Origin: a virus
DNA: 64,000 nt
Virus record (IMG/VR): IMGVR_UViG_3300025138_000016
Strand: one strand, 5' to 3'
Both the position numbers and the translations under genes were made by a program. This document shows positions 1 through 64,000 of this stretch, piece after piece. How positions within the stretch are numbered: position 1 is the first letter of the stretch; each line of letters begins with the position of its first letter. The notes below the pieces were generated by a model. The model had not been told where the DNA came from. It ran no database searches and saw only the letters and a list, made by a program, of their open reading frames with translations.

Positions 1-665
1 AGACCACTACCACCGCCAATTGCTTTCATAGGTACATATGCTCCTACGACATCATAAACATGATTAGTAACTAGCATAGGAACTTTAACTTTAGCAAGCT
101 TAAGAGTAAGTACTCTAAATGTAGCTTTAATAATCTGAGCCTTAGTCATATCCCTTGTCTCTTTACCCTCAGCAGTATCTTCCATCTCTTTAGTAGTAGA
201 TAGTAAGCCTAATGAATCAAGTACGAACATCATAGGAGGTCGTTTATCAATAGGTTGTGAGCTATAAGCATCGATCATTTTAAGAGCATGATGTCTAAAT
301 GATTGAATAGTATCTGGTTCGGCTAAGATTACTCTACTAGTATCTATACCTCTTGACTCCATCATATCTTTAGTAACAGCAGCCTCAGTATCATAAAATA
401 CAACACCAGCATCCTGATTATCTTTTAAAAACTTTTGAATAATACCTAGTACAAAGAAAGTCTTACCAGTAGCTGACTCACCAGCAAAGGCACTAATTTT
501 ATTATTAGGCACGCCGCCATATATAGATCCAGATAGGACAGCATTTAACATATAAGAACCGGTATCGATTGACCCAGTATACTCAGCACTTCCTAGACCG
601 TCTGCTGCTATTACGGTATCTTCATCTTTAATATCTTCAACTAGGCCACGAAAAAAATCGCTCAT
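1..665 (-). CDS. uvsX: RecA-like recombinase UvsX (3' end runs off the window)
   Basis: Manual translation from ATG at 665: MSDFFRGLVEDIKDEDT...IDTGSYMLNAVLSGSIYGGVPNNKISAFAGESATGKTFF (Walker A)...VLDSLG...NHVY...GGGSGL; missing from the ORF track because truncated. Confidence 0.95.
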   Translation of the reverse strand, partial: MSDFFRGLVEDIKDEDTVIAADGLGSAEYTGSIDTGSYMLNAVLSGSIYGGVPNNKISAFAGESATGKTFFVLGIIQKFLKDNQDAGVVFYDTEAAVTKDMMESRGIDTSRVILAEPDTIQSFRHHALKMIDAYSSQPIDKRPPMMFVLDSLGLLSTTKEMEDTAEGKETRDMTKAQIIKATFRVLTLKLAKVKVPMLVTNHVYDVVGAYVPMKAIGGGSG

Positions 666-697
666 TATAAACTCCGAATGGTTTTCTATTATACTTT

Positions 698-726
698 ATT
701 ATAACTTATATTAGGATAAGAATCAA
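698..726 (-). promoter_or_regulatory. sigma70-type promoter for uvsX
   Basis: TTGATT-N17-TATAAT on the minus strand, about 30 nt upstream of the uvsX start. Confidence 0.7.
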
Positions 727-998
727 CCCTTATATATTTTATCTAATGCATCAGAGAACTCTTCAATCTTACCTAACCTATCAGGCCAGTAAATATAATC
801 CTTTGATGGGTTCTTTTTAAGGTTGTTTAGCAATGGTTGAACCATACCATATAATGCTTCTACTCTTTCTTCTAATTCAGATGATGAAGCTGTTGCTGTC
901 TCTGCGCTTTGTTTAGCGGCTTGTACAACTTCTAATTCATCAGCATCCATAGCTGAAAAGCCGAAGTCAAAGCTGTATACGTTTGATGTGTTAGCCAA
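723..998 (-). CDS. hypothetical protein downstream of gp43
   Basis: 91 aa ORF overlapping the gp43 stop; short coiled coil then KNPSKDYIYWPDR. Confidence 0.75.
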   Translation of the reverse strand: MANTSNVYSFDFGFSAMDADELEVVQAAKQSAETATASSSELEERVEALYGMVQPLLNNLKKNPSKDYIYWPDRLGKIEEFSDALDKIYKG

Positions 999-3489
999 AA
1001 TAATCCTCCAATGTCGCTCTATGTTCTATTTCCCAACCAATAGCATCAAGAATAGTTTTCATAGGATCAACAAACGATTTCGTATATTGCATATCGTAGT
1101 CTATATATTGATTAAGACCTAACGCTGTCGGAAGCTGATTAGGACAAGCTATGACGTTCTCTCTCGATGGATTAGGTACCTTAAGGTAACAGAACTTAAC
1201 TTTATCGCCGTTCTGTACTGGCTGGAATCTATCTATCTTATTTTTATTTAGCATATGGTTATACATTAACGCACCACGAACATGAATAGGAGTACCTTTT
1301 CTATAGATCTGCGATGCATCAAAATACTTCTCAAGACCTTTACACCCTCTAGGGAACGCTACATCTTCAAAAGATAACTTTCTAAACTCTTCTCTATGCT
1401 TAGCAATGAAGTCAATAATAGCTGCTTCGTCTTTAGTTATAATAACATCAAGAGCATCTTTAATATACTTACGTACAACAGCAGGAGTAGAAGATCTAAC
1501 AGCTTCGATACCCATCATCTTCATCTTAGGCTTCTCGTAACGTACACCCTCTGAGTCAAAGACGTTCATGATATATCTTTTCTTAGCAGTCCATATAGCT
1601 TTATTACCTATATTTTCTCTAGCCATGACCATCTTATTTTCCATAGCATTTACATAGGTCGCAAGCTCTCCATAACTTTTTTCAATTTTCGGTTCAATAA
1701 TTTCAGCGCAGGACTTATCAAGAAAATCGATGATCTTTCCAGTTTCAGCGCCGTCTGGAAAGACTTTATGTACAAGCGGTGCCATATTAATGTATAGAGA
1801 GTCCGTGTCGATTGCGATGACGTAGTCTTCATTTTCACTTCCTAGAGTTTTATTTAAAAATTTATTGATAGCGTTCTCGGCCCAACGAATAGATAACTGA
1901 CCACCTTTAGTAATCGATTCAGTATTATCCATATCATGCCATCTAAAGTATTCATTACCTAACGCACCATAAGCTGAGTTAAGTTGAATCTTCTTAGCCA
2001 TCTGCATATTATAAGCTTGAGATATTTTATTAGAGAGTTCGTTAGAAGGATTCTTCTCATAATCTTTCTGATGCTGAATCATCTTCTTCTTCCATACAAC
2101 TCTATCGTCATACATCTTACGCATTAACTTAGGTAAGAAGCCTTCGAAGTCTCTAGTATACATATCACCATTAGCTGATATAGTACAGTTATTATCTTTA
2201 GCTTTTTGTATTACTTTACTATAAGCACCGTCTAGTATATCTTCCATACTAGGAGCATAACCAATCTTACCTTCATACGTTTCAGGAGATATATTATACT
2301 GCATAATTAAATGAGGGTATAGAGAGTTAAGATCGAATGATACAACCCAGTCATGCATACCTACTTGAGGGTCTTTAACATAAGCACCTTCAGCAGCTCT
2401 CTCTTTATCTTTATGCTTAAACTGAGGTACAACTATATTACGATTAAGTAGATAGTTATGTATAATAAGATCCCACATCCTTACAGACGTAAATGTATCT
2501 TGATAGTTAACTTTAGCATCATAAGCGATCGCTAATACTTGATCTATTAGTTTAAGTTTCTCATCTAGTCTTTTTACTAGTACAGTATCTTGAATATTGT
2601 AGTCAATAAACTTTTCCCAATCATGCTTATAAAGATCGAATAGACTATCATGCTCAGCATAATCCAGTTTACGTTCACCTAACTCAACGTGAGCAATATG
2701 ATCTAGTCTATATGACTCTTGCATTACAAAAGTAAACTTACGATACAATTGCATATAGTCTAAGATAGAAACGCCTAACGGATCAAATACTTGATTAGGA
2801 CGTCCTGCTATATGTACAGTCCTTTCCCTTAGAGCATTAAAGGGAGACAGCTTCTTAGCAAAGTCTTCACCTATGACATTAGTAACTCTATTAACAATAT
2901 AAGGTATATCAAAGAACTCAACATTCCATCCTGATACAACATCAGGGTCAATAGCACGCCAGCAATCTAAAAACTTCATCAGTAGATGAGCTTCATCGTT
3001 ACATTGAATATACTTAATGTTATCTTCTTTAGGTGTATAAGGTTGACATCCAATAGCAACAATATTGTTATTGAACTCTAAAGTAATAGCAGTAATCTCT
3101 TTATCTGCTTTCATTATATCAGGGAAGCCTTCATCAGCAGCAACCTCGATATCAATATAAACAGTCCTTACTTGCGTAGCATCATACTCAATAGTTTCTT
3201 CAGTATAGTTATCATTAATATAAGTATAAGCAAACATAGGTAAACCATAAACAGCTTTACCAGCTATGTCTTTATTTTCTTGAATATATTTTTGAGCGTA
3301 GTGAGGGTTATCGAACTCTTTCTTCATGACAGACTTACCGTCAAGAGTAGTATAACCAGTTTCTTGTCTTACCGGGCCGGTAAAAAGATAAGGACGGCAA
3401 GGTTCCTCGTAGCTGAATCGCTCGCCGTTCTCGTAGCCTCTATGAAGGATCTTCGATCCTCTAAGCTGAACATTAGTATAAAACTTCAC
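991..3489 (-). CDS. gp43: family B DNA polymerase (T4 gp43-like)
   Basis: Exonuclease DIEV motif; polymerase motifs SFDLNSLYP, KIQLNSAYG, DTDS, KKRY; GTG start. Confidence 0.98.
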   Translation of the reverse strand: MKFYTNVQLRGSKILHRGYENGERFSYEEPCRPYLFTGPVRQETGYTTLDGKSVMKKEFDNPHYAQKYIQENKDIAGKAVYGLPMFAYTYINDNYTEETIEYDATQVRTVYIDIEVAADEGFPDIMKADKEITAITLEFNNNIVAIGCQPYTPKEDNIKYIQCNDEAHLLMKFLDCWRAIDPDVVSGWNVEFFDIPYIVNRVTNVIGEDFAKKLSPFNALRERTVHIAGRPNQVFDPLGVSILDYMQLYRKFTFVMQESYRLDHIAHVELGERKLDYAEHDSLFDLYKHDWEKFIDYNIQDTVLVKRLDEKLKLIDQVLAIAYDAKVNYQDTFTSVRMWDLIIHNYLLNRNIVVPQFKHKDKERAAEGAYVKDPQVGMHDWVVSFDLNSLYPHLIMQYNISPETYEGKIGYAPSMEDILDGAYSKVIQKAKDNNCTISANGDMYTRDFEGFLPKLMRKMYDDRVVWKKKMIQHQKDYEKNPSNELSNKISQAYNMQMAKKIQLNSAYGALGNEYFRWHDMDNTESITKGGQLSIRWAENAINKFLNKTLGSENEDYVIAIDTDSLYINMAPLVHKVFPDGAETGKIIDFLDKSCAEIIEPKIEKSYGELATYVNAMENKMVMARENIGNKAIWTAKKRYIMNVFDSEGVRYEKPKMKMMGIEAVRSSTPAVVRKYIKDALDVIITKDEAAIIDFIAKHREEFRKLSFEDVAFPRGCKGLEKYFDASQIYRKGTPIHVRGALMYNHMLNKNKIDRFQPVQNGDKVKFCYLKVPNPSRENVIACPNQLPTALGLNQYIDYDMQYTKSFVDPMKTILDAIGWEIEHRATLEDYFG

Positions 3490-3522
3490 AATAAGTTAAC
3501 CATAATAAATTAATACAATCGT

Positions 3523-3551
3523 ATTATACGCGATCCTAGGACCGCGTTCAA
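3523..3551 (-). promoter_or_regulatory. sigma70-type promoter for gp43 with a palindromic spacer
   Basis: TTGAAC-N17-TATAAT; the spacer lies within the near-perfect palindrome ACGCGATCCTAGGACCGCGT (3528-3547). Confidence 0.65.
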
Positions 3552-3554
3552 GGT

Positions 3555-3890
3555 TTAACTATGTGAAATGTTATCTGCGAATTCGATTAATTCTAATCTG
3601 CCTTTAAGCTCTGCTTTCTGAGCGTCAGTAATTCCTGCGCCATGAGCTTCGATTGCTGAATACATTGCTGCATGATCGCTATCTACTGCTGCTGCAATTT
3701 CAGCTGCTGTTAAAGTATCAAAATGGGCTACACAACTAAGTGCATGCTGCCAGATTGATGGGACTGAAGCCCAATTAGATATTGCTGCGTCTGCTTCTGC
3801 GATAGCTGAATTTCTATCAGCTTCAGAGACAGCCACGTTGTCGTTAAGAGCCATAAGCTCTTGGTCTAAAATGTCGTTTATTATAGCCAT
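3555..3890 (-). CDS. Ala-rich hypothetical protein, probably late-expressed
   Basis: 111 aa ORF with AGGAG RBS and TATAAATA at 3922-3929. Confidence 0.8.
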   Translation of the reverse strand: MAIINDILDQELMALNDNVAVSEADRNSAIAEADAAISNWASVPSIWQHALSCVAHFDTLTAAEIAAAVDSDHAAMYSAIEAHGAGITDAQKAELKGRLELIEFADNISHS

Positions 3891-3921
3891 TAATTTCTCC
3901 TAATAGAAATATTTATGTGTG

Positions 3922-3929
3922 TATTTATA
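3922..3929 (-). promoter_or_regulatory. T4-type late promoter
   Basis: Exact TATAAATA on the minus strand in an intergenic region. Confidence 0.7.
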
Positions 3930-3947
3930 TGTTTTGATATCGTGGGC

Positions 3948-4118
3948 CTATGTTAAAAAGCTAATTACTTTAAAAGATACTAACATAAAACCAAATACAA
4001 CTAACTGAATTATACTTGCCCAGAATATCTGTCTCATTGGATGGACTTCAACTAACTTCTCAACCCAGCTTTCACTGGGTGAGAGGTTAACAACTTGTAA
4101 TATTTTTTCTTGTTTCAT
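3948..4118 (-). CDS. small membrane protein (56 aa, not in ORF track)
   Basis: MKQEKILQVVNLSPSESWVEKLVEVHPMRQIFWASIIQLVVFGFMLVSFKVISFLT*; hydrophobic C-terminal helix; ATGA overlap with the upstream ORF. Confidence 0.7.
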   Translation of the reverse strand: MKQEKILQVVNLSPSESWVEKLVEVHPMRQIFWASIIQLVVFGFMLVSFKVISFLT

Positions 4119-4228
4119 AAAACAATAATTATTTTTGAGGTTTCGATTTGTCTAAGAGCTCTCAAAGCTCCATTGACATCGGCTATAACAGCCATCAAAA
4201 GCATAAATGATATTATTACATTTTTCAT
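4115..4228 (-). CDS. small protein with hydrophobic N-terminus (37 aa, not in ORF track)
   Basis: MKNVIISFMLLMAVIADVNGALRALRQIETSKIIIVL*; GAGGAG RBS; stop overlaps the next start (ATGA). Confidence 0.65.
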   Translation of the reverse strand: MKNVIISFMLLMAVIADVNGALRALRQIETSKIIIVL

Positions 4229-4239
4229 ACTATACTCCT

Positions 4240-4401
4240 CTATCTTGCAGAGGCAATTATAGTGAATACAGGCAAAGCGAACGGAAGAGCAAGCAGTAAA
4301 CTAATTTTTACGACTTCACAGACATGACATATGACATCATTATCTTTTAGGTTTTCAATTTTATTTACCATGCTCTTCGTAACTAATGTTACTGTGGTCA
4401 T
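4240..4401 (-). CDS. small membrane protein with CxxC (53 aa)
   Basis: Start moved to MTTVTLV (GGAG RBS); CHVC followed by a hydrophobic segment. Confidence 0.7.
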   Translation of the reverse strand: MTTVTLVTKSMVNKIENLKDNDVICHVCEVVKISLLLALPFALPVFTIIASAR

Positions 4402-4454
4402 GGTATCTCCAGTTTTTATATTAATAAACAAATGATATAATTAAATATCATGTA

Positions 4455-4462
4455 TATTTATA
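4455..4462 (-). promoter_or_regulatory. T4-type late promoter for the small-protein operon
   Basis: Exact TATAAATA just after the hsp20 terminator, followed by inverted repeat ATGATAT-N6-ATATCAT (4432-4451). Confidence 0.65.
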
Positions 4463-4464
4463 AT

Positions 4465-4491
4465 AAAAAGGTGCACGTAAGCACACCTTTT
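4465..4491 (-). terminator. intrinsic terminator after hsp20
   Basis: Minus strand AAAAGGTGTGC-TTAC-GTGCACC-TTTTT. Confidence 0.75.
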
Positions 4492-4511
4492 CGCAAATGA
4501 TTTAAGTTATT

Positions 4512-4958
4512 TTACTCAGCTAAGAAGGTTTTTACAGAAACATCTTTACCAATTTCAATCGTACGAGGTTTAAGCTCTTCCGGTATCATATGAGTAAGTT
4601 GTATTTGTAAAACACCATTAATAATATCAGCTCTTTGCACAACTACATCTGTATTAAGAATAAAATCTTTATAGAATTCTCTACTAGATAATCCTTTATG
4701 TAAATATTCAGATGTTGATTTATCTTTAGTTTCAGCTGATACTGTTAGCTTATTTTCAGTGAGTGTAAGTGCTATATCTTCTTCTTTGAATCCAGCTACT
4801 GCTAGTTCAATAATATAGTTCTCATCATCAACCTTTATAATATTATAAGGTGGGTAATTAGAATTACTTACATGTTTTGCTCTTTCGAGCTCTGTGAATA
4901 GTTGATCGAAACCAACTGAGAAAGTCCCGAAACGGGACAATAGGTCTATGCTTGTCAT
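4512..4958 (-). CDS. hsp20: small heat shock protein Hsp20 (IbpA-like)
   Basis: NYPPYNI...IELAVAGF...YLHKGLSSR...NGVLQI...IPEELKPRTIEI, alpha-crystallin family. Confidence 0.96.
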   Translation of the reverse strand: MTSIDLLSRFGTFSVGFDQLFTELERAKHVSNSNYPPYNIIKVDDENYIIELAVAGFKEEDIALTLTENKLTVSAETKDKSTSEYLHKGLSSREFYKDFILNTDVVVQRADIINGVLQIQLTHMIPEELKPRTIEIGKDVSVKTFLAE

Positions 4959-4964
4959 TGTTAT

Positions 4965-5016
4965 CTCCTTTAATTAAAGCAAGTTAAATACGAGCCCAGT
5001 ATTCTGGCACTCGTAT
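4965..5016 (-). promoter_or_regulatory. candidate ROSE-like RNA thermometer in the hsp20 5' UTR
   Basis: 5' hairpin ATACGAG..CCAG-AATA-CTGG..CTCGTAT, then CTTGCTTTA-AT-TAAAGGAG, pairing a UUGCU motif with the Shine-Dalgarno. Confidence 0.6.
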
Positions 5017-5019
5017 TAT

Positions 5020-5047
5020 ATATAGGCATCCTTTCGGAAAAGTCAAG
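5020..5047 (-). promoter_or_regulatory. candidate RpoH (sigma32)-type promoter for hsp20
   Basis: CTTG-N17-CCTATAT on the minus strand; overlaps TATATATA, a possible late-promoter variant. Confidence 0.5.
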
Positions 5048-5507
5048 CAGCTAATTCAGTCTTTAGCTGCTCTGATCTATGATCGAACCAACCATTGTCA
5101 ATCTTATATTGACATTCATAGTTGCATCTTTCACTCTGAGGTTGTAAGTCCCATTGCTCAGACTTAGCATGAATCTTAGAGTTCATCCATCCATCTGGAC
5201 CATTGAAAGTAAACTTAAGAGCTGACCATTTCTTATCAGAGTACTTAAGCATGATAGGTGTATCCCAGTCATCGCAGACCTTTTCAGAATTCTCACCAAC
5301 GTGATAGTCTGTAATATACTCTTCTGAGCCTGTACCATAATACTCTAACATACTAATTAGAGTTGGTATACCATCTCTCTCAATTCTGAGAGCTTGAGGA
5401 CCAGTGATATCTTCTACTACATAAGTAGAACCACCTTTGAATTTCCAATGAGGGTTCTGCTCATCGCCGTAGTTTTCTTTGTACTGGGTTTGAATAATAA
5501 GTTTCAT
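5043..5507 (-). CDS. hypothetical phage protein, probably early
   Basis: 154 aa, MKLIIQTQYKENYG...WKFKGGSTY; AAGGAG RBS; own sigma70-like promoter. Confidence 0.8.
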   Translation of the reverse strand: MKLIIQTQYKENYGDEQNPHWKFKGGSTYVVEDITGPQALRIERDGIPTLISMLEYYGTGSEEYITDYHVGENSEKVCDDWDTPIMLKYSDKKWSALKFTFNGPDGWMNSKIHAKSEQWDLQPQSERCNYECQYKIDNGWFDHRSEQLKTELAA

Positions 5508-5537
5508 AATCTACTCCTTTTTTTAAATTATACAATT

Positions 5538-5565
5538 ATTATAACCTAACGAGAGAGAAAGTCAA
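5538..5565 (-). promoter_or_regulatory. sigma70-type (early) promoter
   Basis: TTGACT-N16-TATAAT. Confidence 0.65.
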
Positions 5566-6401
5566 CTATTATTTTGATTTTTATTTCTTAAAGGTCTTAC
5601 CTTCTTTCCGTATGAACCATTATAGTCTAAGCATATTCTATAAAGCAATCGATCTCCTTTTACTTCATTACGTTTATGTAAACTATTCCATTGGTCCATA
5701 AAGACTAAGTCACCTGCTTCCCATTCATGATGATAAACATATCTATCTTGAAAGCACCACTCCATTAAGAAGTTATATGTGTCTTTATCTAAGCCGCCTT
5801 GTATGTAATGGTAAGAGAAGAATAGAGCTCTATCACCATTATAGGGATGAGTATGTACTAAAGGTTTCCATACTCCTTCTGGATATAACTTTTTAGTATC
5901 AAACATAACGAGTTCTTTATCGTCAGGATCTAAGTTATAAAATGTATTGTTTTTGAATTGATAATTACAGACTGTATTATCGAGACGATATTTAACCTCA
6001 GTAGGTAAATCGTCATAGGCTTGTCTCATGTCAACAAAACTAGTAATAGAATCATCACCAGGCTTAACACAATAGAGAGCTACACATGCCTCATCTCCGA
6101 TGAGCTTCCTGCCGTTACCGTTGGAATGCCACCCCAGCTCTTTATCAGCAAAGATGCCAATCTTTTCGCCTTCAACTCTCTTATTGGTAACTCTGAATAG
6201 ACCAGGATACTCTGGATGCATATAAAACCTTTTAGGGTTCATAACATTACCGATCGTATTTGTTATACGTACGATATCTGATTCGTGTAAGTCTTGATCA
6301 CGGAGTATAGTGATATTATAGTTAGGTAATTTCTTACCAAACTTTTTAATCATCTCACTATCATACTCCTTGATGTTTATATCAGGAGTGTATACTTGCA
6401 T
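5562..6401 (-). CDS. TauD/TfdA-family Fe(II)/2-oxoglutarate dioxygenase-like protein
   Basis: LGWHSN...VALYCV...TSFVDMRQAYDDLP...KPLVHTHP...YHHEWEAGDLVFMDQWNSLHKR. Confidence 0.85.
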   Translation of the reverse strand: MQVYTPDINIKEYDSEMIKKFGKKLPNYNITILRDQDLHESDIVRITNTIGNVMNPKRFYMHPEYPGLFRVTNKRVEGEKIGIFADKELGWHSNGNGRKLIGDEACVALYCVKPGDDSITSFVDMRQAYDDLPTEVKYRLDNTVCNYQFKNNTFYNLDPDDKELVMFDTKKLYPEGVWKPLVHTHPYNGDRALFFSYHYIQGGLDKDTYNFLMEWCFQDRYVYHHEWEAGDLVFMDQWNSLHKRNEVKGDRLLYRICLDYNGSYGKKVRPLRNKNQNNS

Positions 6402-6404
6402 AAT

Positions 6405-6806
6405 TTAATTTATCTTTTTACCAATATTGTACTTAGCAACTAATTCCCATGAAGTCTTTTCTTTATGAGGAATGATTTTAATTTTAGAAACAGGTACCAT
6501 TGGCTCAACTATCTTAGCTGGATCGACTAGAGTTAATAGTCCCCATTCAGTTAATAGTTTAGCAATGCAGTTCCTTCTGCCTTCATCTTCCTTTGTAAAG
6601 TCATGTGGTTTATTGTCTAGTCCAAACAGCTCTTTAAAGTGCACAATATAGTATTTACCTTGCTTGTGCAATATATGGCATGATTGGTATAGTGTGTTTG
6701 TTTTTTTAGACGCCACACCTATGCGCGTCAATGTCTCTTTGATTTTAAGAAAATCATCATCTTTCTTAAGAAGGATTTCTACCATCTTCTCTACTTGATT
6801 GTTCAT
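6405..6806 (-). CDS. regA: translational repressor RegA
   Basis: DDFLKIKETLTRIGVAS...LYQSCHILHKQGKYYIVHFKELF. Confidence 0.97.
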   Translation of the reverse strand: MNNQVEKMVEILLKKDDDFLKIKETLTRIGVASKKTNTLYQSCHILHKQGKYYIVHFKELFGLDNKPHDFTKEDEGRRNCIAKLLTEWGLLTLVDPAKIVEPMVPVSKIKIIPHKEKTSWELVAKYNIGKKIN

Positions 6807-7176
6807 TCTGTCCCTTTGATACTGAATTACATATTATATCAAGCTGTGATTGCGATAGAATTTTTAGATACTCTTCAGCTTTGCTCTCACTGCAATTATA
6901 ATATTGTGTAATTAAACTCACCTCATTATTATTAGCGGCCTTGTGCCACTTGCTAAACCTCTTTCGAGGTCTGACAATATTTATGAGATAGTCATATGCG
7001 AGCTTGTTATCTATAGATGTTCTCATGTTCATCTCGTTCGCATGCAACACAGTATCAGGGTAGTATGATAATCCTCTGTTAGTTAAAAATGGTATATACT
7101 CTTTCTCTTCTACTTCAGAATGCATAATATAATTTTTCTTATAAGATATAGAATTTAAGAAGTCAAAAGGTTTCAT
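6766..7176 (-). CDS. gp62: clamp loader small subunit (gp62)
   Basis: PFDFLNSI...YIPFLTNRGLSY..DTVLHANEMN...RKRFSKW; position before regA. Confidence 0.93.
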   Translation of the reverse strand: MKPFDFLNSISYKKNYIMHSEVEEKEYIPFLTNRGLSYYPDTVLHANEMNMRTSIDNKLAYDYLINIVRPRKRFSKWHKAANNNEVSLITQYYNCSESKAEEYLKILSQSQLDIICNSVSKGQNEQSSREDGRNPS

Positions 7177-7397
7177 AGGTTTAATTCTTCGCCGTCAATA
7201 GTTACTTCACATACAACACAAAACTCATCATCATCATGATAACATATGTCAGGAGAAGTAGCACGATCTAATTTGCGCTCAAGTAATGTTTTTTCTCTAA
7301 TGAGTGCTTCTATTCTTATATAAGCAGCACTTAACTGGCTTTGCAGCTCAGCTATATTTCTTTTAAGGAGTTCTTCGTTAGTTAGTTTCGGTGCCAT
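7173..7397 (-). CDS. hypothetical coiled-coil protein
   Basis: 74 aa, overlaps both neighbours; C-terminal C..CVVC. Confidence 0.65.
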   Translation of the reverse strand: MAPKLTNEELLKRNIAELQSQLSAAYIRIEALIREKTLLERKLDRATSPDICYHDDDEFCVVCEVTIDGEELNL

Positions 7398-7548
7398 GTT
7401 TCTTTATATACTCTAAAAATTGTCCTAACGTTGTATCAGGTGGACAGTTATGACCGAGTGACCTAGCTCTAAGCATTGCTTCTCTCCATGTACGGAAGTG
7501 CGATGAAACATACTTAACGCTATGTGTTGATGTACTTACTATACTCAT
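7378..7548 (-). CDS. hypothetical protein (56 aa)
   Basis: Start moved to MSIVST (AAGGAG RBS, ATGA overlap with the upstream gene). Confidence 0.55.
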   Translation of the reverse strand: MSIVSTSTHSVKYVSSHFRTWREAMLRARSLGHNCPPDTTLGQFLEYIKKHGTETN

Positions 7549-7775
7549 TTCGGCTCCTTTAATAATCCAAGAAGCTGACGATGACCTAGTTCTGTTTTTA
7601 GCTTCTCTATATAAACAGTTGCGTCCATTAACTCTTCTTGTAAGTGTGTTAGCCACTCATCAAGAGTAAGATCAGTACGATCTAAGTTAGTATTATACTT
7701 CTTAAACCCTACCTCTTCTCTATGTAAATATTTATCGACTACAGCAGCCACTTGTGTATCTTTATTTGAGCTCAC
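7545..7775 (-). CDS. small helical phage protein
   Basis: GFKKYNTNLDRTDL...WLTHLQEELMDATVYIEK; EExxD motif reminiscent of all-alpha NTP pyrophosphatase folds. Confidence 0.7.
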   Translation of the reverse strand: MSSNKDTQVAAVVDKYLHREEVGFKKYNTNLDRTDLTLDEWLTHLQEELMDATVYIEKLKTELGHRQLLGLLKEPK

Positions 7776-8706
7776 AGTTCACCATAATTTCAGCTAAGCA
7801 TGCTGACATATTTAATTCATGATCGGCTACGAAGGCAGCTTTATATTGATAGTCAGCTAGTATAAGAACTAATTGAGGTACACTACCCTTAGCAAATATA
7901 TCATTAGCTACATTATAAAACTTACGAAAGATTCTAGATGAGTCATTATTAATATTCTCAGCTACCCACTTACGTACACCAGTAAAGTTTTTATTCTTCA
8001 TATACTCAGTAAGCTCTTTAATAGATACTTCTTGTAAGTCAGCTAAGATACCAGAGTCTATTCTACCAGTAGCAGAGTACCTCTGAAGTTCATTCAGTAC
8101 ACGTCTCCAATCTGGGAAATGCTTTTGTATAAAAGCAGCAACTACTTTATCATCATAGATAATATTCTCAGTAGTAAGTATAAGTTTAACTCGTTCAAAG
8201 AACTCCATAGCTAAAGCAGGCTTCTCTTGTGACTTAATATCAAAGTCAATAACAGAACATCTACTATGCAAGGGAGCTATAATTCTATTCTTATAGTTAC
8301 AAGTTAAAATAAAGCCACAGTTCTTAGAGAACTCTTCCATAAAGTTTCTAAGAGCAGGCTGAGTAGAGTTAGCGTTTAAGTAATCAGCTTCATCTAGTAT
8401 AACATATTTACGACCACCAGAGAAACTAACACTAGATGCAAATTGCATTATATCGTTTCTTAATGTATCAATATTACCAGAAAGAGATCCGTTAATAACT
8501 ATAAAGTCTGAGTCTAATTGATTCAGCATAGCTTTAGCGATAGTAGTTTTACCTACGCCAGGACCACCTGAAAGGATTAGATTAGGAACATTATTTTGAT
8601 CTACAAACTGCTGGAACACAGTCTTTAGTTCGTAAGGGAGTACCGTATCAGCTACTTTCGCAGGACGGTACTTTTCAACCCAGAGAAAATTCTCACCATT
8701 TAACAT
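7762..8706 (-). CDS. gp44: clamp loader large subunit (gp44)
   Basis: LWVEKYRP, GGPGVGKTT, ILDEAD, SRC motifs. Confidence 0.97.
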   Translation of the reverse strand: MLNGENFLWVEKYRPAKVADTVLPYELKTVFQQFVDQNNVPNLILSGGPGVGKTTIAKAMLNQLDSDFIVINGSLSGNIDTLRNDIMQFASSVSFSGGRKYVILDEADYLNANSTQPALRNFMEEFSKNCGFILTCNYKNRIIAPLHSRCSVIDFDIKSQEKPALAMEFFERVKLILTTENIIYDDKVVAAFIQKHFPDWRRVLNELQRYSATGRIDSGILADLQEVSIKELTEYMKNKNFTGVRKWVAENINNDSSRIFRKFYNVANDIFAKGSVPQLVLILADYQYKAAFVADHELNMSACLAEIMVNCELK

Positions 8707-8722
8707 AATATAATATCTCCGA

Positions 8723-9238
8723 TTAGGAGTTAGTGCGTAAGTATTCTAAAACACTCTCAGCAGACGACACTTCAAATGGATCAGCAGGATGATCATCCTC
8801 TTGACCTTCTTCTTCTAGCATCTTTTCAAGCAAGCCGTTTTCAATAACAGCAGCATATCTCCAGCTTCTAATTCCGAAGCCGAGATTATCTTTAGCAACA
8901 GCCATACCCATTGAGTATGTAAAGTCACATGAACCGTCAGGTAACATCTTAACATTCTTAATACCAAGATGAGTAGCCCATGCTTTCATAACAAATGGAT
9001 CATTAACAGATAGGCAATACACCTCATCTACATAGTCCATCATATCTTCATACAGCTCATCAAAGCCTGGTAGCTGAAGATTAGAACAAGTAGGAGTAAA
9101 TGCGCCAGGTAGTGCAAATAATACTACTCTTTTATTAGCAAAGAGATCATAAGATGTCTTACTGACAAACTCACCCTCTTCTCTAAATTTGAAACTTACA
9201 GCTGGTACAGCATCACCTTCATATAACATCTTCATCAC
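8723..9238 (-). CDS. peroxiredoxin (Prx5/redoxin type); true start may be 9235 or 9229
   Basis: LPGAFTPTCS active site; SVNDPFVM; GFGIRSWRY. Confidence 0.94.
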   Translation of the reverse strand: MMKMLYEGDAVPAVSFKFREEGEFVSKTSYDLFANKRVVLFALPGAFTPTCSNLQLPGFDELYEDMMDYVDEVYCLSVNDPFVMKAWATHLGIKNVKMLPDGSCDFTYSMGMAVAKDNLGFGIRSWRYAAVIENGLLEKMLEEEGQEDDHPADPFEVSSAESVLEYLRTNS

Positions 9239-9911
9239 CTTTATTAAAATTAGAATTCGTTTCAGTAGCTACGAAATATTCTAGCTTACATCCTTCAGTA
9301 TTAATAGACGTAAACTTAGCAATACCTTTAGCTGATACTTCAATAAGATAGCTTAGGTTTAATAGCTTTAAGTTCTCTACTTTAAATATAAAAGTAAACT
9401 CATCATCAGTCTCACCTATCTCAGATGAATAAACATCTGCAGTAGGGTTCTTAGAATCAATAGCACTTATATATACTTCACCTGAACTACCTATAAGAGC
9501 AATCTCAGGTAGCTGCATTACAGCAGCTGCTTTTAGTACTTGTGATATCTCAGACCACGATGCGGTTACAGATACTTCTGGATCAGGAAAAGATATATCC
9601 TTTTCAGGAGGAGTAACTATCATCTGCGGATCAGCGAATGTATAATTAATCTTTCTCTTCTCTTTCTCTACAGTTACTTTACTGTTATGGAATACTAGAT
9701 TAGGAGCTTCGAATAGAGATAGCACACCCATAAACCTATTCAGATCATAGATAGCACCATCACTAGGAATAGCTTCATCAATAGTAGCTTTCGCCATTAC
9801 AGTCTTTTGAGGACTTACCGTTCTTAATTCATGACCAGCTTTAAACTGAATCGATGGATTAATCTGCGAGAAGTTTTTTAATACGTTAGCCGTCGCTTCA
9901 CTTAATTGCAT
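9219..9911 (-). CDS. gp45: sliding clamp (gp45)
   Basis: MQLSEATANVLKNFSQINPSI...AIYDLNRF...FKVENLK. Confidence 0.95.
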   Translation of the reverse strand: MQLSEATANVLKNFSQINPSIQFKAGHELRTVSPQKTVMAKATIDEAIPSDGAIYDLNRFMGVLSLFEAPNLVFHNSKVTVEKEKRKINYTFADPQMIVTPPEKDISFPDPEVSVTASWSEISQVLKAAAVMQLPEIALIGSSGEVYISAIDSKNPTADVYSSEIGETDDEFTFIFKVENLKLLNLSYLIEVSAKGIAKFTSINTEGCKLEYFVATETNSNFNKGDEDVI

Positions 9912-9926
9912 AATATAATTATAACC

Positions 9927-10931
9927 TTACTTAGGATTCGTTGCAACTTTCTTTTTCTTTAACTTCTTTTCATCAGCGGTTGCACTAGCGCCAATAGAAG
10001 CCAGATCAGCTAGTGATCCACCGAATACATATGAACCTACATGCTGTAATTGCATCCAAGGACATAGCCATATATTCATATCTAAATTATTAACCCATTG
10101 ACAGAACATATAATCTTCTGAAAGGTATCTATTAGTATAGGTCTCTCTTGCGATACCAGTACGTTTTTGATCAGCAGATAAGAATGACTTAACTTCGTCA
10201 GGAGTAGCTTCTGGATTAGCTTCAAAGAAAGCTTCCATCTCTTGTTCTAAGTTTTGATACTTATCATCAATAAGAGCATCAAAGTAGGCCATGATCTCTC
10301 TACTGCCATCGAACTCAGCTGTTCTTACATGGTCAGGCTTATACATAAGGTTAGGATAAGCTTCGTTATATCTCTCAAATGTCTCTCTACGAATCATCAT
10401 GAAGCCAGTTCCACCTTCTAATACCTTAGCAGGCATATCTAGTTTAATCTGGTTACCACCCTCTTTAGGATTGAATACATAGTCACCTACATACTTACCT
10501 AACACTTCTGGGTCTTCATCAGCTACACCTTTATCAACAGCATGCTTAATTTTTTCCCATGAAATACATTTCTTAGGATATGGTCCGCACATTACATCAT
10601 GAGGGTTACCATCATTCAGTTCATCATGTCCGTCTATCATTGCTAGCATAGCAATAACATCATTAGCGTTAAAGCCAATATCACTATCAATAAACATCAA
10701 GTGAGTACAATCAGATCTCATAAACTCATCTGCACAATAGTTACGTGCTCTTGTGATAAGAGATTCATTAAAAAGATAGTAGAATTTTATCTCAATGCCG
10801 TAAGCTTTAGCTAGCGCTGATAAGTCGTTAGTCGACTTACAGAACATTCCTGCACATTGACCACCGTACATCGGTGCTGCAACGAAGAGCTTTTTAGTTC
10901 TAAGTTCTTCTATTTGAATTTGTATATTCAT
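9927..10931 (-). CDS. GT-A fold glycosyltransferase-like protein
   Basis: PMYGG..ESLITRARN..HLMFIDSDI (DxD)..GTGFMMI..YLSEDYMFC. Confidence 0.75.
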   Translation of the reverse strand: MNIQIQIEELRTKKLFVAAPMYGGQCAGMFCKSTNDLSALAKAYGIEIKFYYLFNESLITRARNYCADEFMRSDCTHLMFIDSDIGFNANDVIAMLAMIDGHDELNDGNPHDVMCGPYPKKCISWEKIKHAVDKGVADEDPEVLGKYVGDYVFNPKEGGNQIKLDMPAKVLEGGTGFMMIRRETFERYNEAYPNLMYKPDHVRTAEFDGSREIMAYFDALIDDKYQNLEQEMEAFFEANPEATPDEVKSFLSADQKRTGIARETYTNRYLSEDYMFCQWVNNLDMNIWLCPWMQLQHVGSYVFGGSLADLASIGASATADEKKLKKKKVATNPK

Positions 10932-10933
10932 TC

Positions 10934-11374
10934 TTAGCTTTCTACCTTCATTACGATTAAGTCAGCAACGTTAGTTCCAGGTTGGAAGAAACACTCACCG
11001 CCGTTAGCAATTAACTGACCGGAAATAAGACCTTTAAAGCCGGGCTCTAACATGGTAGTAGGTATACTACAACCACCAGCTTGTAATTGCTTATTAACAA
11101 TCATCATTCCGACATGACCTTCTGGTATATTAGCATATACATCAGATGTAAACTCGTACGTTCCTGGGAACATATGATAGATCTCTCTTTCTTTATCAGG
11201 GTCACCTGGGTCAATCATAGTTTGAAGCTCATAAGTCTCTCTAGCGAGCTCTTGATCGTCATTAATAACAAATGGGTTACCTTGATAACCTTTAATTGTC
11301 TTTGCGCTAATTGGTACTGAGTAACTTGTACCTTCGTCTGCACCATTTACTAGTGCTGTTGGATCTACTAACAT
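10934..11374 (-). CDS. degenerate dUTPase/dCTP deaminase-fold paralogue
   Basis: Aligns by eye with the upstream gene (PGTYEF, IPEGHVGMM, LEPGFKG) but lacks its RS motif. Confidence 0.6.
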   Translation of the reverse strand: MLVDPTALVNGADEGTSYSVPISAKTIKGYQGNPFVINDDQELARETYELQTMIDPGDPDKEREIYHMFPGTYEFTSDVYANIPEGHVGMMIVNKQLQAGGCSIPTTMLEPGFKGLISGQLIANGGECFFQPGTNVADLIVMKVES

Positions 11375-11875
11375 TTATTTCTCCTGTTTATATTTTTTAT
11401 CATGCTCTTTGCCTAAACCATAATCACCATCATACATTGAGAGTGATTCAGCCTCGAATAATAAGAACTGACCGAGTCGAGTTCCTTCTTTAGTTTTAAA
11501 TGGTCCAGAAGTGACATGTAGAGCCCCTGCCATTATACCCTGATAACCAGAGTCGTAAAGTCCTGAAGTTAAATAGACACCATTTCTATTCAACGTTGAT
11601 CTAGTAATAACAAAGCCCGCTTCACCTTCAGCTATGCTGACGATATTCTTAAACGTAACTTCGTAAGTACCAATCGGTAAATTGTAGTATCCATCTGCGC
11701 CTGACGCGACTTCAACTGAACCTCTATGCTGCTTCTTATCTTCATCAATAAGAAACTCAGAGTCATTTATAGAAAATATTTTATCTAATCTTAGATCTAC
11801 TGCATTAGGTTGAATGTCTTTAGGTTCGACATTAGTAAGGGAGGATGTATTTTTTTCACTTGCGATATTAATCAT
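11375..11875 (-). CDS. dUTPase/dCTP deaminase family protein
   Basis: QPNAVDLR, RSTLNRNG, GLYDSGYQG, RLGQ motifs of the trimeric dUTPase fold. Confidence 0.88.
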   Translation of the reverse strand: MINIASEKNTSSLTNVEPKDIQPNAVDLRLDKIFSINDSEFLIDEDKKQHRGSVEVASGADGYYNLPIGTYEVTFKNIVSIAEGEAGFVITRSTLNRNGVYLTSGLYDSGYQGIMAGALHVTSGPFKTKEGTRLGQFLLFEAESLSMYDGDYGLGKEHDKKYKQEK

Positions 11876-12510
11876 TATATACTACCAAAATAATAAGGGT
11901 TTTCTTTAGTACTAAAACTACTTATATGATATAGTTCATTCCTCTCAAAGTCAATCCTGAAAGCCTTATTAGGTTCAGTAGGACTACTTCCTGGGAACTT
12001 AGTACTGGATATATTTAGCTGATCATCTATGAACATAGGTGATATTTCATTACGAAAAATAAATATTTCACCTTCGTCATATTGAAGACAACTATAAGTA
12101 CCATCAACATTATCCAATTGTCGATAGCCATGAGAAATAGCTTCATGTATTAAAGCTGTATCCCATTCAAGGTCAGATTCATATGTCTTCTTTAGAGACT
12201 TAATACAATCTTCCTTTATAATACCGTTGTGCCATAGAAGATCTGCTCCTTCCCTTCGTACGCTAGGGTGGATACTTTCTATGGCCGAAGCTGCGGTAGT
12301 AGGTGCCTGGATGTGTGCTACATAATACATCCCTCGTTCGGTCTCCAGACCGTCTAATGAGAATGGCCCCATACATTTTCGCTTCGTAACCAATTCTTTC
12401 GTTTTCAGACTATATTCCGATAACGAATGTGAGTGCTGACCTCTGTAAGCATTAAGTTCAGCTAACTCTAATAGTTTATCTAATTCTCTACTGCCAAATA
12501 TTGCGCACAT
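11875..12510 (-). CDS. class II (Ntn) glutamine amidotransferase, probable QueC partner
   Basis: N-terminal MCAIFG nucleophile, RG, HNGII, DT motifs; adjacent to queC. Confidence 0.85.
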   Translation of the reverse strand: MCAIFGSRELDKLLELAELNAYRGQHSHSLSEYSLKTKELVTKRKCMGPFSLDGLETERGMYYVAHIQAPTTAASAIESIHPSVRREGADLLWHNGIIKEDCIKSLKKTYESDLEWDTALIHEAISHGYRQLDNVDGTYSCLQYDEGEIFIFRNEISPMFIDDQLNISSTKFPGSSPTEPNKAFRIDFERNELYHISSFSTKENPYYFGSI

Positions 12511-12513
12511 AAT

Positions 12514-13272
12514 TTAAATATATTGTTGAGTTATTTTAATCCAATCAAAGCCTTCTACATATTCAATAGGATCGGCTCGATCAGCTTTTACAAAGTTCAT
12601 GATTCTTTCGGCACAAGTTGGACAGGTACCGCACGATTTACCATCTACTGGATTATAACATGAAATCGTATTAGAAAGCAACTCGAATTGTTCCATTTCA
12701 ATCGCAAGATCAATCTCTTGCTTTTTACTTAACTGGCTAAATGGAGCTACTATCTCAACACTATGCGTTCTATTTTGTTCAGCAACGTTATTTAGGCTAT
12801 CTACAAAGCGCTGAGACGTATCCCAATACCCATACTCGTCATGAACTTGAAGTCCAGTAAACACATGAGAGGCTTTCTTTACTTCAGCTAAAGACATAGT
12901 CATCGATAACATAATTAAATTCCTAAAAGGTACGTAAGTAGGTGGTTGCGGATCACCTAATACATCTTGTATAGTAGGCATAGTGATATCAGTACCACCA
13001 ATATTAGCTGACATCGGTCTAGCTATATCACCTAGTACATTTAAGTCTAATATCCTATGACGTATACCTAACTTATTACATAAAGCAAAAGCTCTTTCTA
13101 ACTCTACTCTCTGCTTCTGACCATAGTCATAGCTTACAGCAGACACTCGCTCTGCACCGTACTTGGCGACCAGTAACATAGTTACTACAGATGAATCTAA
13201 ACCACCTGAGAGCACAGCTAATACATTCTTATCTGTATTCGGTAGACTATCTAATGCTTCTTGTAATGTCAT
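12514..13272 (-). CDS. queC: 7-cyano-7-deazaguanine (preQ0) synthase
   Basis: SGGLDS, YGQKQ, TYVPFRN, SCY...CGTCPTC; start moved to MTLQEAL. Confidence 0.96.
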   Translation of the reverse strand: MTLQEALDSLPNTDKNVLAVLSGGLDSSVVTMLLVAKYGAERVSAVSYDYGQKQRVELERAFALCNKLGIRHRILDLNVLGDIARPMSANIGGTDITMPTIQDVLGDPQPPTYVPFRNLIMLSMTMSLAEVKKASHVFTGLQVHDEYGYWDTSQRFVDSLNNVAEQNRTHSVEIVAPFSQLSKKQEIDLAIEMEQFELLSNTISCYNPVDGKSCGTCPTCAERIMNFVKADRADPIEYVEGFDWIKITQQYI

Positions 13273-13463
13273 GTTAGTAATTGTTTCACTCCGAGTACGT
13301 AATTCTCTGCCGCATCTTCTGCCCATGCTTCTGATTTGCCAGGATACATTTCTTGTTTAACTTCAGCACCATCTACAAAGAAGGTACACCCATATACTCC
13401 GCCTTCAAAGATAACTCTCGCCATCTTATTAGCATCAACGTATTCGCTTAAAAATTGAGCCAT
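13269..13463 (-). CDS. hypothetical protein
   Basis: 64 aa, KSEAWAEDAAENYVLG; overlaps queF and queC. Confidence 0.7.
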   Translation of the reverse strand: MAQFLSEYVDANKMARVIFEGGVYGCTFFVDGAEVKQEMYPGKSEAWAEDAAENYVLGVKQLLT

Positions 13464-14395
13464 TATTGCCTCGCTGTTTTTCTATGAGGCTCATCGCTAT
13501 CAACTAAACCTAATGCATAAGCATCTATAAGGTCTTGCGACGTCGCTCTAATAGGGTTAATATCAATACCACCACGTCTAGTATATAGACATGCTACTAA
13601 AATTTCTGTATCGTCAGCAAGCATATCTTTTAATCTCTTAAATACACACTCACAAATCTCTTCATGGAAGTGATTCTCTTTTCTCATACTAACAATATAA
13701 CGCATTAACGATTCAGGCGTTACACAATCTTCACCACTAATGTGGATATAGATATCACCCCAATCAGGCTGGTTAGTAATCCTACAGTTAGATCTTAGAG
13801 CACTAGAGGTAACTTGGAAAGGCATAAAGCCTAACATAGGAGCTCTATCTAAAGTATCAGGGCTCTCTTCGTACTCAATGAACTCAATATCTTCTACTTC
13901 AATAAGAGATTCTAATCTTACAAAGTGACCAGTAATAGGAGCTACAGGTAGCTCGTTCTGCTCATCATAATGAAACGATACATCTATCTCACATTCCAAA
14001 GCTTCAGTTAAGTCTGTAGTAATCTTTCTCTCTACATTTCGTATAGCATTAGTAATGGTACTACCCATCTTATGCATATTGTATGAGTTCATATATAACT
14101 TAAGTGACTTAGACTCAACAATACATTCACTATCAGAAGGGTATACTAATTTAACTACACCGCTAACAGGAAAGCCATTCTCTAATAGGAATGATACTTC
14201 ATAACAATTCCAAGAGTCAAAGCCTACGAATGGTAAGTCATCGTCATCTATCTTATATTCTGTTCTATTAAGTACTCTAGGTACAGGTACAAGTAAACTA
14301 CTATCAGCTCTATCAGGAGTAACATAAGGGTTAACTATGCTCCCGTCACCAGCTTTACCTAAGTGCTTACTTACAATTCTATCTAATTCTTTCAT
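13463..14395 (-). CDS. queF: NADPH-dependent preQ0 reductase (two-domain QueF)
   Basis: WNCYEVS, VESKSLKLYMNS, SNCRITNQPDWG, HFHEEICE, YTRRGGIDINP. Confidence 0.95.
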   Translation of the reverse strand: MKELDRIVSKHLGKAGDGSIVNPYVTPDRADSSLLVPVPRVLNRTEYKIDDDDLPFVGFDSWNCYEVSFLLENGFPVSGVVKLVYPSDSECIVESKSLKLYMNSYNMHKMGSTITNAIRNVERKITTDLTEALECEIDVSFHYDEQNELPVAPITGHFVRLESLIEVEDIEFIEYEESPDTLDRAPMLGFMPFQVTSSALRSNCRITNQPDWGDIYIHISGEDCVTPESLMRYIVSMRKENHFHEEICECVFKRLKDMLADDTEILVACLYTRRGGIDINPIRATSQDLIDAYALGLVDSDEPHRKTARQ

Positions 14396-14923
14396 TTAAC
14401 TAATTACCTTTAAAACTTGATCTACTCTTTCTCTTACTGAGCCTGATACCGTAATATGTTCTCTAGGTAACTCAGTAATAAAGCCTTCAAATAGATCGCT
14501 TATTTCATCTCTGAAGTCAAGACTTATAGATCTTACTCCGTCATCAACTATATCAAACTCAGGTCTAATATAAAAAATATAATCATAACTACTAACTAAT
14601 CTATCATAGATAGCTTTAACCTTATCTAAAGTCTTCTTACTTACTTTATTATGATTATGTAAGTATGCAGTATAAACTAATCCATCTAAAGCAGTACGAT
14701 CAGTTAACATATGATCATACATAAACACATTAGCGATATGCTTCTGCATAATAAGTATCTGAGTTAGATCAGAACCAGCTTCATTTATATCAAAGCCCAT
14801 CTCTTTAATCTCTCTCGTCACTTCGTCACAAACAGTATACTGACTTAGCATCCTCTCAGATCTAAGAGCATTAAGTAAAGTAGTCTTACCTACTGATTGC
14901 GCTCCAGTAATACCTATTCTCAT
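14396..14923 (-). CDS. P-loop nucleotide kinase (AAA_28/thymidylate-kinase-like)
   Basis: GAQSVGKTT Walker A, DRTALD, DDGVR. Confidence 0.8.
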   Translation of the reverse strand: MRIGITGAQSVGKTTLLNALRSERMLSQYTVCDEVTREIKEMGFDINEAGSDLTQILIMQKHIANVFMYDHMLTDRTALDGLVYTAYLHNHNKVSKKTLDKVKAIYDRLVSSYDYIFYIRPEFDIVDDGVRSISLDFRDEISDLFEGFITELPREHITVSGSVRERVDQVLKVIS

Positions 14924-15429
14924 AATTTACCTACAAAAAATATTTGCCATAACTTAACAGCCTCATGCCTTAAGTCTTCAGTTAATTCATCTACAGTAGT
15001 ACCTTTATGAATAATATAATCACTAAACAGTTCAGGAGTACCACCGTCAACAGTATCATCTACTCTATGAATAAGTACACCAGTACTTTCTAATCCAAGC
15101 TCAATAGCTTTCTTCTGAGGATGAATACCTTTTAATTCAGGATACTTAAATATGTCACCAGGATGCACATTATAAATCTTAGCTTTAATCTCAGAAGCTT
15201 TAAGAAGTCTCCAATACCCATGTAAGGTAACTAGAGTATCTTCATGAAGGTTCTTTAATAAGCATTCTATTTCTTTAGCAGGAGATATCTGAACAGAGCT
15301 CAGTCTTTTATCCCAATCAGTACGTACTTCATCACAAAGAACGAGATCAGGCTCAATGCCTATTTTATCTATAACCTCAGCTAACTCTTTACCCGAGTTG
15401 CTGAACAACGCTACCCATTTCTTCATCAA
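14920..15429 (-). CDS. PurN-like formyltransferase, probably DpdN-type preQ1 formyltransferase
   Basis: ALFSNSG, LHGYWR, YNVHPG, GVLIHRV, VDGG; embedded in the que cluster. Confidence 0.8.
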   Translation of the reverse strand: MMKKWVALFSNSGKELAEVIDKIGIEPDLVLCDEVRTDWDKRLSSVQISPAKEIECLLKNLHEDTLVTLHGYWRLLKASEIKAKIYNVHPGDIFKYPELKGIHPQKKAIELGLESTGVLIHRVDDTVDGGTPELFSDYIIHKGTTVDELTEDLRHEAVKLWQIFFVGKL

Positions 15430-16216
15430 TATTTGCCCTGAATTTCATTATATTATAGAAGACTTTCGCTGCATTTTCAACAGGTTCTTCCATTAGTTCA
15501 AATAGCTTAACAGACTCTTTATCTTCTAGTCCGAATACACCATCAGTTTCAACATAATCTATACCCATCATACCATGTATAACAGGATTAGACGTATCAA
15601 TAGTATCGATGAAGTCATAGTCTTTACCTTTATAGAGAGCAAACTCCTGAGGTAAACCACAACCTAATAAATGATGAGGCTTATTATAATTAATAGCCTT
15701 CTCTTTAATAAGTAGATCAATTAAATGCTTTCTACCTTTCATCCAGCTATGATACTTAGTCGGCTCATCAGGATATATTTCCTCGAACCAACTATAATCA
15801 AATGAGATAGCAATAATGTCTGCCTCACTAGCCATAAACTTATAACAGTCAACAATCTCTTGCTCTGTCTTACCTTGAACAACTCCAATCTTAGACCCTT
15901 TTAAGTCTTCGTACTTAGACATCCAGCTGTTCCAATTAGCGATAGTACCATCAATGTCTTCTAATACATCTGGTACTATATAAGCAGAAGGTTTGAGCTG
16001 CTTACACCATGCCGCAAAGTCATCAGCATCGAATGCTGTACCTAGTTCAAAGATACTATTATCTAATATAATATATCTACCAGCTTTCTTCGCATCAATA
16101 AAATGATTATAGTAAGTTCTATTCTCTTCAAACAGATGAACTAAAGCATAATCGTAATCAGTTACTTTTGATACTTGCTTTATAATCTCTAAAGGTGCTT
16201 CGTGGGCTACTCTCAT
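15389..16216 (-). CDS. TGT-fold deazaguanine insertion enzyme, probably DpdA3-type
   Basis: TGT/DpdA-like motifs LDNS, VPD, GVVQG, HHLLG, DTSNP; lies between folE and the formyltransferase. Confidence 0.75.
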   Translation of the reverse strand: MRVAHEAPLEIIKQVSKVTDYDYALVHLFEENRTYYNHFIDAKKAGRYIILDNSIFELGTAFDADDFAAWCKQLKPSAYIVPDVLEDIDGTIANWNSWMSKYEDLKGSKIGVVQGKTEQEIVDCYKFMASEADIIAISFDYSWFEEIYPDEPTKYHSWMKGRKHLIDLLIKEKAINYNKPHHLLGCGLPQEFALYKGKDYDFIDTIDTSNPVIHGMMGIDYVETDGVFGLEDKESVKLFELMEEPVENAAKVFYNIMKFRANIDEEMGSVVQQLG

Positions 16217-16428
16217 TCAAAATATCCTTCTAATACCTCGATCTTATCATGCAGCTCTGCAATCTTACCGAGTTCGCCGTCTATTGTTTCTAGTAAGTCA
16301 GGATGCTCAGCAACACCGACTCCTTTCTGCATTAAATTTTCAACATTAATAATATGTTGACCGATAACAGAAGTATAATATTGCTTCTGTACACTAATAA
16401 TTTTATCTCTCATGTCCTTATCTAACAT
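16213..16428 (-). CDS. small conserved-type phage protein
   Basis: 71 aa, NVENLMQKGVGVAEHPD; overlaps both neighbours. Confidence 0.75.
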   Translation of the reverse strand: MLDKDMRDKIISVQKQYYTSVIGQHIINVENLMQKGVGVAEHPDLLETIDGELGKIAELHDKIEVLEGYFE

Positions 16429-17183
16429 TATTTACTCGCAAATTGTTGCTGTATCATAATGTCGTCAAAGAACTCTTTCTTAACATCAGGCTCGTTAAAT
16501 CTACCTTTAAGTACAGTAGTCTGCGTTAAAGATGAATGAGCCATAATGCCTCTGTTCTCACAACAACCATGCGTAGCGTGAATATATACAGCTAGGTCTT
16601 CAGTACCAGTAGCTGCATGCAGCTCTTTAACGATAGCATTACATAGTTCTTCTTGTAATGTACCTCTACGAGCTACCCATTGAGCGATTCTTGTATACTT
16701 AGATAAACCAATAACTTTACCATTAGGTATAATACCAATATAGGCAGTTCCTACAACAGGTTGATGATGATGAGAGCAAACAGATCTTAGTTCAGATCTT
16801 ACTACTAACATACCTTCATACTTGTCAGGTCCATCATTAGGGAATGCAGTCGCAGCAGGCTTATCAGTATACCTACCAGCCATAAGCTCATTGATATACA
16901 TCTTAGCTAGACGTCTAGGAGTACCCATCGCGTTAGGATCGTTCCTCCAATCAATTAAAAGTCTATGCAGTACTTCTTCGAAAGCTTCTGCTACTTCATC
17001 AATAAGATTCTCTCTTCCAGCGTCAGTCATTATCTGAGCTATATTATCATTAGACCAGGCACGTAGACCGTCTTTATGTATTAGGTTCCAATACAATTCA
17101 TGCACTTTATTCTCGCTTGAATCATGTTGATGATAAGTATCGTTTTTTATTACAGGAGCAGTTCTTGCTTTAATATTTTCCAT
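16428..17183 (-). CDS. folE: GTP cyclohydrolase I
   Basis: TPRRLAKMY, SVCSHH, GLSKYTRI, LQEEL, HGCCENRG. Confidence 0.96.
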   Translation of the reverse strand: MENIKARTAPVIKNDTYHQHDSSENKVHELYWNLIHKDGLRAWSNDNIAQIMTDAGRENLIDEVAEAFEEVLHRLLIDWRNDPNAMGTPRRLAKMYINELMAGRYTDKPAATAFPNDGPDKYEGMLVVRSELRSVCSHHHQPVVGTAYIGIIPNGKVIGLSKYTRIAQWVARRGTLQEELCNAIVKELHAATGTEDLAVYIHATHGCCENRGIMAHSSLTQTTVLKGRFNEPDVKKEFFDDIMIQQQFASK

Positions 17184-17206
17184 ATGTATATTATATCCTA
17201 TTTTAC

Positions 17207-17662
17207 TTATGAATTCAAGTCTCTTTGATAGATAGCGCTATTAGCTCCGTGCTCAGCTACCTCGCAGGATTCAACCCAGCATCTACCATCTGACTTATCG
17301 TTAATTAATTTCTGAGCAAAGTTAAAAGCATGCTCAGCAAACTTCTCGGCACCTACGCCATCGAATATTCTAATCTCAGCTAGACCTATCTCTTCTAGAT
17401 GCTCTAACTCGCTTCGCATAGGGTCAGCTTTATCGACAACAGTCTTATGATCAAAGCTATCTTCGAGCCATCTCTTTAGGTCTTTTAGACCGCCAAAGTC
17501 AACTGCCCAGTTCTTATTATCAAGCTCATGACAACCGAATTTAAAAGTAAAGGCAAGGCTATAACCGTGCAGTAAATGACAATGCGAATGATCAGCATTA
17601 GGTTGACGGAACACTGCGCTTAAGCCAATGTTATGTCCGTAGTGTTTAGTACTATAGTACAT
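17207..17662 (-). CDS. queD: 6-carboxytetrahydropterin synthase
   Basis: HCHLLHGY, VDFGGLK, FDH, AEKFA, EHGANSA. Confidence 0.94.
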   Translation of the reverse strand: MYYSTKHYGHNIGLSAVFRQPNADHSHCHLLHGYSLAFTFKFGCHELDNKNWAVDFGGLKDLKRWLEDSFDHKTVVDKADPMRSELEHLEEIGLAEIRIFDGVGAEKFAEHAFNFAQKLINDKSDGRCWVESCEVAEHGANSAIYQRDLNS

Positions 17663-18125
17663 CTTTATCCTCCCACCAGAAGTTTATCCATCTCTCGTCT
17701 TCATTACGAGAAATAGTTTTATGAAAAAAATCAGGCATAATATCCTGATCCGTATTTAAATATAGACAAGCAATGGATAAGTTCTCTTTAGGAAAGTCTC
17801 CAAACGTTTCTATAACTTGCGACAGAGTAGTCCCTGTATCAATTAGGTCATCAACTAATAATATATTTTGCCCTGCATTCATATCAGCAGGTATAGTTTC
17901 ATTGATCTCTTTATCCTCAAAGTCTCTTGTTGACCAAGTTAATGGTACAAGAGGTATCTCAAGAATGTATGATAGTCTAACCGCGAGTGGAAGTCCACCT
18001 CTTGCTAATCCAACTATCTTATCGTAATTAGTTCCTACAGCATTTATATTATTTACTAACGAAGTTATACCTTCATCGAAATCCTTTTTACTGTACTCTA
18101 TTTCTTTATTATCTTTTCCAAACAT
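17652..18125 (-). CDS. purine phosphoribosyltransferase (Gpt-like)
   Basis: GLARGGL; PRPP-binding ILLVDDLIDTGTT; WINFWWE. Confidence 0.9.
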   Translation of the reverse strand: MFGKDNKEIEYSKKDFDEGITSLVNNINAVGTNYDKIVGLARGGLPLAVRLSYILEIPLVPLTWSTRDFEDKEINETIPADMNAGQNILLVDDLIDTGTTLSQVIETFGDFPKENLSIACLYLNTDQDIMPDFFHKTISRNEDERWINFWWEDKDVL

Positions 18126-18649
18126 TATTCATACCAAGTTACTAGCACGACTCTATTACCCTTTAGAACCTTACTGACTGAATGCTGAACATTCGGTCCG
18201 TATGCTATAGTTTCACCAACCTTCTGCTTAACGATGACGGGTATAATCTCATCGCCTGGCTTATAATCTTTCTCGTTATATCTGTTTAAGACAGAGCCAT
18301 CTTCGGGGACTTGCATATCAGATTTATAGTGAGGTTCATATACTATAATATCTCCACCATCAAGATCATTTGCCTCGACGAGTGTTATTGCAGTCTTCTT
18401 AACTACATCGTTATTATCAGAATGCTTACGAGTAAACGCTCCTTCGATATAGTCTAAGAAATATTGAGAATGAATCTTAAGTTCATCAGTCTCTAATTCC
18501 ATTATAAATTTATCACTTGGTACAATACGTTGAGTAAGATAGTGCAAGTTATAAAATCTCTTTATAGTAACTATTGGTAGAGAGTAATACAACTCTTTCA
18601 TCTTATTATGTACGCTCTCTTCAAGCATACCTTCGCTTTTATACACCAA
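18125..18649 (-). CDS. 2OG-Fe(II) oxygenase; start uncertain, possibly 18628
   Basis: KHSD...GGD...HSVSKV..GNRVVLVTW (HxD...H...R). Confidence 0.8.
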   Translation of the reverse strand: MVYKSEGMLEESVHNKMKELYYSLPIVTIKRFYNLHYLTQRIVPSDKFIMELETDELKIHSQYFLDYIEGAFTRKHSDNNDVVKKTAITLVEANDLDGGDIIVYEPHYKSDMQVPEDGSVLNRYNEKDYKPGDEIIPVIVKQKVGETIAYGPNVQHSVSKVLKGNRVVLVTWYE

Positions 18650-19526
18650 TTAAATTACCCCATAAGTAAGTATGAACTCTAGCAGCTACATTATAGCCTC
18701 TCTTAAAGGCTTCAGCAGCAACGTCTCCATCTACTAGCTTCTGACCTTCTACAGTAGCACCAACAGGCATTATCCAAATAGGCCAATGCACGTGATGGTC
18801 TCTGAAAGCTTCAATAGTATCTTCGAGCTCTTTCCATGTCTCAGGCTTACCATCTACAACAAACTTAAGTTGCCCTGTGTTAGTAAACATCTGATACTTC
18901 TCTACAACTTCAGGACGAATAGCTCTCTTAGTCGTTTCTCCTGATACGTTAAATAATTTAGGGCTACATGATATAAATAATTCACTGCCCCATACATCTC
19001 TATACTCTTGCCAGAACTCTACTACCTCTGGTCTTATTGTTTGAGTACCATTAGTTTCATACGTTACAAACCTAGGATAGTCTCTTTCGTTTATCCAATG
19101 CTTCATCATATTCATACTACATATCTGAGCATGCTTCATAAAAGGCTCACCGCCAGTAAAGCACATATGTCTATCATTCCATTTACCATTATTCCATTTA
19201 TTAGTAAATCTTTCTCTTACCTTATCAGCTATCTCTACAGCTGTACCATTACGTTGTAAGTGCTTAAACTTCTTAGACCATGAATAAGAACTATCACATC
19301 CGAATTCAAATACAGGAAGCTCTTCCATATTCTTAATACCTATAAGATCAATATCTTTATAAGGTAGTTGATAGGTGTCTGGGTTAGTAGGATCTTCTTG
19401 ACCGAATCCATTACATTGTAAGTTACATAGAAAGAATCTCATCCATGCAGTCGGTCGTCCAGTATATTGACCTTCACCTTGAATAGAGTCGAATATCTCT
19501 GAGTAGTTATAAGTCTGCTCTGTCAT
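18639..19526 (-). CDS. queE: 7-carboxy-7-deazaguanine synthase (radical SAM)
   Basis: SEIFDSIQGEG, CNLQC...CDS, FTGGEP, ETNGT, SPKL, RVHTYLWG; start moved to MTEQTY. Confidence 0.95.
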   Translation of the reverse strand: MTEQTYNYSEIFDSIQGEGQYTGRPTAWMRFFLCNLQCNGFGQEDPTNPDTYQLPYKDIDLIGIKNMEELPVFEFGCDSSYSWSKKFKHLQRNGTAVEIADKVRERFTNKWNNGKWNDRHMCFTGGEPFMKHAQICSMNMMKHWINERDYPRFVTYETNGTQTIRPEVVEFWQEYRDVWGSELFISCSPKLFNVSGETTKRAIRPEVVEKYQMFTNTGQLKFVVDGKPETWKELEDTIEAFRDHHVHWPIWIMPVGATVEGQKLVDGDVAAEAFKRGYNVAARVHTYLWGNLIGV

Positions 19527-20053
19527 AATTCGTCCATTACTTGCTGAACCCATTTTATTACTCTAGGGTAAGTTAATGTAGGTTCATTATCTTCATCAAT
19601 AGGTAGACCGAAGAAGGTTGATTCATCAGCTAAGCCGTTAGATTGCTCCCAACGATAGCCATCCGTAGATGTTAGTCCTATTAGCCTTCCACCATTCTGT
19701 ACAACAACACCAGCTAACATACCAAGACCATCTACAAAGTTATTAGCATAGCCAACTTGATCACCTAGCCCATATAGCGCTACAGTCTGACCAGTAAAGT
19801 CAATTGCTTCAAATTTAGATATAGAGTTGTTCCAGTCGTCTGAGTATTCACCATAGGTATCTAATCTAGGTTCACACCAAGTAGGTATTCCGAGTATAAG
19901 GAGATCTGCTTTCCAGTCTTCTGGCTTAGCATCTTCGACGTTTATTATGTCTTTTGAATGAAAGGCGTTTAGGATCACATCACCAACTAGTTTAGTGAAA
20001 CCAGTTTCGGTACCATAAATTAGCTTTACGCCTATCTCTGAGTTGAGACTCAT
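19523..20053 (-). CDS. long-chain flavodoxin
   Basis: YGTETGFT, GIPTW, GLGDQVGY..NFVDG, GLPIDEDNE. Confidence 0.93.
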   Translation of the reverse strand: MSLNSEIGVKLIYGTETGFTKLVGDVILNAFHSKDIINVEDAKPEDWKADLLILGIPTWCEPRLDTYGEYSDDWNNSISKFEAIDFTGQTVALYGLGDQVGYANNFVDGLGMLAGVVVQNGGRLIGLTSTDGYRWEQSNGLADESTFFGLPIDEDNEPTLTYPRVIKWVQQVMDEL

Positions 20054-20098
20054 ATTAACTCCTAGTTATATTAAAGATGTGGAAGGGCACATCTTATA

Positions 20099-20620
20099 TT
20101 ATTTAGCTTGCTTACTAACCTTTCTGAGAACTCTCTTCATCTTTTCCCATTTACGTTTGAACCTAGCCAAGTTAACAGCATGAGCTCTAGTAAAGTACTC
20201 AATGCCATCTAAGTGATCTATTTCATGTAAGCAAACTCTTGCAGCGTTACCACTATACTTTCTTGTCTGCATTTCACCGTGCAGGTTAAAATATCTTACT
20301 CTAATATCTTTTGCTCGTTTGACCTTAACAAAGACACCAGGATAAGATAAACACCCTTCATCCATATTCACCTGCTCTTCTGACTCATAAGTCACAACAG
20401 GATTAAATATTACTTCAGTAGGCTCGGTAGCAATAGCAAATACTCTTGCGGGTATGCCAATCTGATTAGCAGCAAGACCTATACCATTTCCCTTTTCCAT
20501 AGTATCTATTAATTCTTTAGATAGATCAGATGGGTCTTTAATAGGGTTACTAAAATCGAACTCAGGCATTACTTGTCTGAGCATATCGTTAAGATCGCCG
20601 ATCGGTATTATTCTTGCCAT
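20099..20620 (-). CDS. def: peptide deformylase
   Basis: GIGLAANQIG, EGCLS, HEIDHLDG. Confidence 0.96.
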   Translation of the reverse strand: MARIIPIGDLNDMLRQVMPEFDFSNPIKDPSDLSKELIDTMEKGNGIGLAANQIGIPARVFAIATEPTEVIFNPVVTYESEEQVNMDEGCLSYPGVFVKVKRAKDIRVRYFNLHGEMQTRKYSGNAARVCLHEIDHLDGIEYFTRAHAVNLARFKRKWEKMKRVLRKVSKQAK

Positions 20621-20622
20621 TA

Positions 20623-22338
20623 CTAACTTGCCATTCTTGAGAAAGATTTAACTTTCTCGAATTTAATTATATGATGAAACTTATCTAATAAGGTATCACC
20701 CTTATGACTTATTATAAAGACGTTAGTGTCTGAAGTCAACTCATTTATTATTTTTAAGAATTCGTCTGTACCAGTTGAGTCAAGAGATGAATCGAACACT
20801 TCATCCATTACTAATAGGTTAGTAGAAGCTGAGTTTCTTATCTTAGAAATACTTCTCCATGTAAATAGTAATGCGAGATCTATTCTCATCTTCTCACCTT
20901 CAGAGAACGAAGCGTAACTAAAATCGTCTCTAAATCTAGACTTAATAGTCTCGTTAAAGCTCTCATCTAATTCAAACTGTACAAAGAAGTCCATAGCAGC
21001 GAGATACTTATTAATAAGTTTATTCATTATAGGAACATACTGCTTAATAATTTTAGTTTTAATACCTGTATCTTTTAATATAGTTGATACAACACTCAGT
21101 ACAGCTCTATTCATAACTGCTTCATTCTTAGATTGCTCTGATGTAACTAATTTAGTCTCAAAGCTAGTAAGTCTTTCTTGTTCTTTTGCTTTAGATCCTT
21201 TAGCGTCAGATAGCTGAGAGTTTTCTTCTTTAAGTTGTATATTAGTATCTACTAGAGTAGAGCTCTTCCATTGTACTTCACTTAACTCATTCTGCTTAAC
21301 TATTATATCTTCTTGTATTTGAGCTATCTCTTCTAGTCTAACTTCTATCTCTTGTAACTGAGTCTGTAATTGAACTGTACCTGACTCTACTTCAGTTATC
21401 TTAGCTGTATGATTGCATTTAGCATTCTCAACGAAGTCACCTTCTAGTGATTGATCGCATGTAGGACACTGATCGTTTGACTCATAGAAGTCTAATTGTG
21501 TCTGTAGATCGTTAATTTTACTATTAAGCTGCGTTCTTAATTCCTTAAGTTTCTCATAGCGAGCTTTAATAGTTTGTTTATCTTTAACTAACCCTTTAAG
21601 GCTTTCCAGTTCTTCTGTTAAAACACTAGTTGTCCCTTTCAGACCCTCGATCTGCGCGGTGTTATCTGCAACCTTTATCATATTACTACTGATGCGCTTT
21701 CTGTTGTCAGCCTCAAGCTCTGCTATATGCTCTTGGGTTAATGATATCTTCTCTTCTAGTAGATTAATACTATGATCTATCTCTAATATATCTTTATTAT
21801 TACTACTTACTCTATCCTTTAATAGGTTATTCATCACTGAGAATATTTGTAAGTCTAAGAGGTCTTCAATAACCTCTCTTCTATTCATACTACTTAATTG
21901 CATGAACGGAACGAATGAAGTAGATCCTAATACTACGACTTGAGAGAAAGCTTTATGAGATAACTTTAGTACTTGCTTCTCAAGATACTCTTGATAGTCT
22001 CTAGCAGCAGCATCCTGATTAATCATCTTACCGTTCTGCCATATCTCAAATACATTAGGTTTAGAACCTCTAATTATTTTATATGTATTCTGACCTACAG
22101 TAAATACTATTTCTACTTTTAGATCTTTCTTATTAATAGAGTTAATTAACTGAGGCTTAGATACTTTTCTGAAAGGCTTAGAGTAAAGAGCGTATGATAA
22201 AGCGTCTAAGAATGTAGACTTACCAGCTCCGTTATCACCAATAACTAAAGTAGATGGATTTCTATCTAAGTCTAGTTCAGTATAGACATTACCAGTACTT
22301 AAAAAGTTCTTCCATTTAAGAGTCTTAAATTTAATCAA
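20623..22338 (-). CDS. gp46: recombination endonuclease ATPase subunit (gp46, Rad50/SbcC-like)
   Basis: GDNGAGKST, CPTC zinc hook, FSEGEK, DEVFD. Confidence 0.97.
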   Translation of the reverse strand: MIKFKTLKWKNFLSTGNVYTELDLDRNPSTLVIGDNGAGKSTFLDALSYALYSKPFRKVSKPQLINSINKKDLKVEIVFTVGQNTYKIIRGSKPNVFEIWQNGKMINQDAAARDYQEYLEKQVLKLSHKAFSQVVVLGSTSFVPFMQLSSMNRREVIEDLLDLQIFSVMNNLLKDRVSSNNKDILEIDHSINLLEEKISLTQEHIAELEADNRKRISSNMIKVADNTAQIEGLKGTTSVLTEELESLKGLVKDKQTIKARYEKLKELRTQLNSKINDLQTQLDFYESNDQCPTCDQSLEGDFVENAKCNHTAKITEVESGTVQLQTQLQEIEVRLEEIAQIQEDIIVKQNELSEVQWKSSTLVDTNIQLKEENSQLSDAKGSKAKEQERLTSFETKLVTSEQSKNEAVMNRAVLSVVSTILKDTGIKTKIIKQYVPIMNKLINKYLAAMDFFVQFELDESFNETIKSRFRDDFSYASFSEGEKMRIDLALLFTWRSISKIRNSASTNLLVMDEVFDSSLDSTGTDEFLKIINELTSDTNVFIISHKGDTLLDKFHHIIKFEKVKSFSRMAS

Positions 22339-23386
22339 TTGACATTGCCTCAGAGTGTAGATCGAGTACTATCTTTTTAACTGCTTCTTGATCAGCAATA
22401 TCATCTAGCGCATCGACATATTTAAATAATATAGATAATGTATCTTCTGCTTCTTGTATTATATCATCTTCATCTTCTAAGTCCAAGTTAAGATGATCTT
22501 CTACTATCTGAACATGTATTGGCTCTTGACGCTCAAGTCGCTCAATAAACATATCAAACCAATAAGGGTTAGTTTTATTTTTAACGATGAGTTTAATATA
22601 GCAGTCTTTATATATGGTCATATCTTGATCAATGATATCAGTTACTACTGCATCTTCATCGTTGTACCATATCTTTTTAAACTGAGTAAAAGGATTATGT
22701 ATAAACTCTATCTCTCTTTTATCAGTATCGTATACATGAAAGCCTTTCTGGTCGTCAGCATCTGCCCAAGTCATCTCAAAAGGACATCCTAAGTAGTTAA
22801 CATTACCTTGAGTAGATTTAGTATGATAGTGACCAGTACAAACTAGGTCAAATTTATCTAAGAAGTTATCTTTCATTCCATGGAACATGGATTGACCTTT
22901 ATACATTTGATATCCTGAGAGTTCAAGATGACCAAATAGTACTTGAGAGGTAGTGTCGTTAATGAGCTCCATACACTCATCATAGTTATCATCACATATC
23001 CAAGGTAGCATTACTATATCATTCCATACTGAGGGTTTACTGTATGGTATTATATTACTATATTCCTTAGTAAGTAAATCAACTGAGTTAACTTCAATAG
23101 TATTCTTAAAATATGCATCGTGATTACCAACCAATACATGACACTCTATATTCCTATCAAGCATAGGCTGAAGAAACATTTTCTTAGCTCTATCTAATGT
23201 ATTAAAGTTAACGAACTTTCTACGATCGAAAGTATCACCTAAGTCAACAACAGTATCGATTTTATGCTCATCGATATAAGGAAAGAATACTTCACTAAAA
23301 AATCTCTCTTGAAAGTCTGCTACTCTAGCATTATCATTACGAGCTCCGAAATGTATATCGGTCACTAAAGCAATCTTACTCATCAA
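22331..23386 (-). CDS. gp47: recombination endonuclease nuclease subunit (gp47, Mre11-like)
   Basis: TDIHFG, GDTFD, GNHD, GHYH phosphoesterase motifs. Confidence 0.96.
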   Translation of the reverse strand: MMSKIALVTDIHFGARNDNARVADFQERFFSEVFFPYIDEHKIDTVVDLGDTFDRRKFVNFNTLDRAKKMFLQPMLDRNIECHVLVGNHDAYFKNTIEVNSVDLLTKEYSNIIPYSKPSVWNDIVMLPWICDDNYDECMELINDTTSQVLFGHLELSGYQMYKGQSMFHGMKDNFLDKFDLVCTGHYHTKSTQGNVNYLGCPFEMTWADADDQKGFHVYDTDKREIEFIHNPFTQFKKIWYNDEDAVVTDIIDQDMTIYKDCYIKLIVKNKTNPYWFDMFIERLERQEPIHVQIVEDHLNLDLEDEDDIIQEAEDTLSILFKYVDALDDIADQEAVKKIVLDLHSEAMSID

Positions 23387-23939
23387 TAAAGTTATCCAAA
23401 TTCTGAGTCTTCTTTTTCTCCTCTCGTCTTTCTTTTCTCTTCTCTATCTTTTCTTCGAAGTTAGATACAAAGTCTTTCATATAATCAGTCTCGAGGTTTA
23501 TTTTAACTGAACCAGTTTCAGAGGCATCATCAGCATGAGTAGCCATATCATCCATTATCATATGGTTCTCTAAAGTCTTATGCTTAATATATAATTGTCT
23601 CTTCTCTCTATCAATACGTCTTAAGAAAGCGTAGTATATTATTTGAGTGAAGTAAGCAAAAGGATTTTTACTCTTCTCTGGATCAAAGTTATTAAGATAG
23701 TTGATGCAGTTCTCTATACCATCACCTACCATCTCTTCTCTAAACATATAGTTAGAAAAATTAGGCTTATAAGATAGCCTGTTAGCTATCTGTAATAGAC
23801 ATTCGCCGACATAGTTAGGTATAGGTGGATATCCTTTATCCTTTTTCTTTAGTCCTTTCTCTTCAGCTTTAAGTCTTAAATGTTTATAATCAAGTAAGGT
23901 CTGATATAGTACCTTATTATCTACGTAGTGCTTTCCCAT
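23376..23939 (-). CDS. gp55: late sigma factor (gp55)
   Basis: HYVDNK..YVGECLLQIA..NFSNY..DGIENC..NPFAYFTQI. Confidence 0.96.
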   Translation of the reverse strand: MGKHYVDNKVLYQTLLDYKHLRLKAEEKGLKKKDKGYPPIPNYVGECLLQIANRLSYKPNFSNYMFREEMVGDGIENCINYLNNFDPEKSKNPFAYFTQIIYYAFLRRIDREKRQLYIKHKTLENHMIMDDMATHADDASETGSVKINLETDYMKDFVSNFEEKIEKRKERREEKKKTQNLDNFIDE

Positions 23940-24379
23940 TAGTGTATCTCGTTGTTAGCGAGGCCTTGTCTTGTTAATATGGCCTCTAACATATCTAAAG
24001 AGTTATCTTCTGACAGCGGTTCTTCTGTAGTAAGGTTATCAATTTCTTGAGTACCTTTTTTGAGTGCACGTTCGTTTACTCGATTTCTTGTTGTGAACCA
24101 GTCTTCTACAAATCTCATGTATGCGGCTTCTAGTCCTGTATCTAAATCACTATGAATAGTGACGATCAGTTCCTTAGGTAGCTCTGTTAATATTTCAGCA
24201 GATATAGAGAAAGGTGAATACATTCCTCTAAAATAATATTGCTGCTCCATTCCGGCTAGATTGGATAAAGGTCTTGTGCCCATTTCAACTGCGTTGGTAA
24301 TCGTTAGGTAGTACTCATCATCGTTAGAGATACGACCACAAAGAATAGTCCTATCGGAAAGACGAATGAATACAAACAT
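23939..24379 (-). CDS. hypothetical protein between uvsW and gp55
   Basis: 146 aa ORF coupled to gp55. Confidence 0.7.
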   Translation of the reverse strand: MFVFIRLSDRTILCGRISNDDEYYLTITNAVEMGTRPLSNLAGMEQQYYFRGMYSPFSISAEILTELPKELIVTIHSDLDTGLEAAYMRFVEDWFTTRNRVNERALKKGTQEIDNLTTEEPLSEDNSLDMLEAILTRQGLANNEIH

Positions 24380-24388
24380 AATTGTCCC

Positions 24389-25861
24389 TTATAGCTTTAC
24401 TTGATAGATCTTATAATCGAACTTCTCGTCGTTATAATATTTAACTCTTTCAGTAAAATGTTGAAGTGTATAATTCCTTTTCGAGCCCCATGAAAGGTCA
24501 TCAGCAATATCAAAAAGAGTACAAGCCTCTTTAGTATCTGATTTCCTTAAACCTCTGCCTATTGATTGTAAAACTCTAATCTTAGACTTAGAAGGTGAAG
24601 CAAATATAATATTATTTAGATTACGAATATTAATACCAGTAGAGAAGGTACCGTAAGAAGCTACAATAATAGCATCCTTTTCAGTCTCAACTACCGTTCT
24701 AATATTCTCTCTTATCTGAGCATCTATTTCACCAGAAACAAAAAAGACTTTACGGTCTGGATATAGACCATCTTTTATTTCTGATACTATACTATTATAT
24801 AATACTTTCCCATGCTTTTCAACTAATTGGTATAGTATTAACGTATTACCTTTAAGTGAATGAGCGAGGTTCTCAATGAATTTATTACGCTTCTCGTTAA
24901 GTATGATATGGTCTATTTCAGTTCTATAGTCTGCTTTCTTAAGTAGTTTACAATCCTCTTGTGGATGAGCTAGCTGTATACATTTTATCTTTAACTCAGC
25001 TAACGTACCTTCATCCATTAGTTCTTTAGATGTAGTAACCTTCTTAACAGTTCCGAATAGTCCTTCAAGGACAAGCTTATGTGTTTGTGTACCATCTAAG
25101 GTACCTGTGAATCCAAATCTATAAGGACAGTTTTCTAATTTAGTCATTATAGATGTGAGTGATTTAGATTTAAAGTTATGTGCCTCATCTCCCAGCACAC
25201 ACTTGAATTGATTGAACCATGGCTTAGGCATCTTATATATAGACTGCCATGTAGATATAACTATGTTCTCAGGTATGTCTACTCTCCAGCTCTTATCTTG
25301 AGTACCATCAATTACTCTTATATTATTCTCATAACCATATGACTCAAAATCAGTCTTCATTTGATATACCAACGAAGTTGTTGGAACGATAGTGAGAATT
25401 TTGATACCATCTTCTAGCATCTTTCTAGCTATGAAGTAAATAATTAATGACTTACCAGAAGCAGTAGGAGATAGTAATAAAGATCTTCTTGATCTCATTG
25501 CATGAGCGAAAGCTTCTATCTGATAGTCTCTTGGTTCTAGGTTAGATGCACCCTTACACCATTCAGTAGCTTCTTTAATAGAGTATTGTTCGTCCATGAG
25601 TTCATCATCAACGTCAACCTCATAGCCTCTTTCGTAAGCAAACTTTCTTATGTACGGTATTAATCCACCATATAGTAGCATAGTGGCCGGATTATATAAA
25701 CGTATCTTACCGTCCCAGAATTTATTTCTAACCTGAGGCATGAACTTAGCACCTGGAACTGTGAATGTAAAGAACTCAGAAAGCTCATAAGCTACACCAG
25801 GTTCACAGAATGCTTTGACGTAAGCGTCGTTATACTTTTCTACGTATAATTTCTCTGTCAT
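24389..25861 (-). CDS. uvsW: helicase UvsW
   Basis: WDGKIRL, PTASGKS, DEAH, GFTGT, QSIGRGLR. Confidence 0.96.
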   Translation of the reverse strand: MTEKLYVEKYNDAYVKAFCEPGVAYELSEFFTFTVPGAKFMPQVRNKFWDGKIRLYNPATMLLYGGLIPYIRKFAYERGYEVDVDDELMDEQYSIKEATEWCKGASNLEPRDYQIEAFAHAMRSRRSLLLSPTASGKSLIIYFIARKMLEDGIKILTIVPTTSLVYQMKTDFESYGYENNIRVIDGTQDKSWRVDIPENIVISTWQSIYKMPKPWFNQFKCVLGDEAHNFKSKSLTSIMTKLENCPYRFGFTGTLDGTQTHKLVLEGLFGTVKKVTTSKELMDEGTLAELKIKCIQLAHPQEDCKLLKKADYRTEIDHIILNEKRNKFIENLAHSLKGNTLILYQLVEKHGKVLYNSIVSEIKDGLYPDRKVFFVSGEIDAQIRENIRTVVETEKDAIIVASYGTFSTGINIRNLNNIIFASPSKSKIRVLQSIGRGLRKSDTKEACTLFDIADDLSWGSKRNYTLQHFTERVKYYNDEKFDYKIYQVKL

Positions 25862-26258
25862 ATACTTTGTGTCTAAGATTTGTTGTACTAAAGTTATGGT
25901 CTCTATTATTAAAGAATAACTCTATACCTCTTCTCTGGCAAATCTCTTTACCTGTAAAATCTTTTTGTCTATATTCCTCTCCGAGGATACGAACGTTGAT
26001 AGGAAGCATCATTAATATATCTAATAGATCAGATTCAGTCGCATAAGGAATAATCTCATCTACGTATTTAATAGCTTGTAGTTGTGTATATCGTTCAACG
26101 ATAGTTTGTGTTGGAGAGTTCTTTTCTGCTCTGTCGATAGTTGGATCTACCTGCAGTCCACATATAAGATAATCACAATGCGCTTTTGAGTCACGTAACA
26201 TACTCACATGACCAGCATGTAATAAATCAAATGACGAGCATGTAAAACCAATCTTCAT
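25830..26258 (-). CDS. cytidylyltransferase (TagD-like)
   Basis: SSFDLLHAGH (HxGH), YVDEII, RDHNFSTT. Confidence 0.9.
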   Translation of the reverse strand: MKIGFTCSSFDLLHAGHVSMLRDSKAHCDYLICGLQVDPTIDRAEKNSPTQTIVERYTQLQAIKYVDEIIPYATESDLLDILMMLPINVRILGEEYRQKDFTGKEICQRRGIELFFNNRDHNFSTTNLRHKVYDREIIRRKV

Positions 26259-26259
26259 A

Positions 26260-26985
26260 TTAATCTTCTCTATGACTAGTATTTAGCATCAGTATAATAC
26301 TGCTTAATACATCTTGACTTAACGTAGCATAGTGAGTAGTATCTTTAGGTAGACATTTACCACCAAAGCCAAACTTACCATCTGGACCAGGTACATCCCA
26401 ATGCGTAGCAGGGTCTAACGAAGGTTGTAGTAATGATTTAACAGCATCATAGTCTATATCTAACAGTAAACATTTCTTTCTTAATTCGTTAGCAAATGTA
26501 ACCTTAGTAGCTAAGAATGCATTCCTTGACATCTTAAACATAGCTGCTTCTTTAGGTGTTACAGCATCAACTGCTCTATGTTTACGTATAAGGTCATAGA
26601 ACATATTGCCTTCTATTTCTTTTATACCTATTACATCTCTAACTTGTGGTTGAGTAGCGTCTATATTAAACGTTACCTCTCTTAAGAACTCAGGCCATAT
26701 AGTAGCTTCTGGATACAAGCATACACTTTCAGGTGGTAGAGTAGAACGAATGATCTGATGACCTTTAAACTTATTATATACTTCATCTACTATATCTGTT
26801 TCAAGTTTACCATCTCTAAGATTAGTAGGAACGCATATGAATACGCAATCGAAATCCCATTTAACTTGAGCACTAAACCCAGCTTGTGGATCGTGAATAG
26901 TTACAGGATCGACGCCCATAGATCTAAGAGTAAGTTCAGTCGCTTTACCTACAAAGCCGTAACCAATTATAAGTGCTTGCATCAA
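26260..26985 (-). CDS. UDP-glucose/GDP-mannose dehydrogenase family protein (short form)
   Basis: GYGFVG, CVPT, PEFLRE, GFGGKCLPKD; lacks the usual C-terminal domain. Confidence 0.88.
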   Translation of the reverse strand: MMQALIIGYGFVGKATELTLRSMGVDPVTIHDPQAGFSAQVKWDFDCVFICVPTNLRDGKLETDIVDEVYNKFKGHQIIRSTLPPESVCLYPEATIWPEFLREVTFNIDATQPQVRDVIGIKEIEGNMFYDLIRKHRAVDAVTPKEAAMFKMSRNAFLATKVTFANELRKKCLLLDIDYDAVKSLLQPSLDPATHWDVPGPDGKFGFGGKCLPKDTTHYATLSQDVLSSIILMLNTSHRED

Positions 26986-27266
26986 TCGTCTAGTCCTGGG
27001 TAAAAGTTATCATGTTTAGCTTTATATCCATAGAACGATCCTTCTTTAACTTCTTCTTTAGGTTCGTTCTCTTCCACCCAATCATCTAATCCATAATAAG
27101 GTGGTACGTTCTCGAGAGCTTTTTCAGCTGCCCATTTGACTTGCATTATTTTTTTGAAGCATGCAAAGCCATTAAAGCCATCTATATTAGGATCGTGCAT
27201 AACACCTTCCCATAAACTAATTGCTTCTTTAACACTATTGACCGGTGTCTTATCTATATACGGCAT
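26982..27266 (-). CDS. hypothetical protein
   Basis: Start moved to MPYIDK (TAATG overlap with the uvsY stop). Confidence 0.7.
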   Translation of the reverse strand: MPYIDKTPVNSVKEAISLWEGVMHDPNIDGFNGFACFKKIMQVKWAAEKALENVPPYYGLDDWVEENEPKEEVKEGSFYGYKAKHDNFYPGLDD

Positions 27267-27700
27267 TATAAACCTACCTTGAATTTTTCCCACTCAACAG
27301 CTGCTTTAATATTAAAACCTCTACTATTAAGGGAACGGATTGCTGACTCTAAAAAGTCAACCTTCTCTTGTTGATATGCAATCTTAAGCGTTAGTTCAAT
27401 ATAGTCTTTATCACTATCGACATATTGAGGTATATCTGTCCTTAAGATTTTTAACGGATTAGGTTCCCAACCGAGTTCAGTTAACTCAGTATAGTCCAAA
27501 GAACCATTGTAGTATTCATATTTTTGTTTTTTCAGAACTTTAAGTTCAGCCTCGAGCTTACGACACTGTAATCTCTCACTGCTAAATATATTAAAGTATT
27601 TGGAATGAAGCCTTGAGATCTTCAAAGCTTCCTCACCCAGCTCAGTACGATCGATATCACTATCGACGGACCACTTATTCATAATATCTTCTAATGTCAT
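27266..27700 (-). CDS. uvsY: recombination mediator UvsY
   Basis: WSVDSDID..LHSKY..KYEYYNG..RGFNIKAAVEWEKF. Confidence 0.93.
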   Translation of the reverse strand: MTLEDIMNKWSVDSDIDRTELGEEALKISRLHSKYFNIFSSERLQCRKLEAELKVLKKQKYEYYNGSLDYTELTELGWEPNPLKILRTDIPQYVDSDKDYIELTLKIAYQQEKVDFLESAIRSLNSRGFNIKAAVEWEKFKVGL

Positions 27701-27734
27701 AATATATAGTTATCTCCAATCTACTACATAGATT

Positions 27735-27763
27735 ATTATAACGGCTTCTTACTTCGAAATCAA
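27735..27763 (-). promoter_or_regulatory. sigma70-type promoter for the uvsY operon
   Basis: TTGATT-N17-TATAAT. Confidence 0.7.
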
Positions 27764-28288
27764 CTCTATATCGAATCTTTCATACCTAAATGACGCAATG
27801 CACTCTATGTATGATATATCACCGCCTCTAAGGTCAAACATTAATTCTGATAACGTCGACGGAAACAATCCAATGAACTTAACTTTAAGGTTAGGCTGTG
27901 CAGCGCTATTGTGAATGATAAGAGTTGCATCACTCATTATATCACCAGAGCCTAATGGATTTTTTCTTCTATCGTCATCAGATAATAACTTGTACTCATC
28001 AAAGCTTTCAGGGAAACCTAATGCTCTTGTCCAGTTATATAACTCTAAATAACTTTGCATCTGCTCATCAACTCTAAACGAGATCTGAAATTCAGTAAAG
28101 TCAATATGTGTGCCTGGGTTAGGCATCTTAACGAATGGAGTAGGTACTTCAGCTGTACCTAAAGTAACAGCAGGAAGCAGGACCGATTGACAAAAGAAGT
28201 TGACATGAGGTAACTTATTAATCACAAAGTCAAACTTTAGTGGTGACAGGAAGTTAAGATTGTCAGGTTGTTGGGTCAATGCGGCCAT
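27749..28288 (-). CDS. gp3: tail completion protein (gp3-like)
   Basis: NFLSPLKF..FFCQSV.LP..FRVDE..Y.ELYNW..SDATL..FP..LS; start moved to MAALTQ. Confidence 0.88.
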   Translation of the reverse strand: MAALTQQPDNLNFLSPLKFDFVINKLPHVNFFCQSVLLPAVTLGTAEVPTPFVKMPNPGTHIDFTEFQISFRVDEQMQSYLELYNWTRALGFPESFDEYKLLSDDDRRKNPLGSGDIMSDATLIIHNSAAQPNLKVKFIGLFPSTLSELMFDLRGGDISYIECIASFRYERFDIELISK

Positions 28289-28319
28289 ATAAGTATTTAG
28301 GCTAACTATCAGATAGGTG

Positions 28320-28502
28320 CTAAGACCCCTTCTGCATTGGTTTCCACAGTTCGTGGAACATACAATGACGTTGATAGCCTTCTGGCGTCTCATATACAAA
28401 CTGAGCGGCTAAGAGCTCTATAACCTTACCAGAGTGTTCTCTCTTAAAGTAAGGTTCCGTATGAGTAATCATATCACCTAATTGTGGTTTACGTCTTTTC
28501 AA
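28320..28502 (-). CDS. small hypothetical protein
   Basis: 60 aa, third of three overlapping small ORFs. Confidence 0.6.
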   Translation of the reverse strand: MKRRKPQLGDMITHTEPYFKREHSGKVIELLAAQFVYETPEGYQRHCMFHELWKPMQKGS

Positions 28503-28707
28503 TTACATCTCCATTCATTCTGTCTAATGATTCTAAGGCACGAGCAACTACTATAACAGGACCACGAGGATCGTCAGCATATAGTCTTGGTTTATAATGA
28601 CTACGCTCACGCATACCTTGCTTAGTCCAAGCTGCGTCTTCACGCACCTTGAACCTACTGCATAGCTCTCTACGTACTTCTTCAAAGAAGTCTAACTCAC
28701 TATTCAT
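28489..28707 (-). CDS. small hypothetical protein
   Basis: 72 aa, ATGA-coupled to the upstream ORF. Confidence 0.6.
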   Translation of the reverse strand: MNSELDFFEEVRRELCSRFKVREDAAWTKQGMRERSHYKPRLYADDPRGPVIVVARALESLDRMNGDVIEKT

Positions 28708-28919
28708 TTAACTGCCATTCCTTCTCCTGATAGAGCGAAGTTGTATGCATATTGCAATACTTTAGTTGGGTGCGATAACGTCTCAGCAATATATAATGCT
28801 TTACGTTTCGTCTCTGCTTTAGCATGCGATGCATTAATCATCTCTACTAAGGCTTCTTTCTTTGCATCTAGACTTGTAGCAGCGTCGATGTCTTTAAGAT
28901 ATTTATCAAGTTGTAACAT
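28704..28919 (-). CDS. small hypothetical protein, probably early
   Basis: 71 aa with GAGG RBS behind a sigma70-like promoter. Confidence 0.7.
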   Translation of the reverse strand: MLQLDKYLKDIDAATSLDAKKEALVEMINASHAKAETKRKALYIAETLSHPTKVLQYAYNFALSGEGMAVK

Positions 28920-28951
28920 AATTTCTATTCCTCTTTTTTGTTTATAACTAT

Positions 28952-28979
28952 ATTATATGAACTTATTCAAATAAATCAA
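28952..28979 (-). promoter_or_regulatory. sigma70-type (early) promoter
   Basis: TTGATT-N16-TATAAT just downstream of the gp23 terminator. Confidence 0.65.
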
Positions 28980-28993
28980 CTGTTATTTTAAAC

Positions 28994-29020
28994 AAAAAAA
29001 GAGCGCCGAAGCGCTCTTTT
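28994..29020 (-). terminator. intrinsic terminator after gp23
   Basis: AAAAGAGCGC-TTCG-GCGCTC-TTTTTTT, a T4-typical UUCG tetraloop. Confidence 0.92.
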
Positions 29021-29039
29021 AATAGAATATAATCTGAGA

Positions 29040-30365
29040 TTACATAATGTTGTTAACAAGTACTCTTCTGTAGTATACGTTAGAATCTTTGTTCATCGCT
29101 CCAAGTCCTACGCCTGTTCCTTCTGCAAAAGGATTCGCAACTACGCCGTAACGAGTTTTAAAACCGATTTTAGGTTGGAAAGTCTGCTCACCAACGGCTC
29201 TCACCATTTGTAGCGGTACGTAAGGGCAGTAGAATATACCAGCATCAAATGCTGAAGATCCTTTATATCCTAATGTGTAATAGTTACCAGTAGTATATGG
29301 ATCGATATAAACTCTATATCTGCCGTTTAGAACACCAGCAAAAGTATTGCCAGTATCATCAACTTGTAGGTTGTTTGAGTTCAACGCAGGAGTGTAGTCC
29401 AATACGCCAGCCATTTGTAAAGCAGAAGCTACGTCTGAAGAAGTAATAAGAACATTACCTTTCCCTCTACGAGTATCTTTTGCAATTTGGTTAGCATCTC
29501 TTTCGATTTGGAACATTAATCCTTTGAACTTCTCAACTGACCATCTACCGTTTGAATCGGTATCAAGATCAAATGTACCAGCAGTAGTAGTGTCAGTCGT
29601 GGCACCTTGCTTAGCAACAATATTGATTGTTCTGATGATTTCTCTGTTAATTTCAGCTAAAATTTCTGTTGAAAGAATATTAGCTAATTCTGTTTCAGCG
29701 TCTAGACCATGGATAGCTCTTAAATCTTGAGCAAGTTCCATAGTATATTCAGCTTTCAGCGCTCTTGAACCAGCAGTAACTGATACTTTCTCAATTGAGA
29801 AAGCCATTTCTGGGAATGCAACGTTAGATGCATTACCTAAAGCTTCAGCTTGGTTAGTTGGCATACCGTCAGCAAAGTTATAAACACCCGCTTCAGCATT
29901 GTTTGCGCTTCCAGGAACACTACCAACGTTTTTGTCACCAAGTGTATTAGCATTGGCAGCAACAGTCGAGAATGCAGTATCAGCTTCGTTATAGAAAGCT
30001 TCAGTTGCAGAGTTAGACTGGTTAGTATACTTAGATCTCATCGCGAAGATAAGTCCAGTTGGTCCTGACATAGGCTGAACACCACACATGTCATAAGCTA
30101 CTAGGTTAGGCATTGCTCTTCTTACGAGGCTGATTAATACAGGATCGTAATTATCAATGTCTGCGCCAGTTGCGTTAGTCGGTGTATGAGTCGCCTCACT
30201 GAGAAGTGATTGACTAGAATATGTGCTTCCTTCTCTCAAAGCAATTTCTGTATTTTCTAAAAGTTGAGCTGTAACTGCACGCTTATGAGTATCTGTGATC
30301 GCTGTAAGATCGTCGTGCTCAAGAATTGGCTGCCACTTCTCAACTAAATTAGTTCTAAGGTCCAT
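29040..30365 (-). CDS. gp23: major capsid protein (gp23)
   Basis: DPVLISLVRRAMPNL..GVQPMSGPTGLIFAMRS..RALKAEY..FQPKIGFKTRYG. Confidence 0.99.
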   Translation of the reverse strand: MDLRTNLVEKWQPILEHDDLTAITDTHKRAVTAQLLENTEIALREGSTYSSQSLLSEATHTPTNATGADIDNYDPVLISLVRRAMPNLVAYDMCGVQPMSGPTGLIFAMRSKYTNQSNSATEAFYNEADTAFSTVAANANTLGDKNVGSVPGSANNAEAGVYNFADGMPTNQAEALGNASNVAFPEMAFSIEKVSVTAGSRALKAEYTMELAQDLRAIHGLDAETELANILSTEILAEINREIIRTINIVAKQGATTDTTTAGTFDLDTDSNGRWSVEKFKGLMFQIERDANQIAKDTRRGKGNVLITSSDVASALQMAGVLDYTPALNSNNLQVDDTGNTFAGVLNGRYRVYIDPYTTGNYYTLGYKGSSAFDAGIFYCPYVPLQMVRAVGEQTFQPKIGFKTRYGVVANPFAEGTGVGLGAMNKDSNVYYRRVLVNNIM

Positions 30366-30398
30366 AATAGTTCTCCTTTAAATTACCCTAAACATTAT

Positions 30399-31427
30399 TT
30401 ATTTATTTATAGTGCGTGAAATTGCACTTGCATAACGACTCATTAATGGGTCGATTGCAGCCTTTTCCTCTGCTACGTCGATAGGTGTATCTTCCGATAC
30501 CTCTTCCGCAATTACGCTCTTAGTAGCAAAGTACTGGTTTTTGATTACGCTTAGCTTAGCACCAAACTCGTCAACATCATTATATTCAATACCTTCAACT
30601 AGTGAAGATAGTTTCTCTTTCTGTGATACGCTAAGTCCATCTGATTGCTCAGATACTAAGTTCTTAACTCTCAAAGAATCAATCTCTTTTTGCAATTCGA
30701 TTTTTTCGTTTATAGAATCATCGAGTTTGCCTTCAAGCTCTTCCGACATAGCAATTGCATCAGCTGCTAAGTCTAGTTTGTCTTGTGGAACTTCAACATA
30801 GTTGTTTTCGAATAATTCTCTTAAACCAACCATGAAGTTTTCAGCTATATCAACCTTTAGGCTAGATTCAATAGCTACTTCGTTCTCTTCCATCCACTGT
30901 TCTGCGACATAAGAAAGATATCCATCGACTTTATCAGCCATCTCTTCCTTTAGTCCTAATGAAGCTTCGTCAAACTTAGCGTCAAACTCTTCTTGAATTC
31001 TAGCTGTTTCAGCAATAACTCTCGCTGATACAGATGCTTCAAAAATGATTGCTGCTTTGTCTAAAAACTCTTCTGCAAGATCCTGCCCGTCAAAGATTTC
31101 TTCTACGTCCTCTTTAAACTTGCTCTTACCTGCGATTGATGCCATGTTTTTGCCAGATGTGTTCTTTGCATCTTTACCAAAAATAGTACTATATGCATCG
31201 TTAACTCCACCTTTGCTAAATCCAGTTAATTTCTGGACCACAGCTCCGATCATGCCAGCTTTAGATAGAGTAGGCATAGCCTTCTCTCCACCTTCTTTGT
31301 CTGCTGGTCTTTTATTGCTCTTTGTAGAAACCGGGTCGGCCACCATAGAAGCATCGCCAGTAGCCTTGAATTCATCAAGCTGTGCTGCTTCGGTATCGAC
31401 TACCTGCTCTAATTCTTTATCAGCCAT
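30399..31427 (-). CDS. gp22: prohead core scaffolding protein (gp22)
   Basis: Acidic coiled coil, YLSYVAEQWMEENEVA; lies between gp21 and gp23. Confidence 0.93.
   Translation of the reverse strand: MADKELEQVVDTEAAQLDEFKATGDASMVADPVSTKSNKRPADKEGGEKAMPTLSKAGMIGAVVQKLTGFSKGGVNDAYSTIFGKDAKNTSGKNMASIAGKSKFKEDVEEIFDGQDLAEEFLDKAAIIFEASVSARVIAETARIQEEFDAKFDEASLGLKEEMADKVDGYLSYVAEQWMEENEVAIESSLKVDIAENFMVGLRELFENNYVEVPQDKLDLAADAIAMSEELEGKLDDSINEKIELQKEIDSLRVKNLVSEQSDGLSVSQKEKLSSLVEGIEYNDVDEFGAKLSVIKNQYFATKSVIAEEVSEDTPIDVAEEKAAIDPLMSRYASAISRTINK
30404..30411 (-). promoter_or_regulatory. late promoter for gp23
   Basis: TATAAATA at the end of gp22. Confidence 0.7.
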
Positions 31428-31467
31428 TTTAGCTCCTCTTAAATAAATAAAAAGTATTTCGTAGTAT

Positions 31468-31475
31468 TATTTATA
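31468..31475 (-). promoter_or_regulatory. late promoter for gp22
   Basis: Intergenic TATAAATA. Confidence 0.75.
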
Positions 31476-31481
31476 AGGACC

Positions 31482-32147
31482 CTATACTAGCGAGTTCAAG
31501 AACTTTTCGAATAGCTCTATCTTACGCTCGTGCAAGACCTTACTTGATTTAATACCTGTGTTTTTAATCTCATTTACAACTTGCTGAGTTCTCCATTGAG
31601 CCTCTGCTGCATCATAAACCCATTCACAACCTTCCATAACACCCTTAACAAACGCGTCGGGCGCGGACGGATCAGCTACAATATCAGCTGCAGTTGCTAG
31701 CATAAAATCACCTTGAACTTCCATAACACCGTTATTTGGTTTAAGTGATCCCATACCTCTTGAAGACACTCCTAATTGAGCACCCTCATCCATAAGATTC
31801 TTAACTATATTTCCCATCGGTGTATCCATTATTTTGGCTTTACCAATAAAATTATTGCCGTCCTCTTTAAGACTTGTTATCATATGAGAGACTCTATCTA
31901 AGTTGATAGTAGGTCCACTTGGGTGTCCTAGTTCTCCATATGCTCTTTTGTTCTCGACATTATCTTTCATATATCGATTAACCTCGTTTACCATAGTCTC
32001 TTTAGGGTATACCCTTCCGTTTCTATTCTGGAGGTTTGATTGAAGGAATACACCTTCAATAAAGTAATTCGTTTTTTTGCCTTCTCCGGCAGCTTCTTTG
32101 ATGTAATTAACATCGTCCATGAAATTGACTTCAGTAATAAGCTTCAT
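31482..32147 (-). CDS. gp21: prohead protease (gp21)
   Basis: NRNGRVYP, GELGHP, RVSH, GVSSRGMGS, ADPSAPDA. Confidence 0.97.
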   Translation of the reverse strand: MKLITEVNFMDDVNYIKEAAGEGKKTNYFIEGVFLQSNLQNRNGRVYPKETMVNEVNRYMKDNVENKRAYGELGHPSGPTINLDRVSHMITSLKEDGNNFIGKAKIMDTPMGNIVKNLMDEGAQLGVSSRGMGSLKPNNGVMEVQGDFMLATAADIVADPSAPDAFVKGVMEGCEWVYDAAEAQWRTQQVVNEIKNTGIKSSKVLHERKIELFEKFLNSLV

Positions 32148-32148
32148 A

Positions 32149-32400
32149 CTAGTCTCCGTATCCCACTGATGTAACTAGGCCTGCTGATGCAAATAATTTA
32201 TCTTCAGCTTTCTTATGAAAGTAATGTATACCAGCATCTACTGATGTATTACCTATTGCTGTATTAGCACTATCTACTAACGTTACAACTGCTGCAGCTG
32301 TATGATAAAACTTAACAAGCTTAGCATTGTCTACTGTTGTAGCAGCTCCTAGAGTTGTCCCTGCTGTTGCTTCGTTACCTTTGATAATGATTATTTTCAT
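32149..32400 (-). CDS. small hypothetical protein in the head module
   Basis: 83 aa, in the gp20-gp21 interval. Confidence 0.7.
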   Translation of the reverse strand: MKIIIIKGNEATAGTTLGAATTVDNAKLVKFYHTAAAVVTLVDSANTAIGNTSVDAGIHYFHKKAEDKLFASAGLVTSVGYGD

Positions 32401-32864
32401 TACTCAACACCTAATGCGAATTCAACCATCTTAGCAAATGATTCTTCGTCTTTTAATAATAGTTCAATGAAAGCTTCTCTGTTAGATTCGTCTAGTTGAT
32501 CTACAACATAGACAAGATGCTCAGCTAAGTCAGGAGCCATCATTACTTCTTCTTCACTCATTAAACCGAATGGTTGATCTGAATCTATCTCAGCCATATC
32601 TAGAAGTTGCTCTATAATGTCTTCTGAAGTAACATACTCTTCGTATGCAGTCTTCTCTTCTTCTTTAGATAGGTCAGCTTTCTTGGAATGATCTTTCTTT
32701 GCTTTTCTAGCATTCAATACGTCATCAGTTCCTTTAGCTGGATACTCTCTGTCATCGATGTTATCAGTATGCTTCTTCTTCCATTGCTTTTCACCTTCGG
32801 CTTTATCTCGTCCGTGGTGAGGAAGATCCATTGCAGCTTCTAAAATGTCTTTAAGATGTTTCAT
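32400..32864 (-). CDS. probable prohead core protein
   Basis: Start moved to MKHLKDILE (GAGG RBS); gp67/gp68 position. Confidence 0.6.
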   Translation of the reverse strand: MKHLKDILEAAMDLPHHGRDKAEGEKQWKKKHTDNIDDREYPAKGTDDVLNARKAKKDHSKKADLSKEEEKTAYEEYVTSEDIIEQLLDMAEIDSDQPFGLMSEEEVMMAPDLAEHLVYVVDQLDESNREAFIELLLKDEESFAKMVEFALGVE

Positions 32865-33222
32865 CCGTTTCCTCTTCTGAAGAGTCTTCATCCTCTTCTG
32901 GTTGTTCGTCTTGCTCTTCATCGTTTACTAATGAATCCATTTCTTCGTCTGATTCATCGTCGTTGAGAGCATCCTCAATTTCTTCTTCTGATGGCTCTGC
33001 AGATAGCTGCTCGTCATCAACTGGCTTCTCTTTCGAGATTGGCTCTTGGCCGAACATATCTTTATGTAGGGCGTCTTTTTTACCTGCAATTAAATCTGCA
33101 GCACGTTGCATCATTTCGTTATCGAAAGCCTTTTGCACCGCGACAGGTTTCTCACCCATTGCACTATTAATAAGCGCATCTAAATCAACTTGTGGTGTTC
33201 CACTCAATTTTGGTTCTGCCAT
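32851..33222 (-). CDS. acidic prohead core protein (gp67-like)
   Basis: Very acidic C-terminus; directly downstream of the portal gene. Confidence 0.7.
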   Translation of the reverse strand: MAEPKLSGTPQVDLDALINSAMGEKPVAVQKAFDNEMMQRAADLIAGKKDALHKDMFGQEPISKEKPVDDEQLSAEPSEEEIEDALNDDESDEEMDSLVNDEEQDEQPEEDEDSSEEETDETS

Positions 33223-33247
33223 TCTATATCTCCATTATATTTATTAT

Positions 33248-34861
33248 TTATGCATCCTCACCAGCTGGTGGAGGTGTTCCTGCGTCTGGAGCAGGTTCTT
33301 CTGGTTGCTGATTCCAAGGAGCGTCTGGTTGTGCGCCGCCGCCTGGACCAAAGTCATCTTGATCTTGTCGTTCTGCGTCCATCTCTGAACCCATTTCTTC
33401 AATCTCTTTCTCGCTAAGGTGTAGAACATTTCTTCTAACCCAATCTTTAGAATAGTAAGTACCAGTATGATCTTGAATGTCTCCAAGAACCTGTAATCTC
33501 TCTCTAATAATTTCAGAGTTCTTTAATTCTGAGAAGTGATTATCTTCTACAAAATCATACTTAACATGATTCTGAACTGTAGCCCATTCATCTAATGTTA
33601 GTATACCTTTTAGTACTAATTCTTTTTCAAGTATCTTATTAAAGAGAGCTGAGAATCTTAATCTAAGTCTTCTTATAAACTTATTAAACTTCAACTCATC
33701 TCTAGATATTTCGGAAGCTCTGCCTAGAGTAAAACCATTTTCGGGTTCTAGTCTGCTTGATGGTACGTTTAATGCACGATATAGTTTCTTCTTAAAGTAT
33801 TCTATATCTTCCATCTCGCCTAAATTTTGCCCGCCTGGTAGTGTTGTGATCTCAGTACCTCTACCTCCTTCTCTTCTAGGTAGCCAGAAATCTTCCATCA
33901 TCGTCATAAACTTTCTATCGTCTCTTATCTCTCCTGAGGCAGCATCATAGACTAATCTGTTCTTATGCTTAGTCATCATGTCCCTTAAGTACTGCTCAGC
34001 TTTCATCTTAGGTAGGTTACCGACATCAATATAAAATATTCTTCTCTCAGGAGCTCTTGATATTCTATATATTACTGATGCATCTTCCAAAACCTGTAAT
34101 TGATTAAGAGGTTTAATTGCTTTGTGTAGATGTGATAATACCATCTTATTGTACTCATCTGTTAAACCAGACGTACAATGAACGATACTATCTTTCGCGA
34201 TTTTTAGACCTTGTGCTCCGCCAGCTTGTATAGGGTCTGGAGTTGCATAAGACTTGCTGTTAAAGCCTTTATCGTTATAGATAAAGAATTCTTTAACAAC
34301 TTTGATAACCGTAAAGTTACCTTGTTTTTCTTTTTTAGTCTCTCTTACTTTTCTGATCTTTCTAGGATCGACATATCTTAATTCTTGTATGCCTTTTGTT
34401 GGATCTTTGTCGTCAATTATAGCATGATAATATAGACGTCCATCAACATACCATCTTCTGAATGTTTCATATCCAGTAGACGATAAGCCTAGTAATTCAG
34501 TAGTATGACTAAATGCCTCATGTACGAGGTCTTTTACCTTTGGTGACATATCCTTACATGCGTCAAGGTTAATATCAACAACGGGTTGTGTTGGATCTGA
34601 TACTATTGATTCATTAATAATATCATCAATTGCGTGCTCTACTTCAGGTTGTAGAGACATCTTTCTATATCGTGTGACTAACTCAGCCTCATTCTTTGCT
34701 GTTCCTTCGAGGTCAACGTATGTGCCATACATTCCGCCCATAGAATTAATGTTGACGGCACCGTCATCAAATTGGGGTTGTGCGAATGATTTATGTTCTG
34801 ACGAATCGTTTGCTGATACGCCTGTTTTTCGATTAATCTCGAAGCCGAATAATTCTGCCAT
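33248..34861 (-). CDS. gp20: portal protein (gp20)
   Basis: WYVDGR, YRISRAPERRIFYIDVGNLP, EDFWLPRREGGRGTEITTLPGG. Confidence 0.98.
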   Translation of the reverse strand: MAELFGFEINRKTGVSANDSSEHKSFAQPQFDDGAVNINSMGGMYGTYVDLEGTAKNEAELVTRYRKMSLQPEVEHAIDDIINESIVSDPTQPVVDINLDACKDMSPKVKDLVHEAFSHTTELLGLSSTGYETFRRWYVDGRLYYHAIIDDKDPTKGIQELRYVDPRKIRKVRETKKEKQGNFTVIKVVKEFFIYNDKGFNSKSYATPDPIQAGGAQGLKIAKDSIVHCTSGLTDEYNKMVLSHLHKAIKPLNQLQVLEDASVIYRISRAPERRIFYIDVGNLPKMKAEQYLRDMMTKHKNRLVYDAASGEIRDDRKFMTMMEDFWLPRREGGRGTEITTLPGGQNLGEMEDIEYFKKKLYRALNVPSSRLEPENGFTLGRASEISRDELKFNKFIRRLRLRFSALFNKILEKELVLKGILTLDEWATVQNHVKYDFVEDNHFSELKNSEIIRERLQVLGDIQDHTGTYYSKDWVRRNVLHLSEKEIEEMGSEMDAERQDQDDFGPGGGAQPDAPWNQQPEEPAPDAGTPPPAGEDA

Positions 34862-34882
34862 TAGGTAGTCTCCATTATAAAA

Positions 34883-34914
34883 ATTAGAGAGCTAAGTTTC
34901 TTTAGCCCTCTAAT
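34883..34914 (-). terminator. hairpin/terminator between gp19 and gp20
   Basis: ATTAGAGGGCTAA-AGAAAC-TTAGCTCTCTAAT followed by TTTT. Confidence 0.6.
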
Positions 34915-34933
34915 GTATTTAGCATCACTGCTA

Positions 34934-35485
34934 CTAAGCGTCTGTGCCAGCGTTACCTGTGATACCGCTAACTGTCCAGTAATCGTATTGGAACGAAACA
35001 TCGAATTGTTGAATTTCATCTATCTGCTCCCAGTTGACGCTGATTTCAGTAACGTCTGTTGGAAAGATTCCTACAAACTTATACTCTCTTATCGCGGCTC
35101 CTGTTTTAGAAAACTGAGTTACTGTTGCATCAGTCTTGTACTCTGATGGACTCGCTGCTCCAAATTCTCTCAAGTTACCTTGGTGACTGTTAATCGAACT
35201 CATCCACTCTTCCATGGAGTTTCTGATTAAAAAGTCTTCGTCATTTATTACTGTAACGTTCCATGGGTTAAAGATTCTGTTTCCAGCAACCTTAAACTTT
35301 CTTCCGAAGTAAGGAACTTCAACAGTACCTAGCGTCGAGGCAGGAAGTGCTGAAGCCTTTATCATAAAAGGAGCTTTTAAGTCACCTGCACCGTTAGCTG
35401 GGTTGTTTATTCTTACTTGGAAAAGAGCAGAACGTGCACCGCCAAGTACTAACTGTGATCTGATTTCATTAATATTAAATGCCAT
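34934..35485 (-). CDS. gp19: tail tube protein (gp19)
   Basis: GGARSALF..LPASTLG.VEVPYFGRK..W.VTVINDEDF..FP..YDYW. Confidence 0.96.
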   Translation of the reverse strand: MAFNINEIRSQLVLGGARSALFQVRINNPANGAGDLKAPFMIKASALPASTLGTVEVPYFGRKFKVAGNRIFNPWNVTVINDEDFLIRNSMEEWMSSINSHQGNLREFGAASPSEYKTDATVTQFSKTGAAIREYKFVGIFPTDVTEISVNWEQIDEIQQFDVSFQYDYWTVSGITGNAGTDA

Positions 35486-35495
35486 CTTTTACTCC

Positions 35496-37556
35496 TTAAA
35501 ATTTACCAACTACTTCTGAGAACTCTACTCCACTTCGTACTGCTACAAAGTTTAATTGAATAAAGTTAATAGATCTTGCAGGTTTAACGTAAATGTCTCC
35601 GATGAATTCATTTCTGTCTATGACTTCACCTGTGTTATTAGAAGTATCACATACGACTCTATAGTCAAATATGCCTCTTCTTCCCTGTATATCTCTCAAG
35701 AACGGCTCTACTAGGTTCACAAACTGTGATCTTGTAAACTCATCATTGAATTCAAACAACGTAAACTTAGAAGCTGTAGAGATTGCTTTCTCTAATACTA
35801 TGAATAGTCTTCTAACATTTATTCTGTCGAATGCTGATGGCTTAGCAAGTAACGTTTTGTCACCGAAAAGCACTGTGCCCTGACCTGGGAATGCAACAAC
35901 TGGGTTAATACCATTCTTATAAAGAAGATCTCTGAAAGCTACTCTCGGATTGAAAGATAACTTAACAACGTTCTTTATTTGACCTCTGTTGAATCCACCT
36001 GGTGAGAACCATGCATCTCTTTCTGCATCTGTTCTTGCGCATAAGCCGGCTATGTCTCCACTTAATGGTACATATCTATATACATCACCGAACTTATCGT
36101 ACTGATATTTATAACCACTATCTAGCACACCGTAAGATGAACTTCTAACTGCGTTTCTGAATTCGATAACGTTATCGGTAGCAGTAGATGGTGATGTTAC
36201 ACCAACTGTGTCTGCTCTATCTGGCGAACCAAATACGATACAATCTTTTCTTACTTCACAAATATTGTCGATAATGTAATTTAAAATTCCTTCTCCGTGC
36301 GTTCCACCTTTAGCTTTACCAGATAATAGTAGACTTACATCTACGTCTGCAGCGTCTGAGAACATATCATATCCAACAGCTACATCTCCCATTGAGATAG
36401 CGCTTTCTGAATTACCGTCTAAACCTCCGCCGAATGCGAAATTGTATGGCTTAGTTGATGATAATGCTGTTCTTGTTGCTGATGTACCTGTATAAGATGC
36501 AGCAGGATGATTAACGAAGTATATCCAGCTTGAACCATTGTTAATTACATTATAGTAATACATTGATTCGCCTGACTCATTCTTAGCGTCAGTACCTCTA
36601 GATAATGATTCCCATTTCTCTATAATTACTTCTGGTGTACCTGTTATATCTCCATCCTCATCTACTACAACTACGTGTAACTCATCACCGACACCGCTTT
36701 TGCTAGTTGCAAATGATGAAGTGCCTGGGGCACTATCGAAGCTATTGAAATATTTCCAATATCTTCTAATGATTGTTTCTTCAACGTTTGTTGAAAGTGT
36801 GTAACGTGAGTGCAATTGGATGTTAGCTTTAAGCGAACTTACGCTTCCATCTAATGCTTGTGCTGTTCCATTACTTGGAATAGACTTGATTGATAACTTA
36901 ACTTCACCAATAGATGAATTACCAGCTTCGACTAGATCGCCAACTTGAAGTTGAGCGGCTAATGCGTCATAAGCTGTCTCTAATGCTGTGTTAGTTACTG
37001 ATGCGTCTTCACCTGTTAAGGTTAATACTGCTACGTTCGAACCGACTGTGAATGCTAAGCTAGAAGTTGATTTAACATCTGCTGATGAATCAATATCTAC
37101 ATTGCTGCTCCATGCAGCTGCGCTATCACAAACTTCTACTCTTAAACCATTACCTTTAACACCAGCGTATTTACCCACACAAATATGATTTGCGTTAGCA
37201 GTATAACTACCAGCGTCAAACGTTTCCATGTTTTTGATTAACACACCATCAGTATTAGCTGAGGTATTGGCTACTCCAGTAGCGTTTCGTGCAGCACTAG
37301 ACACGGTTCTGACAACGTATAGTTTATTGCCATAGTTTAAAAAATTTGATGCTGTAAAAAATGTCTCGAAGTTATCACTTGTTGGCTCACCGAAACGCGA
37401 TACTAAAGATGTTTCACTATCTACTAGTACTCTTTGTTCGGCAGGTCCCCAATTAAATACACCCGCTAATCCACCTTCTGTTGTGGATACAGCTGGCACG
37501 ACCGTTGTAAGATCGATCTCGCTTACATTTACACCAGGACTGACTTGAAATGCCAT
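35496..37556 (-). CDS. gp18: tail sheath protein (gp18)
   Basis: SPGVNVSEIDLT..WFSPGGFNRG..FDRINVRRLF..KPARSINFIQLNFVAVR. Confidence 0.98.
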   Translation of the reverse strand: MAFQVSPGVNVSEIDLTTVVPAVSTTEGGLAGVFNWGPAEQRVLVDSETSLVSRFGEPTSDNFETFFTASNFLNYGNKLYVVRTVSSAARNATGVANTSANTDGVLIKNMETFDAGSYTANANHICVGKYAGVKGNGLRVEVCDSAAAWSSNVDIDSSADVKSTSSLAFTVGSNVAVLTLTGEDASVTNTALETAYDALAAQLQVGDLVEAGNSSIGEVKLSIKSIPSNGTAQALDGSVSSLKANIQLHSRYTLSTNVEETIIRRYWKYFNSFDSAPGTSSFATSKSGVGDELHVVVVDEDGDITGTPEVIIEKWESLSRGTDAKNESGESMYYYNVINNGSSWIYFVNHPAASYTGTSATRTALSSTKPYNFAFGGGLDGNSESAISMGDVAVGYDMFSDAADVDVSLLLSGKAKGGTHGEGILNYIIDNICEVRKDCIVFGSPDRADTVGVTSPSTATDNVIEFRNAVRSSSYGVLDSGYKYQYDKFGDVYRYVPLSGDIAGLCARTDAERDAWFSPGGFNRGQIKNVVKLSFNPRVAFRDLLYKNGINPVVAFPGQGTVLFGDKTLLAKPSAFDRINVRRLFIVLEKAISTASKFTLFEFNDEFTRSQFVNLVEPFLRDIQGRRGIFDYRVVCDTSNNTGEVIDRNEFIGDIYVKPARSINFIQLNFVAVRSGVEFSEVVGKF

Positions 37557-37595
37557 GTTATGCTCCTCTATATAAAATCAAAAATAGTTTGATTA

Positions 37596-37603
37596 TATTT
37601 ATA
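37596..37603 (-). promoter_or_regulatory. late promoter for gp18/gp19
   Basis: Intergenic TATAAATA. Confidence 0.75.
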
Positions 37604-37625
37604 TGTTCCTGTGGTTTAAAAACTT

Positions 37626-39236
37626 CTACCAGTCAGCTATTTTCGAATAGCCATCTAATGTATCCATCTCCATACCGTCATTTAAAAAACCGAATGGTAG
37701 AACTTCTTCTTCAATATATTTCTGTTGTCCAGCTTGAAGAACTTTTCTAACATCGGTACTGCTTATTTCTTTATAATAATCTTGTATACTTAACCAGCCA
37801 AAGAGAACAAGGCACATCACGAGGTCATCATGATTACCGCCTTCTGCTTCCCAAGACTCAGCTCTTTGAACAAAATGCGTGAGTTCATCTAGTATACGAA
37901 AATCGTTGATAACTAGTTGATCACCTTCTATTAATGTCTTTAGATTTAGGCATCCTGTACGTTTGACTTGCTTCGTAGTCTTAACGCCAAAGTACTGTCC
38001 ACCACTACCAAACCCTGATGATAGAACCTGTCCGGCTCTACCTCTTGCTGCTGACATAAGTACGTTTTCTAATTCCATATCATTATGTAAAGTCTCTACT
38101 ACCGACATACCAATATCGTTTGATTCAACTAGTATGTAAGCATTATTAAACTTTCTATGGAATTGAGCAATCACTTGCGGGAAGTTAAAAGGTGATACTT
38201 CATTGTCCTGATACACAGCTACAACCGCAGCTGGTGATACAGTTACATCTATTGCTATAATAGCTGACGCATCTTTATTAACTCCTCTCGCTGTATCAAC
38301 TAATAGAAAATATGTATGGTCCATCTCTGGTTGTACATATATTCTCGTTGATCCTTGCTCCCATATTGGTCGTTCATATACTAAACGTTTCAGTGTTGAA
38401 GGTGATATAAGTGTATTAGATGAACCAATAAACTCACATTCAAACTCAACTCTAAATTGATCTTCAGACGTATTTCTTATAGTCTGCTCTTTCCACTTCT
38501 CATCTCTTCCAGGTACGTCCGACCAATGGACATCAATACGCTTATAATCATTATGACCGTTCTCACTATCATTCCATATCTTATAGAATAAATTAAGTCC
38601 GTTAGGCGTTGATGTAACAAGTACCTTAGATGTTTGACCAGATGAAATCGTAGGATATACAGAAGCAAAGAACTCTTCTTGTATATGCGTTGGTACGAAA
38701 GCAAACTCGTCTAAGTAAATTAGGTTAAAAGATCCACCCCTTATAGCTGATGCCGAGGTAGATGCTGCTAATATTTTTGAGCCATTTTCTAGCTCTACGT
38801 TACCTTTGTTCCATTCCACTACACCAAGTTGTAACCATCTTGGTAAATGCTCATATGCTAATGCTATACGAGATAGAATCTCTCTTGATTGTTGAGACTT
38901 ATGAGCTAGAATAGCTATAGAGAATGATTCATGAAACATTAAATACCATAATAGAACAGCTGCAACCGTAGTTGTCTTACCTGTCTGTCTAGGCATCTTA
39001 CATATTACAAAACGCTCATCTTGTATTAATCGTACTATATCTTTCTGGAAGTCATATAGGTTAAAAGGTATTAGACCTTCATCAACGTTAACGATTTGAA
39101 TATGAGTAGTAATAAAATGAAGTGGGTCTTGTGAGCATTTAACAAACTCTTGTATCTGCTCAGGAGTAAACTCTTGAGGTACGTTAGCTCGTTTCAGGTT
39201 TGGATTACCTAAGTAGTTCTCTCTAGCTTGTACCAT
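37626..39236 (-). CDS. gp17: terminase large subunit (gp17)
   Basis: YLGNPNLK, PRQTGKTT, LDEFAFV, STPNG, HDDLVM. Confidence 0.98.
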   Translation of the reverse strand: MVQARENYLGNPNLKRANVPQEFTPEQIQEFVKCSQDPLHFITTHIQIVNVDEGLIPFNLYDFQKDIVRLIQDERFVICKMPRQTGKTTTVAAVLLWYLMFHESFSIAILAHKSQQSREILSRIALAYEHLPRWLQLGVVEWNKGNVELENGSKILAASTSASAIRGGSFNLIYLDEFAFVPTHIQEEFFASVYPTISSGQTSKVLVTSTPNGLNLFYKIWNDSENGHNDYKRIDVHWSDVPGRDEKWKEQTIRNTSEDQFRVEFECEFIGSSNTLISPSTLKRLVYERPIWEQGSTRIYVQPEMDHTYFLLVDTARGVNKDASAIIAIDVTVSPAAVVAVYQDNEVSPFNFPQVIAQFHRKFNNAYILVESNDIGMSVVETLHNDMELENVLMSAARGRAGQVLSSGFGSGGQYFGVKTTKQVKRTGCLNLKTLIEGDQLVINDFRILDELTHFVQRAESWEAEGGNHDDLVMCLVLFGWLSIQDYYKEISSTDVRKVLQAGQQKYIEEEVLPFGFLNDGMEMDTLDGYSKIADW

Positions 39237-39627
39237 CGTCCATCTGCTTCTTAATTAGCTTTTGTAGTTCGCCAGTAGATCCAACGAATAGAGTATTGTT
39301 GACTGTATTAGGACCTTCTTTTTTACCACCTTCATCATTAGTTATATCTTGTTTCTTCTTAGTAATATCCATAAGCGTCATATTTGCATCGGATAATGTT
39401 CTTACTAATGTAGCGACTACTTCATATGCTCTAGGATGTTGACCTTGTTGAGCTACTTGTAGTAAATCATTTAACGCAACTGAGCCGTTCTCTATAACTT
39501 GATAGAGATTACCTCGTGCATACTCAAAGTCATTCTCCAACTTAGAGTCTTTTACAAGTGCTTTCGCTGTTGTTATGTCTTGCTCTAGAGGCTGAAGCTC
39601 TAAGAAGTCACCTATTTTATCATCCAT
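39223..39627 (-). CDS. gp16: terminase small subunit (gp16)
   Basis: DFEYARGNL..HPRAYEV..NNTLFVGSTGELQK. Confidence 0.94.
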   Translation of the reverse strand: MDDKIGDFLELQPLEQDITTAKALVKDSKLENDFEYARGNLYQVIENGSVALNDLLQVAQQGQHPRAYEVVATLVRTLSDANMTLMDITKKKQDITNDEGGKKEGPNTVNNTLFVGSTGELQKLIKKQMDDGTS

Positions 39628-40447
39628 TAAATGTATTCGCTGTTATATAACCATAATTACTGTTGGCGTTTATATCATCTATATTTATGCTAACCGAAGA
39701 ATTAGATGTTGGATTGCCGTTTGCGTCAACACCAGGAGTAATAACTACCTTAGATGCTGCGTCTGTTGGGAATGTAAATGATCCAGCTGCTCCAGGATCA
39801 ACATGAAACTGTGTATTAGCTTGCTTAATAATATCTGACTTCTCTGTTACAGGTCCAAATACATAGCCTTTAATCTCAAATGATAGTGTATGTATTAATT
39901 GTCTTCTAGTCTGAAAGTCTTGTTCATATTCATCTCTTGTATTTAAATTTAAAAACACAACAGGTATATCAAACTTAAGATCAGGCATATCATCAAGTAG
40001 CTTGAGAGTAGCCGTGTACTCAGGAGTGAAGTAAGGTAATATTTGTTCTAATATACGCACACCATCTTCAGCATTTTTAACTGCTATATTTAACTCAAAG
40101 TCAATATTAAATGGCTGCGGATTAAAAACTGATTTAAGATTATAATTATGAGTAGATGCAGCGTATAACTTCTTTAATGGGTTCATTCTTCTTTCAGAAT
40201 CATATCTAAAGTTAGTCATCTCAAATGACATTCTTGGAAGCTGTACAGCTACTTGTCTATCTGCATTAGGATCTACGTCGCCTCTTATAATATATTTTTG
40301 ACGAGGACCATAACTAATAGGTACCTTCATCGTCTGTATTGTTGTACCAGCTTGGTTAACTCTATCTATCTCTATATTATTAAATAGAGTACCAAAGTAT
40401 ACTACGTATTTTCTTATAACGCCATTGTAATATTTAGTATTAAACAT
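39620..40447 (-). CDS. gp15: tail sheath terminator (gp15)
   Basis: FGTLFNNI..VPISYGPRQK..LPRMSFE..EQILPYFTP. Confidence 0.95.
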   Translation of the reverse strand: MFNTKYYNGVIRKYVVYFGTLFNNIEIDRVNQAGTTIQTMKVPISYGPRQKYIIRGDVDPNADRQVAVQLPRMSFEMTNFRYDSERRMNPLKKLYAASTHNYNLKSVFNPQPFNIDFELNIAVKNAEDGVRILEQILPYFTPEYTATLKLLDDMPDLKFDIPVVFLNLNTRDEYEQDFQTRRQLIHTLSFEIKGYVFGPVTEKSDIIKQANTQFHVDPGAAGSFTFPTDAASKVVITPGVDANGNPTSNSSVSINIDDINANSNYGYITANTFNG

Positions 40448-41214
40448 TAGAAGTCATTCTCACTAAATGGATTTATGTCACTGAAGTCAATAAACTCTGC
40501 TGCTTCATCTTGGAAGAATGTTGTAGTATCTCCCTTATCGACTAATCTCTTATCTTCATTGTCGTTAGTTATAACTATTCCTGATTCAGTCATTATCATA
40601 ACACCTGCTTCAGTAGCAAGAGTTAACTCATCAAGTTTAGCATCAATTGAATATGTTGTTGTCATTGCATCAATGACAGGAATACCAGTCTGGAATAGCT
40701 CTCCAGAGTATTCAAATTTCTCTAATGATACATCAAACGTTTGTAGGTTGCCTAATTGATAGAATACAGAGTCAGTTTGAACATACTTAACTTCAAATAC
40801 AGCTCCTATCTCAGTCTCAATAGAACCTCTTACCCATGGTAAGAATATAAGATCGCCTTCTCTCGGTCTTGTTATAGACGGATCAAACTCTTCTACTTCT
40901 TCATGGAATCTTCTACGTGCATATGTTATGTTAATTTGATCTCTTATCTCTAGACCAAACTTACTCATAAAGGTACCTTCACCTTCATATCCTTCTACGG
41001 ATTTAACATATAACTCTAATGGGTAACTTGTATCGAATGATGATAACGGAGCCTCTCCATAAAGGAGATCTGTCTCTACTCTATTTCTTGGCAGGTAAAA
41101 ACTATCCTGTCCATATATCTGTATAGACTCAATGACAAGATTATCGATAAGCCTCTGTTCACCAGATGCTTCGTAATTTTGAAAATAGTTAGATCGTCCG
41201 TTATTTGTTGGCAT
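40447..41214 (-). CDS. gp14: neck protein (gp14)
   Basis: ESIQIYG..YLPR..SKFGL..RPREGDLI..FYQLG..DFSDINPF. Confidence 0.94.
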   Translation of the reverse strand: MPTNNGRSNYFQNYEASGEQRLIDNLVIESIQIYGQDSFYLPRNRVETDLLYGEAPLSSFDTSYPLELYVKSVEGYEGEGTFMSKFGLEIRDQINITYARRRFHEEVEEFDPSITRPREGDLIFLPWVRGSIETEIGAVFEVKYVQTDSVFYQLGNLQTFDVSLEKFEYSGELFQTGIPVIDAMTTTYSIDAKLDELTLATEAGVMIMTESGIVITNDNEDKRLVDKGDTTTFFQDEAAEFIDFSDINPFSENDF

Positions 41215-41220
41215 TGTTCA

Positions 41221-41967
41221 TTAACCGACCATATCTGAAACAGGTAAGCTGTATGATGAAATCATCTCTTGTTCGAGTTTTGCGATTTCAGCTCCTGCGT
41301 CATCCATAATCTTGCCCCCATTAAATTGTACACCGCCTGGTAGTTGCATTCCATCGAACTTAGTTAAATTAGCTCCCCACTGATATTTAATCTTTTCAGC
41401 GGCATAAGCCAATAACCATCTGTCTTTGTAGACGTCAGGAAAAGTTTCAGGATCAACAATCTGGTAACACTCGGCGATTATATGATCACCTACTTGTAAT
41501 TTAGTCCAGTCCATGTCGATATATAATCTATTTATGTTCCTATTAAATCTAATAGGCTGCCTACCCACTAATAACTCTTCAATGAATTGAATGTGTTGCA
41601 TATTAGTATAGTAAGTCACGAGAGATTGATTGAAGGATGTCAGATCATATAGATCGTTCAATGCAATTTGATATCTTATATTAAATAAGTTATTGGTTGA
41701 TAAAGCATCACCAATATCAAAGACGCGGACAGCACCGATTATATTATCCGGTACTTCCACGTATTTGTTTGTTATATTATCAGCTGTAACTACCCACTTA
41801 TAGTATTCTTTCGATACACCATCAAAGTGATAATCCCAATAGTAAGATAATGCTTCGTCAATTCTATCTTCGACTTGCATATCCTCTACATTGATCTCAA
41901 TTACTGGATAACCCAGCTTTCTTAGACAATGTTCTTTAAATCCCGTTCTGGTCGTTGGCAATGCCAT
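41221..41967 (-). CDS. gp13: neck protein (gp13)
   Basis: CLRKLGYPVIEINV..YHFDG..QWGANLTKF..LPGGVQFNG. Confidence 0.95.
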   Translation of the reverse strand: MALPTTRTGFKEHCLRKLGYPVIEINVEDMQVEDRIDEALSYYWDYHFDGVSKEYYKWVVTADNITNKYVEVPDNIIGAVRVFDIGDALSTNNLFNIRYQIALNDLYDLTSFNQSLVTYYTNMQHIQFIEELLVGRQPIRFNRNINRLYIDMDWTKLQVGDHIIAECYQIVDPETFPDVYKDRWLLAYAAEKIKYQWGANLTKFDGMQLPGGVQFNGGKIMDDAGAEIAKLEQEMISSYSLPVSDMVG

Positions 41968-41973
41968 TAGGTG

Positions 41974-43815
41974 TTACCCCCAAATAAGCGATCCGGAACT
42001 GTTATAAACTTTCAATACTCTATTAGAACTATCTTGTAGTGAAGATATAATCGCATTAGCTGATATTGTTACATCGTTAAATGTTACGTTATCTGTTGTG
42101 CCAACGCTCTGTCCTATATGAACACCTGTTGAATTAGATGTTACACCTGTTCCACCTGTTACGGCTATGTTTCTAGTTGCAGTAATATTACCACCACCAG
42201 TTAAACCATTTCCAGCTGTTATCGAAACGCTTGAGTGATCTATATGCTCGTTTGCAACGAACCCACTTAAGCTGTCATGAACAATTTGCGAATCATTAGT
42301 AAAGACTCCAGTGCTGTTAGCTGTGATACCTGTTCCAGGTACTACTGCTAGTGATGGCTCCCATCCAGCTCCAGGCGTACCTGATACTGAAAGACCACTT
42401 CCAACTGTTACGTTGTCTACAAAGTTACCAGATGTATCTGTATCAAGTGCAATCGCTACACCTTTATGACGTAAGTCATAATAAGCCGATCCATCTTCAG
42501 TAACTTGCCACTTGTCTGTGCCTTCGTCCCACTGTAATTTTACGTTTGTTGATGTACCACGTTCTACTTCGATTCCAGCATCCTCTGAAGGAGTACCAGA
42601 TTCGTTATTATTAAGAACGATAATGTTATCATCAACTGTTAAAGTTTCTGTACTTATAGTAGTTTGAGTACCTTGTACAGTTAAGTTGCCAGAGATAACC
42701 ATATCTCTGAATGTTACGTCGTTTGTTGTACCTACGGACTGTCCAATATGTACACCAGATGTATTTGATACTACACCTGTTCCAGCTAATACTTTTACTG
42801 TTGTTGAGTTAGCTCCAAGACCAAGTCCTGCTAGGAAATGAACACCAGTTGAATTAGATGCTATACCAGTACCTGGTTTAACTGCAACGTCATCTGCGTT
42901 AACAGTCATACCATCACCAGCACCTACTGCAAATGTTCTAGTAGAAGCGATTGTACCACCACCTGATAGACCGCCACCGGCTGTCATTGTGACGCCTGTA
43001 TGATCTATATTTTCATTTACATCATATCCACTTAATGTTGTATGATCAATAACCTGAGCATTAACGGATATTCCGTCTGCTGTAACTACTATTGAAGTAT
43101 CATCTGCTACAACATCAAATGTTCTAGTAGTATTAATAGCTCCACCACCAGTCATACCAGCACCAGCTGTCATTGTGACAGTTGTATGATCTATGTACTT
43201 ATTAGCTACAAAGTTATTTAAACTTGTAATATCAATAGCGCCTGTATTAACATGTAATCCAGTTGAGTTAGCTATTGTTATTGAGTCACCTGAGTTAATA
43301 GCTAATGTTCTATTAGCTTCTAAGGTTCCACCACCTGTTAGTCCGTTACCAGCGATCGTGCTTACTGAGCTATGATCGATATGTTCATTAGCCACATACC
43401 CATTTAATAGGTCATGGTTAAGAGCAGCTGCATTAACAGAGAGCCCTGAAGAACCGTTTAGAAGCGTTCCACCGTCCAACTCTAAGTGAATACCACTTGA
43501 GTTAGAAACGAACCCGTCTCCATCGAATACGATTGTCTGAGCATATGTTGTACCGTCACCAGTGCCTAATACGAATGTTGTATTAGCTGCTGTATATACA
43601 AAACTTGATACACCACTTACTGCTGCTGATTGTACGTTTGTTACTATGCCTTTTGCTGTTACGGTAACGACAGGTATGGAAGTAGAGTTACCATAAGTCC
43701 CGGCCGATGCGCCTGACGCAGGCAATGCTGTAGAGTTAACTACACCTGTTCCATTAACAACTTCAACGCCGCCAACTTCAAGGCCGTTTTTTACTCTAAA
43801 ATTTTGATTTGCCAT
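41974..43815 (-). CDS. fibre-like virion protein with HIDH/GLTGGG repeats
   Basis: 613 aa, G/T/S/N-rich; N-terminal FRVKNGL; four (N/Y/H)IDH..AG.G.TGGG repeats; AGIEVERG...WDE fibre module. Confidence 0.75.
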   Translation of the reverse strand: MANQNFRVKNGLEVGGVEVVNGTGVVNSTALPASGASAGTYGNSTSIPVVTVTAKGIVTNVQSAAVSGVSSFVYTAANTTFVLGTGDGTTYAQTIVFDGDGFVSNSSGIHLELDGGTLLNGSSGLSVNAAALNHDLLNGYVANEHIDHSSVSTIAGNGLTGGGTLEANRTLAINSGDSITIANSTGLHVNTGAIDITSLNNFVANKYIDHTTVTMTAGAGMTGGGAINTTRTFDVVADDTSIVVTADGISVNAQVIDHTTLSGYDVNENIDHTGVTMTAGGGLSGGGTIASTRTFAVGAGDGMTVNADDVAVKPGTGIASNSTGVHFLAGLGLGANSTTVKVLAGTGVVSNTSGVHIGQSVGTTNDVTFRDMVISGNLTVQGTQTTISTETLTVDDNIIVLNNNESGTPSEDAGIEVERGTSTNVKLQWDEGTDKWQVTEDGSAYYDLRHKGVAIALDTDTSGNFVDNVTVGSGLSVSGTPGAGWEPSLAVVPGTGITANSTGVFTNDSQIVHDSLSGFVANEHIDHSSVSITAGNGLTGGGNITATRNIAVTGGTGVTSNSTGVHIGQSVGTTDNVTFNDVTISANAIISSLQDSSNRVLKVYNSSGSLIWG

Positions 43816-43835
43816 TTATTCCCCTATACCCTTAT

Positions 43836-44246
43836 TTATCCGTTTACGAATTCTACTGAGAACTTAACGCTCGTAGAACTGTTTACTGGTGTTACTTGTG
43901 TTACTACGTTTGCTCCTGAGATGGTTGCATCTAGAGTATAAAGTGACGCATCACTTTCTAATACACCATACTCAGTTACGTATACTGTTGTGTCATCATG
44001 TCCTATTAAGAATAATGATGAATGAAATTCTCCGCCCTGCTCTGCTGCGATATGATATAGTGCTGATTGGTAATCTGCTTTCGCAAACTGATGTAGAGTT
44101 ACTTGAGTAGCTCCTAATCCAGTTAACGATTTTCTTGTTTTACCTTCTGAGTTAATTGACTTAGTTGTTGAAAGTAAATCATTTGAACTGTCGTAGTTAA
44201 TATGTCTAATCAGCTCTGCGAGGCTCATTGCTTTTGTCTTTGGCAT
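43836..44246 (-). CDS. small virion structural/adaptor protein
   Basis: YQSALY..HD..VYVTEYG domain, similar to the C-terminal domain of 44260-45147. Confidence 0.65.
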   Translation of the reverse strand: MPKTKAMSLAELIRHINYDSSNDLLSTTKSINSEGKTRKSLTGLGATQVTLHQFAKADYQSALYHIAAEQGGEFHSSLFLIGHDDTTVYVTEYGVLESDASLYTLDATISGANVVTQVTPVNSSTSVKFSVEFVNG

Positions 44247-44259
44247 TTTAGATTATCTC

Positions 44260-45147
44260 CTATGACCTAATTAATATTTTCTTGAAAGTAAACGTTGTGC
44301 CTGCTCCAGAAGGAGTGGCCCTCAATCTAACACTTCCACCATTTGTATCTGCACTTAAAGTGTATATCGTATTATTGGAATATACTGAACCGTATTCAGT
44401 TATAAATCCATCAGTTCCATCATGAAGCACGATTGCTTCACTAGATTGCCATGAATCTGAAGTGTTAGCAGTCACTAAGTATTTAGCAGATCTGTACGTC
44501 CCGACAGTGAATGTATCCAATGTAATTACTGAAGTATCACCTGAAGATATATCTGCTGGTGCAGCTAAGTCTACTGGATCATTAACTCCAATTACACCAA
44601 CTTTTCTTACTTCAAGAACATCACCGTTTACTGTTGGACTGGTTAATGTAATTGCTGTTGAATTAGTTTGTGCATAGTCATCCGATCTTACAAGCTTAAC
44701 ACCATTTAGGAATACGTCTTCTGTTCCTGCTGTATATGATAGTGTTTGTGAATTATCATCTGATCCTTCGATTAGAGTTTTTGTGCTCGTAATTGAGAAT
44801 GTAAAATTTGTAACCTGTACTGCAGCTGATTCTTGATCCGCAAACGATATATCGCCTGTTGAGTTAGCTATTAATACTTGGTTTGTTGTTCCAACTTGAG
44901 CTGGAAATGAGTATCCATTAACATGTAGTCCTTCAATGACTGCATGACCTGAACCATTAATTGTTGCATTGCCACTACCAACTGTCAGTGTTGTTACATT
45001 AGCTCCGACTTCGAATATAACTGAACCATTAGAGCCATATAGGACTCCGTCTGGTAAGTTAAGTGCTAATTCACCTGTTGATATGTGGGATGTGTTCGGC
45101 GCCTGACCTGATACGGCAGAACGCTTCAATAGAATTTTTGATGCCAT
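44260..45147 (-). CDS. virion structural/adaptor protein
   Basis: N-terminal ILLKRS..P..GELALN; central DVFLNGVKL; C-terminal DTF..YRSAKY..HDG..EYG. Confidence 0.7.
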   Translation of the reverse strand: MASKILLKRSAVSGQAPNTSHISTGELALNLPDGVLYGSNGSVIFEVGANVTTLTVGSGNATINGSGHAVIEGLHVNGYSFPAQVGTTNQVLIANSTGDISFADQESAAVQVTNFTFSITSTKTLIEGSDDNSQTLSYTAGTEDVFLNGVKLVRSDDYAQTNSTAITLTSPTVNGDVLEVRKVGVIGVNDPVDLAAPADISSGDTSVITLDTFTVGTYRSAKYLVTANTSDSWQSSEAIVLHDGTDGFITEYGSVYSNNTIYTLSADTNGGSVRLRATPSGAGTTFTFKKILIRS

Positions 45148-45182
45148 CTTCGTGTCCCTTATTTAAGGTGGGTAAGGGAAGG

Positions 45183-45440
45183 TTAAATCTTAATCTTCTT
45201 CTTACCTGAAGTCTTTTTCGGTTCTTGAATTGCTTCAGTTCCGTAAGTATCTTCAGTAGTATTTACTACCTGTGTTAATTGTTGCAATTCTGCTCTTTGA
45301 GCAATGATTGCTTCTTCTTGTTGCCTATTAACGTCTTTTAACATTTGGTGCTGTGCCTTCAGGCTAATAATCTCTAAGACTTTAGCCTGAAGTTCAGCGT
45401 TAATCGCAGCTATATAAGCTTTCACATATTCTTCGTTCAT
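45183..45440 (-). CDS. small coiled-coil protein
   Basis: 85 aa with heptad pattern; TATAAATA at 45464-45471. Confidence 0.7.
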   Translation of the reverse strand: MNEEYVKAYIAAINAELQAKVLEIISLKAQHQMLKDVNRQQEEAIIAQRAELQQLTQVVNTTEDTYGTEAIQEPKKTSGKKKIKI

Positions 45441-45479
45441 AATATATCCTTATTATATAAATTTATTTATACTAATTGC

Positions 45480-47351
45480 TTAGTATGTACCACCATCAAT
45501 AATAGCTTCTAAATAAGCTAAATCAGTAGCAGCATATGTTACAGTTGTTCCAGGCTCAGCTGTGATTCCATCAACAAGAACGAACTTCTTATTAGAATCT
45601 GACTGATCTCTGAATAGACCTGTATACTTGTCTGTTCCACCTTCGTCATATACACCATAGAAACCGATGTCAACTGCGTCAGTGTCAGTACCAGTTTGGT
45701 CCTGAGCAAGTTTTAGCATTGAGTCAGTTAAAGCAACTGTAGATGAGCTAACAATAGTTTGTGTTCCAGATACTGTGAAGTTTCCAGATACTGTTAAGTC
45801 TCCACCAACACTAGCATCATCACTCATTGTGACATTACCAGTTAATGTTGATAAACCAGCTACGTCTAAAGCGCCGTTTAAGTCAGAACCACCAGTTACT
45901 GTTAAAGAACCGTCAGTGCTGATATCTCCAGCTTGAGTAATTACAGCGTTAACTGTAGAGTTACCAATTACTATCGTACCACCTGTTAACAACATGCCAT
46001 CGGCTACTGTTAAGGTATCACTTACTGTTGTATTACCAGTTAATGTTGATAGTCCAGCGACTTCTAAATTACCATTAAGATCAGCCAATCCTGACATAGT
46101 CAGAGTTGAACCTGTTAATGCTCCAGTTATGCCTAATCCACCACCAACGTTTAAGTTAGCAGAAGCAGTTGCATTGCCTGTTAATGTTGATAGACCAGCT
46201 ACTTCTAAATCACCGTTTAGATCTGAAAGACCTGAAGCAGTAAAAGTAGTAAATGTAACAGCTTGTCCATTAGCAACTTTACCAGATGTTAATGTGTCTA
46301 ACTGTCCTTGAATACCTGATGTTACACCAGTTACGTAGTTAAGTTCAGCAGTAGAAGATGTAGCACCGTCTAGCTTGTTTAACTCAGTAGCGTCTGCAGA
46401 TACTGCTGTACCATTTAATGATAGAGCATCTGTTTCTAAAGTACCATCTATATCTACATCACCTGAAATATCAAGAGTAGCAAATACTGATGTACCTGGT
46501 ACTGATATAGGTTGTGTTGCTACTACGTGAGTTGCATTACTGTATAAGTTATCTGGTTGTACAAAAGCACTAGCTCCCATTCCACTATGAGCAGAACAGA
46601 AATAGTATACGCTGTTAGGCGCATCTTGTTGTAGTTTGATTCTTGTATATGAACCTGCACTACCTGGTGTACCTACTTTTTCATAGATCTCAAAACCACT
46701 TGCTGAACCTTCAGATACTTCAGAACCATTTGCTGCTGTACCAAATACTAATGGATGCGTTGCGTTGGTATTGTCTGATTGATCGAACCAGTAAATCATT
46801 CCTGGTACTAATCTTAGGTTTTGTTGTGTTGTTCCGTCGATTTGGTATTTGTTTCCACCATCATTTACAACAGTAACAACATGTTGAGAACCTTTGTTCT
46901 CTACTAGCATTGCTGAAGTAGATGTGTTTGAAACTACTAATCCATTATTACCTGTGATAGTAACTGTATCAGCGTCAGAGTCGCCACCAAGTATAATTGT
47001 ACCTGTTGCTGCTGTTCCGCCTGCAGTTAAATCATAGTCTACGCCAGTTGCGGCGTCTACTGTTACCTGTGTTGAGTTTCCACTAACTGTGATTCCACCG
47101 GTACCAACAAAGGTTACATTATCATTAGATAATGCGTCATTATCAACCGTTAAGGTTAATGATGCTTGTGTTGAGTTTCCTGATGGTACAAAGTTATACT
47201 GGTCACCCGATAGCGTAAAAGCGCTACCTGAAGAGTTAGCAGAATACAGCTTCTTTGCAGCGATATCAATCGCTAATTCGCCTTCTGCTAGTACATTAGT
47301 GCCAGGAGCACCTGTACCTCTTCTTAATTTAATTAATGCCTGTCTAGCCAT
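45480..47351 (-). CDS. fibre-like virion protein with cupredoxin-like insert
   Basis: N-terminal IKLRRG..GELA; HPL...YYFCSAHSGMG domain; GLS(D/T)L(N/T)G repeats; ends IDGGTY. Confidence 0.75.
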   Translation of the reverse strand: MARQALIKLRRGTGAPGTNVLAEGELAIDIAAKKLYSANSSGSAFTLSGDQYNFVPSGNSTQASLTLTVDNDALSNDNVTFVGTGGITVSGNSTQVTVDAATGVDYDLTAGGTAATGTIILGGDSDADTVTITGNNGLVVSNTSTSAMLVENKGSQHVVTVVNDGGNKYQIDGTTQQNLRLVPGMIYWFDQSDNTNATHPLVFGTAANGSEVSEGSASGFEIYEKVGTPGSAGSYTRIKLQQDAPNSVYYFCSAHSGMGASAFVQPDNLYSNATHVVATQPISVPGTSVFATLDISGDVDIDGTLETDALSLNGTAVSADATELNKLDGATSSTAELNYVTGVTSGIQGQLDTLTSGKVANGQAVTFTTFTASGLSDLNGDLEVAGLSTLTGNATASANLNVGGGLGITGALTGSTLTMSGLADLNGNLEVAGLSTLTGNTTVSDTLTVADGMLLTGGTIVIGNSTVNAVITQAGDISTDGSLTVTGGSDLNGALDVAGLSTLTGNVTMSDDASVGGDLTVSGNFTVSGTQTIVSSSTVALTDSMLKLAQDQTGTDTDAVDIGFYGVYDEGGTDKYTGLFRDQSDSNKKFVLVDGITAEPGTTVTYAATDLAYLEAIIDGGTY

Positions 47352-47386
47352 TTTTGTTCCCCTTAAGTATTATCGTGATTATTCTA

Positions 47387-47605
47387 TTATCTTTCGAGCG
47401 ATATATTTAAATCACGATTAACTAATATACGTTTATTTATTAATCTTTGTGAATCAAGCTCTCCTAAGAGAACTTTATTTTCCGCGCTCAATTTTTGATT
47501 CGTTTCAGTTAAAGCGTTTATGATAGTCTGTTGATCTAACATAAATTGACTTATAATCTTACGATCAAAATCATCAAAATCATTAATATTAATATGTGCC
47601 TCCAT
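47387..47605 (-). CDS. small coiled-coil protein
   Basis: 72 aa with heptad pattern, between structural genes. Confidence 0.6.
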   Translation of the reverse strand: MEAHININDFDDFDRKIISQFMLDQQTIINALTETNQKLSAENKVLLGELDSQRLINKRILVNRDLNISLER

Positions 47606-47852
47606 CCAAGTCAGGAAGTGTTATTTCTCCTGTGCTCGAATTATAAGTTATTCCACTTGTATCTGAACCTGGTACTGATATAGCAGCTCTTGCTACTGTA
47701 TTAGAAAAGTATTTGTTTGTGGAACCTTCACCGAGTGAGTCCGTCGTTAGAGTAGAGATAGCAGCTGCTTCAATTTTACCTGCGCTAGTAATTACAGAAT
47801 TGCTTCCGACTATTACTCCGCCAGTGACTTTAAATTGTCTTAATGTTGCCAT
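47589..47852 (-). CDS. small structural adaptor
   Basis: FKVTGG N-terminus, TTDSLGEGSTNKYF repeat unit, ends LDGGTY. Confidence 0.7.
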   Translation of the reverse strand: MATLRQFKVTGGVIVGSNSVITSAGKIEAAAISTLTTDSLGEGSTNKYFSNTVARAAISVPGSDTSGITYNSSTGEITLPDLDGGTY

Positions 47853-47891
47853 TGTTTGATTTCCTCTGTCTATACATCATGTAAGGAAGTA

Positions 47892-48668
47892 CTAGTAAGT
47901 ACCACCGTCAATATCACTAAATGTTACATCATTATCCGAGATGGTTAGAAACTGGTTATTACTACCAGTCTGAAAACCTAGAGTAGTTGAATTGGCCGAA
48001 ACGAGTACTGAGTTAGAGGTGAAGGATGATACGTTAGTACCACCGTCTGAGACATTGAGCGGAGCCGTTAAACTAGTTATGGTTCCGTTAATAATGTTTG
48101 CAGATGTTACATCTCCAGCATTACTCGGATCGAAGCTTCCACTTCCACTCAACCCCGTATTACCGTTATATTTAGCTCCCGAGAGGTACGCGGACGTACC
48201 AGAAACTAAAGAACTCGGCAAATTAATTCCAATAAAATGTAGTACACCTGACTGATAGTCAAAGTACCATTCATCATTATTACCTGATCCTGTTTCGAAC
48301 ACTTGCGTACCGTTAGATACTGGATTGCCTGAACCGTCAGAATCGATATGAACCTTTAATTGATATGTAGCACCAAAAGTAGGTGGTATCCAATTAATGA
48401 TATTAGACTTCCATGTCCTTAATGCTTCCGATGTACCGTCGCCTGTTGCTGCTTGGCCATCATATACTACTACTGCTGTGACATTAGATGCCGGTTTAGT
48501 TGCTGGTATTAAAGCTGCATCTGCCCAGATGTAGTCTGGTGCAATAATAAACTTAGATACTATTGATTCATTAGGTGCTTTCTTAGCACTAGCTGAATCT
48601 GTCTTAGCTTTACCAAAGCCTACCTTTTTCCATAGTAGGTCAATTTTTTGATTATCTGAAATAGCCAT
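47892..48668 (-). CDS. virion structural protein
   Basis: 258 aa; NWIPPTFG..WYFDYQSGVL; ends IDGGTY. Confidence 0.7.
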   Translation of the reverse strand: MAISDNQKIDLLWKKVGFGKAKTDSASAKKAPNESIVSKFIIAPDYIWADAALIPATKPASNVTAVVVYDGQAATGDGTSEALRTWKSNIINWIPPTFGATYQLKVHIDSDGSGNPVSNGTQVFETGSGNNDEWYFDYQSGVLHFIGINLPSSLVSGTSAYLSGAKYNGNTGLSGSGSFDPSNAGDVTSANIINGTITSLTAPLNVSDGGTNVSSFTSNSVLVSANSTTLGFQTGSNNQFLTISDNDVTFSDIDGGTY

Positions 48669-51600
48669 TATTCAATACCAATTGATGAGATGTAGTCACC
48701 TGACTCTAATCCAATACTAATAAGTATTTGGTTATTAAAGGCATTGGTGGCGTTCTGATCACCTAGAGTTAAAGTAAATGTATTATTGTTGTATGTACTA
48801 CCATCAATAATTCTATCACCAGAAGTAAATGCACAACCGTCTGATCCATTACCACCTGCAGCTGTATTAGCTCCTGGTGTACCAGAACCAGCATATGTAT
48901 CACTAGCGTTTAGCCATCCATTTGAATCGGATGTACTATCTATATTTGTCTTTGGTGCGGCTATATGGAATGAAGATACCTTACCAGTTAATCTTACAGT
49001 CATATTAGCCATCGTTGTTCTTTTAAAAGCAAATCTAAAGTACTGAGTACCCGATCTACTTGTTGCTAGATCTGGACCAACTGGTAAGAAACCAGAAGAA
49101 AGATCTGTTGTATAATGAGTTAAGTTACCATAACGTACTACTGACTCATCTGTACCTGCAATAGTAACTGCTCCTGTCCAAGCATTAGATGCAAAGTAAT
49201 CAGTACTATCATTAAACGTTGGTGTAGCATTTGTAGATGAGAAGTTACTTAATCTAACTCCATCTGTATCAAAACCAGCTCCTAATGAATCAGCAACACT
49301 AATTGCATTTTCATTAACACCTGATGATGTACCATTATATGTTTGAATAGATACATTTGAGAATGATACGTTTGATCCAGTACCATTAACATTACTCATT
49401 CTCATCTTAAAGTTACCGACTCTTCTACCACCACCATTAATATTAATTTGGAATGTTTCCATATTAACGTTAGCACTCATACCTGTATTAGCAATAGGGA
49501 AGCCTGAGTTTAATGTAGCAGAAGGCAATATAACATAACCTTTTGTTTGTGAGTTTAATACTGAACCGCTATCACCTTCTGATGTTGAATCAGAGTATAT
49601 ATTAAATGGTGAAGACATATTTCTATAAAACTGTCCAGCAACGTTCGTTACTCTTGAGCTTACTACATTAAGTACTGCGTCATTTGTATAGTAAGGTATA
49701 CCAGATACATATGCTAATGTACCAGCTGCATTCTGTGTTACAGAAGCAGCATTAAATTTAATTGTTGGTTTGCTTGATAAATTATCTTTAACAAATCCAA
49801 TTGCATTAGTATTACCAGTTGCACTATGACTTAGTTTATAACTATGTGTTCCTGTACTGTGACCTGATTTAGATATTCTAGATCTAAAGCCACTATATAA
49901 TCCAGGTGCATGTATTCTATTAGATGCTGATACTGAACTACCTGAGTTATTAAAGTTATAAAAGTCAAGTTGATCAACTATTACTAAGCTGCCATTTGAT
50001 CCTGTATCATCACCAGCTGAGAAAGCTAATGTATTTCCTGCTACGTTATCTATAACTGCAGTTAATGTTCCAGCTGAGGCATTATATGTTACTTGGCTAT
50101 TAGCTTCGCCGTTAGTAGCCACAATACCAGCTGTTGTAAATCTTGTATAATCAGAACCAACTGAGAATGTTCCTTCAGCTGAGTTATCAATATGACCAAA
50201 AGCTAGTCTAGGAGATGATCCAGTTGATGAGGATGTAAATGATAAAGTCTTACTTGATAGCCCTTCTGGAGCAGCTATTGCTGTATCAAATATTTTTATT
50301 GTTTTTGTATTAGAAGATGGTATAGAAGCAGGGTTGGCAGTTGAGTGAGAATTAATAGATAATGTCACAGTATGCGTGCCTGTTCCAGTTCCTGAACTGT
50401 ATGTATGACCTAGTCTATCCCCTTGTGTCCCCCCGGCTACGCTTGTATTAGCGATACTATCAGTAGTACTATCGCCCCAGTTCACAAAGAACGTTCCTAC
50501 TATGTTATTAGCATTAGTTGTATCGTTATCTAAGAATATTTCCTGACCAGTATTAGCTTCAGATATTGTACTGCCACCTGATACTGCACTCTTAAGAAGA
50601 AGTCTCGCATCTGGATCTCCTGTATAAAGAGTAACTAAATCAACGCTTGTAAATGTAGCAGTATTACCTTCGCCTAATGCTCCGGTATTTCTAGCTGTAA
50701 CAACAACATCAAAAGGTGAGTTAGAATTATCTGTATATGAATGTGATGGAGTAGAGTCAGTAGTATTATTACTATAATTACCATCACCCCAATTAACATC
50801 ATATCTATCAGCGTTACCTACTGGTGTTATATTCAATGTAGTATTTAAAGGCGCTCCACCGAGTGCACCAGATGATACAGTAAACGTAACATCTCTTACA
50901 AATGTATTATTATATACATTAAGAACTGCTTCATTTAATTTATCGAAAGCATCTGCTACTGATGTAGTATTTGATATAGATGTTACTGCACCTTCTAAGT
51001 TACCAACACCTGAGCCATTTGCATAAGCTCCATCTGTAGGGTATCCTATATTAGTTGTATTACCAGTTGTACTGACAGCAGCTATTTGTGTATCTACATA
51101 CCCTTTGTTAGCTACTTCAAAGTCTGTAGTTGGGTTAGTTGCAACTGTTATCTGATTAGCGTATACTTGTCTATATAGTTTAGTAGATGATCCAAGATCA
51201 TACGATACGTTATCAGTTGGTATAATACTTGTATTAACTGATGCACCAAGAGATATAACATCTCCGCCATCACCAAGATTAATACTGCTACCTCTTAATA
51301 CTAAATCACCATTAACCGTTAAGGTATTAGATACTTCAATATTGTTAGCATATATTGTTGGTACATTAGCACTTGTACCTATTGTTAATACATCAATAGA
51401 TGCATTAGCAGAGACAGTTAAGTTATCTAAACTATCTGTTGCTATAGTAGCTGTATAAGTTGAACCATCAGCTCTTGTAAATAAAAGAGTATTGTTTGAT
51501 GATGTAAATACAGAAGTTGTGGTAGACGTATTTGTTATCGATGCTGCTACTTGGACATCGTAGGTGGTGCTGTCATCTCTGGTAAACGTAATAGTTTGGT

Positions 51601-52006
51601 TAGCAAACGCAAACGTAGCATTTGAGGTAGAGGTATTTGAAGAGCCGCCAGCATCAACATAAGCTTTGATAGCTTCAGCTGAAACCAAGGTAGTTGAGTT
51701 AGCACCAGTTAACGTATTAGTTGATACAACACCGACATAAGCAACATTAACAACGCCTGAATCGGCTAATGTCATACTGCTAGTCTTTATTGCATCAATA
51801 TGCGTATTGGTATCAACAACAATTGCTTGGTTAGCTGTTAATGTTCCTGGAAAACGAGCTCCGGCAACAGCTACGGATGTGCCATTTGTAAACCCACCAA
51901 TGTATAAAATTCCACCATTGGCTGTAAATGCAGGTTCACCATATACTATGTTCGCGAACGAAGCAGTATTCGTGGACCTTTTTATTCTTATTACAGTATT
52001 AGCCAT
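48668..52006 (-). CDS. large virion structural protein with PKD-like domains
   Basis: 1112 aa; N-terminal IRIKRS..GEP; ANKGYVD; two VNWGD...H.Y PKD-like segments. Confidence 0.75.
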   Translation of the reverse strand: MANTVIRIKRSTNTASFANIVYGEPAFTANGGILYIGGFTNGTSVAVAGARFPGTLTANQAIVVDTNTHIDAIKTSSMTLADSGVVNVAYVGVVSTNTLTGANSTTLVSAEAIKAYVDAGGSSNTSTSNATFAFANQTITFTRDDSTTYDVQVAASITNTSTTTSVFTSSNNTLLFTRADGSTYTATIATDSLDNLTVSANASIDVLTIGTSANVPTIYANNIEVSNTLTVNGDLVLRGSSINLGDGGDVISLGASVNTSIIPTDNVSYDLGSSTKLYRQVYANQITVATNPTTDFEVANKGYVDTQIAAVSTTGNTTNIGYPTDGAYANGSGVGNLEGAVTSISNTTSVADAFDKLNEAVLNVYNNTFVRDVTFTVSSGALGGAPLNTTLNITPVGNADRYDVNWGDGNYSNNTTDSTPSHSYTDNSNSPFDVVVTARNTGALGEGNTATFTSVDLVTLYTGDPDARLLLKSAVSGGSTISEANTGQEIFLDNDTTNANNIVGTFFVNWGDSTTDSIANTSVAGGTQGDRLGHTYSSGTGTGTHTVTLSINSHSTANPASIPSSNTKTIKIFDTAIAAPEGLSSKTLSFTSSSTGSSPRLAFGHIDNSAEGTFSVGSDYTRFTTAGIVATNGEANSQVTYNASAGTLTAVIDNVAGNTLAFSAGDDTGSNGSLVIVDQLDFYNFNNSGSSVSASNRIHAPGLYSGFRSRISKSGHSTGTHSYKLSHSATGNTNAIGFVKDNLSSKPTIKFNAASVTQNAAGTLAYVSGIPYYTNDAVLNVVSSRVTNVAGQFYRNMSSPFNIYSDSTSEGDSGSVLNSQTKGYVILPSATLNSGFPIANTGMSANVNMETFQININGGGRRVGNFKMRMSNVNGTGSNVSFSNVSIQTYNGTSSGVNENAISVADSLGAGFDTDGVRLSNFSSTNATPTFNDSTDYFASNAWTGAVTIAGTDESVVRYGNLTHYTTDLSSGFLPVGPDLATSRSGTQYFRFAFKRTTMANMTVRLTGKVSSFHIAAPKTNIDSTSDSNGWLNASDTYAGSGTPGANTAAGGNGSDGCAFTSGDRIIDGSTYNNNTFTLTLGDQNATNAFNNQILISIGLESGDYISSIGIE

Positions 52007-52236
52007 TATGCTACATCACCACCATCGATTATTAGTATAGTATCTAAAACACTTTTAGCAGAGAATACATTAGAGCCACTATCATAAGTAAGTACTTCAC
52101 CATCCTTCACAGAGTTAAAGTCAATAGTTAGACCTGTAACATCATTTACTGCTTGGGGTGAGGACTTTAAGACTTTTGTGACAATAGGTGTCGCAGAAGT
52201 TATGATTGTCGCTTTAAGATTACCTGACGAGACCAT
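52006..52236 (-). CDS. small structural adaptor
   Basis: 76 aa; DGEVLTYD; ends IDGGDVA. Confidence 0.65.
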   Translation of the reverse strand: MVSSGNLKATIITSATPIVTKVLKSSPQAVNDVTGLTIDFNSVKDGEVLTYDSGSNVFSAKSVLDTILIIDGGDVA

Positions 52237-52571
52237 TAATAACTGATCTCCGGTGTTACGGTTAAAGTACCTTGCAGTACTCTAGTAACCTCATTAGAGG
52301 CATTAGATACTTCGACATCATAGTTCCATCTTCCTGGTGCTATGTTGCCTGTGATTGTATTATTTGCGGATAGAGTTAGAACTCCTCCTGTTGGATCTGA
52401 TGTGGTATCACACGACATAGTATGATAAACATTAGATGACCAATGTTTTCTTATCTTACTATTACCTGAATAACCAGTCAGATTAAAAGCTGTTCCATCG
52501 GAACCTGTAACAATTAGTGAAACACTAAAGTCAGAGCCTTTATCCATTACTAGATTTGCTTTAGTTGCCAT
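52236..52571 (-). CDS. small beta-rich structural protein
   Basis: NLTGYSG.SKIRK..GRWNYDVEV..VTRVLQGTLTVTP. Confidence 0.7.
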   Translation of the reverse strand: MATKANLVMDKGSDFSVSLIVTGSDGTAFNLTGYSGNSKIRKHWSSNVYHTMSCDTTSDPTGGVLTLSANNTITGNIAPGRWNYDVEVSNASNEVTRVLQGTLTVTPEISY

Positions 52572-52615
52572 TCTCTACCTCTTTATAATATAGAGATATT
52601 TAGGCTTTCTCGAAA

Positions 52616-53434
52616 TTAGTTGTCTTCTAATTCATCGATTAAGTCTTCCCATATGTCCTGATGGTTAACTATTGTTGATAATGTAAACCTATTTGTACGA
52701 GCATGCGCAGCATGCCAGGAAGAATCTTCTGGATTATCCGACCATTTTACTATCGGATTATCCATACCTATTTTCTCTCTATGTATTTTTTCTGGTGCTG
52801 TTGATATAAATTGTCCTGCTCTACAGCTCCAACCCTTTGCGTCAGGGTATTCTAAAATCTCACCATTATCATAAGTAAAGAAGTCCCCTTCACCTATTTT
52901 GTTATAATGTAATAATATGTTATAACCTGGTGCATTTCCGTTATGATGCCAAGGTATAAATGTGCCAGGTGTATAAAAAGCACAAAGCGCCATTGCTCCA
53001 CCACCTAGAAAGTCAGCTGATATATCATATACAGCTTGTTTAAGTTTTGTACCTAAGAAGAACTTAGGATTGTTATAGAATGTTTGTCCAGCTAAGAATG
53101 TTTCCGCATTAGGAAATCCGCTAGTAACATGTGAGCCATTTTCTTTGCGCATTAAATTCATCTGATACTGAAGGTATTCCATACCACATGGATCCATCTG
53201 TCCATCTTTAATATCATCTCTTGTATGACTTGGTAGTATATCAAAGTGAGGAGATACTTTATACGCTTCTTTACCTTCTTTCCTTCTCTGCTCAGGGTTA
53301 CGATGATCAAAAGACAACTTATGTTCTCTATCTAAAAACTCTTTATCATCGAATACTTGATCAACAAGTCCAGATATATTATCTAATAGTTTAAGAAATT
53401 CTGGATTCTTAATCTTTACGTCACGCATTTTCAT
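52616..53434 (-). CDS. cupin/2OG-oxygenase-like enzyme
   Basis: FYTPGTFIPWHHNGN..GYNILL...WHAA....RFTL; double-stranded beta-helix pattern (Hx[N]...H...R). Confidence 0.6.
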   Translation of the reverse strand: MKMRDVKIKNPEFLKLLDNISGLVDQVFDDKEFLDREHKLSFDHRNPEQRRKEGKEAYKVSPHFDILPSHTRDDIKDGQMDPCGMEYLQYQMNLMRKENGSHVTSGFPNAETFLAGQTFYNNPKFFLGTKLKQAVYDISADFLGGGAMALCAFYTPGTFIPWHHNGNAPGYNILLHYNKIGEGDFFTYDNGEILEYPDAKGWSCRAGQFISTAPEKIHREKIGMDNPIVKWSDNPEDSSWHAAHARTNRFTLSTIVNHQDIWEDLIDELEDN

Positions 53435-53440
53435 TATAAA

Positions 53441-54301
53441 TTATCCTTGCTCATGAGGAGCTCGTGCTTGTTCCTTTTCTTCTTGGGTTAACGTCTCCCA
53501 TTCATCTTCAGCATCCTTATAATCTTCTGGTAAAGCTTTATGCATTAATTGACGATCTAATGGATGATGTTTTATTACTGGTGTACAGCCTGCCTCTTCT
53601 TCAGCATTTAGGTACATATTCCAATTCCATTTAGCCTGACCGAACTCAACAGCTGATACTTTTATACCTGGTGCGTCGAATTTCATTATATACCATAATG
53701 TAAATTGGTCCCAGCTTTTATTACCTATCCAATATTCAGGATGCTCGTCCCACCATTTTACTGAACAGTTTATTTCTTTATATCGAGGCCACCAATTGTT
53801 AATAACATTATTAGCTGCTTCAGTATCATTCCATAAAAAGAATCCACCATGCCATATAAAGTTTCTTTCAGGGTCATCATCTCGTATACCAGCATTACCG
53901 TCTTCGGCATATATGGCTGTTGATGCTCCAACTCTTGTTGTTATCTTACAGAAAGCCATATCATGCTCATCATCAAGTAGCTTCCATACATCCTGTATTT
54001 CAGGATCAACAATTTCCATATCAGCATCAAGATAGCATGTCTTTTTAAATGGTGAGAATGGTAGACCCCATAGCTTTGTTCTTGTACTATGTGGCATACC
54101 TTGATCTTCAGTAATAATATCTACTACTTGATCGTACTCTCTAAACTCATCTGCCCATGTATTATGTGTTACAATTAATACTTTACAGTCAGGATAGTAC
54201 TCATCTAATGAGTCTAATAGAATAAGTGCGTTATTTTTATACCAGGGATGTAGCGTCGCTACTATAACAAAACCTTTATCGTATGTCTTATTGACTGACA
54301 T
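53441..54301 (-). CDS. GT-A fold glycosyltransferase (GT8-like)
   Basis: RTKLWGL..SPFKKTCYLDAD (DxD)..HGGFFLW..WDQFTLW..WN..IKH; start moved to MSVNK. Confidence 0.8.
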   Translation of the reverse strand: MSVNKTYDKGFVIVATLHPWYKNNALILLDSLDEYYPDCKVLIVTHNTWADEFREYDQVVDIITEDQGMPHSTRTKLWGLPFSPFKKTCYLDADMEIVDPEIQDVWKLLDDEHDMAFCKITTRVGASTAIYAEDGNAGIRDDDPERNFIWHGGFFLWNDTEAANNVINNWWPRYKEINCSVKWWDEHPEYWIGNKSWDQFTLWYIMKFDAPGIKVSAVEFGQAKWNWNMYLNAEEEAGCTPVIKHHPLDRQLMHKALPEDYKDAEDEWETLTQEEKEQARAPHEQG

Positions 54302-54704
54302 CGTAATCACTCACAACTGCTGATGCATATACGTTTAATGCTTCAAACGTTTCTGCTTTACGAAGTCTTCGTTTTAGTTTTTTATTAGTAGAGGCTTTTA
54401 TTTCTGGAAGTTCGTAAAGAGTTAATTTTGCTTGGAACAGTTGTTCTGCAAAAGCTCTCTTTTCGTTTTCCTGTTGTTCTTGCTCTTGAGTGTCGCGTTG
54501 GGTTCTGTACTCATCTATATCAGCTTGAGTTCTTGCATCGATCTCATCTAGAGTAGTTTCGCGTAAAGCAGCATCCCAATTTTCGGTATCTGCTCTGTCG
54601 ATTATCATCTCACGACTTCCGGTGTCAGTTATTTCCCGACACCTTAGTCTTGTCTTTGTTTCTGGATCTTCCCACAAGATTTTTTTAAATCTTTTATCTG
54701 CCAT
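54288..54704 (-). CDS. hypothetical protein, possible chaperone for the hairpin proteins
   Basis: 138 aa; acidic helix then LFQAKL..ELPEIKAS..KRRLRKA; GAAGG RBS; CATAAATA upstream. Confidence 0.75.
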   Translation of the reverse strand: MADKRFKKILWEDPETKTRLRCREITDTGSREMIIDRADTENWDAALRETTLDEIDARTQADIDEYRTQRDTQEQEQQENEKRAFAEQLFQAKLTLYELPEIKASTNKKLKRRLRKAETFEALNVYASAVVSDYDVSQ

Positions 54705-54761
54705 AATAATTGTTCCTTCAAAGTCACTTGTATATCAAGTATTATATATTACATTGTATAT

Positions 54762-57700
54762 TTATGCAACTCTCAGCCATAGTTTAACTGTGCTTTCTAC
54801 ACTAGTACTAGCCATAATAGTATCACCTGAGAACTGTCCTGTAAACTGATTACTAAATGTACTTGTATACTGAGGACCTGGAGTCGATCTAGAATAGGTT
54901 CCATCTGAATAACTTGGTCCACCAGTAGCTCTAGCATAGCCTATTGCAAAGTTTGGTCCAACTACTAGTCTAGCATACTGACCATCTGTGTAACCTGGTC
55001 CAGGAGTAGTTCTAGCGTAGCCTACTGCATAGTTAGGTCCTGGTCTACTTCTAGTATATTGACCGTCTGAGTAGCTAGGTCCTGGTGTAGTTCTAGCATA
55101 GTTAGTTGTATACTGTGGTCCTGGTGTTACTCTAGTATAGTTACCATCTGAGTAGCTAGGTCCAGGAGTAGTTCTAGCAAAGTTAACTACGTAGTTAGGT
55201 CCTACAATTAATCTTGTATATTGACCATCTGAGTAGTTAGGTCCAGGTGTTGATCTAGCATAACCTACTGCATAGTTAGGACCTGGTCTGCTTCTTGTAT
55301 ACTGACCATCAGAGAATGTTACACCTGGTGTTGATCTTGTGTACTGTGCAGTAAATTGTCTTAAGAACGATCTACCATAACCAGCAGAGTAAACTCTTAC
55401 GAAGCCTCTAGCATATGCTCCTGTAAATTGTCTGTTGAATGCTCTTGAATAACCAGCTGAGAATTGTCTAGCAAATGCTCTTGAATACTGACCATAATAG
55501 GCTCTAGCAAACGCTCTACCATATCCTGCTGAATATACTCTAGTAAACTGTCTAGCATATTGACCAGCGTATTGCCTAGCAAATGCTCTTCCATATCCTG
55601 CTGAGTAGACTCTAGTAAATTGTCTAGCATATGCACCGTTATAAACTCTTCCGAATGATCTTCCATATCCTGCTGAGTAGACTCTAGTAAATTGTCTAGC
55701 ATATGCTGCTGAATATACTCTTCCGAACGATCTAGTATAACTAGCTGAATAAACTCTAGTAAATTGTCTAGCATATGCACCGTTATAAACTCTTCCGAAT
55801 GATCTATTATAATTAGCTGAGTAAACTCTACCAAACGATCTTCCATAAGCGCCAGCATATACTCTGCCATAGTTAACAGCATAAGCTGGCCCAGGCCTGC
55901 TTCTACCATAGTTTACAGCATAAGCTGGTCCAGGTCTTGATCTAGCATAGTTAACAGTATAGTTAGGTCCTGGTCTACTTCTTGCGTAGTTGCCGGTATA
56001 TACTCTACCATAGTTAACTGTATACTGTGCTGAATAAACTCTACCATAGTTTACTGTATAAGATCCGTAATAGATTCTTCCAAAGGATCTTCCATAAGAT
56101 ACACCATAATTTGGTCCAGGTCTTGATCTACCGTAGTTACCAGCATATAGTCTACCGTAGTTAACTGCATATGAACCTGAATAAGTTCTACCATAGTTAC
56201 CGTAATAAACTCTACCATAGTTAACAGCATAGTTTGGTCCATTATATTGAATGCCAGGTAAAGGTCCCCTAGCATATTGAGGTCCAAAGAAGTTAGAGCC
56301 ATCACCACCATTAATAGGTGAAGGTGATTGCCATGGATAGTTTCTTGAGAAAACTCCACCATAGTTAGTACTTGGAAAAGAGTTATTAAACTGTCTTGTA
56401 TAACTTACACCATAAGCTGGTCCAGGTCTTGCTCTGTTATAAGCCGGCCCGCCTCTTGATCTACCATATGATACGCCGTAGTTTGGTCCGCCTCTTGATC
56501 TAGCATAGCTACCGTAATAAACTCTACCGTAGTTAACAACATAGTTTGAAGTATAATTTGGTCCAGGTCTTGATCTACCGTATGCTACACCATAAGCTGG
56601 TCCAGGTCTTGACCTACCATAACTTACACCATAAGCTGGTCCTGGTCTACTTCTTCCGTAGTTACCTGCATATACTCTTCCGAAAGCTCTTCCGTATGCT
56701 GCTGAATATACTCTACCGTAGTTAGTTGCATATGCACCATAGTATACTCTACCATAGTTAACAGCATAAGCTGGCCCAGGTCTGCTTCTTGCGTAGTTAC
56801 CGTCTGAATAACCTGGTCCTGGTCTTGATCTAGCATAAGCTACATCATAGTTAGGACCTGGTCTACTTCTAGTATAGTTACCATCTGAGTAGTTAGGTCC
56901 AGGTGTTGATCTAGAATAGCCTACTGCATAGTTAGGTCCTGGTCTTGATCTGGCATAGTTACCATCACTATAGTTAGGTCCTGGTCTGCTTCTTGCGTAG
57001 TTAACAGTATAGCTTGGTCCTGGTCTACTTCTAGTATAGTTACCATCTGAGTAGTTAGGTCCAGGTGTTGATCTAGCATAGTTAACAGTATAGTTAGGTC
57101 CCGGTCTGCTTCTTGTATATTGGCCATCTGAGTAGTTAGGTCCAGGTGTTGATCTAGCATAGTTAACAGTATAACTTGGACCTGGTCTAGTTCTTGAATA
57201 CTGACCGTCTGAATAATTTGGTCCTGGTGTCGCTCTTGCATAACCTACTGTATAGTTAGGTCCTACAATTAGTCTAGAATAGTTACCATCTGAGTAATTA
57301 GGTCCAGGTGTTGATCTAGCGTAGTTAACAGTATAGTTAGGACCAGTAGTAGTTCTTGCATATTGACCATTAAATACTCTCTGGAATTGTCTTGCATATT
57401 GACCAGCATATTGTCTAGCAAACGCTCTAGTATATTGCGCTGAGAATACTCTAGTAAACTGTCTAGCATATTGACCGTTAAATTGTCTCTGGAATGATCT
57501 TCCGTATCCTGCTGAGAATGATCTAGCGAACTGTCTAGCATATTCACCAGAAAATGATCTAGCAAATGATCTTCCATACCCTGCTGTAAATGATCTAGCA
57601 AACTGCCTAGCATATTGACCAGCAAATTGTCTAGCAAATGCTCTTGAATAGTCTGCTGTAAATGATCTATTAAATGCTCTGGCGTATTGACCAGTAAACT

Positions 57701-58595
57701 GTCTAGTAAATGATCTTGTATAGTCAGCTGTAAATGCTCTAGCAAATTGTCTAGAATACTGTGCTGAATATACTCTGGTAAACTGTCTTGAGAAGTTACC
57801 AGTAAATTGTTGTGAGTACTGCTGAGATTGAACATCAGATAAACTATTTTCTATAGCATTTGATACCTGTAACCATGTTCCTGTTCCTGGGGCAGCAGTT
57901 TGTAGCTTATAAGTACCTACTCCAGTAGCTACTATTCTATTTCTTAATCTTTGTGTGAGAGTTTTAATCTCAGTATTATTCATCTCATTAACTGATGGTG
58001 TTGATGCATGTGCAGTTGCTTTCAAAGGTCTATATTCAGTTGGTGAAGTACCTGATGCAATCTTTCTCCATAGTTTATATGTAGTTGCTGCTGATTCACC
58101 AGTAGCTACTGTATCAGTAAAGGTGCCTTTATCCTGCCATGTACCACCAGATGGAGGAGATACTCCTAAAAAGTATTGCCCTGTTGCGTAACTAGATGTA
58201 TTTGCTATCTTTGCAATTAGGTGAGACATTACTGATGCATTTAAATCAGTGTCGTCTTGCTCTTCTATACCTTTGGATGCATCCCACTGAAGAGGTCTTA
58301 CAAGACCGCTCTCTGAATGTGAAGCAATATTTTGATAAAGTGTAGTAGTAACAGAGTTAGTAGCTCCAGTAGCTGGATGTGTTCCTACTGTTTCTGTTCT
58401 TCTCGTATCAACAAAAGTACCCACTGATGTACCTGTTGAAAAGCTTATATCACCTGTGCCTGTGCCTGTAGCGAAATCAGCCAGTATGATATCTGCCATG
58501 TAATCCATTTCGGCACTAGACATGCTCTGTAAGCCAGAGAAATTGGTTGTATTCGGTGTACCCGAACTAGTTTTAATTCTTAAAGGATTTGCCAA
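54762..58595 (-). CDS. 1277 aa Tyr/Phe/Arg/Gly repeat protein, predicted giant hairpin fibre
   Basis: TTG start with GGGAG RBS; about 259 aa non-repetitive N-terminus; residues 260-1258 built from aromatic-led 4-, 5- and 9-mers. Confidence 0.9.
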   Translation of the reverse strand: MANPLRIKTSSGTPNTTNFSGLQSMSSAEMDYMADIILADFATGTGTGDISFSTGTSVGTFVDTRRTETVGTHPATGATNSVTTTLYQNIASHSESGLVRPLQWDASKGIEEQDDTDLNASVMSHLIAKIANTSSYATGQYFLGVSPPSGGTWQDKGTFTDTVATGESAATTYKLWRKIASGTSPTEYRPLKATAHASTPSVNEMNNTEIKTLTQRLRNRIVATGVGTYKLQTAAPGTGTWLQVSNAIENSLSDVQSQQYSQQFTGNFSRQFTRVYSAQYSRQFARAFTADYTRSFTRQFTGQYARAFNRSFTADYSRAFARQFAGQYARQFARSFTAGYGRSFARSFSGEYARQFARSFSAGYGRSFQRQFNGQYARQFTRVFSAQYTRAFARQYAGQYARQFQRVFNGQYARTTTGPNYTVNYARSTPGPNYSDGNYSRLIVGPNYTVGYARATPGPNYSDGQYSRTRPGPSYTVNYARSTPGPNYSDGQYTRSRPGPNYTVNYARSTPGPNYSDGNYTRSRPGPSYTVNYARSRPGPNYSDGNYARSRPGPNYAVGYSRSTPGPNYSDGNYTRSRPGPNYDVAYARSRPGPGYSDGNYARSRPGPAYAVNYGRVYYGAYATNYGRVYSAAYGRAFGRVYAGNYGRSRPGPAYGVSYGRSRPGPAYGVAYGRSRPGPNYTSNYVVNYGRVYYGSYARSRGGPNYGVSYGRSRGGPAYNRARPGPAYGVSYTRQFNNSFPSTNYGGVFSRNYPWQSPSPINGGDGSNFFGPQYARGPLPGIQYNGPNYAVNYGRVYYGNYGRTYSGSYAVNYGRLYAGNYGRSRPGPNYGVSYGRSFGRIYYGSYTVNYGRVYSAQYTVNYGRVYTGNYARSRPGPNYTVNYARSRPGPAYAVNYGRSRPGPAYAVNYGRVYAGAYGRSFGRVYSANYNRSFGRVYNGAYARQFTRVYSASYTRSFGRVYSAAYARQFTRVYSAGYGRSFGRVYNGAYARQFTRVYSAGYGRAFARQYAGQYARQFTRVYSAGYGRAFARAYYGQYSRAFARQFSAGYSRAFNRQFTGAYARGFVRVYSAGYGRSFLRQFTAQYTRSTPGVTFSDGQYTRSRPGPNYAVGYARSTPGPNYSDGQYTRLIVGPNYVVNFARTTPGPSYSDGNYTRVTPGPQYTTNYARTTPGPSYSDGQYTRSRPGPNYAVGYARTTPGPGYTDGQYARLVVGPNFAIGYARATGGPSYSDGTYSRSTPGPQYTSTFSNQFTGQFSGDTIMASTSVESTVKLWLRVA
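54822..57818 (-). repeat. coding tandem repeats with mirror-complementary peptide arrangement
   Basis: Blocks of 12 A-units, 15 B-units, mixed core, NGGDG, mixed core, 15 A-units, 12 B-units (A=[YF]xRx[YF]x[GA]x, B=YxRxxxGPx). Confidence 0.92.
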
Positions 58596-58655
58596 GGATC
58601 AATTCTCCCGAATGGACAGTATAACTGCAGTGTTATTGAAATTCTATGTGTTTAT

Positions 58656-61091
58656 TTATGCAATTCTTAACCACAAGGTCTTAGTATTTTCAGTATAATT
58701 TGAAGAAACTGTGAGGCCTGAATACTGTTTATTACGAGAACCAGCAAATTGATTGCTATAAGATGAAGCAAACTGTGAGCCAGGTGTTGATCTTGTATAT
58801 TGTCCAGTAAATTGTCCACGAATAAAGTTACCTGTATACTGAGGACCAGGTCTTGATCTAGCAAAGTTTACAGTATACTGTACTGACCTTGCATACGTAA
58901 CACTATAAGCACCAACAAATTGTCTAGCAAATTGACGCTGATAATCCCCTGAGAAAGATCTAGCATAATCAGCTGTATATACTCTTGTGTATTGAGTGAG
59001 GTATGTTGGTCCATTATAGTTAGGACCTACTGTGCTTCTAGTATATTGAGCTCTTGCATATAGACCAGCATACTGAGGTCCAGCAAATTGTCTACCATAA
59101 GCACCATAACTTCTAGAGCCTGCGAATGTTCTAGTATAAAATATTCGCGAATATGCCGGAGCATTTCTTGTTCTTGCATACTGTGCTGTATAGTTTCTTA
59201 AATAACTAACTGAATATGCAGGACCATCATATTGTGGACCAGCTACATCTCGAGTAAAGGTACTTATATACTGAGGTCCTGCTCTTGATCTTGCATATTG
59301 AGGACCATCATATTGTGGTCCTGGAGTTGATCTAGCATAAGCAGGACCATTAAAAGATAGAGAAGGCACAGATCTTGTATACTGTGGACCACCTGTAGCT
59401 CTAGAAAAGCTTCTAGAGAAGAATCTTGTATATTGTCCTCTTACAAAGTTTACTGGAATAGGCCCACGGTTATATGAGCCTCTAAAATATGCTCTTCCAT
59501 CACCACCATTTGCTTCGCTTTCTGGAACGTTATAATAGTAAACTGTTCTATAAAAGACTTGAGAAAAATCGAATCCTGGAGCTGTACCTGAATAAAGACC
59601 TGTGAACTGATTACCTGTTGAGTAATTTTGATCATATTGCCCTATGTAAGTTCTACCATACTGGCCAGCATAAAATCTTTGATAAGCCGCTCTTGTATAG
59701 TTTGCTGAGTATACTCTTGTATATTGTCTTTGATATTGCGCTGAATAATTTCTAGCATATTGAACTGAATAGTTATTAGTATATCGTCTAAGAAATGTCC
59801 TAGTATAATTAACAGTATAGTTTGGTCCGTCTGTTGATCTTGCATACTGACCGTAATAAACTAAAAGATATGCGACAGCATATGTAATGCCTCTTGAATA
59901 TGCGCCTGTGAAAGATACTGCATAGTTATCTCCCCTTGCATACTGTCTTTGAAATTGCGAGGAATATGTACGAGCATATTGACCTGCATATTGTCTAGTA
60001 AATGCTCTTTGAAATTGAGCACTAGCATATTGAGGTCCAGGAGTAGATCTTGCGTATGAGAGGCCTGCAACTACTCTTGTATATTGTGGACCATCATAGT
60101 TAGTACCAGCTACTCCTCTAGCAAAGTTAGATATATAACCTCTTGCAAAGCTACGTCCATAGCTACCAGCATATACTCTTTGGAATTGATCTGCATATTG
60201 TCTAGCAAATTGTCCTCTAGAATATTGATCACTAAATATTCTTTGGAATTGTCTAGCAAAGGTATTAGCATATTGTGCTGTATAGTTACCAGTATATTGA
60301 GTATTTTCAATATTAGGATTTCTGTCTGTAGCAGCTCCTCTTGCAACCCATGTACCTACACCAGGAATAGAAGTTTGAAATTTATATGTGCCGACGCCTG
60401 TTGCTACTATTCTATTTCTTAATCTAGCTACTAATGTCTGTATTTCTGTATCAGACATTTCTTGTAAGTTGGTAGTAGATTGTTTAAGTAGTTTAACTTG
60501 AGTAGGACTACTAGTATGAGATGTTTTTCTCCATAGCTTATAAGTAACTTTTTGATCTTCATCATTTGCGTTGTTAGTAACTTCATCAAAGAATTGATCT
60601 TGAGCTACCCAAGTACCACCAATGCTAGGTGCATTAACACTAACGTAATAAGATCCTGCAGCTGCATATGTTGAATTAGCTTTAGCTATATCATCTAAGC
60701 AAAGTTGCATTATAGTAGTGTTTAATTGAGTAGATGTTTGTTGTGCAACATGACCAGGATTAGATGTACCACCATGTGTAGCAGGTGTAATCATACTAGC
60801 TTCTGATAAAGAAGAAACGTTTTGTTTAAATATATAAGTAGTAGCACCAGCTGATCCTGAATAAGGATGCGATAAGAGTTCACCAGTTGCAAAATTATCT
60901 ACAAATGTACCAACACTAGTACCTGTTGAATTGATATTTAAATCTCCAACATGATCACCAGAGCCTGACTCTGTAGCGTACTTAGTGTTTATTAATTTAA
61001 CGGAATAGTCAAGCTCAGCATTTGTTGTGACTTGGACTCCATTATTATAAACCCCATTTGCATGTGTTCGCAACTTAAGGGGATTGCTCAT
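58656..61091 (-). CDS. 811 aa paralogue of the hairpin repeat protein
   Basis: Shares MxNPL, TGTSVGTFVD, YKLWRK, RLRNRIVATGVGTYK, central NGGDG and C-terminal LWLR(V/I)A with 54762-58595. Confidence 0.9.
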   Translation of the reverse strand: MSNPLKLRTHANGVYNNGVQVTTNAELDYSVKLINTKYATESGSGDHVGDLNINSTGTSVGTFVDNFATGELLSHPYSGSAGATTYIFKQNVSSLSEASMITPATHGGTSNPGHVAQQTSTQLNTTIMQLCLDDIAKANSTYAAAGSYYVSVNAPSIGGTWVAQDQFFDEVTNNANDEDQKVTYKLWRKTSHTSSPTQVKLLKQSTTNLQEMSDTEIQTLVARLRNRIVATGVGTYKFQTSIPGVGTWVARGAATDRNPNIENTQYTGNYTAQYANTFARQFQRIFSDQYSRGQFARQYADQFQRVYAGSYGRSFARGYISNFARGVAGTNYDGPQYTRVVAGLSYARSTPGPQYASAQFQRAFTRQYAGQYARTYSSQFQRQYARGDNYAVSFTGAYSRGITYAVAYLLVYYGQYARSTDGPNYTVNYTRTFLRRYTNNYSVQYARNYSAQYQRQYTRVYSANYTRAAYQRFYAGQYGRTYIGQYDQNYSTGNQFTGLYSGTAPGFDFSQVFYRTVYYYNVPESEANGGDGRAYFRGSYNRGPIPVNFVRGQYTRFFSRSFSRATGGPQYTRSVPSLSFNGPAYARSTPGPQYDGPQYARSRAGPQYISTFTRDVAGPQYDGPAYSVSYLRNYTAQYARTRNAPAYSRIFYTRTFAGSRSYGAYGRQFAGPQYAGLYARAQYTRSTVGPNYNGPTYLTQYTRVYTADYARSFSGDYQRQFARQFVGAYSVTYARSVQYTVNFARSRPGPQYTGNFIRGQFTGQYTRSTPGSQFASSYSNQFAGSRNKQYSGLTVSSNYTENTKTLWLRIA
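58713..60296 (-). repeat. degenerate coding repeats with mirror-complementary peptide arrangement
   Basis: Residues 266-793, NGGDG at 528-532; same unit types in a different order. Confidence 0.85.
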
Positions 61092-61101
61092 ATTTTATCC
61101 C

Positions 61102-63999
61102 CTAGGCCGGCCAGGCCACATCACCATTAGCGTAATATACTCTGAATGCGTTTCCGCCTTCATCTTTAATATCACTATGTATTGATAAGTCTCCTACTAC
61201 GTTAGCTGCTGCTTGTAAGTTTGTTGCGCTTGTTACTTTTAATGTACCTGTTTCTGTTTCACCAGTAACACTTACGTTAGCACCAGCAGTAATATTATTA
61301 TCTACTTGTGCTGTAGAAGATACATTTATAAAGCCAGTAATAGTTGTATTACCAGTACCTAAAGTTTTACCTACAGATACGTGCTGTGTAGTAGATATAT
61401 TACCACTAAAAGTACCTGTGTTAGCAGTTAATTTAAATCTCTTAGTTGTATCACCAAGTACCGCACCTGATGTATTAGATGCAGGTTTAACACCTGAAGA
61501 CGTTGATATAATGCCAGTAGTATTAATTGTATTAGCATTCAATACCCATCTATTATTTACATCACCTAATGAAACTGTATTGCCATTAGGAATAAATCCT
61601 ACTGTTGAGTTACCAACAGGTGCAAGTACAAATAAATGCTCTGTACCTGAGTTATCACCAATAGTAGTATTACCATCTAATGTTGTCTCTGCTGATACAG
61701 ATAGTGTAGTCATTGTGGCTACATTTAATGATAGCGCGTTATCACTTGCAAGTGATGTTGTACCTTGTACTGTGAAATTACCAGCAACAGTAACATTATT
61801 ACTGAATGCTGTATTTGGTGCAACGTCCATACCAGTATCAGTGATGTATAATTCACCGCTTACTAGATTAGCTGTTGCGCCTGTATGAATTATAGGTGAG
61901 GTTAAAGTACCATGCGCTAATGAGCCTGTTATAGACGTATCGCCGCCAACATTTAATTTCTGACCTATTTGTACTGACTTAGCTATACCAACACCACCTG
62001 AAGTAGTTATTGATCCAGTTGTAGTACTAGTACTATTAGCAGTGTTATCTACATCTATTTTACCATCAACACCTAAGTGACTTGATACGTTAGCTGTTCC
62101 AGTAATCTCTACATCGCCAGTAATTGTAGCACCAGATGCTGAGACTGTTAAACCGTCTGCTACTGTTAATGAATCACCTAATACGACGTTACCTGATACA
62201 TTAGCAAGACCAGTTATATCTGCTCCACCATTAAGATCAGATAATCCTGAAACCTCTAGTCCGCTTGATAGAGTAGCTTTACCTGTAACACCAAGAGTAC
62301 TACCAACAGTAGCTGATGTTCCTATACCAGCTCCGCCGACTGTAGTTAAACTAGCGGCTGCGATAGCACCGTCTGCAGCTATAGCCCCTGAATCAGATAT
62401 TACAGCATTTACTGTACTATTACCAATAGTTATTTTTGAATGTGTTATTGCGACATTACCAGCTGTAATATTATCTTGAGCTGTTATTGCGCCTTGTACG
62501 TTTAATGTACTATTTAAATCTGTTGCACCATTAGCCTGTAAAGTACCTGTTACATTTGCACTTGCTGCTTTTACATTACCAGCAAATACTGCAGCATTAG
62601 CTGTAGTTGTTCCGTCTATTGAAACTGTATTACTTAATGTAGTTGATCCAAGCACTGATAGAGTACCATCAGTATCAACGGCTGTTTTTGTTATGGCTGT
62701 ATTAACAGTTGAATTACCAACTGTTATTTTTGAAGTTGAGAGGTTAACATTAGCGCCAACATTCATTTGCGTTGTTGCGTTTGCTATACCTGTTGTTATT
62801 AGACCTGATTTAGCTCTTAATAATCCACCAACGTTAGCTGCACCTGATAATAAAGTAGTTGTACCTACTGATAGATTATCAGTTATAGTAACTGTATCAC
62901 CAGCTGTTACATTACCTGTTAGTGTTGTTAAACCTGATGCATTTATATCAGCTGCTTTTAATCCCCATCTAGCATCATTTAATCCTAATGTCTGTGTATT
63001 AGCTTCTGGATTAATATTTGAAGATACTTCAGCTATAAAGTTAACTGAATCTGAGTTAGCATTACCTAAATCAACATCTGCATTAAGAGTTGTTTTGCCT
63101 GCAATAGTAAGAGTACTACTACCACCTATTGCTCCTGTCACATCGGCTTTACCGCCTATTGACGTATTCCCTGTAACTGCTAGAGTATTTGATACACTCA
63201 CAGTATTACTATTAAGGTTCCATCTAGCGTCTGTTAGACCAAGGGACAATGCGTTAGAAACGGGGTTTAAGCTTGAATCAGACTCTGAATTAAACGTTAC
63301 TGTATCACTATTAGCTGAACCAAGTACTACGTTTGCATTAAACTGTGACTCATCTGAATCAACAGTTACTAAGTTACCAGCCAATGTTACAGAGGTTGAT
63401 GTACCATCTCCATTTATATCAATAGCAGATAAAGTTGAATTAGACTTAAGCGTTATATCGTTAGCAGTAAGAGTAGTATTATCATAATCAGCTGTTAATG
63501 TTGTACCATCCATATCAACTGTTGTAGAGTTAATATCTAATGTTGTACCAGTAACATGAACTGCTGTTGAATTTATTGAAGTATTAGTTGATGATGAATT
63601 AATATGTACATTAGAACTAACTTGTAGCAAAGTACCATTAGCAAATACGTTTGCTGTTTCTAGATCAACGAATGATCCTTTAATGGTAACAGAATTAACA
63701 GTAGCATTAGAGCTAACATTAACAGTACCGTTTGATAGATTACTGTTTGATGTAACGTAGAGAGTGTTTGATACTTGTACATTACCACCTCTTACATCAT
63801 TAAATACAGCAATTGTATTAGATTGTAATATACCGCCTGTGCTATTAACCCAAGCTTCAGTATCTTGATTGTAAACGTTTGATGTTATTACAACGTTACC
63901 AGATGTAGAACCACCAACAGTATTTTGCTGAGCAGTAACAACTGTCTCAGATAAATCAAATAGTATCTGATTGGTTTTGTCTACCCAAGCACCAAAGGT
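61102..63999 (-). CDS. long fibre-like virion protein (5' end beyond the window)
   Basis: Frame appears open from 63630 to the window edge (TFGAWVDKTNQILFDLSETVVT...); T/S/N/G-rich; LG....RW repeats; GSITTSGGVGIAK motif. Confidence 0.8.
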   Translation of the reverse strand, partial: TFGAWVDKTNQILFDLSETVVTAQQNTVGGSTSGNVVITSNVYNQDTEAWVNSTGGILQSNTIAVFNDVRGGNVQVSNTLYVTSNSNLSNGTVNVSSNATVNSVTIKGSFVDLETANVFANGTLLQVSSNVHINSSSTNTSINSTAVHVTGTTLDINSTTVDMDGTTLTADYDNTTLTANDITLKSNSTLSAIDINGDGTSTSVTLAGNLVTVDSDESQFNANVVLGSANSDTVTFNSESDSSLNPVSNALSLGLTDARWNLNSNTVSVSNTLAVTGNTSIGGKADVTGAIGGSSTLTIAGKTTLNADVDLGNANSDSVNFIAEVSSNINPEANTQTLGLNDARWGLKAADINASGLTTLTGNVTAGDTVTITDNLSVGTTTLLSGAANVGGLLRAKSGLITTGIANATTQMNVGANVNLSTSKITVGNSTVNTAITKTAVDTDGTLSVLGSTTLSNTVSIDGTTTANAAVFAGNVKAASANVTGTLQANGATDLNSTLNVQGAITAQDNITAGNVAITHSKITIGNSTVNAVISDSGAIAADGAIAAASLTTVGGAGIGTSATVGSTLGVTGKATLSSGLEVSGLSDLNGGADITGLANVSGNVVLGDSLTVADGLTVSASGATITGDVEITGTANVSSHLGVDGKIDVDNTANSTSTTTGSITTSGGVGIAKSVQIGQKLNVGGDTSITGSLAHGTLTSPIIHTGATANLVSGELYITDTGMDVAPNTAFSNNVTVAGNFTVQGTTSLASDNALSLNVATMTTLSVSAETTLDGNTTIGDNSGTEHLFVLAPVGNSTVGFIPNGNTVSLGDVNNRWVLNANTINTTGIISTSSGVKPASNTSGAVLGDTTKRFKLTANTGTFSGNISTTQHVSVGKTLGTGNTTITGFINVSSTAQVDNNITAGANVSVTGETETGTLKVTSATNLQAAANVVGDLSIHSDIKDEGGNAFRVYYANGDVAWPA

Positions 64000-64000
64000 G

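What the first reader, a model, noticed from the sequence alone, without database searches (positions are those of the whole stretch)
58713..60296. The paralogue repeats the pairing code with a different unit order
The 811 aa protein has a shorter and far less regular repeat region, yet its arms still match unit for unit around NGGDG (residues 528-532; region midpoint ~530). Thirteen 9-mers each face an 8-mer (e.g. YTRV-YSAN vs YARSTPGPQ, YARSTDGPN vs YLRN-YTAQ, FQRV-YAGS vs FARSRPGPQ). A third rule appears: [YF]xGPx 5-mers face [YF][QT]Rx (YDGPQ/YQRQ twice, YNGPT/FQRA, FAGPQ/FQRQ, YDGPA/YTRT). This also holds for YNGPN/YTRQ in the long protein. A few middle pairs (YGA, FAGSRS) are irregular. 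This internal replicate makes coincidence unlikely and suggests two fibres of about 2:1 length.
Basis: partly seen in the sequence, partly recalled or inferred. Interest (0 to 1): 0.86.

Follow-up and report, generated by a model that had tools for sequence, protein, structure and literature searches.

The report
Second self-pairing fold-back phage fibre
An 811-residue tail-region protein of an uncultured marine T4-like phage has two 264-residue repeat arms that match rung for rung when one is read backwards, by the same rules as its longer neighbour, so the chain very probably folds back into a long thin paired ribbon of a design not described before.

Summary
The gene at 58656-61091 (minus strand) encodes a 262-residue base domain, two 264-residue repeat arms around NGGDG (528-532), and a closing C-terminal strand. 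With one arm reversed and no gaps, 58 rungs line up. Thirteen 9-mers face an Arg 4-mer plus a non-Arg 4-mer, and six GP 5-mers face Arg 4-mers.

A pairing matrix learned only on the 1277-residue paralogue scores this fold at 32.3, against 7.8±5.2 for shuffled unit order (0 of 2000). The reverse test gives z=12.8. Only one register scores positive. Length alone ("9 faces 8") is not significant. The signal is in which 4-mers face the 9-mers.

Orthologues keep the complementarity while changing the unit order, including a swap of 9-mers and 4-mers between arms. Family members range from 304 to 1578 residues, and short ones usually have their turn motif at the exact midpoint. AlphaFold docks the C-terminal strand into the base domain with confidence. 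The shaft itself is modelled only weakly, as a hairpin.

Best reading: a fold-back, Tyr/Arg-rich, strongly cationic β-ribbon fibre on an MABP-like β-prism base. Oligomeric state, virion location and receptor are unknown. No family library or solved structure matches. The scan had already found this design in the adjacent gene.

The parts
58656..61091 (-). Whole gene for the 811-aa fold-back fibre protein (P0001)
   Evidence: ORF list and translation. 73 homologues were found, the closest 98% identical on a 155-kb contig.
60306..61091 (-). Base domain, residues 1-262. It has three helix-plus-hairpin repeats and an MABP-like beta-prism fold. It is the most conserved part of the protein.
   Evidence: AF2 pLDDT 70-93. 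It is 42% identical to the paralogue's base, E 8e-58, and an internal repeat is visible. VIA Z 5.1-5.3 here and 5.0-7.1 in the short relative, to MABP / MACPF C-terminal prisms. Most invariant columns of the alignment lie here.
59595..60296 (-). Arm 1 (outgoing), residues 266-499. Mostly [YF]xRx and [YF]xxx 4-mers, with four 9-mers and one GP 5-mer.
   Evidence: Tokenisation and pairing.
59448..59594 (-). Irregular tip, residues 500-548, containing NGGDG (nucleotides 59496-59510) and YNRGPIP. This is the turn of the hairpin.
   Evidence: It sits at the exact midpoint, 264/264 residues. Its size varies from 0 to 45 rungs among the orthologues that use these unit types.
58725..59447 (-). Arm 2 (returning), residues 549-789. 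Rich in YxRSxPGPx 9-mers (nine, plus YNRGPIPVN in the tip) and [YF]xGPx 5-mers (5).
   Evidence: Each 9-mer or 5-mer faces the predicted Arg / non-Arg 4-mers of arm 1.
58659..58724 (-). C-terminal linker and closing strand (residues 790-811, ...TKTLWLRIA), which completes the third repeat of the base domain.
   Evidence: AF2 pLDDT 77-95 despite a shaft at about 25, and pLDDT 85-97 in the relative P0104. The LW[LIV]R[TIV]A ending is conserved in family members from 304 to 1578 aa.
54762..58595 (-). Adjacent paralogue of 1277 aa (P0002), with the same architecture and arms of about 500 residues.
   Evidence: It was the source of the pairing matrix.
61102..63999 (-). Upstream fibre-like gene (over 965 aa, running off the window). 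Its stop codon lies 10 nt before the start of the 811-aa gene.
   Evidence: Weak PHROG tail-fibre hits. The same gene order, 988 / 791 / 1499 aa, is seen in a relative.

Best explanation
The 811-aa protein is a virion fibre made of one chain that runs out and comes back.

A beta-prism base domain (residues 1-262) is left open in its third repeat. From there the chain runs out for 264 residues as arm 1, turns in an irregular tip around NGGDG, returns for 264 residues as arm 2, and closes the base with its last strand (TLWLRIA).

The two arms lie antiparallel as a beta-ribbon of about 58 four-residue rungs, at most about 80-85 nm long. The register is set by a knob-and-hole rule on the face that carries the aromatic residues. 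About one position-3 arginine occurs per rung. An Arg unit ([YF]xRx, or the YxRS half of a 9-mer) faces a unit without Arg (Yx[GA]x). Each bulged, one-residue-longer unit (the xPGPx half of a 9-mer, or a [YF]xGPx 5-mer) faces an Arg 4-mer.

Because the unit order is aperiodic, only one register fits, and the arms do not fit those of the co-encoded 1277-aa paralogue.

What is shown: the complementarity, its cross-validation between paralogues, its conservation through changes in unit order, the central turn, and the return of the C-terminus to the base.

What is inferred: beta-ribbon geometry, Tyr/Arg stacking, attachment to the baseplate or tail through the conserved base, and host-surface contact by the variable tip and the strongly cationic shaft. 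The oligomeric state is open.
For: 1. Ungapped reversed pairing of 58 rungs with 31 rule-conforming 9-mer/5-mer contacts and no 9-mer facing a 9-mer. 77% of rungs have exactly one position-3 Arg, against 25-62% at other shifts.

2. Cross-validation between paralogues works in both directions (0/2000; z=12.8). The parallel-order control fails.

3. There is a single positive register.

4. Most orthologues that use these unit types are self-complementary, with z mostly 4-9 and equal arms, although their unit order differs. P0007 has 9-mers in arm 1 and 4-mers in arm 2 exactly where P0001 has the reverse. Cognate arms score 33.5 against 6.3±9.8 for non-cognate arms.

5. Arm lengths co-vary: 264/264, 263/265, 233/227, 205/210 and 504/496. 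In short relatives the turn motif lies midway between the conserved GTW and LW anchors. Of 20 such rows, 11 are within 2 residues and r=0.90.

6. Full-length family members run from 304 to 1578 aa, all with the same base domain and the same last strand.

7. AF2 gives the C-terminal strand pLDDT 77-95 and 85-97 in P0104. There the shaft is modelled as two strand pairs symmetric about the YYGGRNYG turn.

8. The base resembles MABP-type beta-prisms (Z 7.1, 6.9, 5.4, 5.0). [quoted passage not shown]

9. The gene lies in the baseplate/fibre module of a T4-like phage, upstream of gp13-gp23 homologues, and the synteny is conserved.

10. The shaft is 21% Tyr+Phe and 11% Arg, with one Lys and no His, Cys, Trp or Met. 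Net charge is about +44.
Against: - No confident 3D model of the shaft was obtained. pLDDT is about 25 in P0001 and 43-50 in P0104.
- Several more divergent orthologues (P0031, P0033-P0036; also P0025 and P0028, z 1-2) give no signal with my tokeniser, because their units are too irregular to tell.
- Two short relatives have unequal arms around the aligned turn motif: P0041 at 114/92 and P0080 at 64/116.
- Three Arg:Arg rungs and one mismatched 9-mer half occur in P0001.
- The starting matrix for learning already assumed that 9-mers avoid 9-mers.
- Mirror complementarity by itself cannot tell an intramolecular hairpin from an antiparallel pair of chains.
- There is no evidence that the protein is in virions. 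The phage is uncultured.
- The beta-prism similarity is only Z 5-7.
Confidence: 0.68

Rival explanations
1. The arms pair between chains rather than within one chain. Two or more fully extended chains lie antiparallel, with arm 1 of one against arm 2 of the other. This would give a fibre about twice as long, with base domains at both ends, and the C-terminal strand swapped into the partner's base.
For: The mirror complementarity is equally satisfied by an antiparallel homodimer. A monomer AF2 run cannot test this.
Against: The centre is not self-complementary repeat. It is an irregular Gly/Pro-rich segment whose size varies from 0 to 45 rungs between orthologues, like a loop or tip. Short members have a conserved tight-turn motif, YYGGRNYG, exactly at the midpoint. 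Shafts can be as short as about 40 residues. AF2 closes each chain's own base with its own last strand at pLDDT up to 97.
Confidence: 0.08
2. It is a conventional parallel homotrimeric fibre shaft in which all three chains run base to tip. The mirror order of unit types would be a by-product of how the repeats expanded, with no physical pairing of the arms.
For: Nearly all solved phage fibres are parallel trimers (general knowledge). The shaft could not be modelled with confidence.
Against: Tandem duplication makes direct order, not mirror order. There are no DNA inverted repeats. The parallel-order control scores no better than shuffles. Orthologues change both arms together, including polarity swaps. 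The turn lies at the exact midpoint over a four-fold range of arm lengths. The C-terminal strand belongs to the N-terminal domain, which a one-way shaft 80 nm long could not allow.
Confidence: 0.04
3. The fold-back ribbon is real, but it is not a host-recognition fibre. It could be, for example, a polycationic strut or tether inside the baseplate or tail, a length-setting or bracing element, or a decoration that binds polyanions non-specifically.
For: Net charge is about +44, with Arg almost the only charged residue. No receptor-binding domain family was detected. Two length classes are kept in relatives: 791 and 1499 aa.
Against: The conservation pattern is that of receptor-binding fibres, with the base most conserved and the tip most variable, and with enlarged irregular tips in some orthologues. 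Shaft length varies from 40 to 1300 residues across the family, which fits poorly with a ruler for a fixed structure. The gene sits among fibre-like genes.
Confidence: 0.15

Closest known systems
Needle domain of the T4 long-tail-fibre tip, gp37 (six-stranded antiparallel needle; Bartual et al. 2010 as cited in PMC9659904)
   Same: A T4-type phage fibre in which each chain runs to the tip and returns. The shaft is therefore antiparallel beta-structure, and the receptor-binding part lies at the turn.
   Different: The gp37 needle covers roughly 100 residues per chain, is an obligate intertwined trimer, and is held by His-bound iron (my recollection of Bartual et al. 2010). Here each arm is 264 residues (about 500 in the paralogue). 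There is no His at all and no sequence or profile similarity. A unit-by-unit complementarity rule sets the register. The oligomeric state is unknown.
MABP beta-prism domain with inserted hyper-extended beta-hairpin (MPEG1 / perforin-2 P2 domain; related prisms in Mp2Ba1 and Plu-MACPF)
   Same: The base-domain model aligns best to these prisms: Z 7.1 for 8b6v_A, 6.9 for 2qp2_A, 5.4 for 3tow_A and 5.0 for 6sb1_A, over 110-118 residues that include the C-terminal strand. [quoted passage not shown]
   Different: Z 5-7 is only middling, and Pfam gives no hit. Whether the hairpin leaves the prism at the equivalent loop could not be checked. The MPEG1 hairpin is short and not repetitive. Here it is 40 to about 1300 residues of 4/5/9-residue units. 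The context is a phage tail module, not a pore-forming protein.
Rod-like single-chain beta-sheet proteins without a conventional core (SasG G5-E repeats, OspA single-layer sheet); from memory
   Same: They work alike: a thin, elongated, monomer-built beta-structure that reaches a long way with little mass. G5 domains appear among the weak structural matches to the tip region (Z 2.0-2.2).
   Different: There is no homology. Those are strings of small three-stranded domains running one way, not one continuous two-arm hairpin with a pairing rule.
Hypothetical 3347-aa protein of Phage C48C1 (OQ984149, CDS0201)
   Same: It is the only relative in 50,697 deposited phage genomes. It has a homologous base domain, [YF]xxx and YxRxRVSx repeats, and a C-terminal TYTLYVRVA strand. 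It lies in the tail-fibre module next to an annotated tail assembly chaperone.
   Different: It is four times longer, uses another set of units, and has several globular insertions in its second half. It is unannotated and unstudied.

Membership tests
T4 gp37-type fold-back needle | Sequence or profile similarity to gp37 distal domains | tested here: not met
   No Pfam, PHROG or NCBIfam hit for P0001. A profile search of all PDB chain sequences found nothing at E<=1.
T4 gp37-type fold-back needle | His-x-His iron-binding repeats in the needle | tested here: not met
   The 528-residue shaft contains no histidine.
T4 gp37-type fold-back needle | The chain reverses at the distal tip, so the shaft strands are antiparallel | tested here: met
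   Supported by mirror complementarity, the midpoint turn and the C-terminal strand docked in the base. This is shown by sequence logic and low-confidence models, not by a solved structure.
T4 gp37-type fold-back needle | Intertwined homotrimer | tested here: inconclusive
   The one computation that could address this, the three-copy run listed under Tried and rejected, gave no verdict. The oligomeric state is undetermined.
MABP beta-prism domain | Three-fold pseudo-symmetric beta-prism fold | tested here: inconclusive
   The best structural matches are MABP-type prisms. They stand 1.5-4 Z units above unrelated rows, but Z is only 5.0-7.1. Three sequence repeats of helix, hairpin and closing strand are visible.
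MABP beta-prism domain | Match to the Pfam family model | tested here: not met
   No Pfam family for P0001, P0002 or the 37 short relatives.
Collagen-like / Gly-X-Y triple helix (considered because of the PGP motifs) | Uninterrupted Gly every third residue | tested here: not met
   No run of three or more G-x-y triplets. Aromatic spacing is 4 (64 times), 9 (14 times) and 5 (12 times).
Annotated phage tail-fibre families (PHROGs) | Profile match to a tail-fibre PHROG | tested here: not met
   P0001 has no PHROG. P0002 has only an unknown-function PHROG at E 3.9e-4.

The most novel reading that the evidence does not exclude
These proteins embody a sequence-addressable peptide pairing code. A small alphabet of 4-, 5- and 9-residue beta-units has fixed partner rules: Arg knob against Gly/Ala hole, and PGP or GP bulge against an Arg unit. 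An aperiodic order of units then specifies one register and one partner, much as base order does in a nucleic-acid hairpin. This would let a single chain zip into a ribbon 80-165 nm long and about 1-2 nm thick. It would also keep two paralogous fibres in one cell from mispairing, and the rules could be reused to design orthogonal beta-ribbon nanomaterials.
Probability: 0.45. Interest if true: 0.93.

Novelty: categorically new. Interest (0 to 1): 0.82.

Why it matters
If the fold-back ribbon is real, it is a way of building a very long fibre from one hairpin, with about 530 residues for roughly 80 nm. I did not find this design in Pfam, PHROGs, NCBIfam, the PDB or the literature searched.

It would also be a rare natural case of register and partner specificity in beta-structure being written in a readable unit code. 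That code is validated here across two paralogues and roughly twenty orthologues.

The family is large, with 389 clusters at 50% identity, mostly from marine metagenomes. It is absent from cultured phages apart from one deposited genome. Such fibres may therefore be a common but unseen host-contact organ of abundant ocean myophages, probably too thin for negative-stain EM.

The rules are testable with peptides and could seed designs for orthogonal beta-zippers.

Tried and rejected
- **Three-copy complex of residues 412-650** (complex prediction): no verdict, score 0.00, own fold under pLDDT 50. This counts neither for nor against oligomerisation.
- **Foldseek against BFVD and PDB**: nothing at E<=0.001.
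- **Sequence libraries:** the PDB sequence profile search, Pfam, PHROGs and NCBIfam gave no family. The ESM Atlas search with the base domain gave only unnamed viral clusters at 0.85-0.87.
- **DNA searches:** blastn of the region against phage genomes found no match. DNA inverted repeats as a trivial cause of the mirror order: none; only diverged direct repeats of 60-88% identity.
- **Bare length rule** (a 9-mer faces any two 4-mers) as the test statistic: not significant in the short protein. I rejected it as the basis of the claim.
- **Loose regular expression for the turn motif** across the whole family: it hit ordinary repeat units. I replaced it with the aligned-column test.
- **Whole genome:** not held for this window.
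- **Literature searches** for a described family of this kind: nothing found.
- **T4 late promoter TATAAATA:** not enriched in the window, and absent near these genes. Only a CATAAATA overlaps the stop codon of the 811-aa gene.
Full report
**What is there**

The window carries the structural module of a T4-like myophage on the minus strand. PHROG profiles identify the major head protein (29040-30365), scaffold, portal, tail sheath (35496-37556), large terminase, and gp15-, gp14- and gp13-like proteins. Upstream of those lies a run of fibre-like genes.

The major head protein is 65-72% identical to those of Stenotrophomonas phage DLP_6, the OM43 phage Melnitz, Synechococcus phage S-SKS1 and the Pelagibacter myophages Mosig and HTVC008M. 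The phage is therefore an uncultured marine T4-like virus of unknown host. No whole genome is held for it.

The finding lies in the 811-aa ORF at 58656-61091 (P0001). Its start is 10 nt downstream of the stop of a fibre-like gene of more than 965 aa. Its stop is 60 nt upstream of a 1277-aa paralogue (P0002). The same order, 988 / 791 / 1499 aa, follows gp8 and a DUF4815 protein in a relative's contig.

**Checking the observation**

Splitting the repeat region at aromatic residues gives three kinds of unit:
- 4-mers, [YF]xRx ("R") or [YF]xxx without Arg ("n");
- 9-mers, YxRSxPGPx, counted as two rungs ("b" then "e");
- 5-mers, [YF]xGPx ("C").

NGGDG is at residues 528-532, and the repeat region extends 264 residues on either side of it.

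Reversing arm 2 and laying it on arm 1 without any gap gives 58 rungs: 13 b:n, 12 e:R, 6 C:R, 9 R:n, 8 n:n, 3 R:R and 1 e:n. There are no 9-mer:9-mer or 5-mer:5-mer contacts. The YNGPN/YTRQ pair in the long protein is also recovered.

**Is it more than chance?**

I learned a log-odds matrix of rung pairs on the long protein only. It gave b:n +1.6, e:R +1.8, C:R +1.7, R:R -5.3 and 9-mer:9-mer -3.6. I then scored the short protein with it.

| Test on the short protein | Score |
|---|---|
| Observed fold | 32.3 |
| Arm-2 units permuted | 7.8±5.2 (0 of 2000 reach it) |
| Arm 2 in parallel order | 8.3-13.3 |
| Blocks of six units shuffled | reach it 2 times in 1000 |
| Split point left free | 38.1 vs 4.7±3.6, arms 52/52 |

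The reverse experiment, with the matrix learned on the short protein and the long one scored, gives 108.4 against 8.5±7.8.

One qualification matters. The length rule alone (a 9-mer faces any two 4-mers) is not significant here (188 of 1000 shuffles). The information is in the identity and order of the facing 4-mers. The starting matrix used to seed the learning also assumed that 9-mers avoid 9-mers.

**Register and partner specificity**

Of 25 ungapped registers of the short protein only one scores positive: +24.3, against -42 to -133 for the rest. The regular long protein tolerates slips of three rungs with decaying score.

Arm 1 of the short protein against arm 2 of the long one scores 14, and the converse scores 0. 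Self-pairing scores 34 and 139. The aperiodic unit order thus fixes one register and keeps the two co-expressed paralogues apart.

**Evidence from relatives**

A word-indexed search found 73 relatives. An exhaustive HMMER search found 389 clusters at 50% identity, 247 of them at E<=1e-10.

Among orthologues that use the same unit types, most are self-complementary with z mostly 4-9 and equal arms, although their unit orders differ widely. The clearest case is P0007 (62% identical). In the distal third P0001 has 4-mers in arm 1 facing 9-mers in arm 2. P0007 has the reverse there, and every contact still obeys the rules. This is the protein counterpart of a compensatory base-pair change.

Over 17 proteins, cognate arms average 33.5 against 6.3±9.8 for non-cognate arms. 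When the cognate arm is not the top partner, the top partner is usually that of a close relative.

Arm lengths co-vary: 264/264, 263/265, 233/227, 205/210 and 504/496.

Negative or unclear cases:
- P0031 and P0033-P0036 (and P0025, P0028 at z 1-2) have units too irregular for my tokeniser and give z near 0.
- P0008 (669 aa) looks like a fusion of the short protein's first arm to the long protein's last arm, with no turn.

**Alphabet-free support for the fold-back**

Every full-length family member, from 304 to 1578 aa, keeps the same base domain and the same ending LW[LIV]R[TIV]A. The only thing that varies is a shaft of about 40 to 1300 residues between them.

Short members use other units (YxGx, YSGSRT) but share a tight-turn motif such as YYGGRNYG. 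In an alignment of 37 short members, 20 carry that motif at the aligned column. I counted residues from the invariant GTW of the base to the motif, and from the motif to the C-terminal LW. The two counts are equal within 2 residues in 11 rows and within 6 in 16 rows, for example 72/72, 40/40, 104/104 and 106/106. The correlation is r=0.90 over arms of 32-136 residues. The four rows that differ by more than 6 are P0041 (114/92), P0080 (64/116), P0125 (56/48) and P0167 (108/116).

**Structure prediction**

AF2 on P0001 with 24 sequences gives pLDDT 70-93 for residues 19-262 and 77-95 for residues 790-811, but about 25 for the shaft. The strands it draws in the shaft come in mirror-related pairs (248-282 with 774-809, 438-453 with 600-613). 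This is weak evidence only.

AF2 on the short relative P0104 (373 aa, 37 sequences) gives pTM 0.72, a base at pLDDT 92-98 and the last 24 residues at 85-97. Its shaft is drawn as E231-262 and E271-294, a turn at 295-301, then E302-325 and E332-371, at pLDDT 43-50.

So the return of the C-terminus into the base is predicted with confidence. The ribbon itself is only suggested.

**The base domain**

The two paralogues' bases are 42% identical (E 8e-58). A second BLAST segment exposes the internal repeat of helix, then G.Y...P..GTW hairpin. The strands TTYIFKQ, VTYKLWRK and the C-terminal KTLWLRIA look like the three closing strands of that repeat.

Exhaustive structural alignment puts MABP-type beta-prisms on top in both models: Z 7.1, 6.9, 5.4 and 5.0 for 8b6v_A, 2qp2_A, 3tow_A and 6sb1_A over 110-118 residues that include the C-terminal strand. 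Apart from a fifth MABP-type chain (6u23_A, MPEG-1, Z 3.5), the next row is at Z 2.8 (the same chains score Z 4.6-5.3). These values are middling, and Pfam sees nothing.

The comparison is still instructive. [quoted passage not shown] The phage family looks like that idea carried 10- to 100-fold further.

**How it most likely works**

The shaft is 21% Tyr+Phe and 11% Arg. It has one Lys and no His, Cys, Trp or Met, and a net charge of about +44 (about +106 in the long protein).

In a beta-strand, positions 1 and 3 of each 4-mer share a face. One face of the ribbon would therefore be a ladder of aromatic rings and position-3 residues. In the true register 77% of rungs carry exactly one position-3 Arg. 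At other shifts the figure is 25-62%.

I infer a knob-and-hole arrangement. An Arg lies over the Gly or Ala of the opposite strand, between Tyr rings. Two Arg would clash. The PGP, GP or DG units are one-residue bulges that are always capped by an Arg unit. This geometry is inference, not shown.

The strong preference for Arg over Lys in a 37% GC genome argues that the guanidinium group itself is needed.

**Function**

Several observations point to a fibre anchored by its base, with its tip, and perhaps its cationic shaft, touching the host envelope:
- its position in the baseplate/fibre module;
- a conserved base and a variable tip, from 0 to 45 irregular rungs, with enlarged tips in P0014-like orthologues;
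- the MABP analogy.

This is inferred. Virion location, copy number, oligomeric state and receptor are unknown.

**Comparison with what is known, and novelty**

[quoted passage not shown] There is no sequence similarity, no histidine, a far greater length, and a unit-level pairing rule that gp37 lacks.

No family library, solved structure or paper that I could search describes this family. Among 50,697 deposited phage genomes only Phage C48C1 has a relative, an unannotated 3347-aa protein.

The scan had already followed up the adjacent long gene twice with the same conclusion. This report adds:
- the independent replicate in the short protein, with cross-validation in both directions;
- the register and paralogue orthogonality;
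- the length series of the family, 304-1578 aa;
- the midpoint test in other unit alphabets;
- the MABP-like base;
- the caveat that unit length alone carries no signal.

Noticed in passing
P0008 (669 aa, ENA contig of 152 kb), relative of window 58656-61091 and 54762-58595: It looks like a fusion of the first arm of the short protein to the last 27-mer block and C-terminus of the long protein, joined at ...YGRS FLRQ YTAQ YTRSTPGPN..., with no turn region. It is either a natural deletion by recombination between the adjacent paralogues or an assembly collapse across the repeats.
   Followed up: partly
L001:11983-22026 (Phage C48C1, OQ984149, CDS0201): A 3347-aa relative with the same base domain and a TYTLYVRVA ending. 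It has YxRxRVSx 8-mers and [YF]xGN 4-mers, plus several non-repeat, probably globular, insertions in the second half. It is preceded by an annotated tail assembly chaperone.
   Followed up: partly
Family members P0150, P0186, P0108, P0101 (304-316 aa): These are minimal members. They consist of the base domain, about 5 rungs out, a YYGGRNYG-type turn, about 5 rungs back, and the closing strand. They are the best candidates for a first experimental structure.
   Followed up: partly
P0041 (454 aa) and P0080 (415 aa): Around the aligned turn motif their arms are unequal, 114/92 and 64/116 residues. Nearly all other short members are equal. The cause may be a second motif copy, a misalignment, or a real exception to the equal-arm rule.
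   Followed up: no
Pfam and PHROGs gave no hit for any of the three at E<=0.01. Their order (139 / 281 / 280 aa) is conserved after the fibre pair in a relative.
   Followed up: partly
window 58650-58665 (minus strand): CATAAATA overlaps the stop codon of the 811-aa gene, about 50 nt upstream of the TTG start of the long paralogue. That start is preceded by GGGAGA. The canonical T4 late-promoter box TATAAATA is not enriched in the window (8 matches against 11.6 expected).
   Followed up: partly
P0001 residues 141-191 and P0104 residues 123-167: Both models give a weak local structural match (Z 2.2-2.6, 15-28% identity over about 45 residues) to T4 gp11 (1el6_A) and to a Klebsiella phage KP1 baseplate-cup chain (9f4b_FD). 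This is far below significance, but it recurs in both models.
   Followed up: no
window 55397-55909, 56051-56362, 56921-57241, 57269-57835 (minus strand, other frames) and 60084-60422 (plus strand): ORFs of 103-188 aa lie nested inside the two repeat genes: four in other frames of the same strand within the long gene, one on the opposite strand within the short gene. They are most likely by-products of the low-complexity repeats, not genes.
   Followed up: no
P0014, P0015, P0016, P0019 (orthologues, 791-822 aa): The tip is enlarged to about 26-35 irregular rungs rich in Pro, Gly and Asp, in place of the NGGDG turn. This may be a small distal domain, as expected if the tip determines host range.
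   Followed up: no
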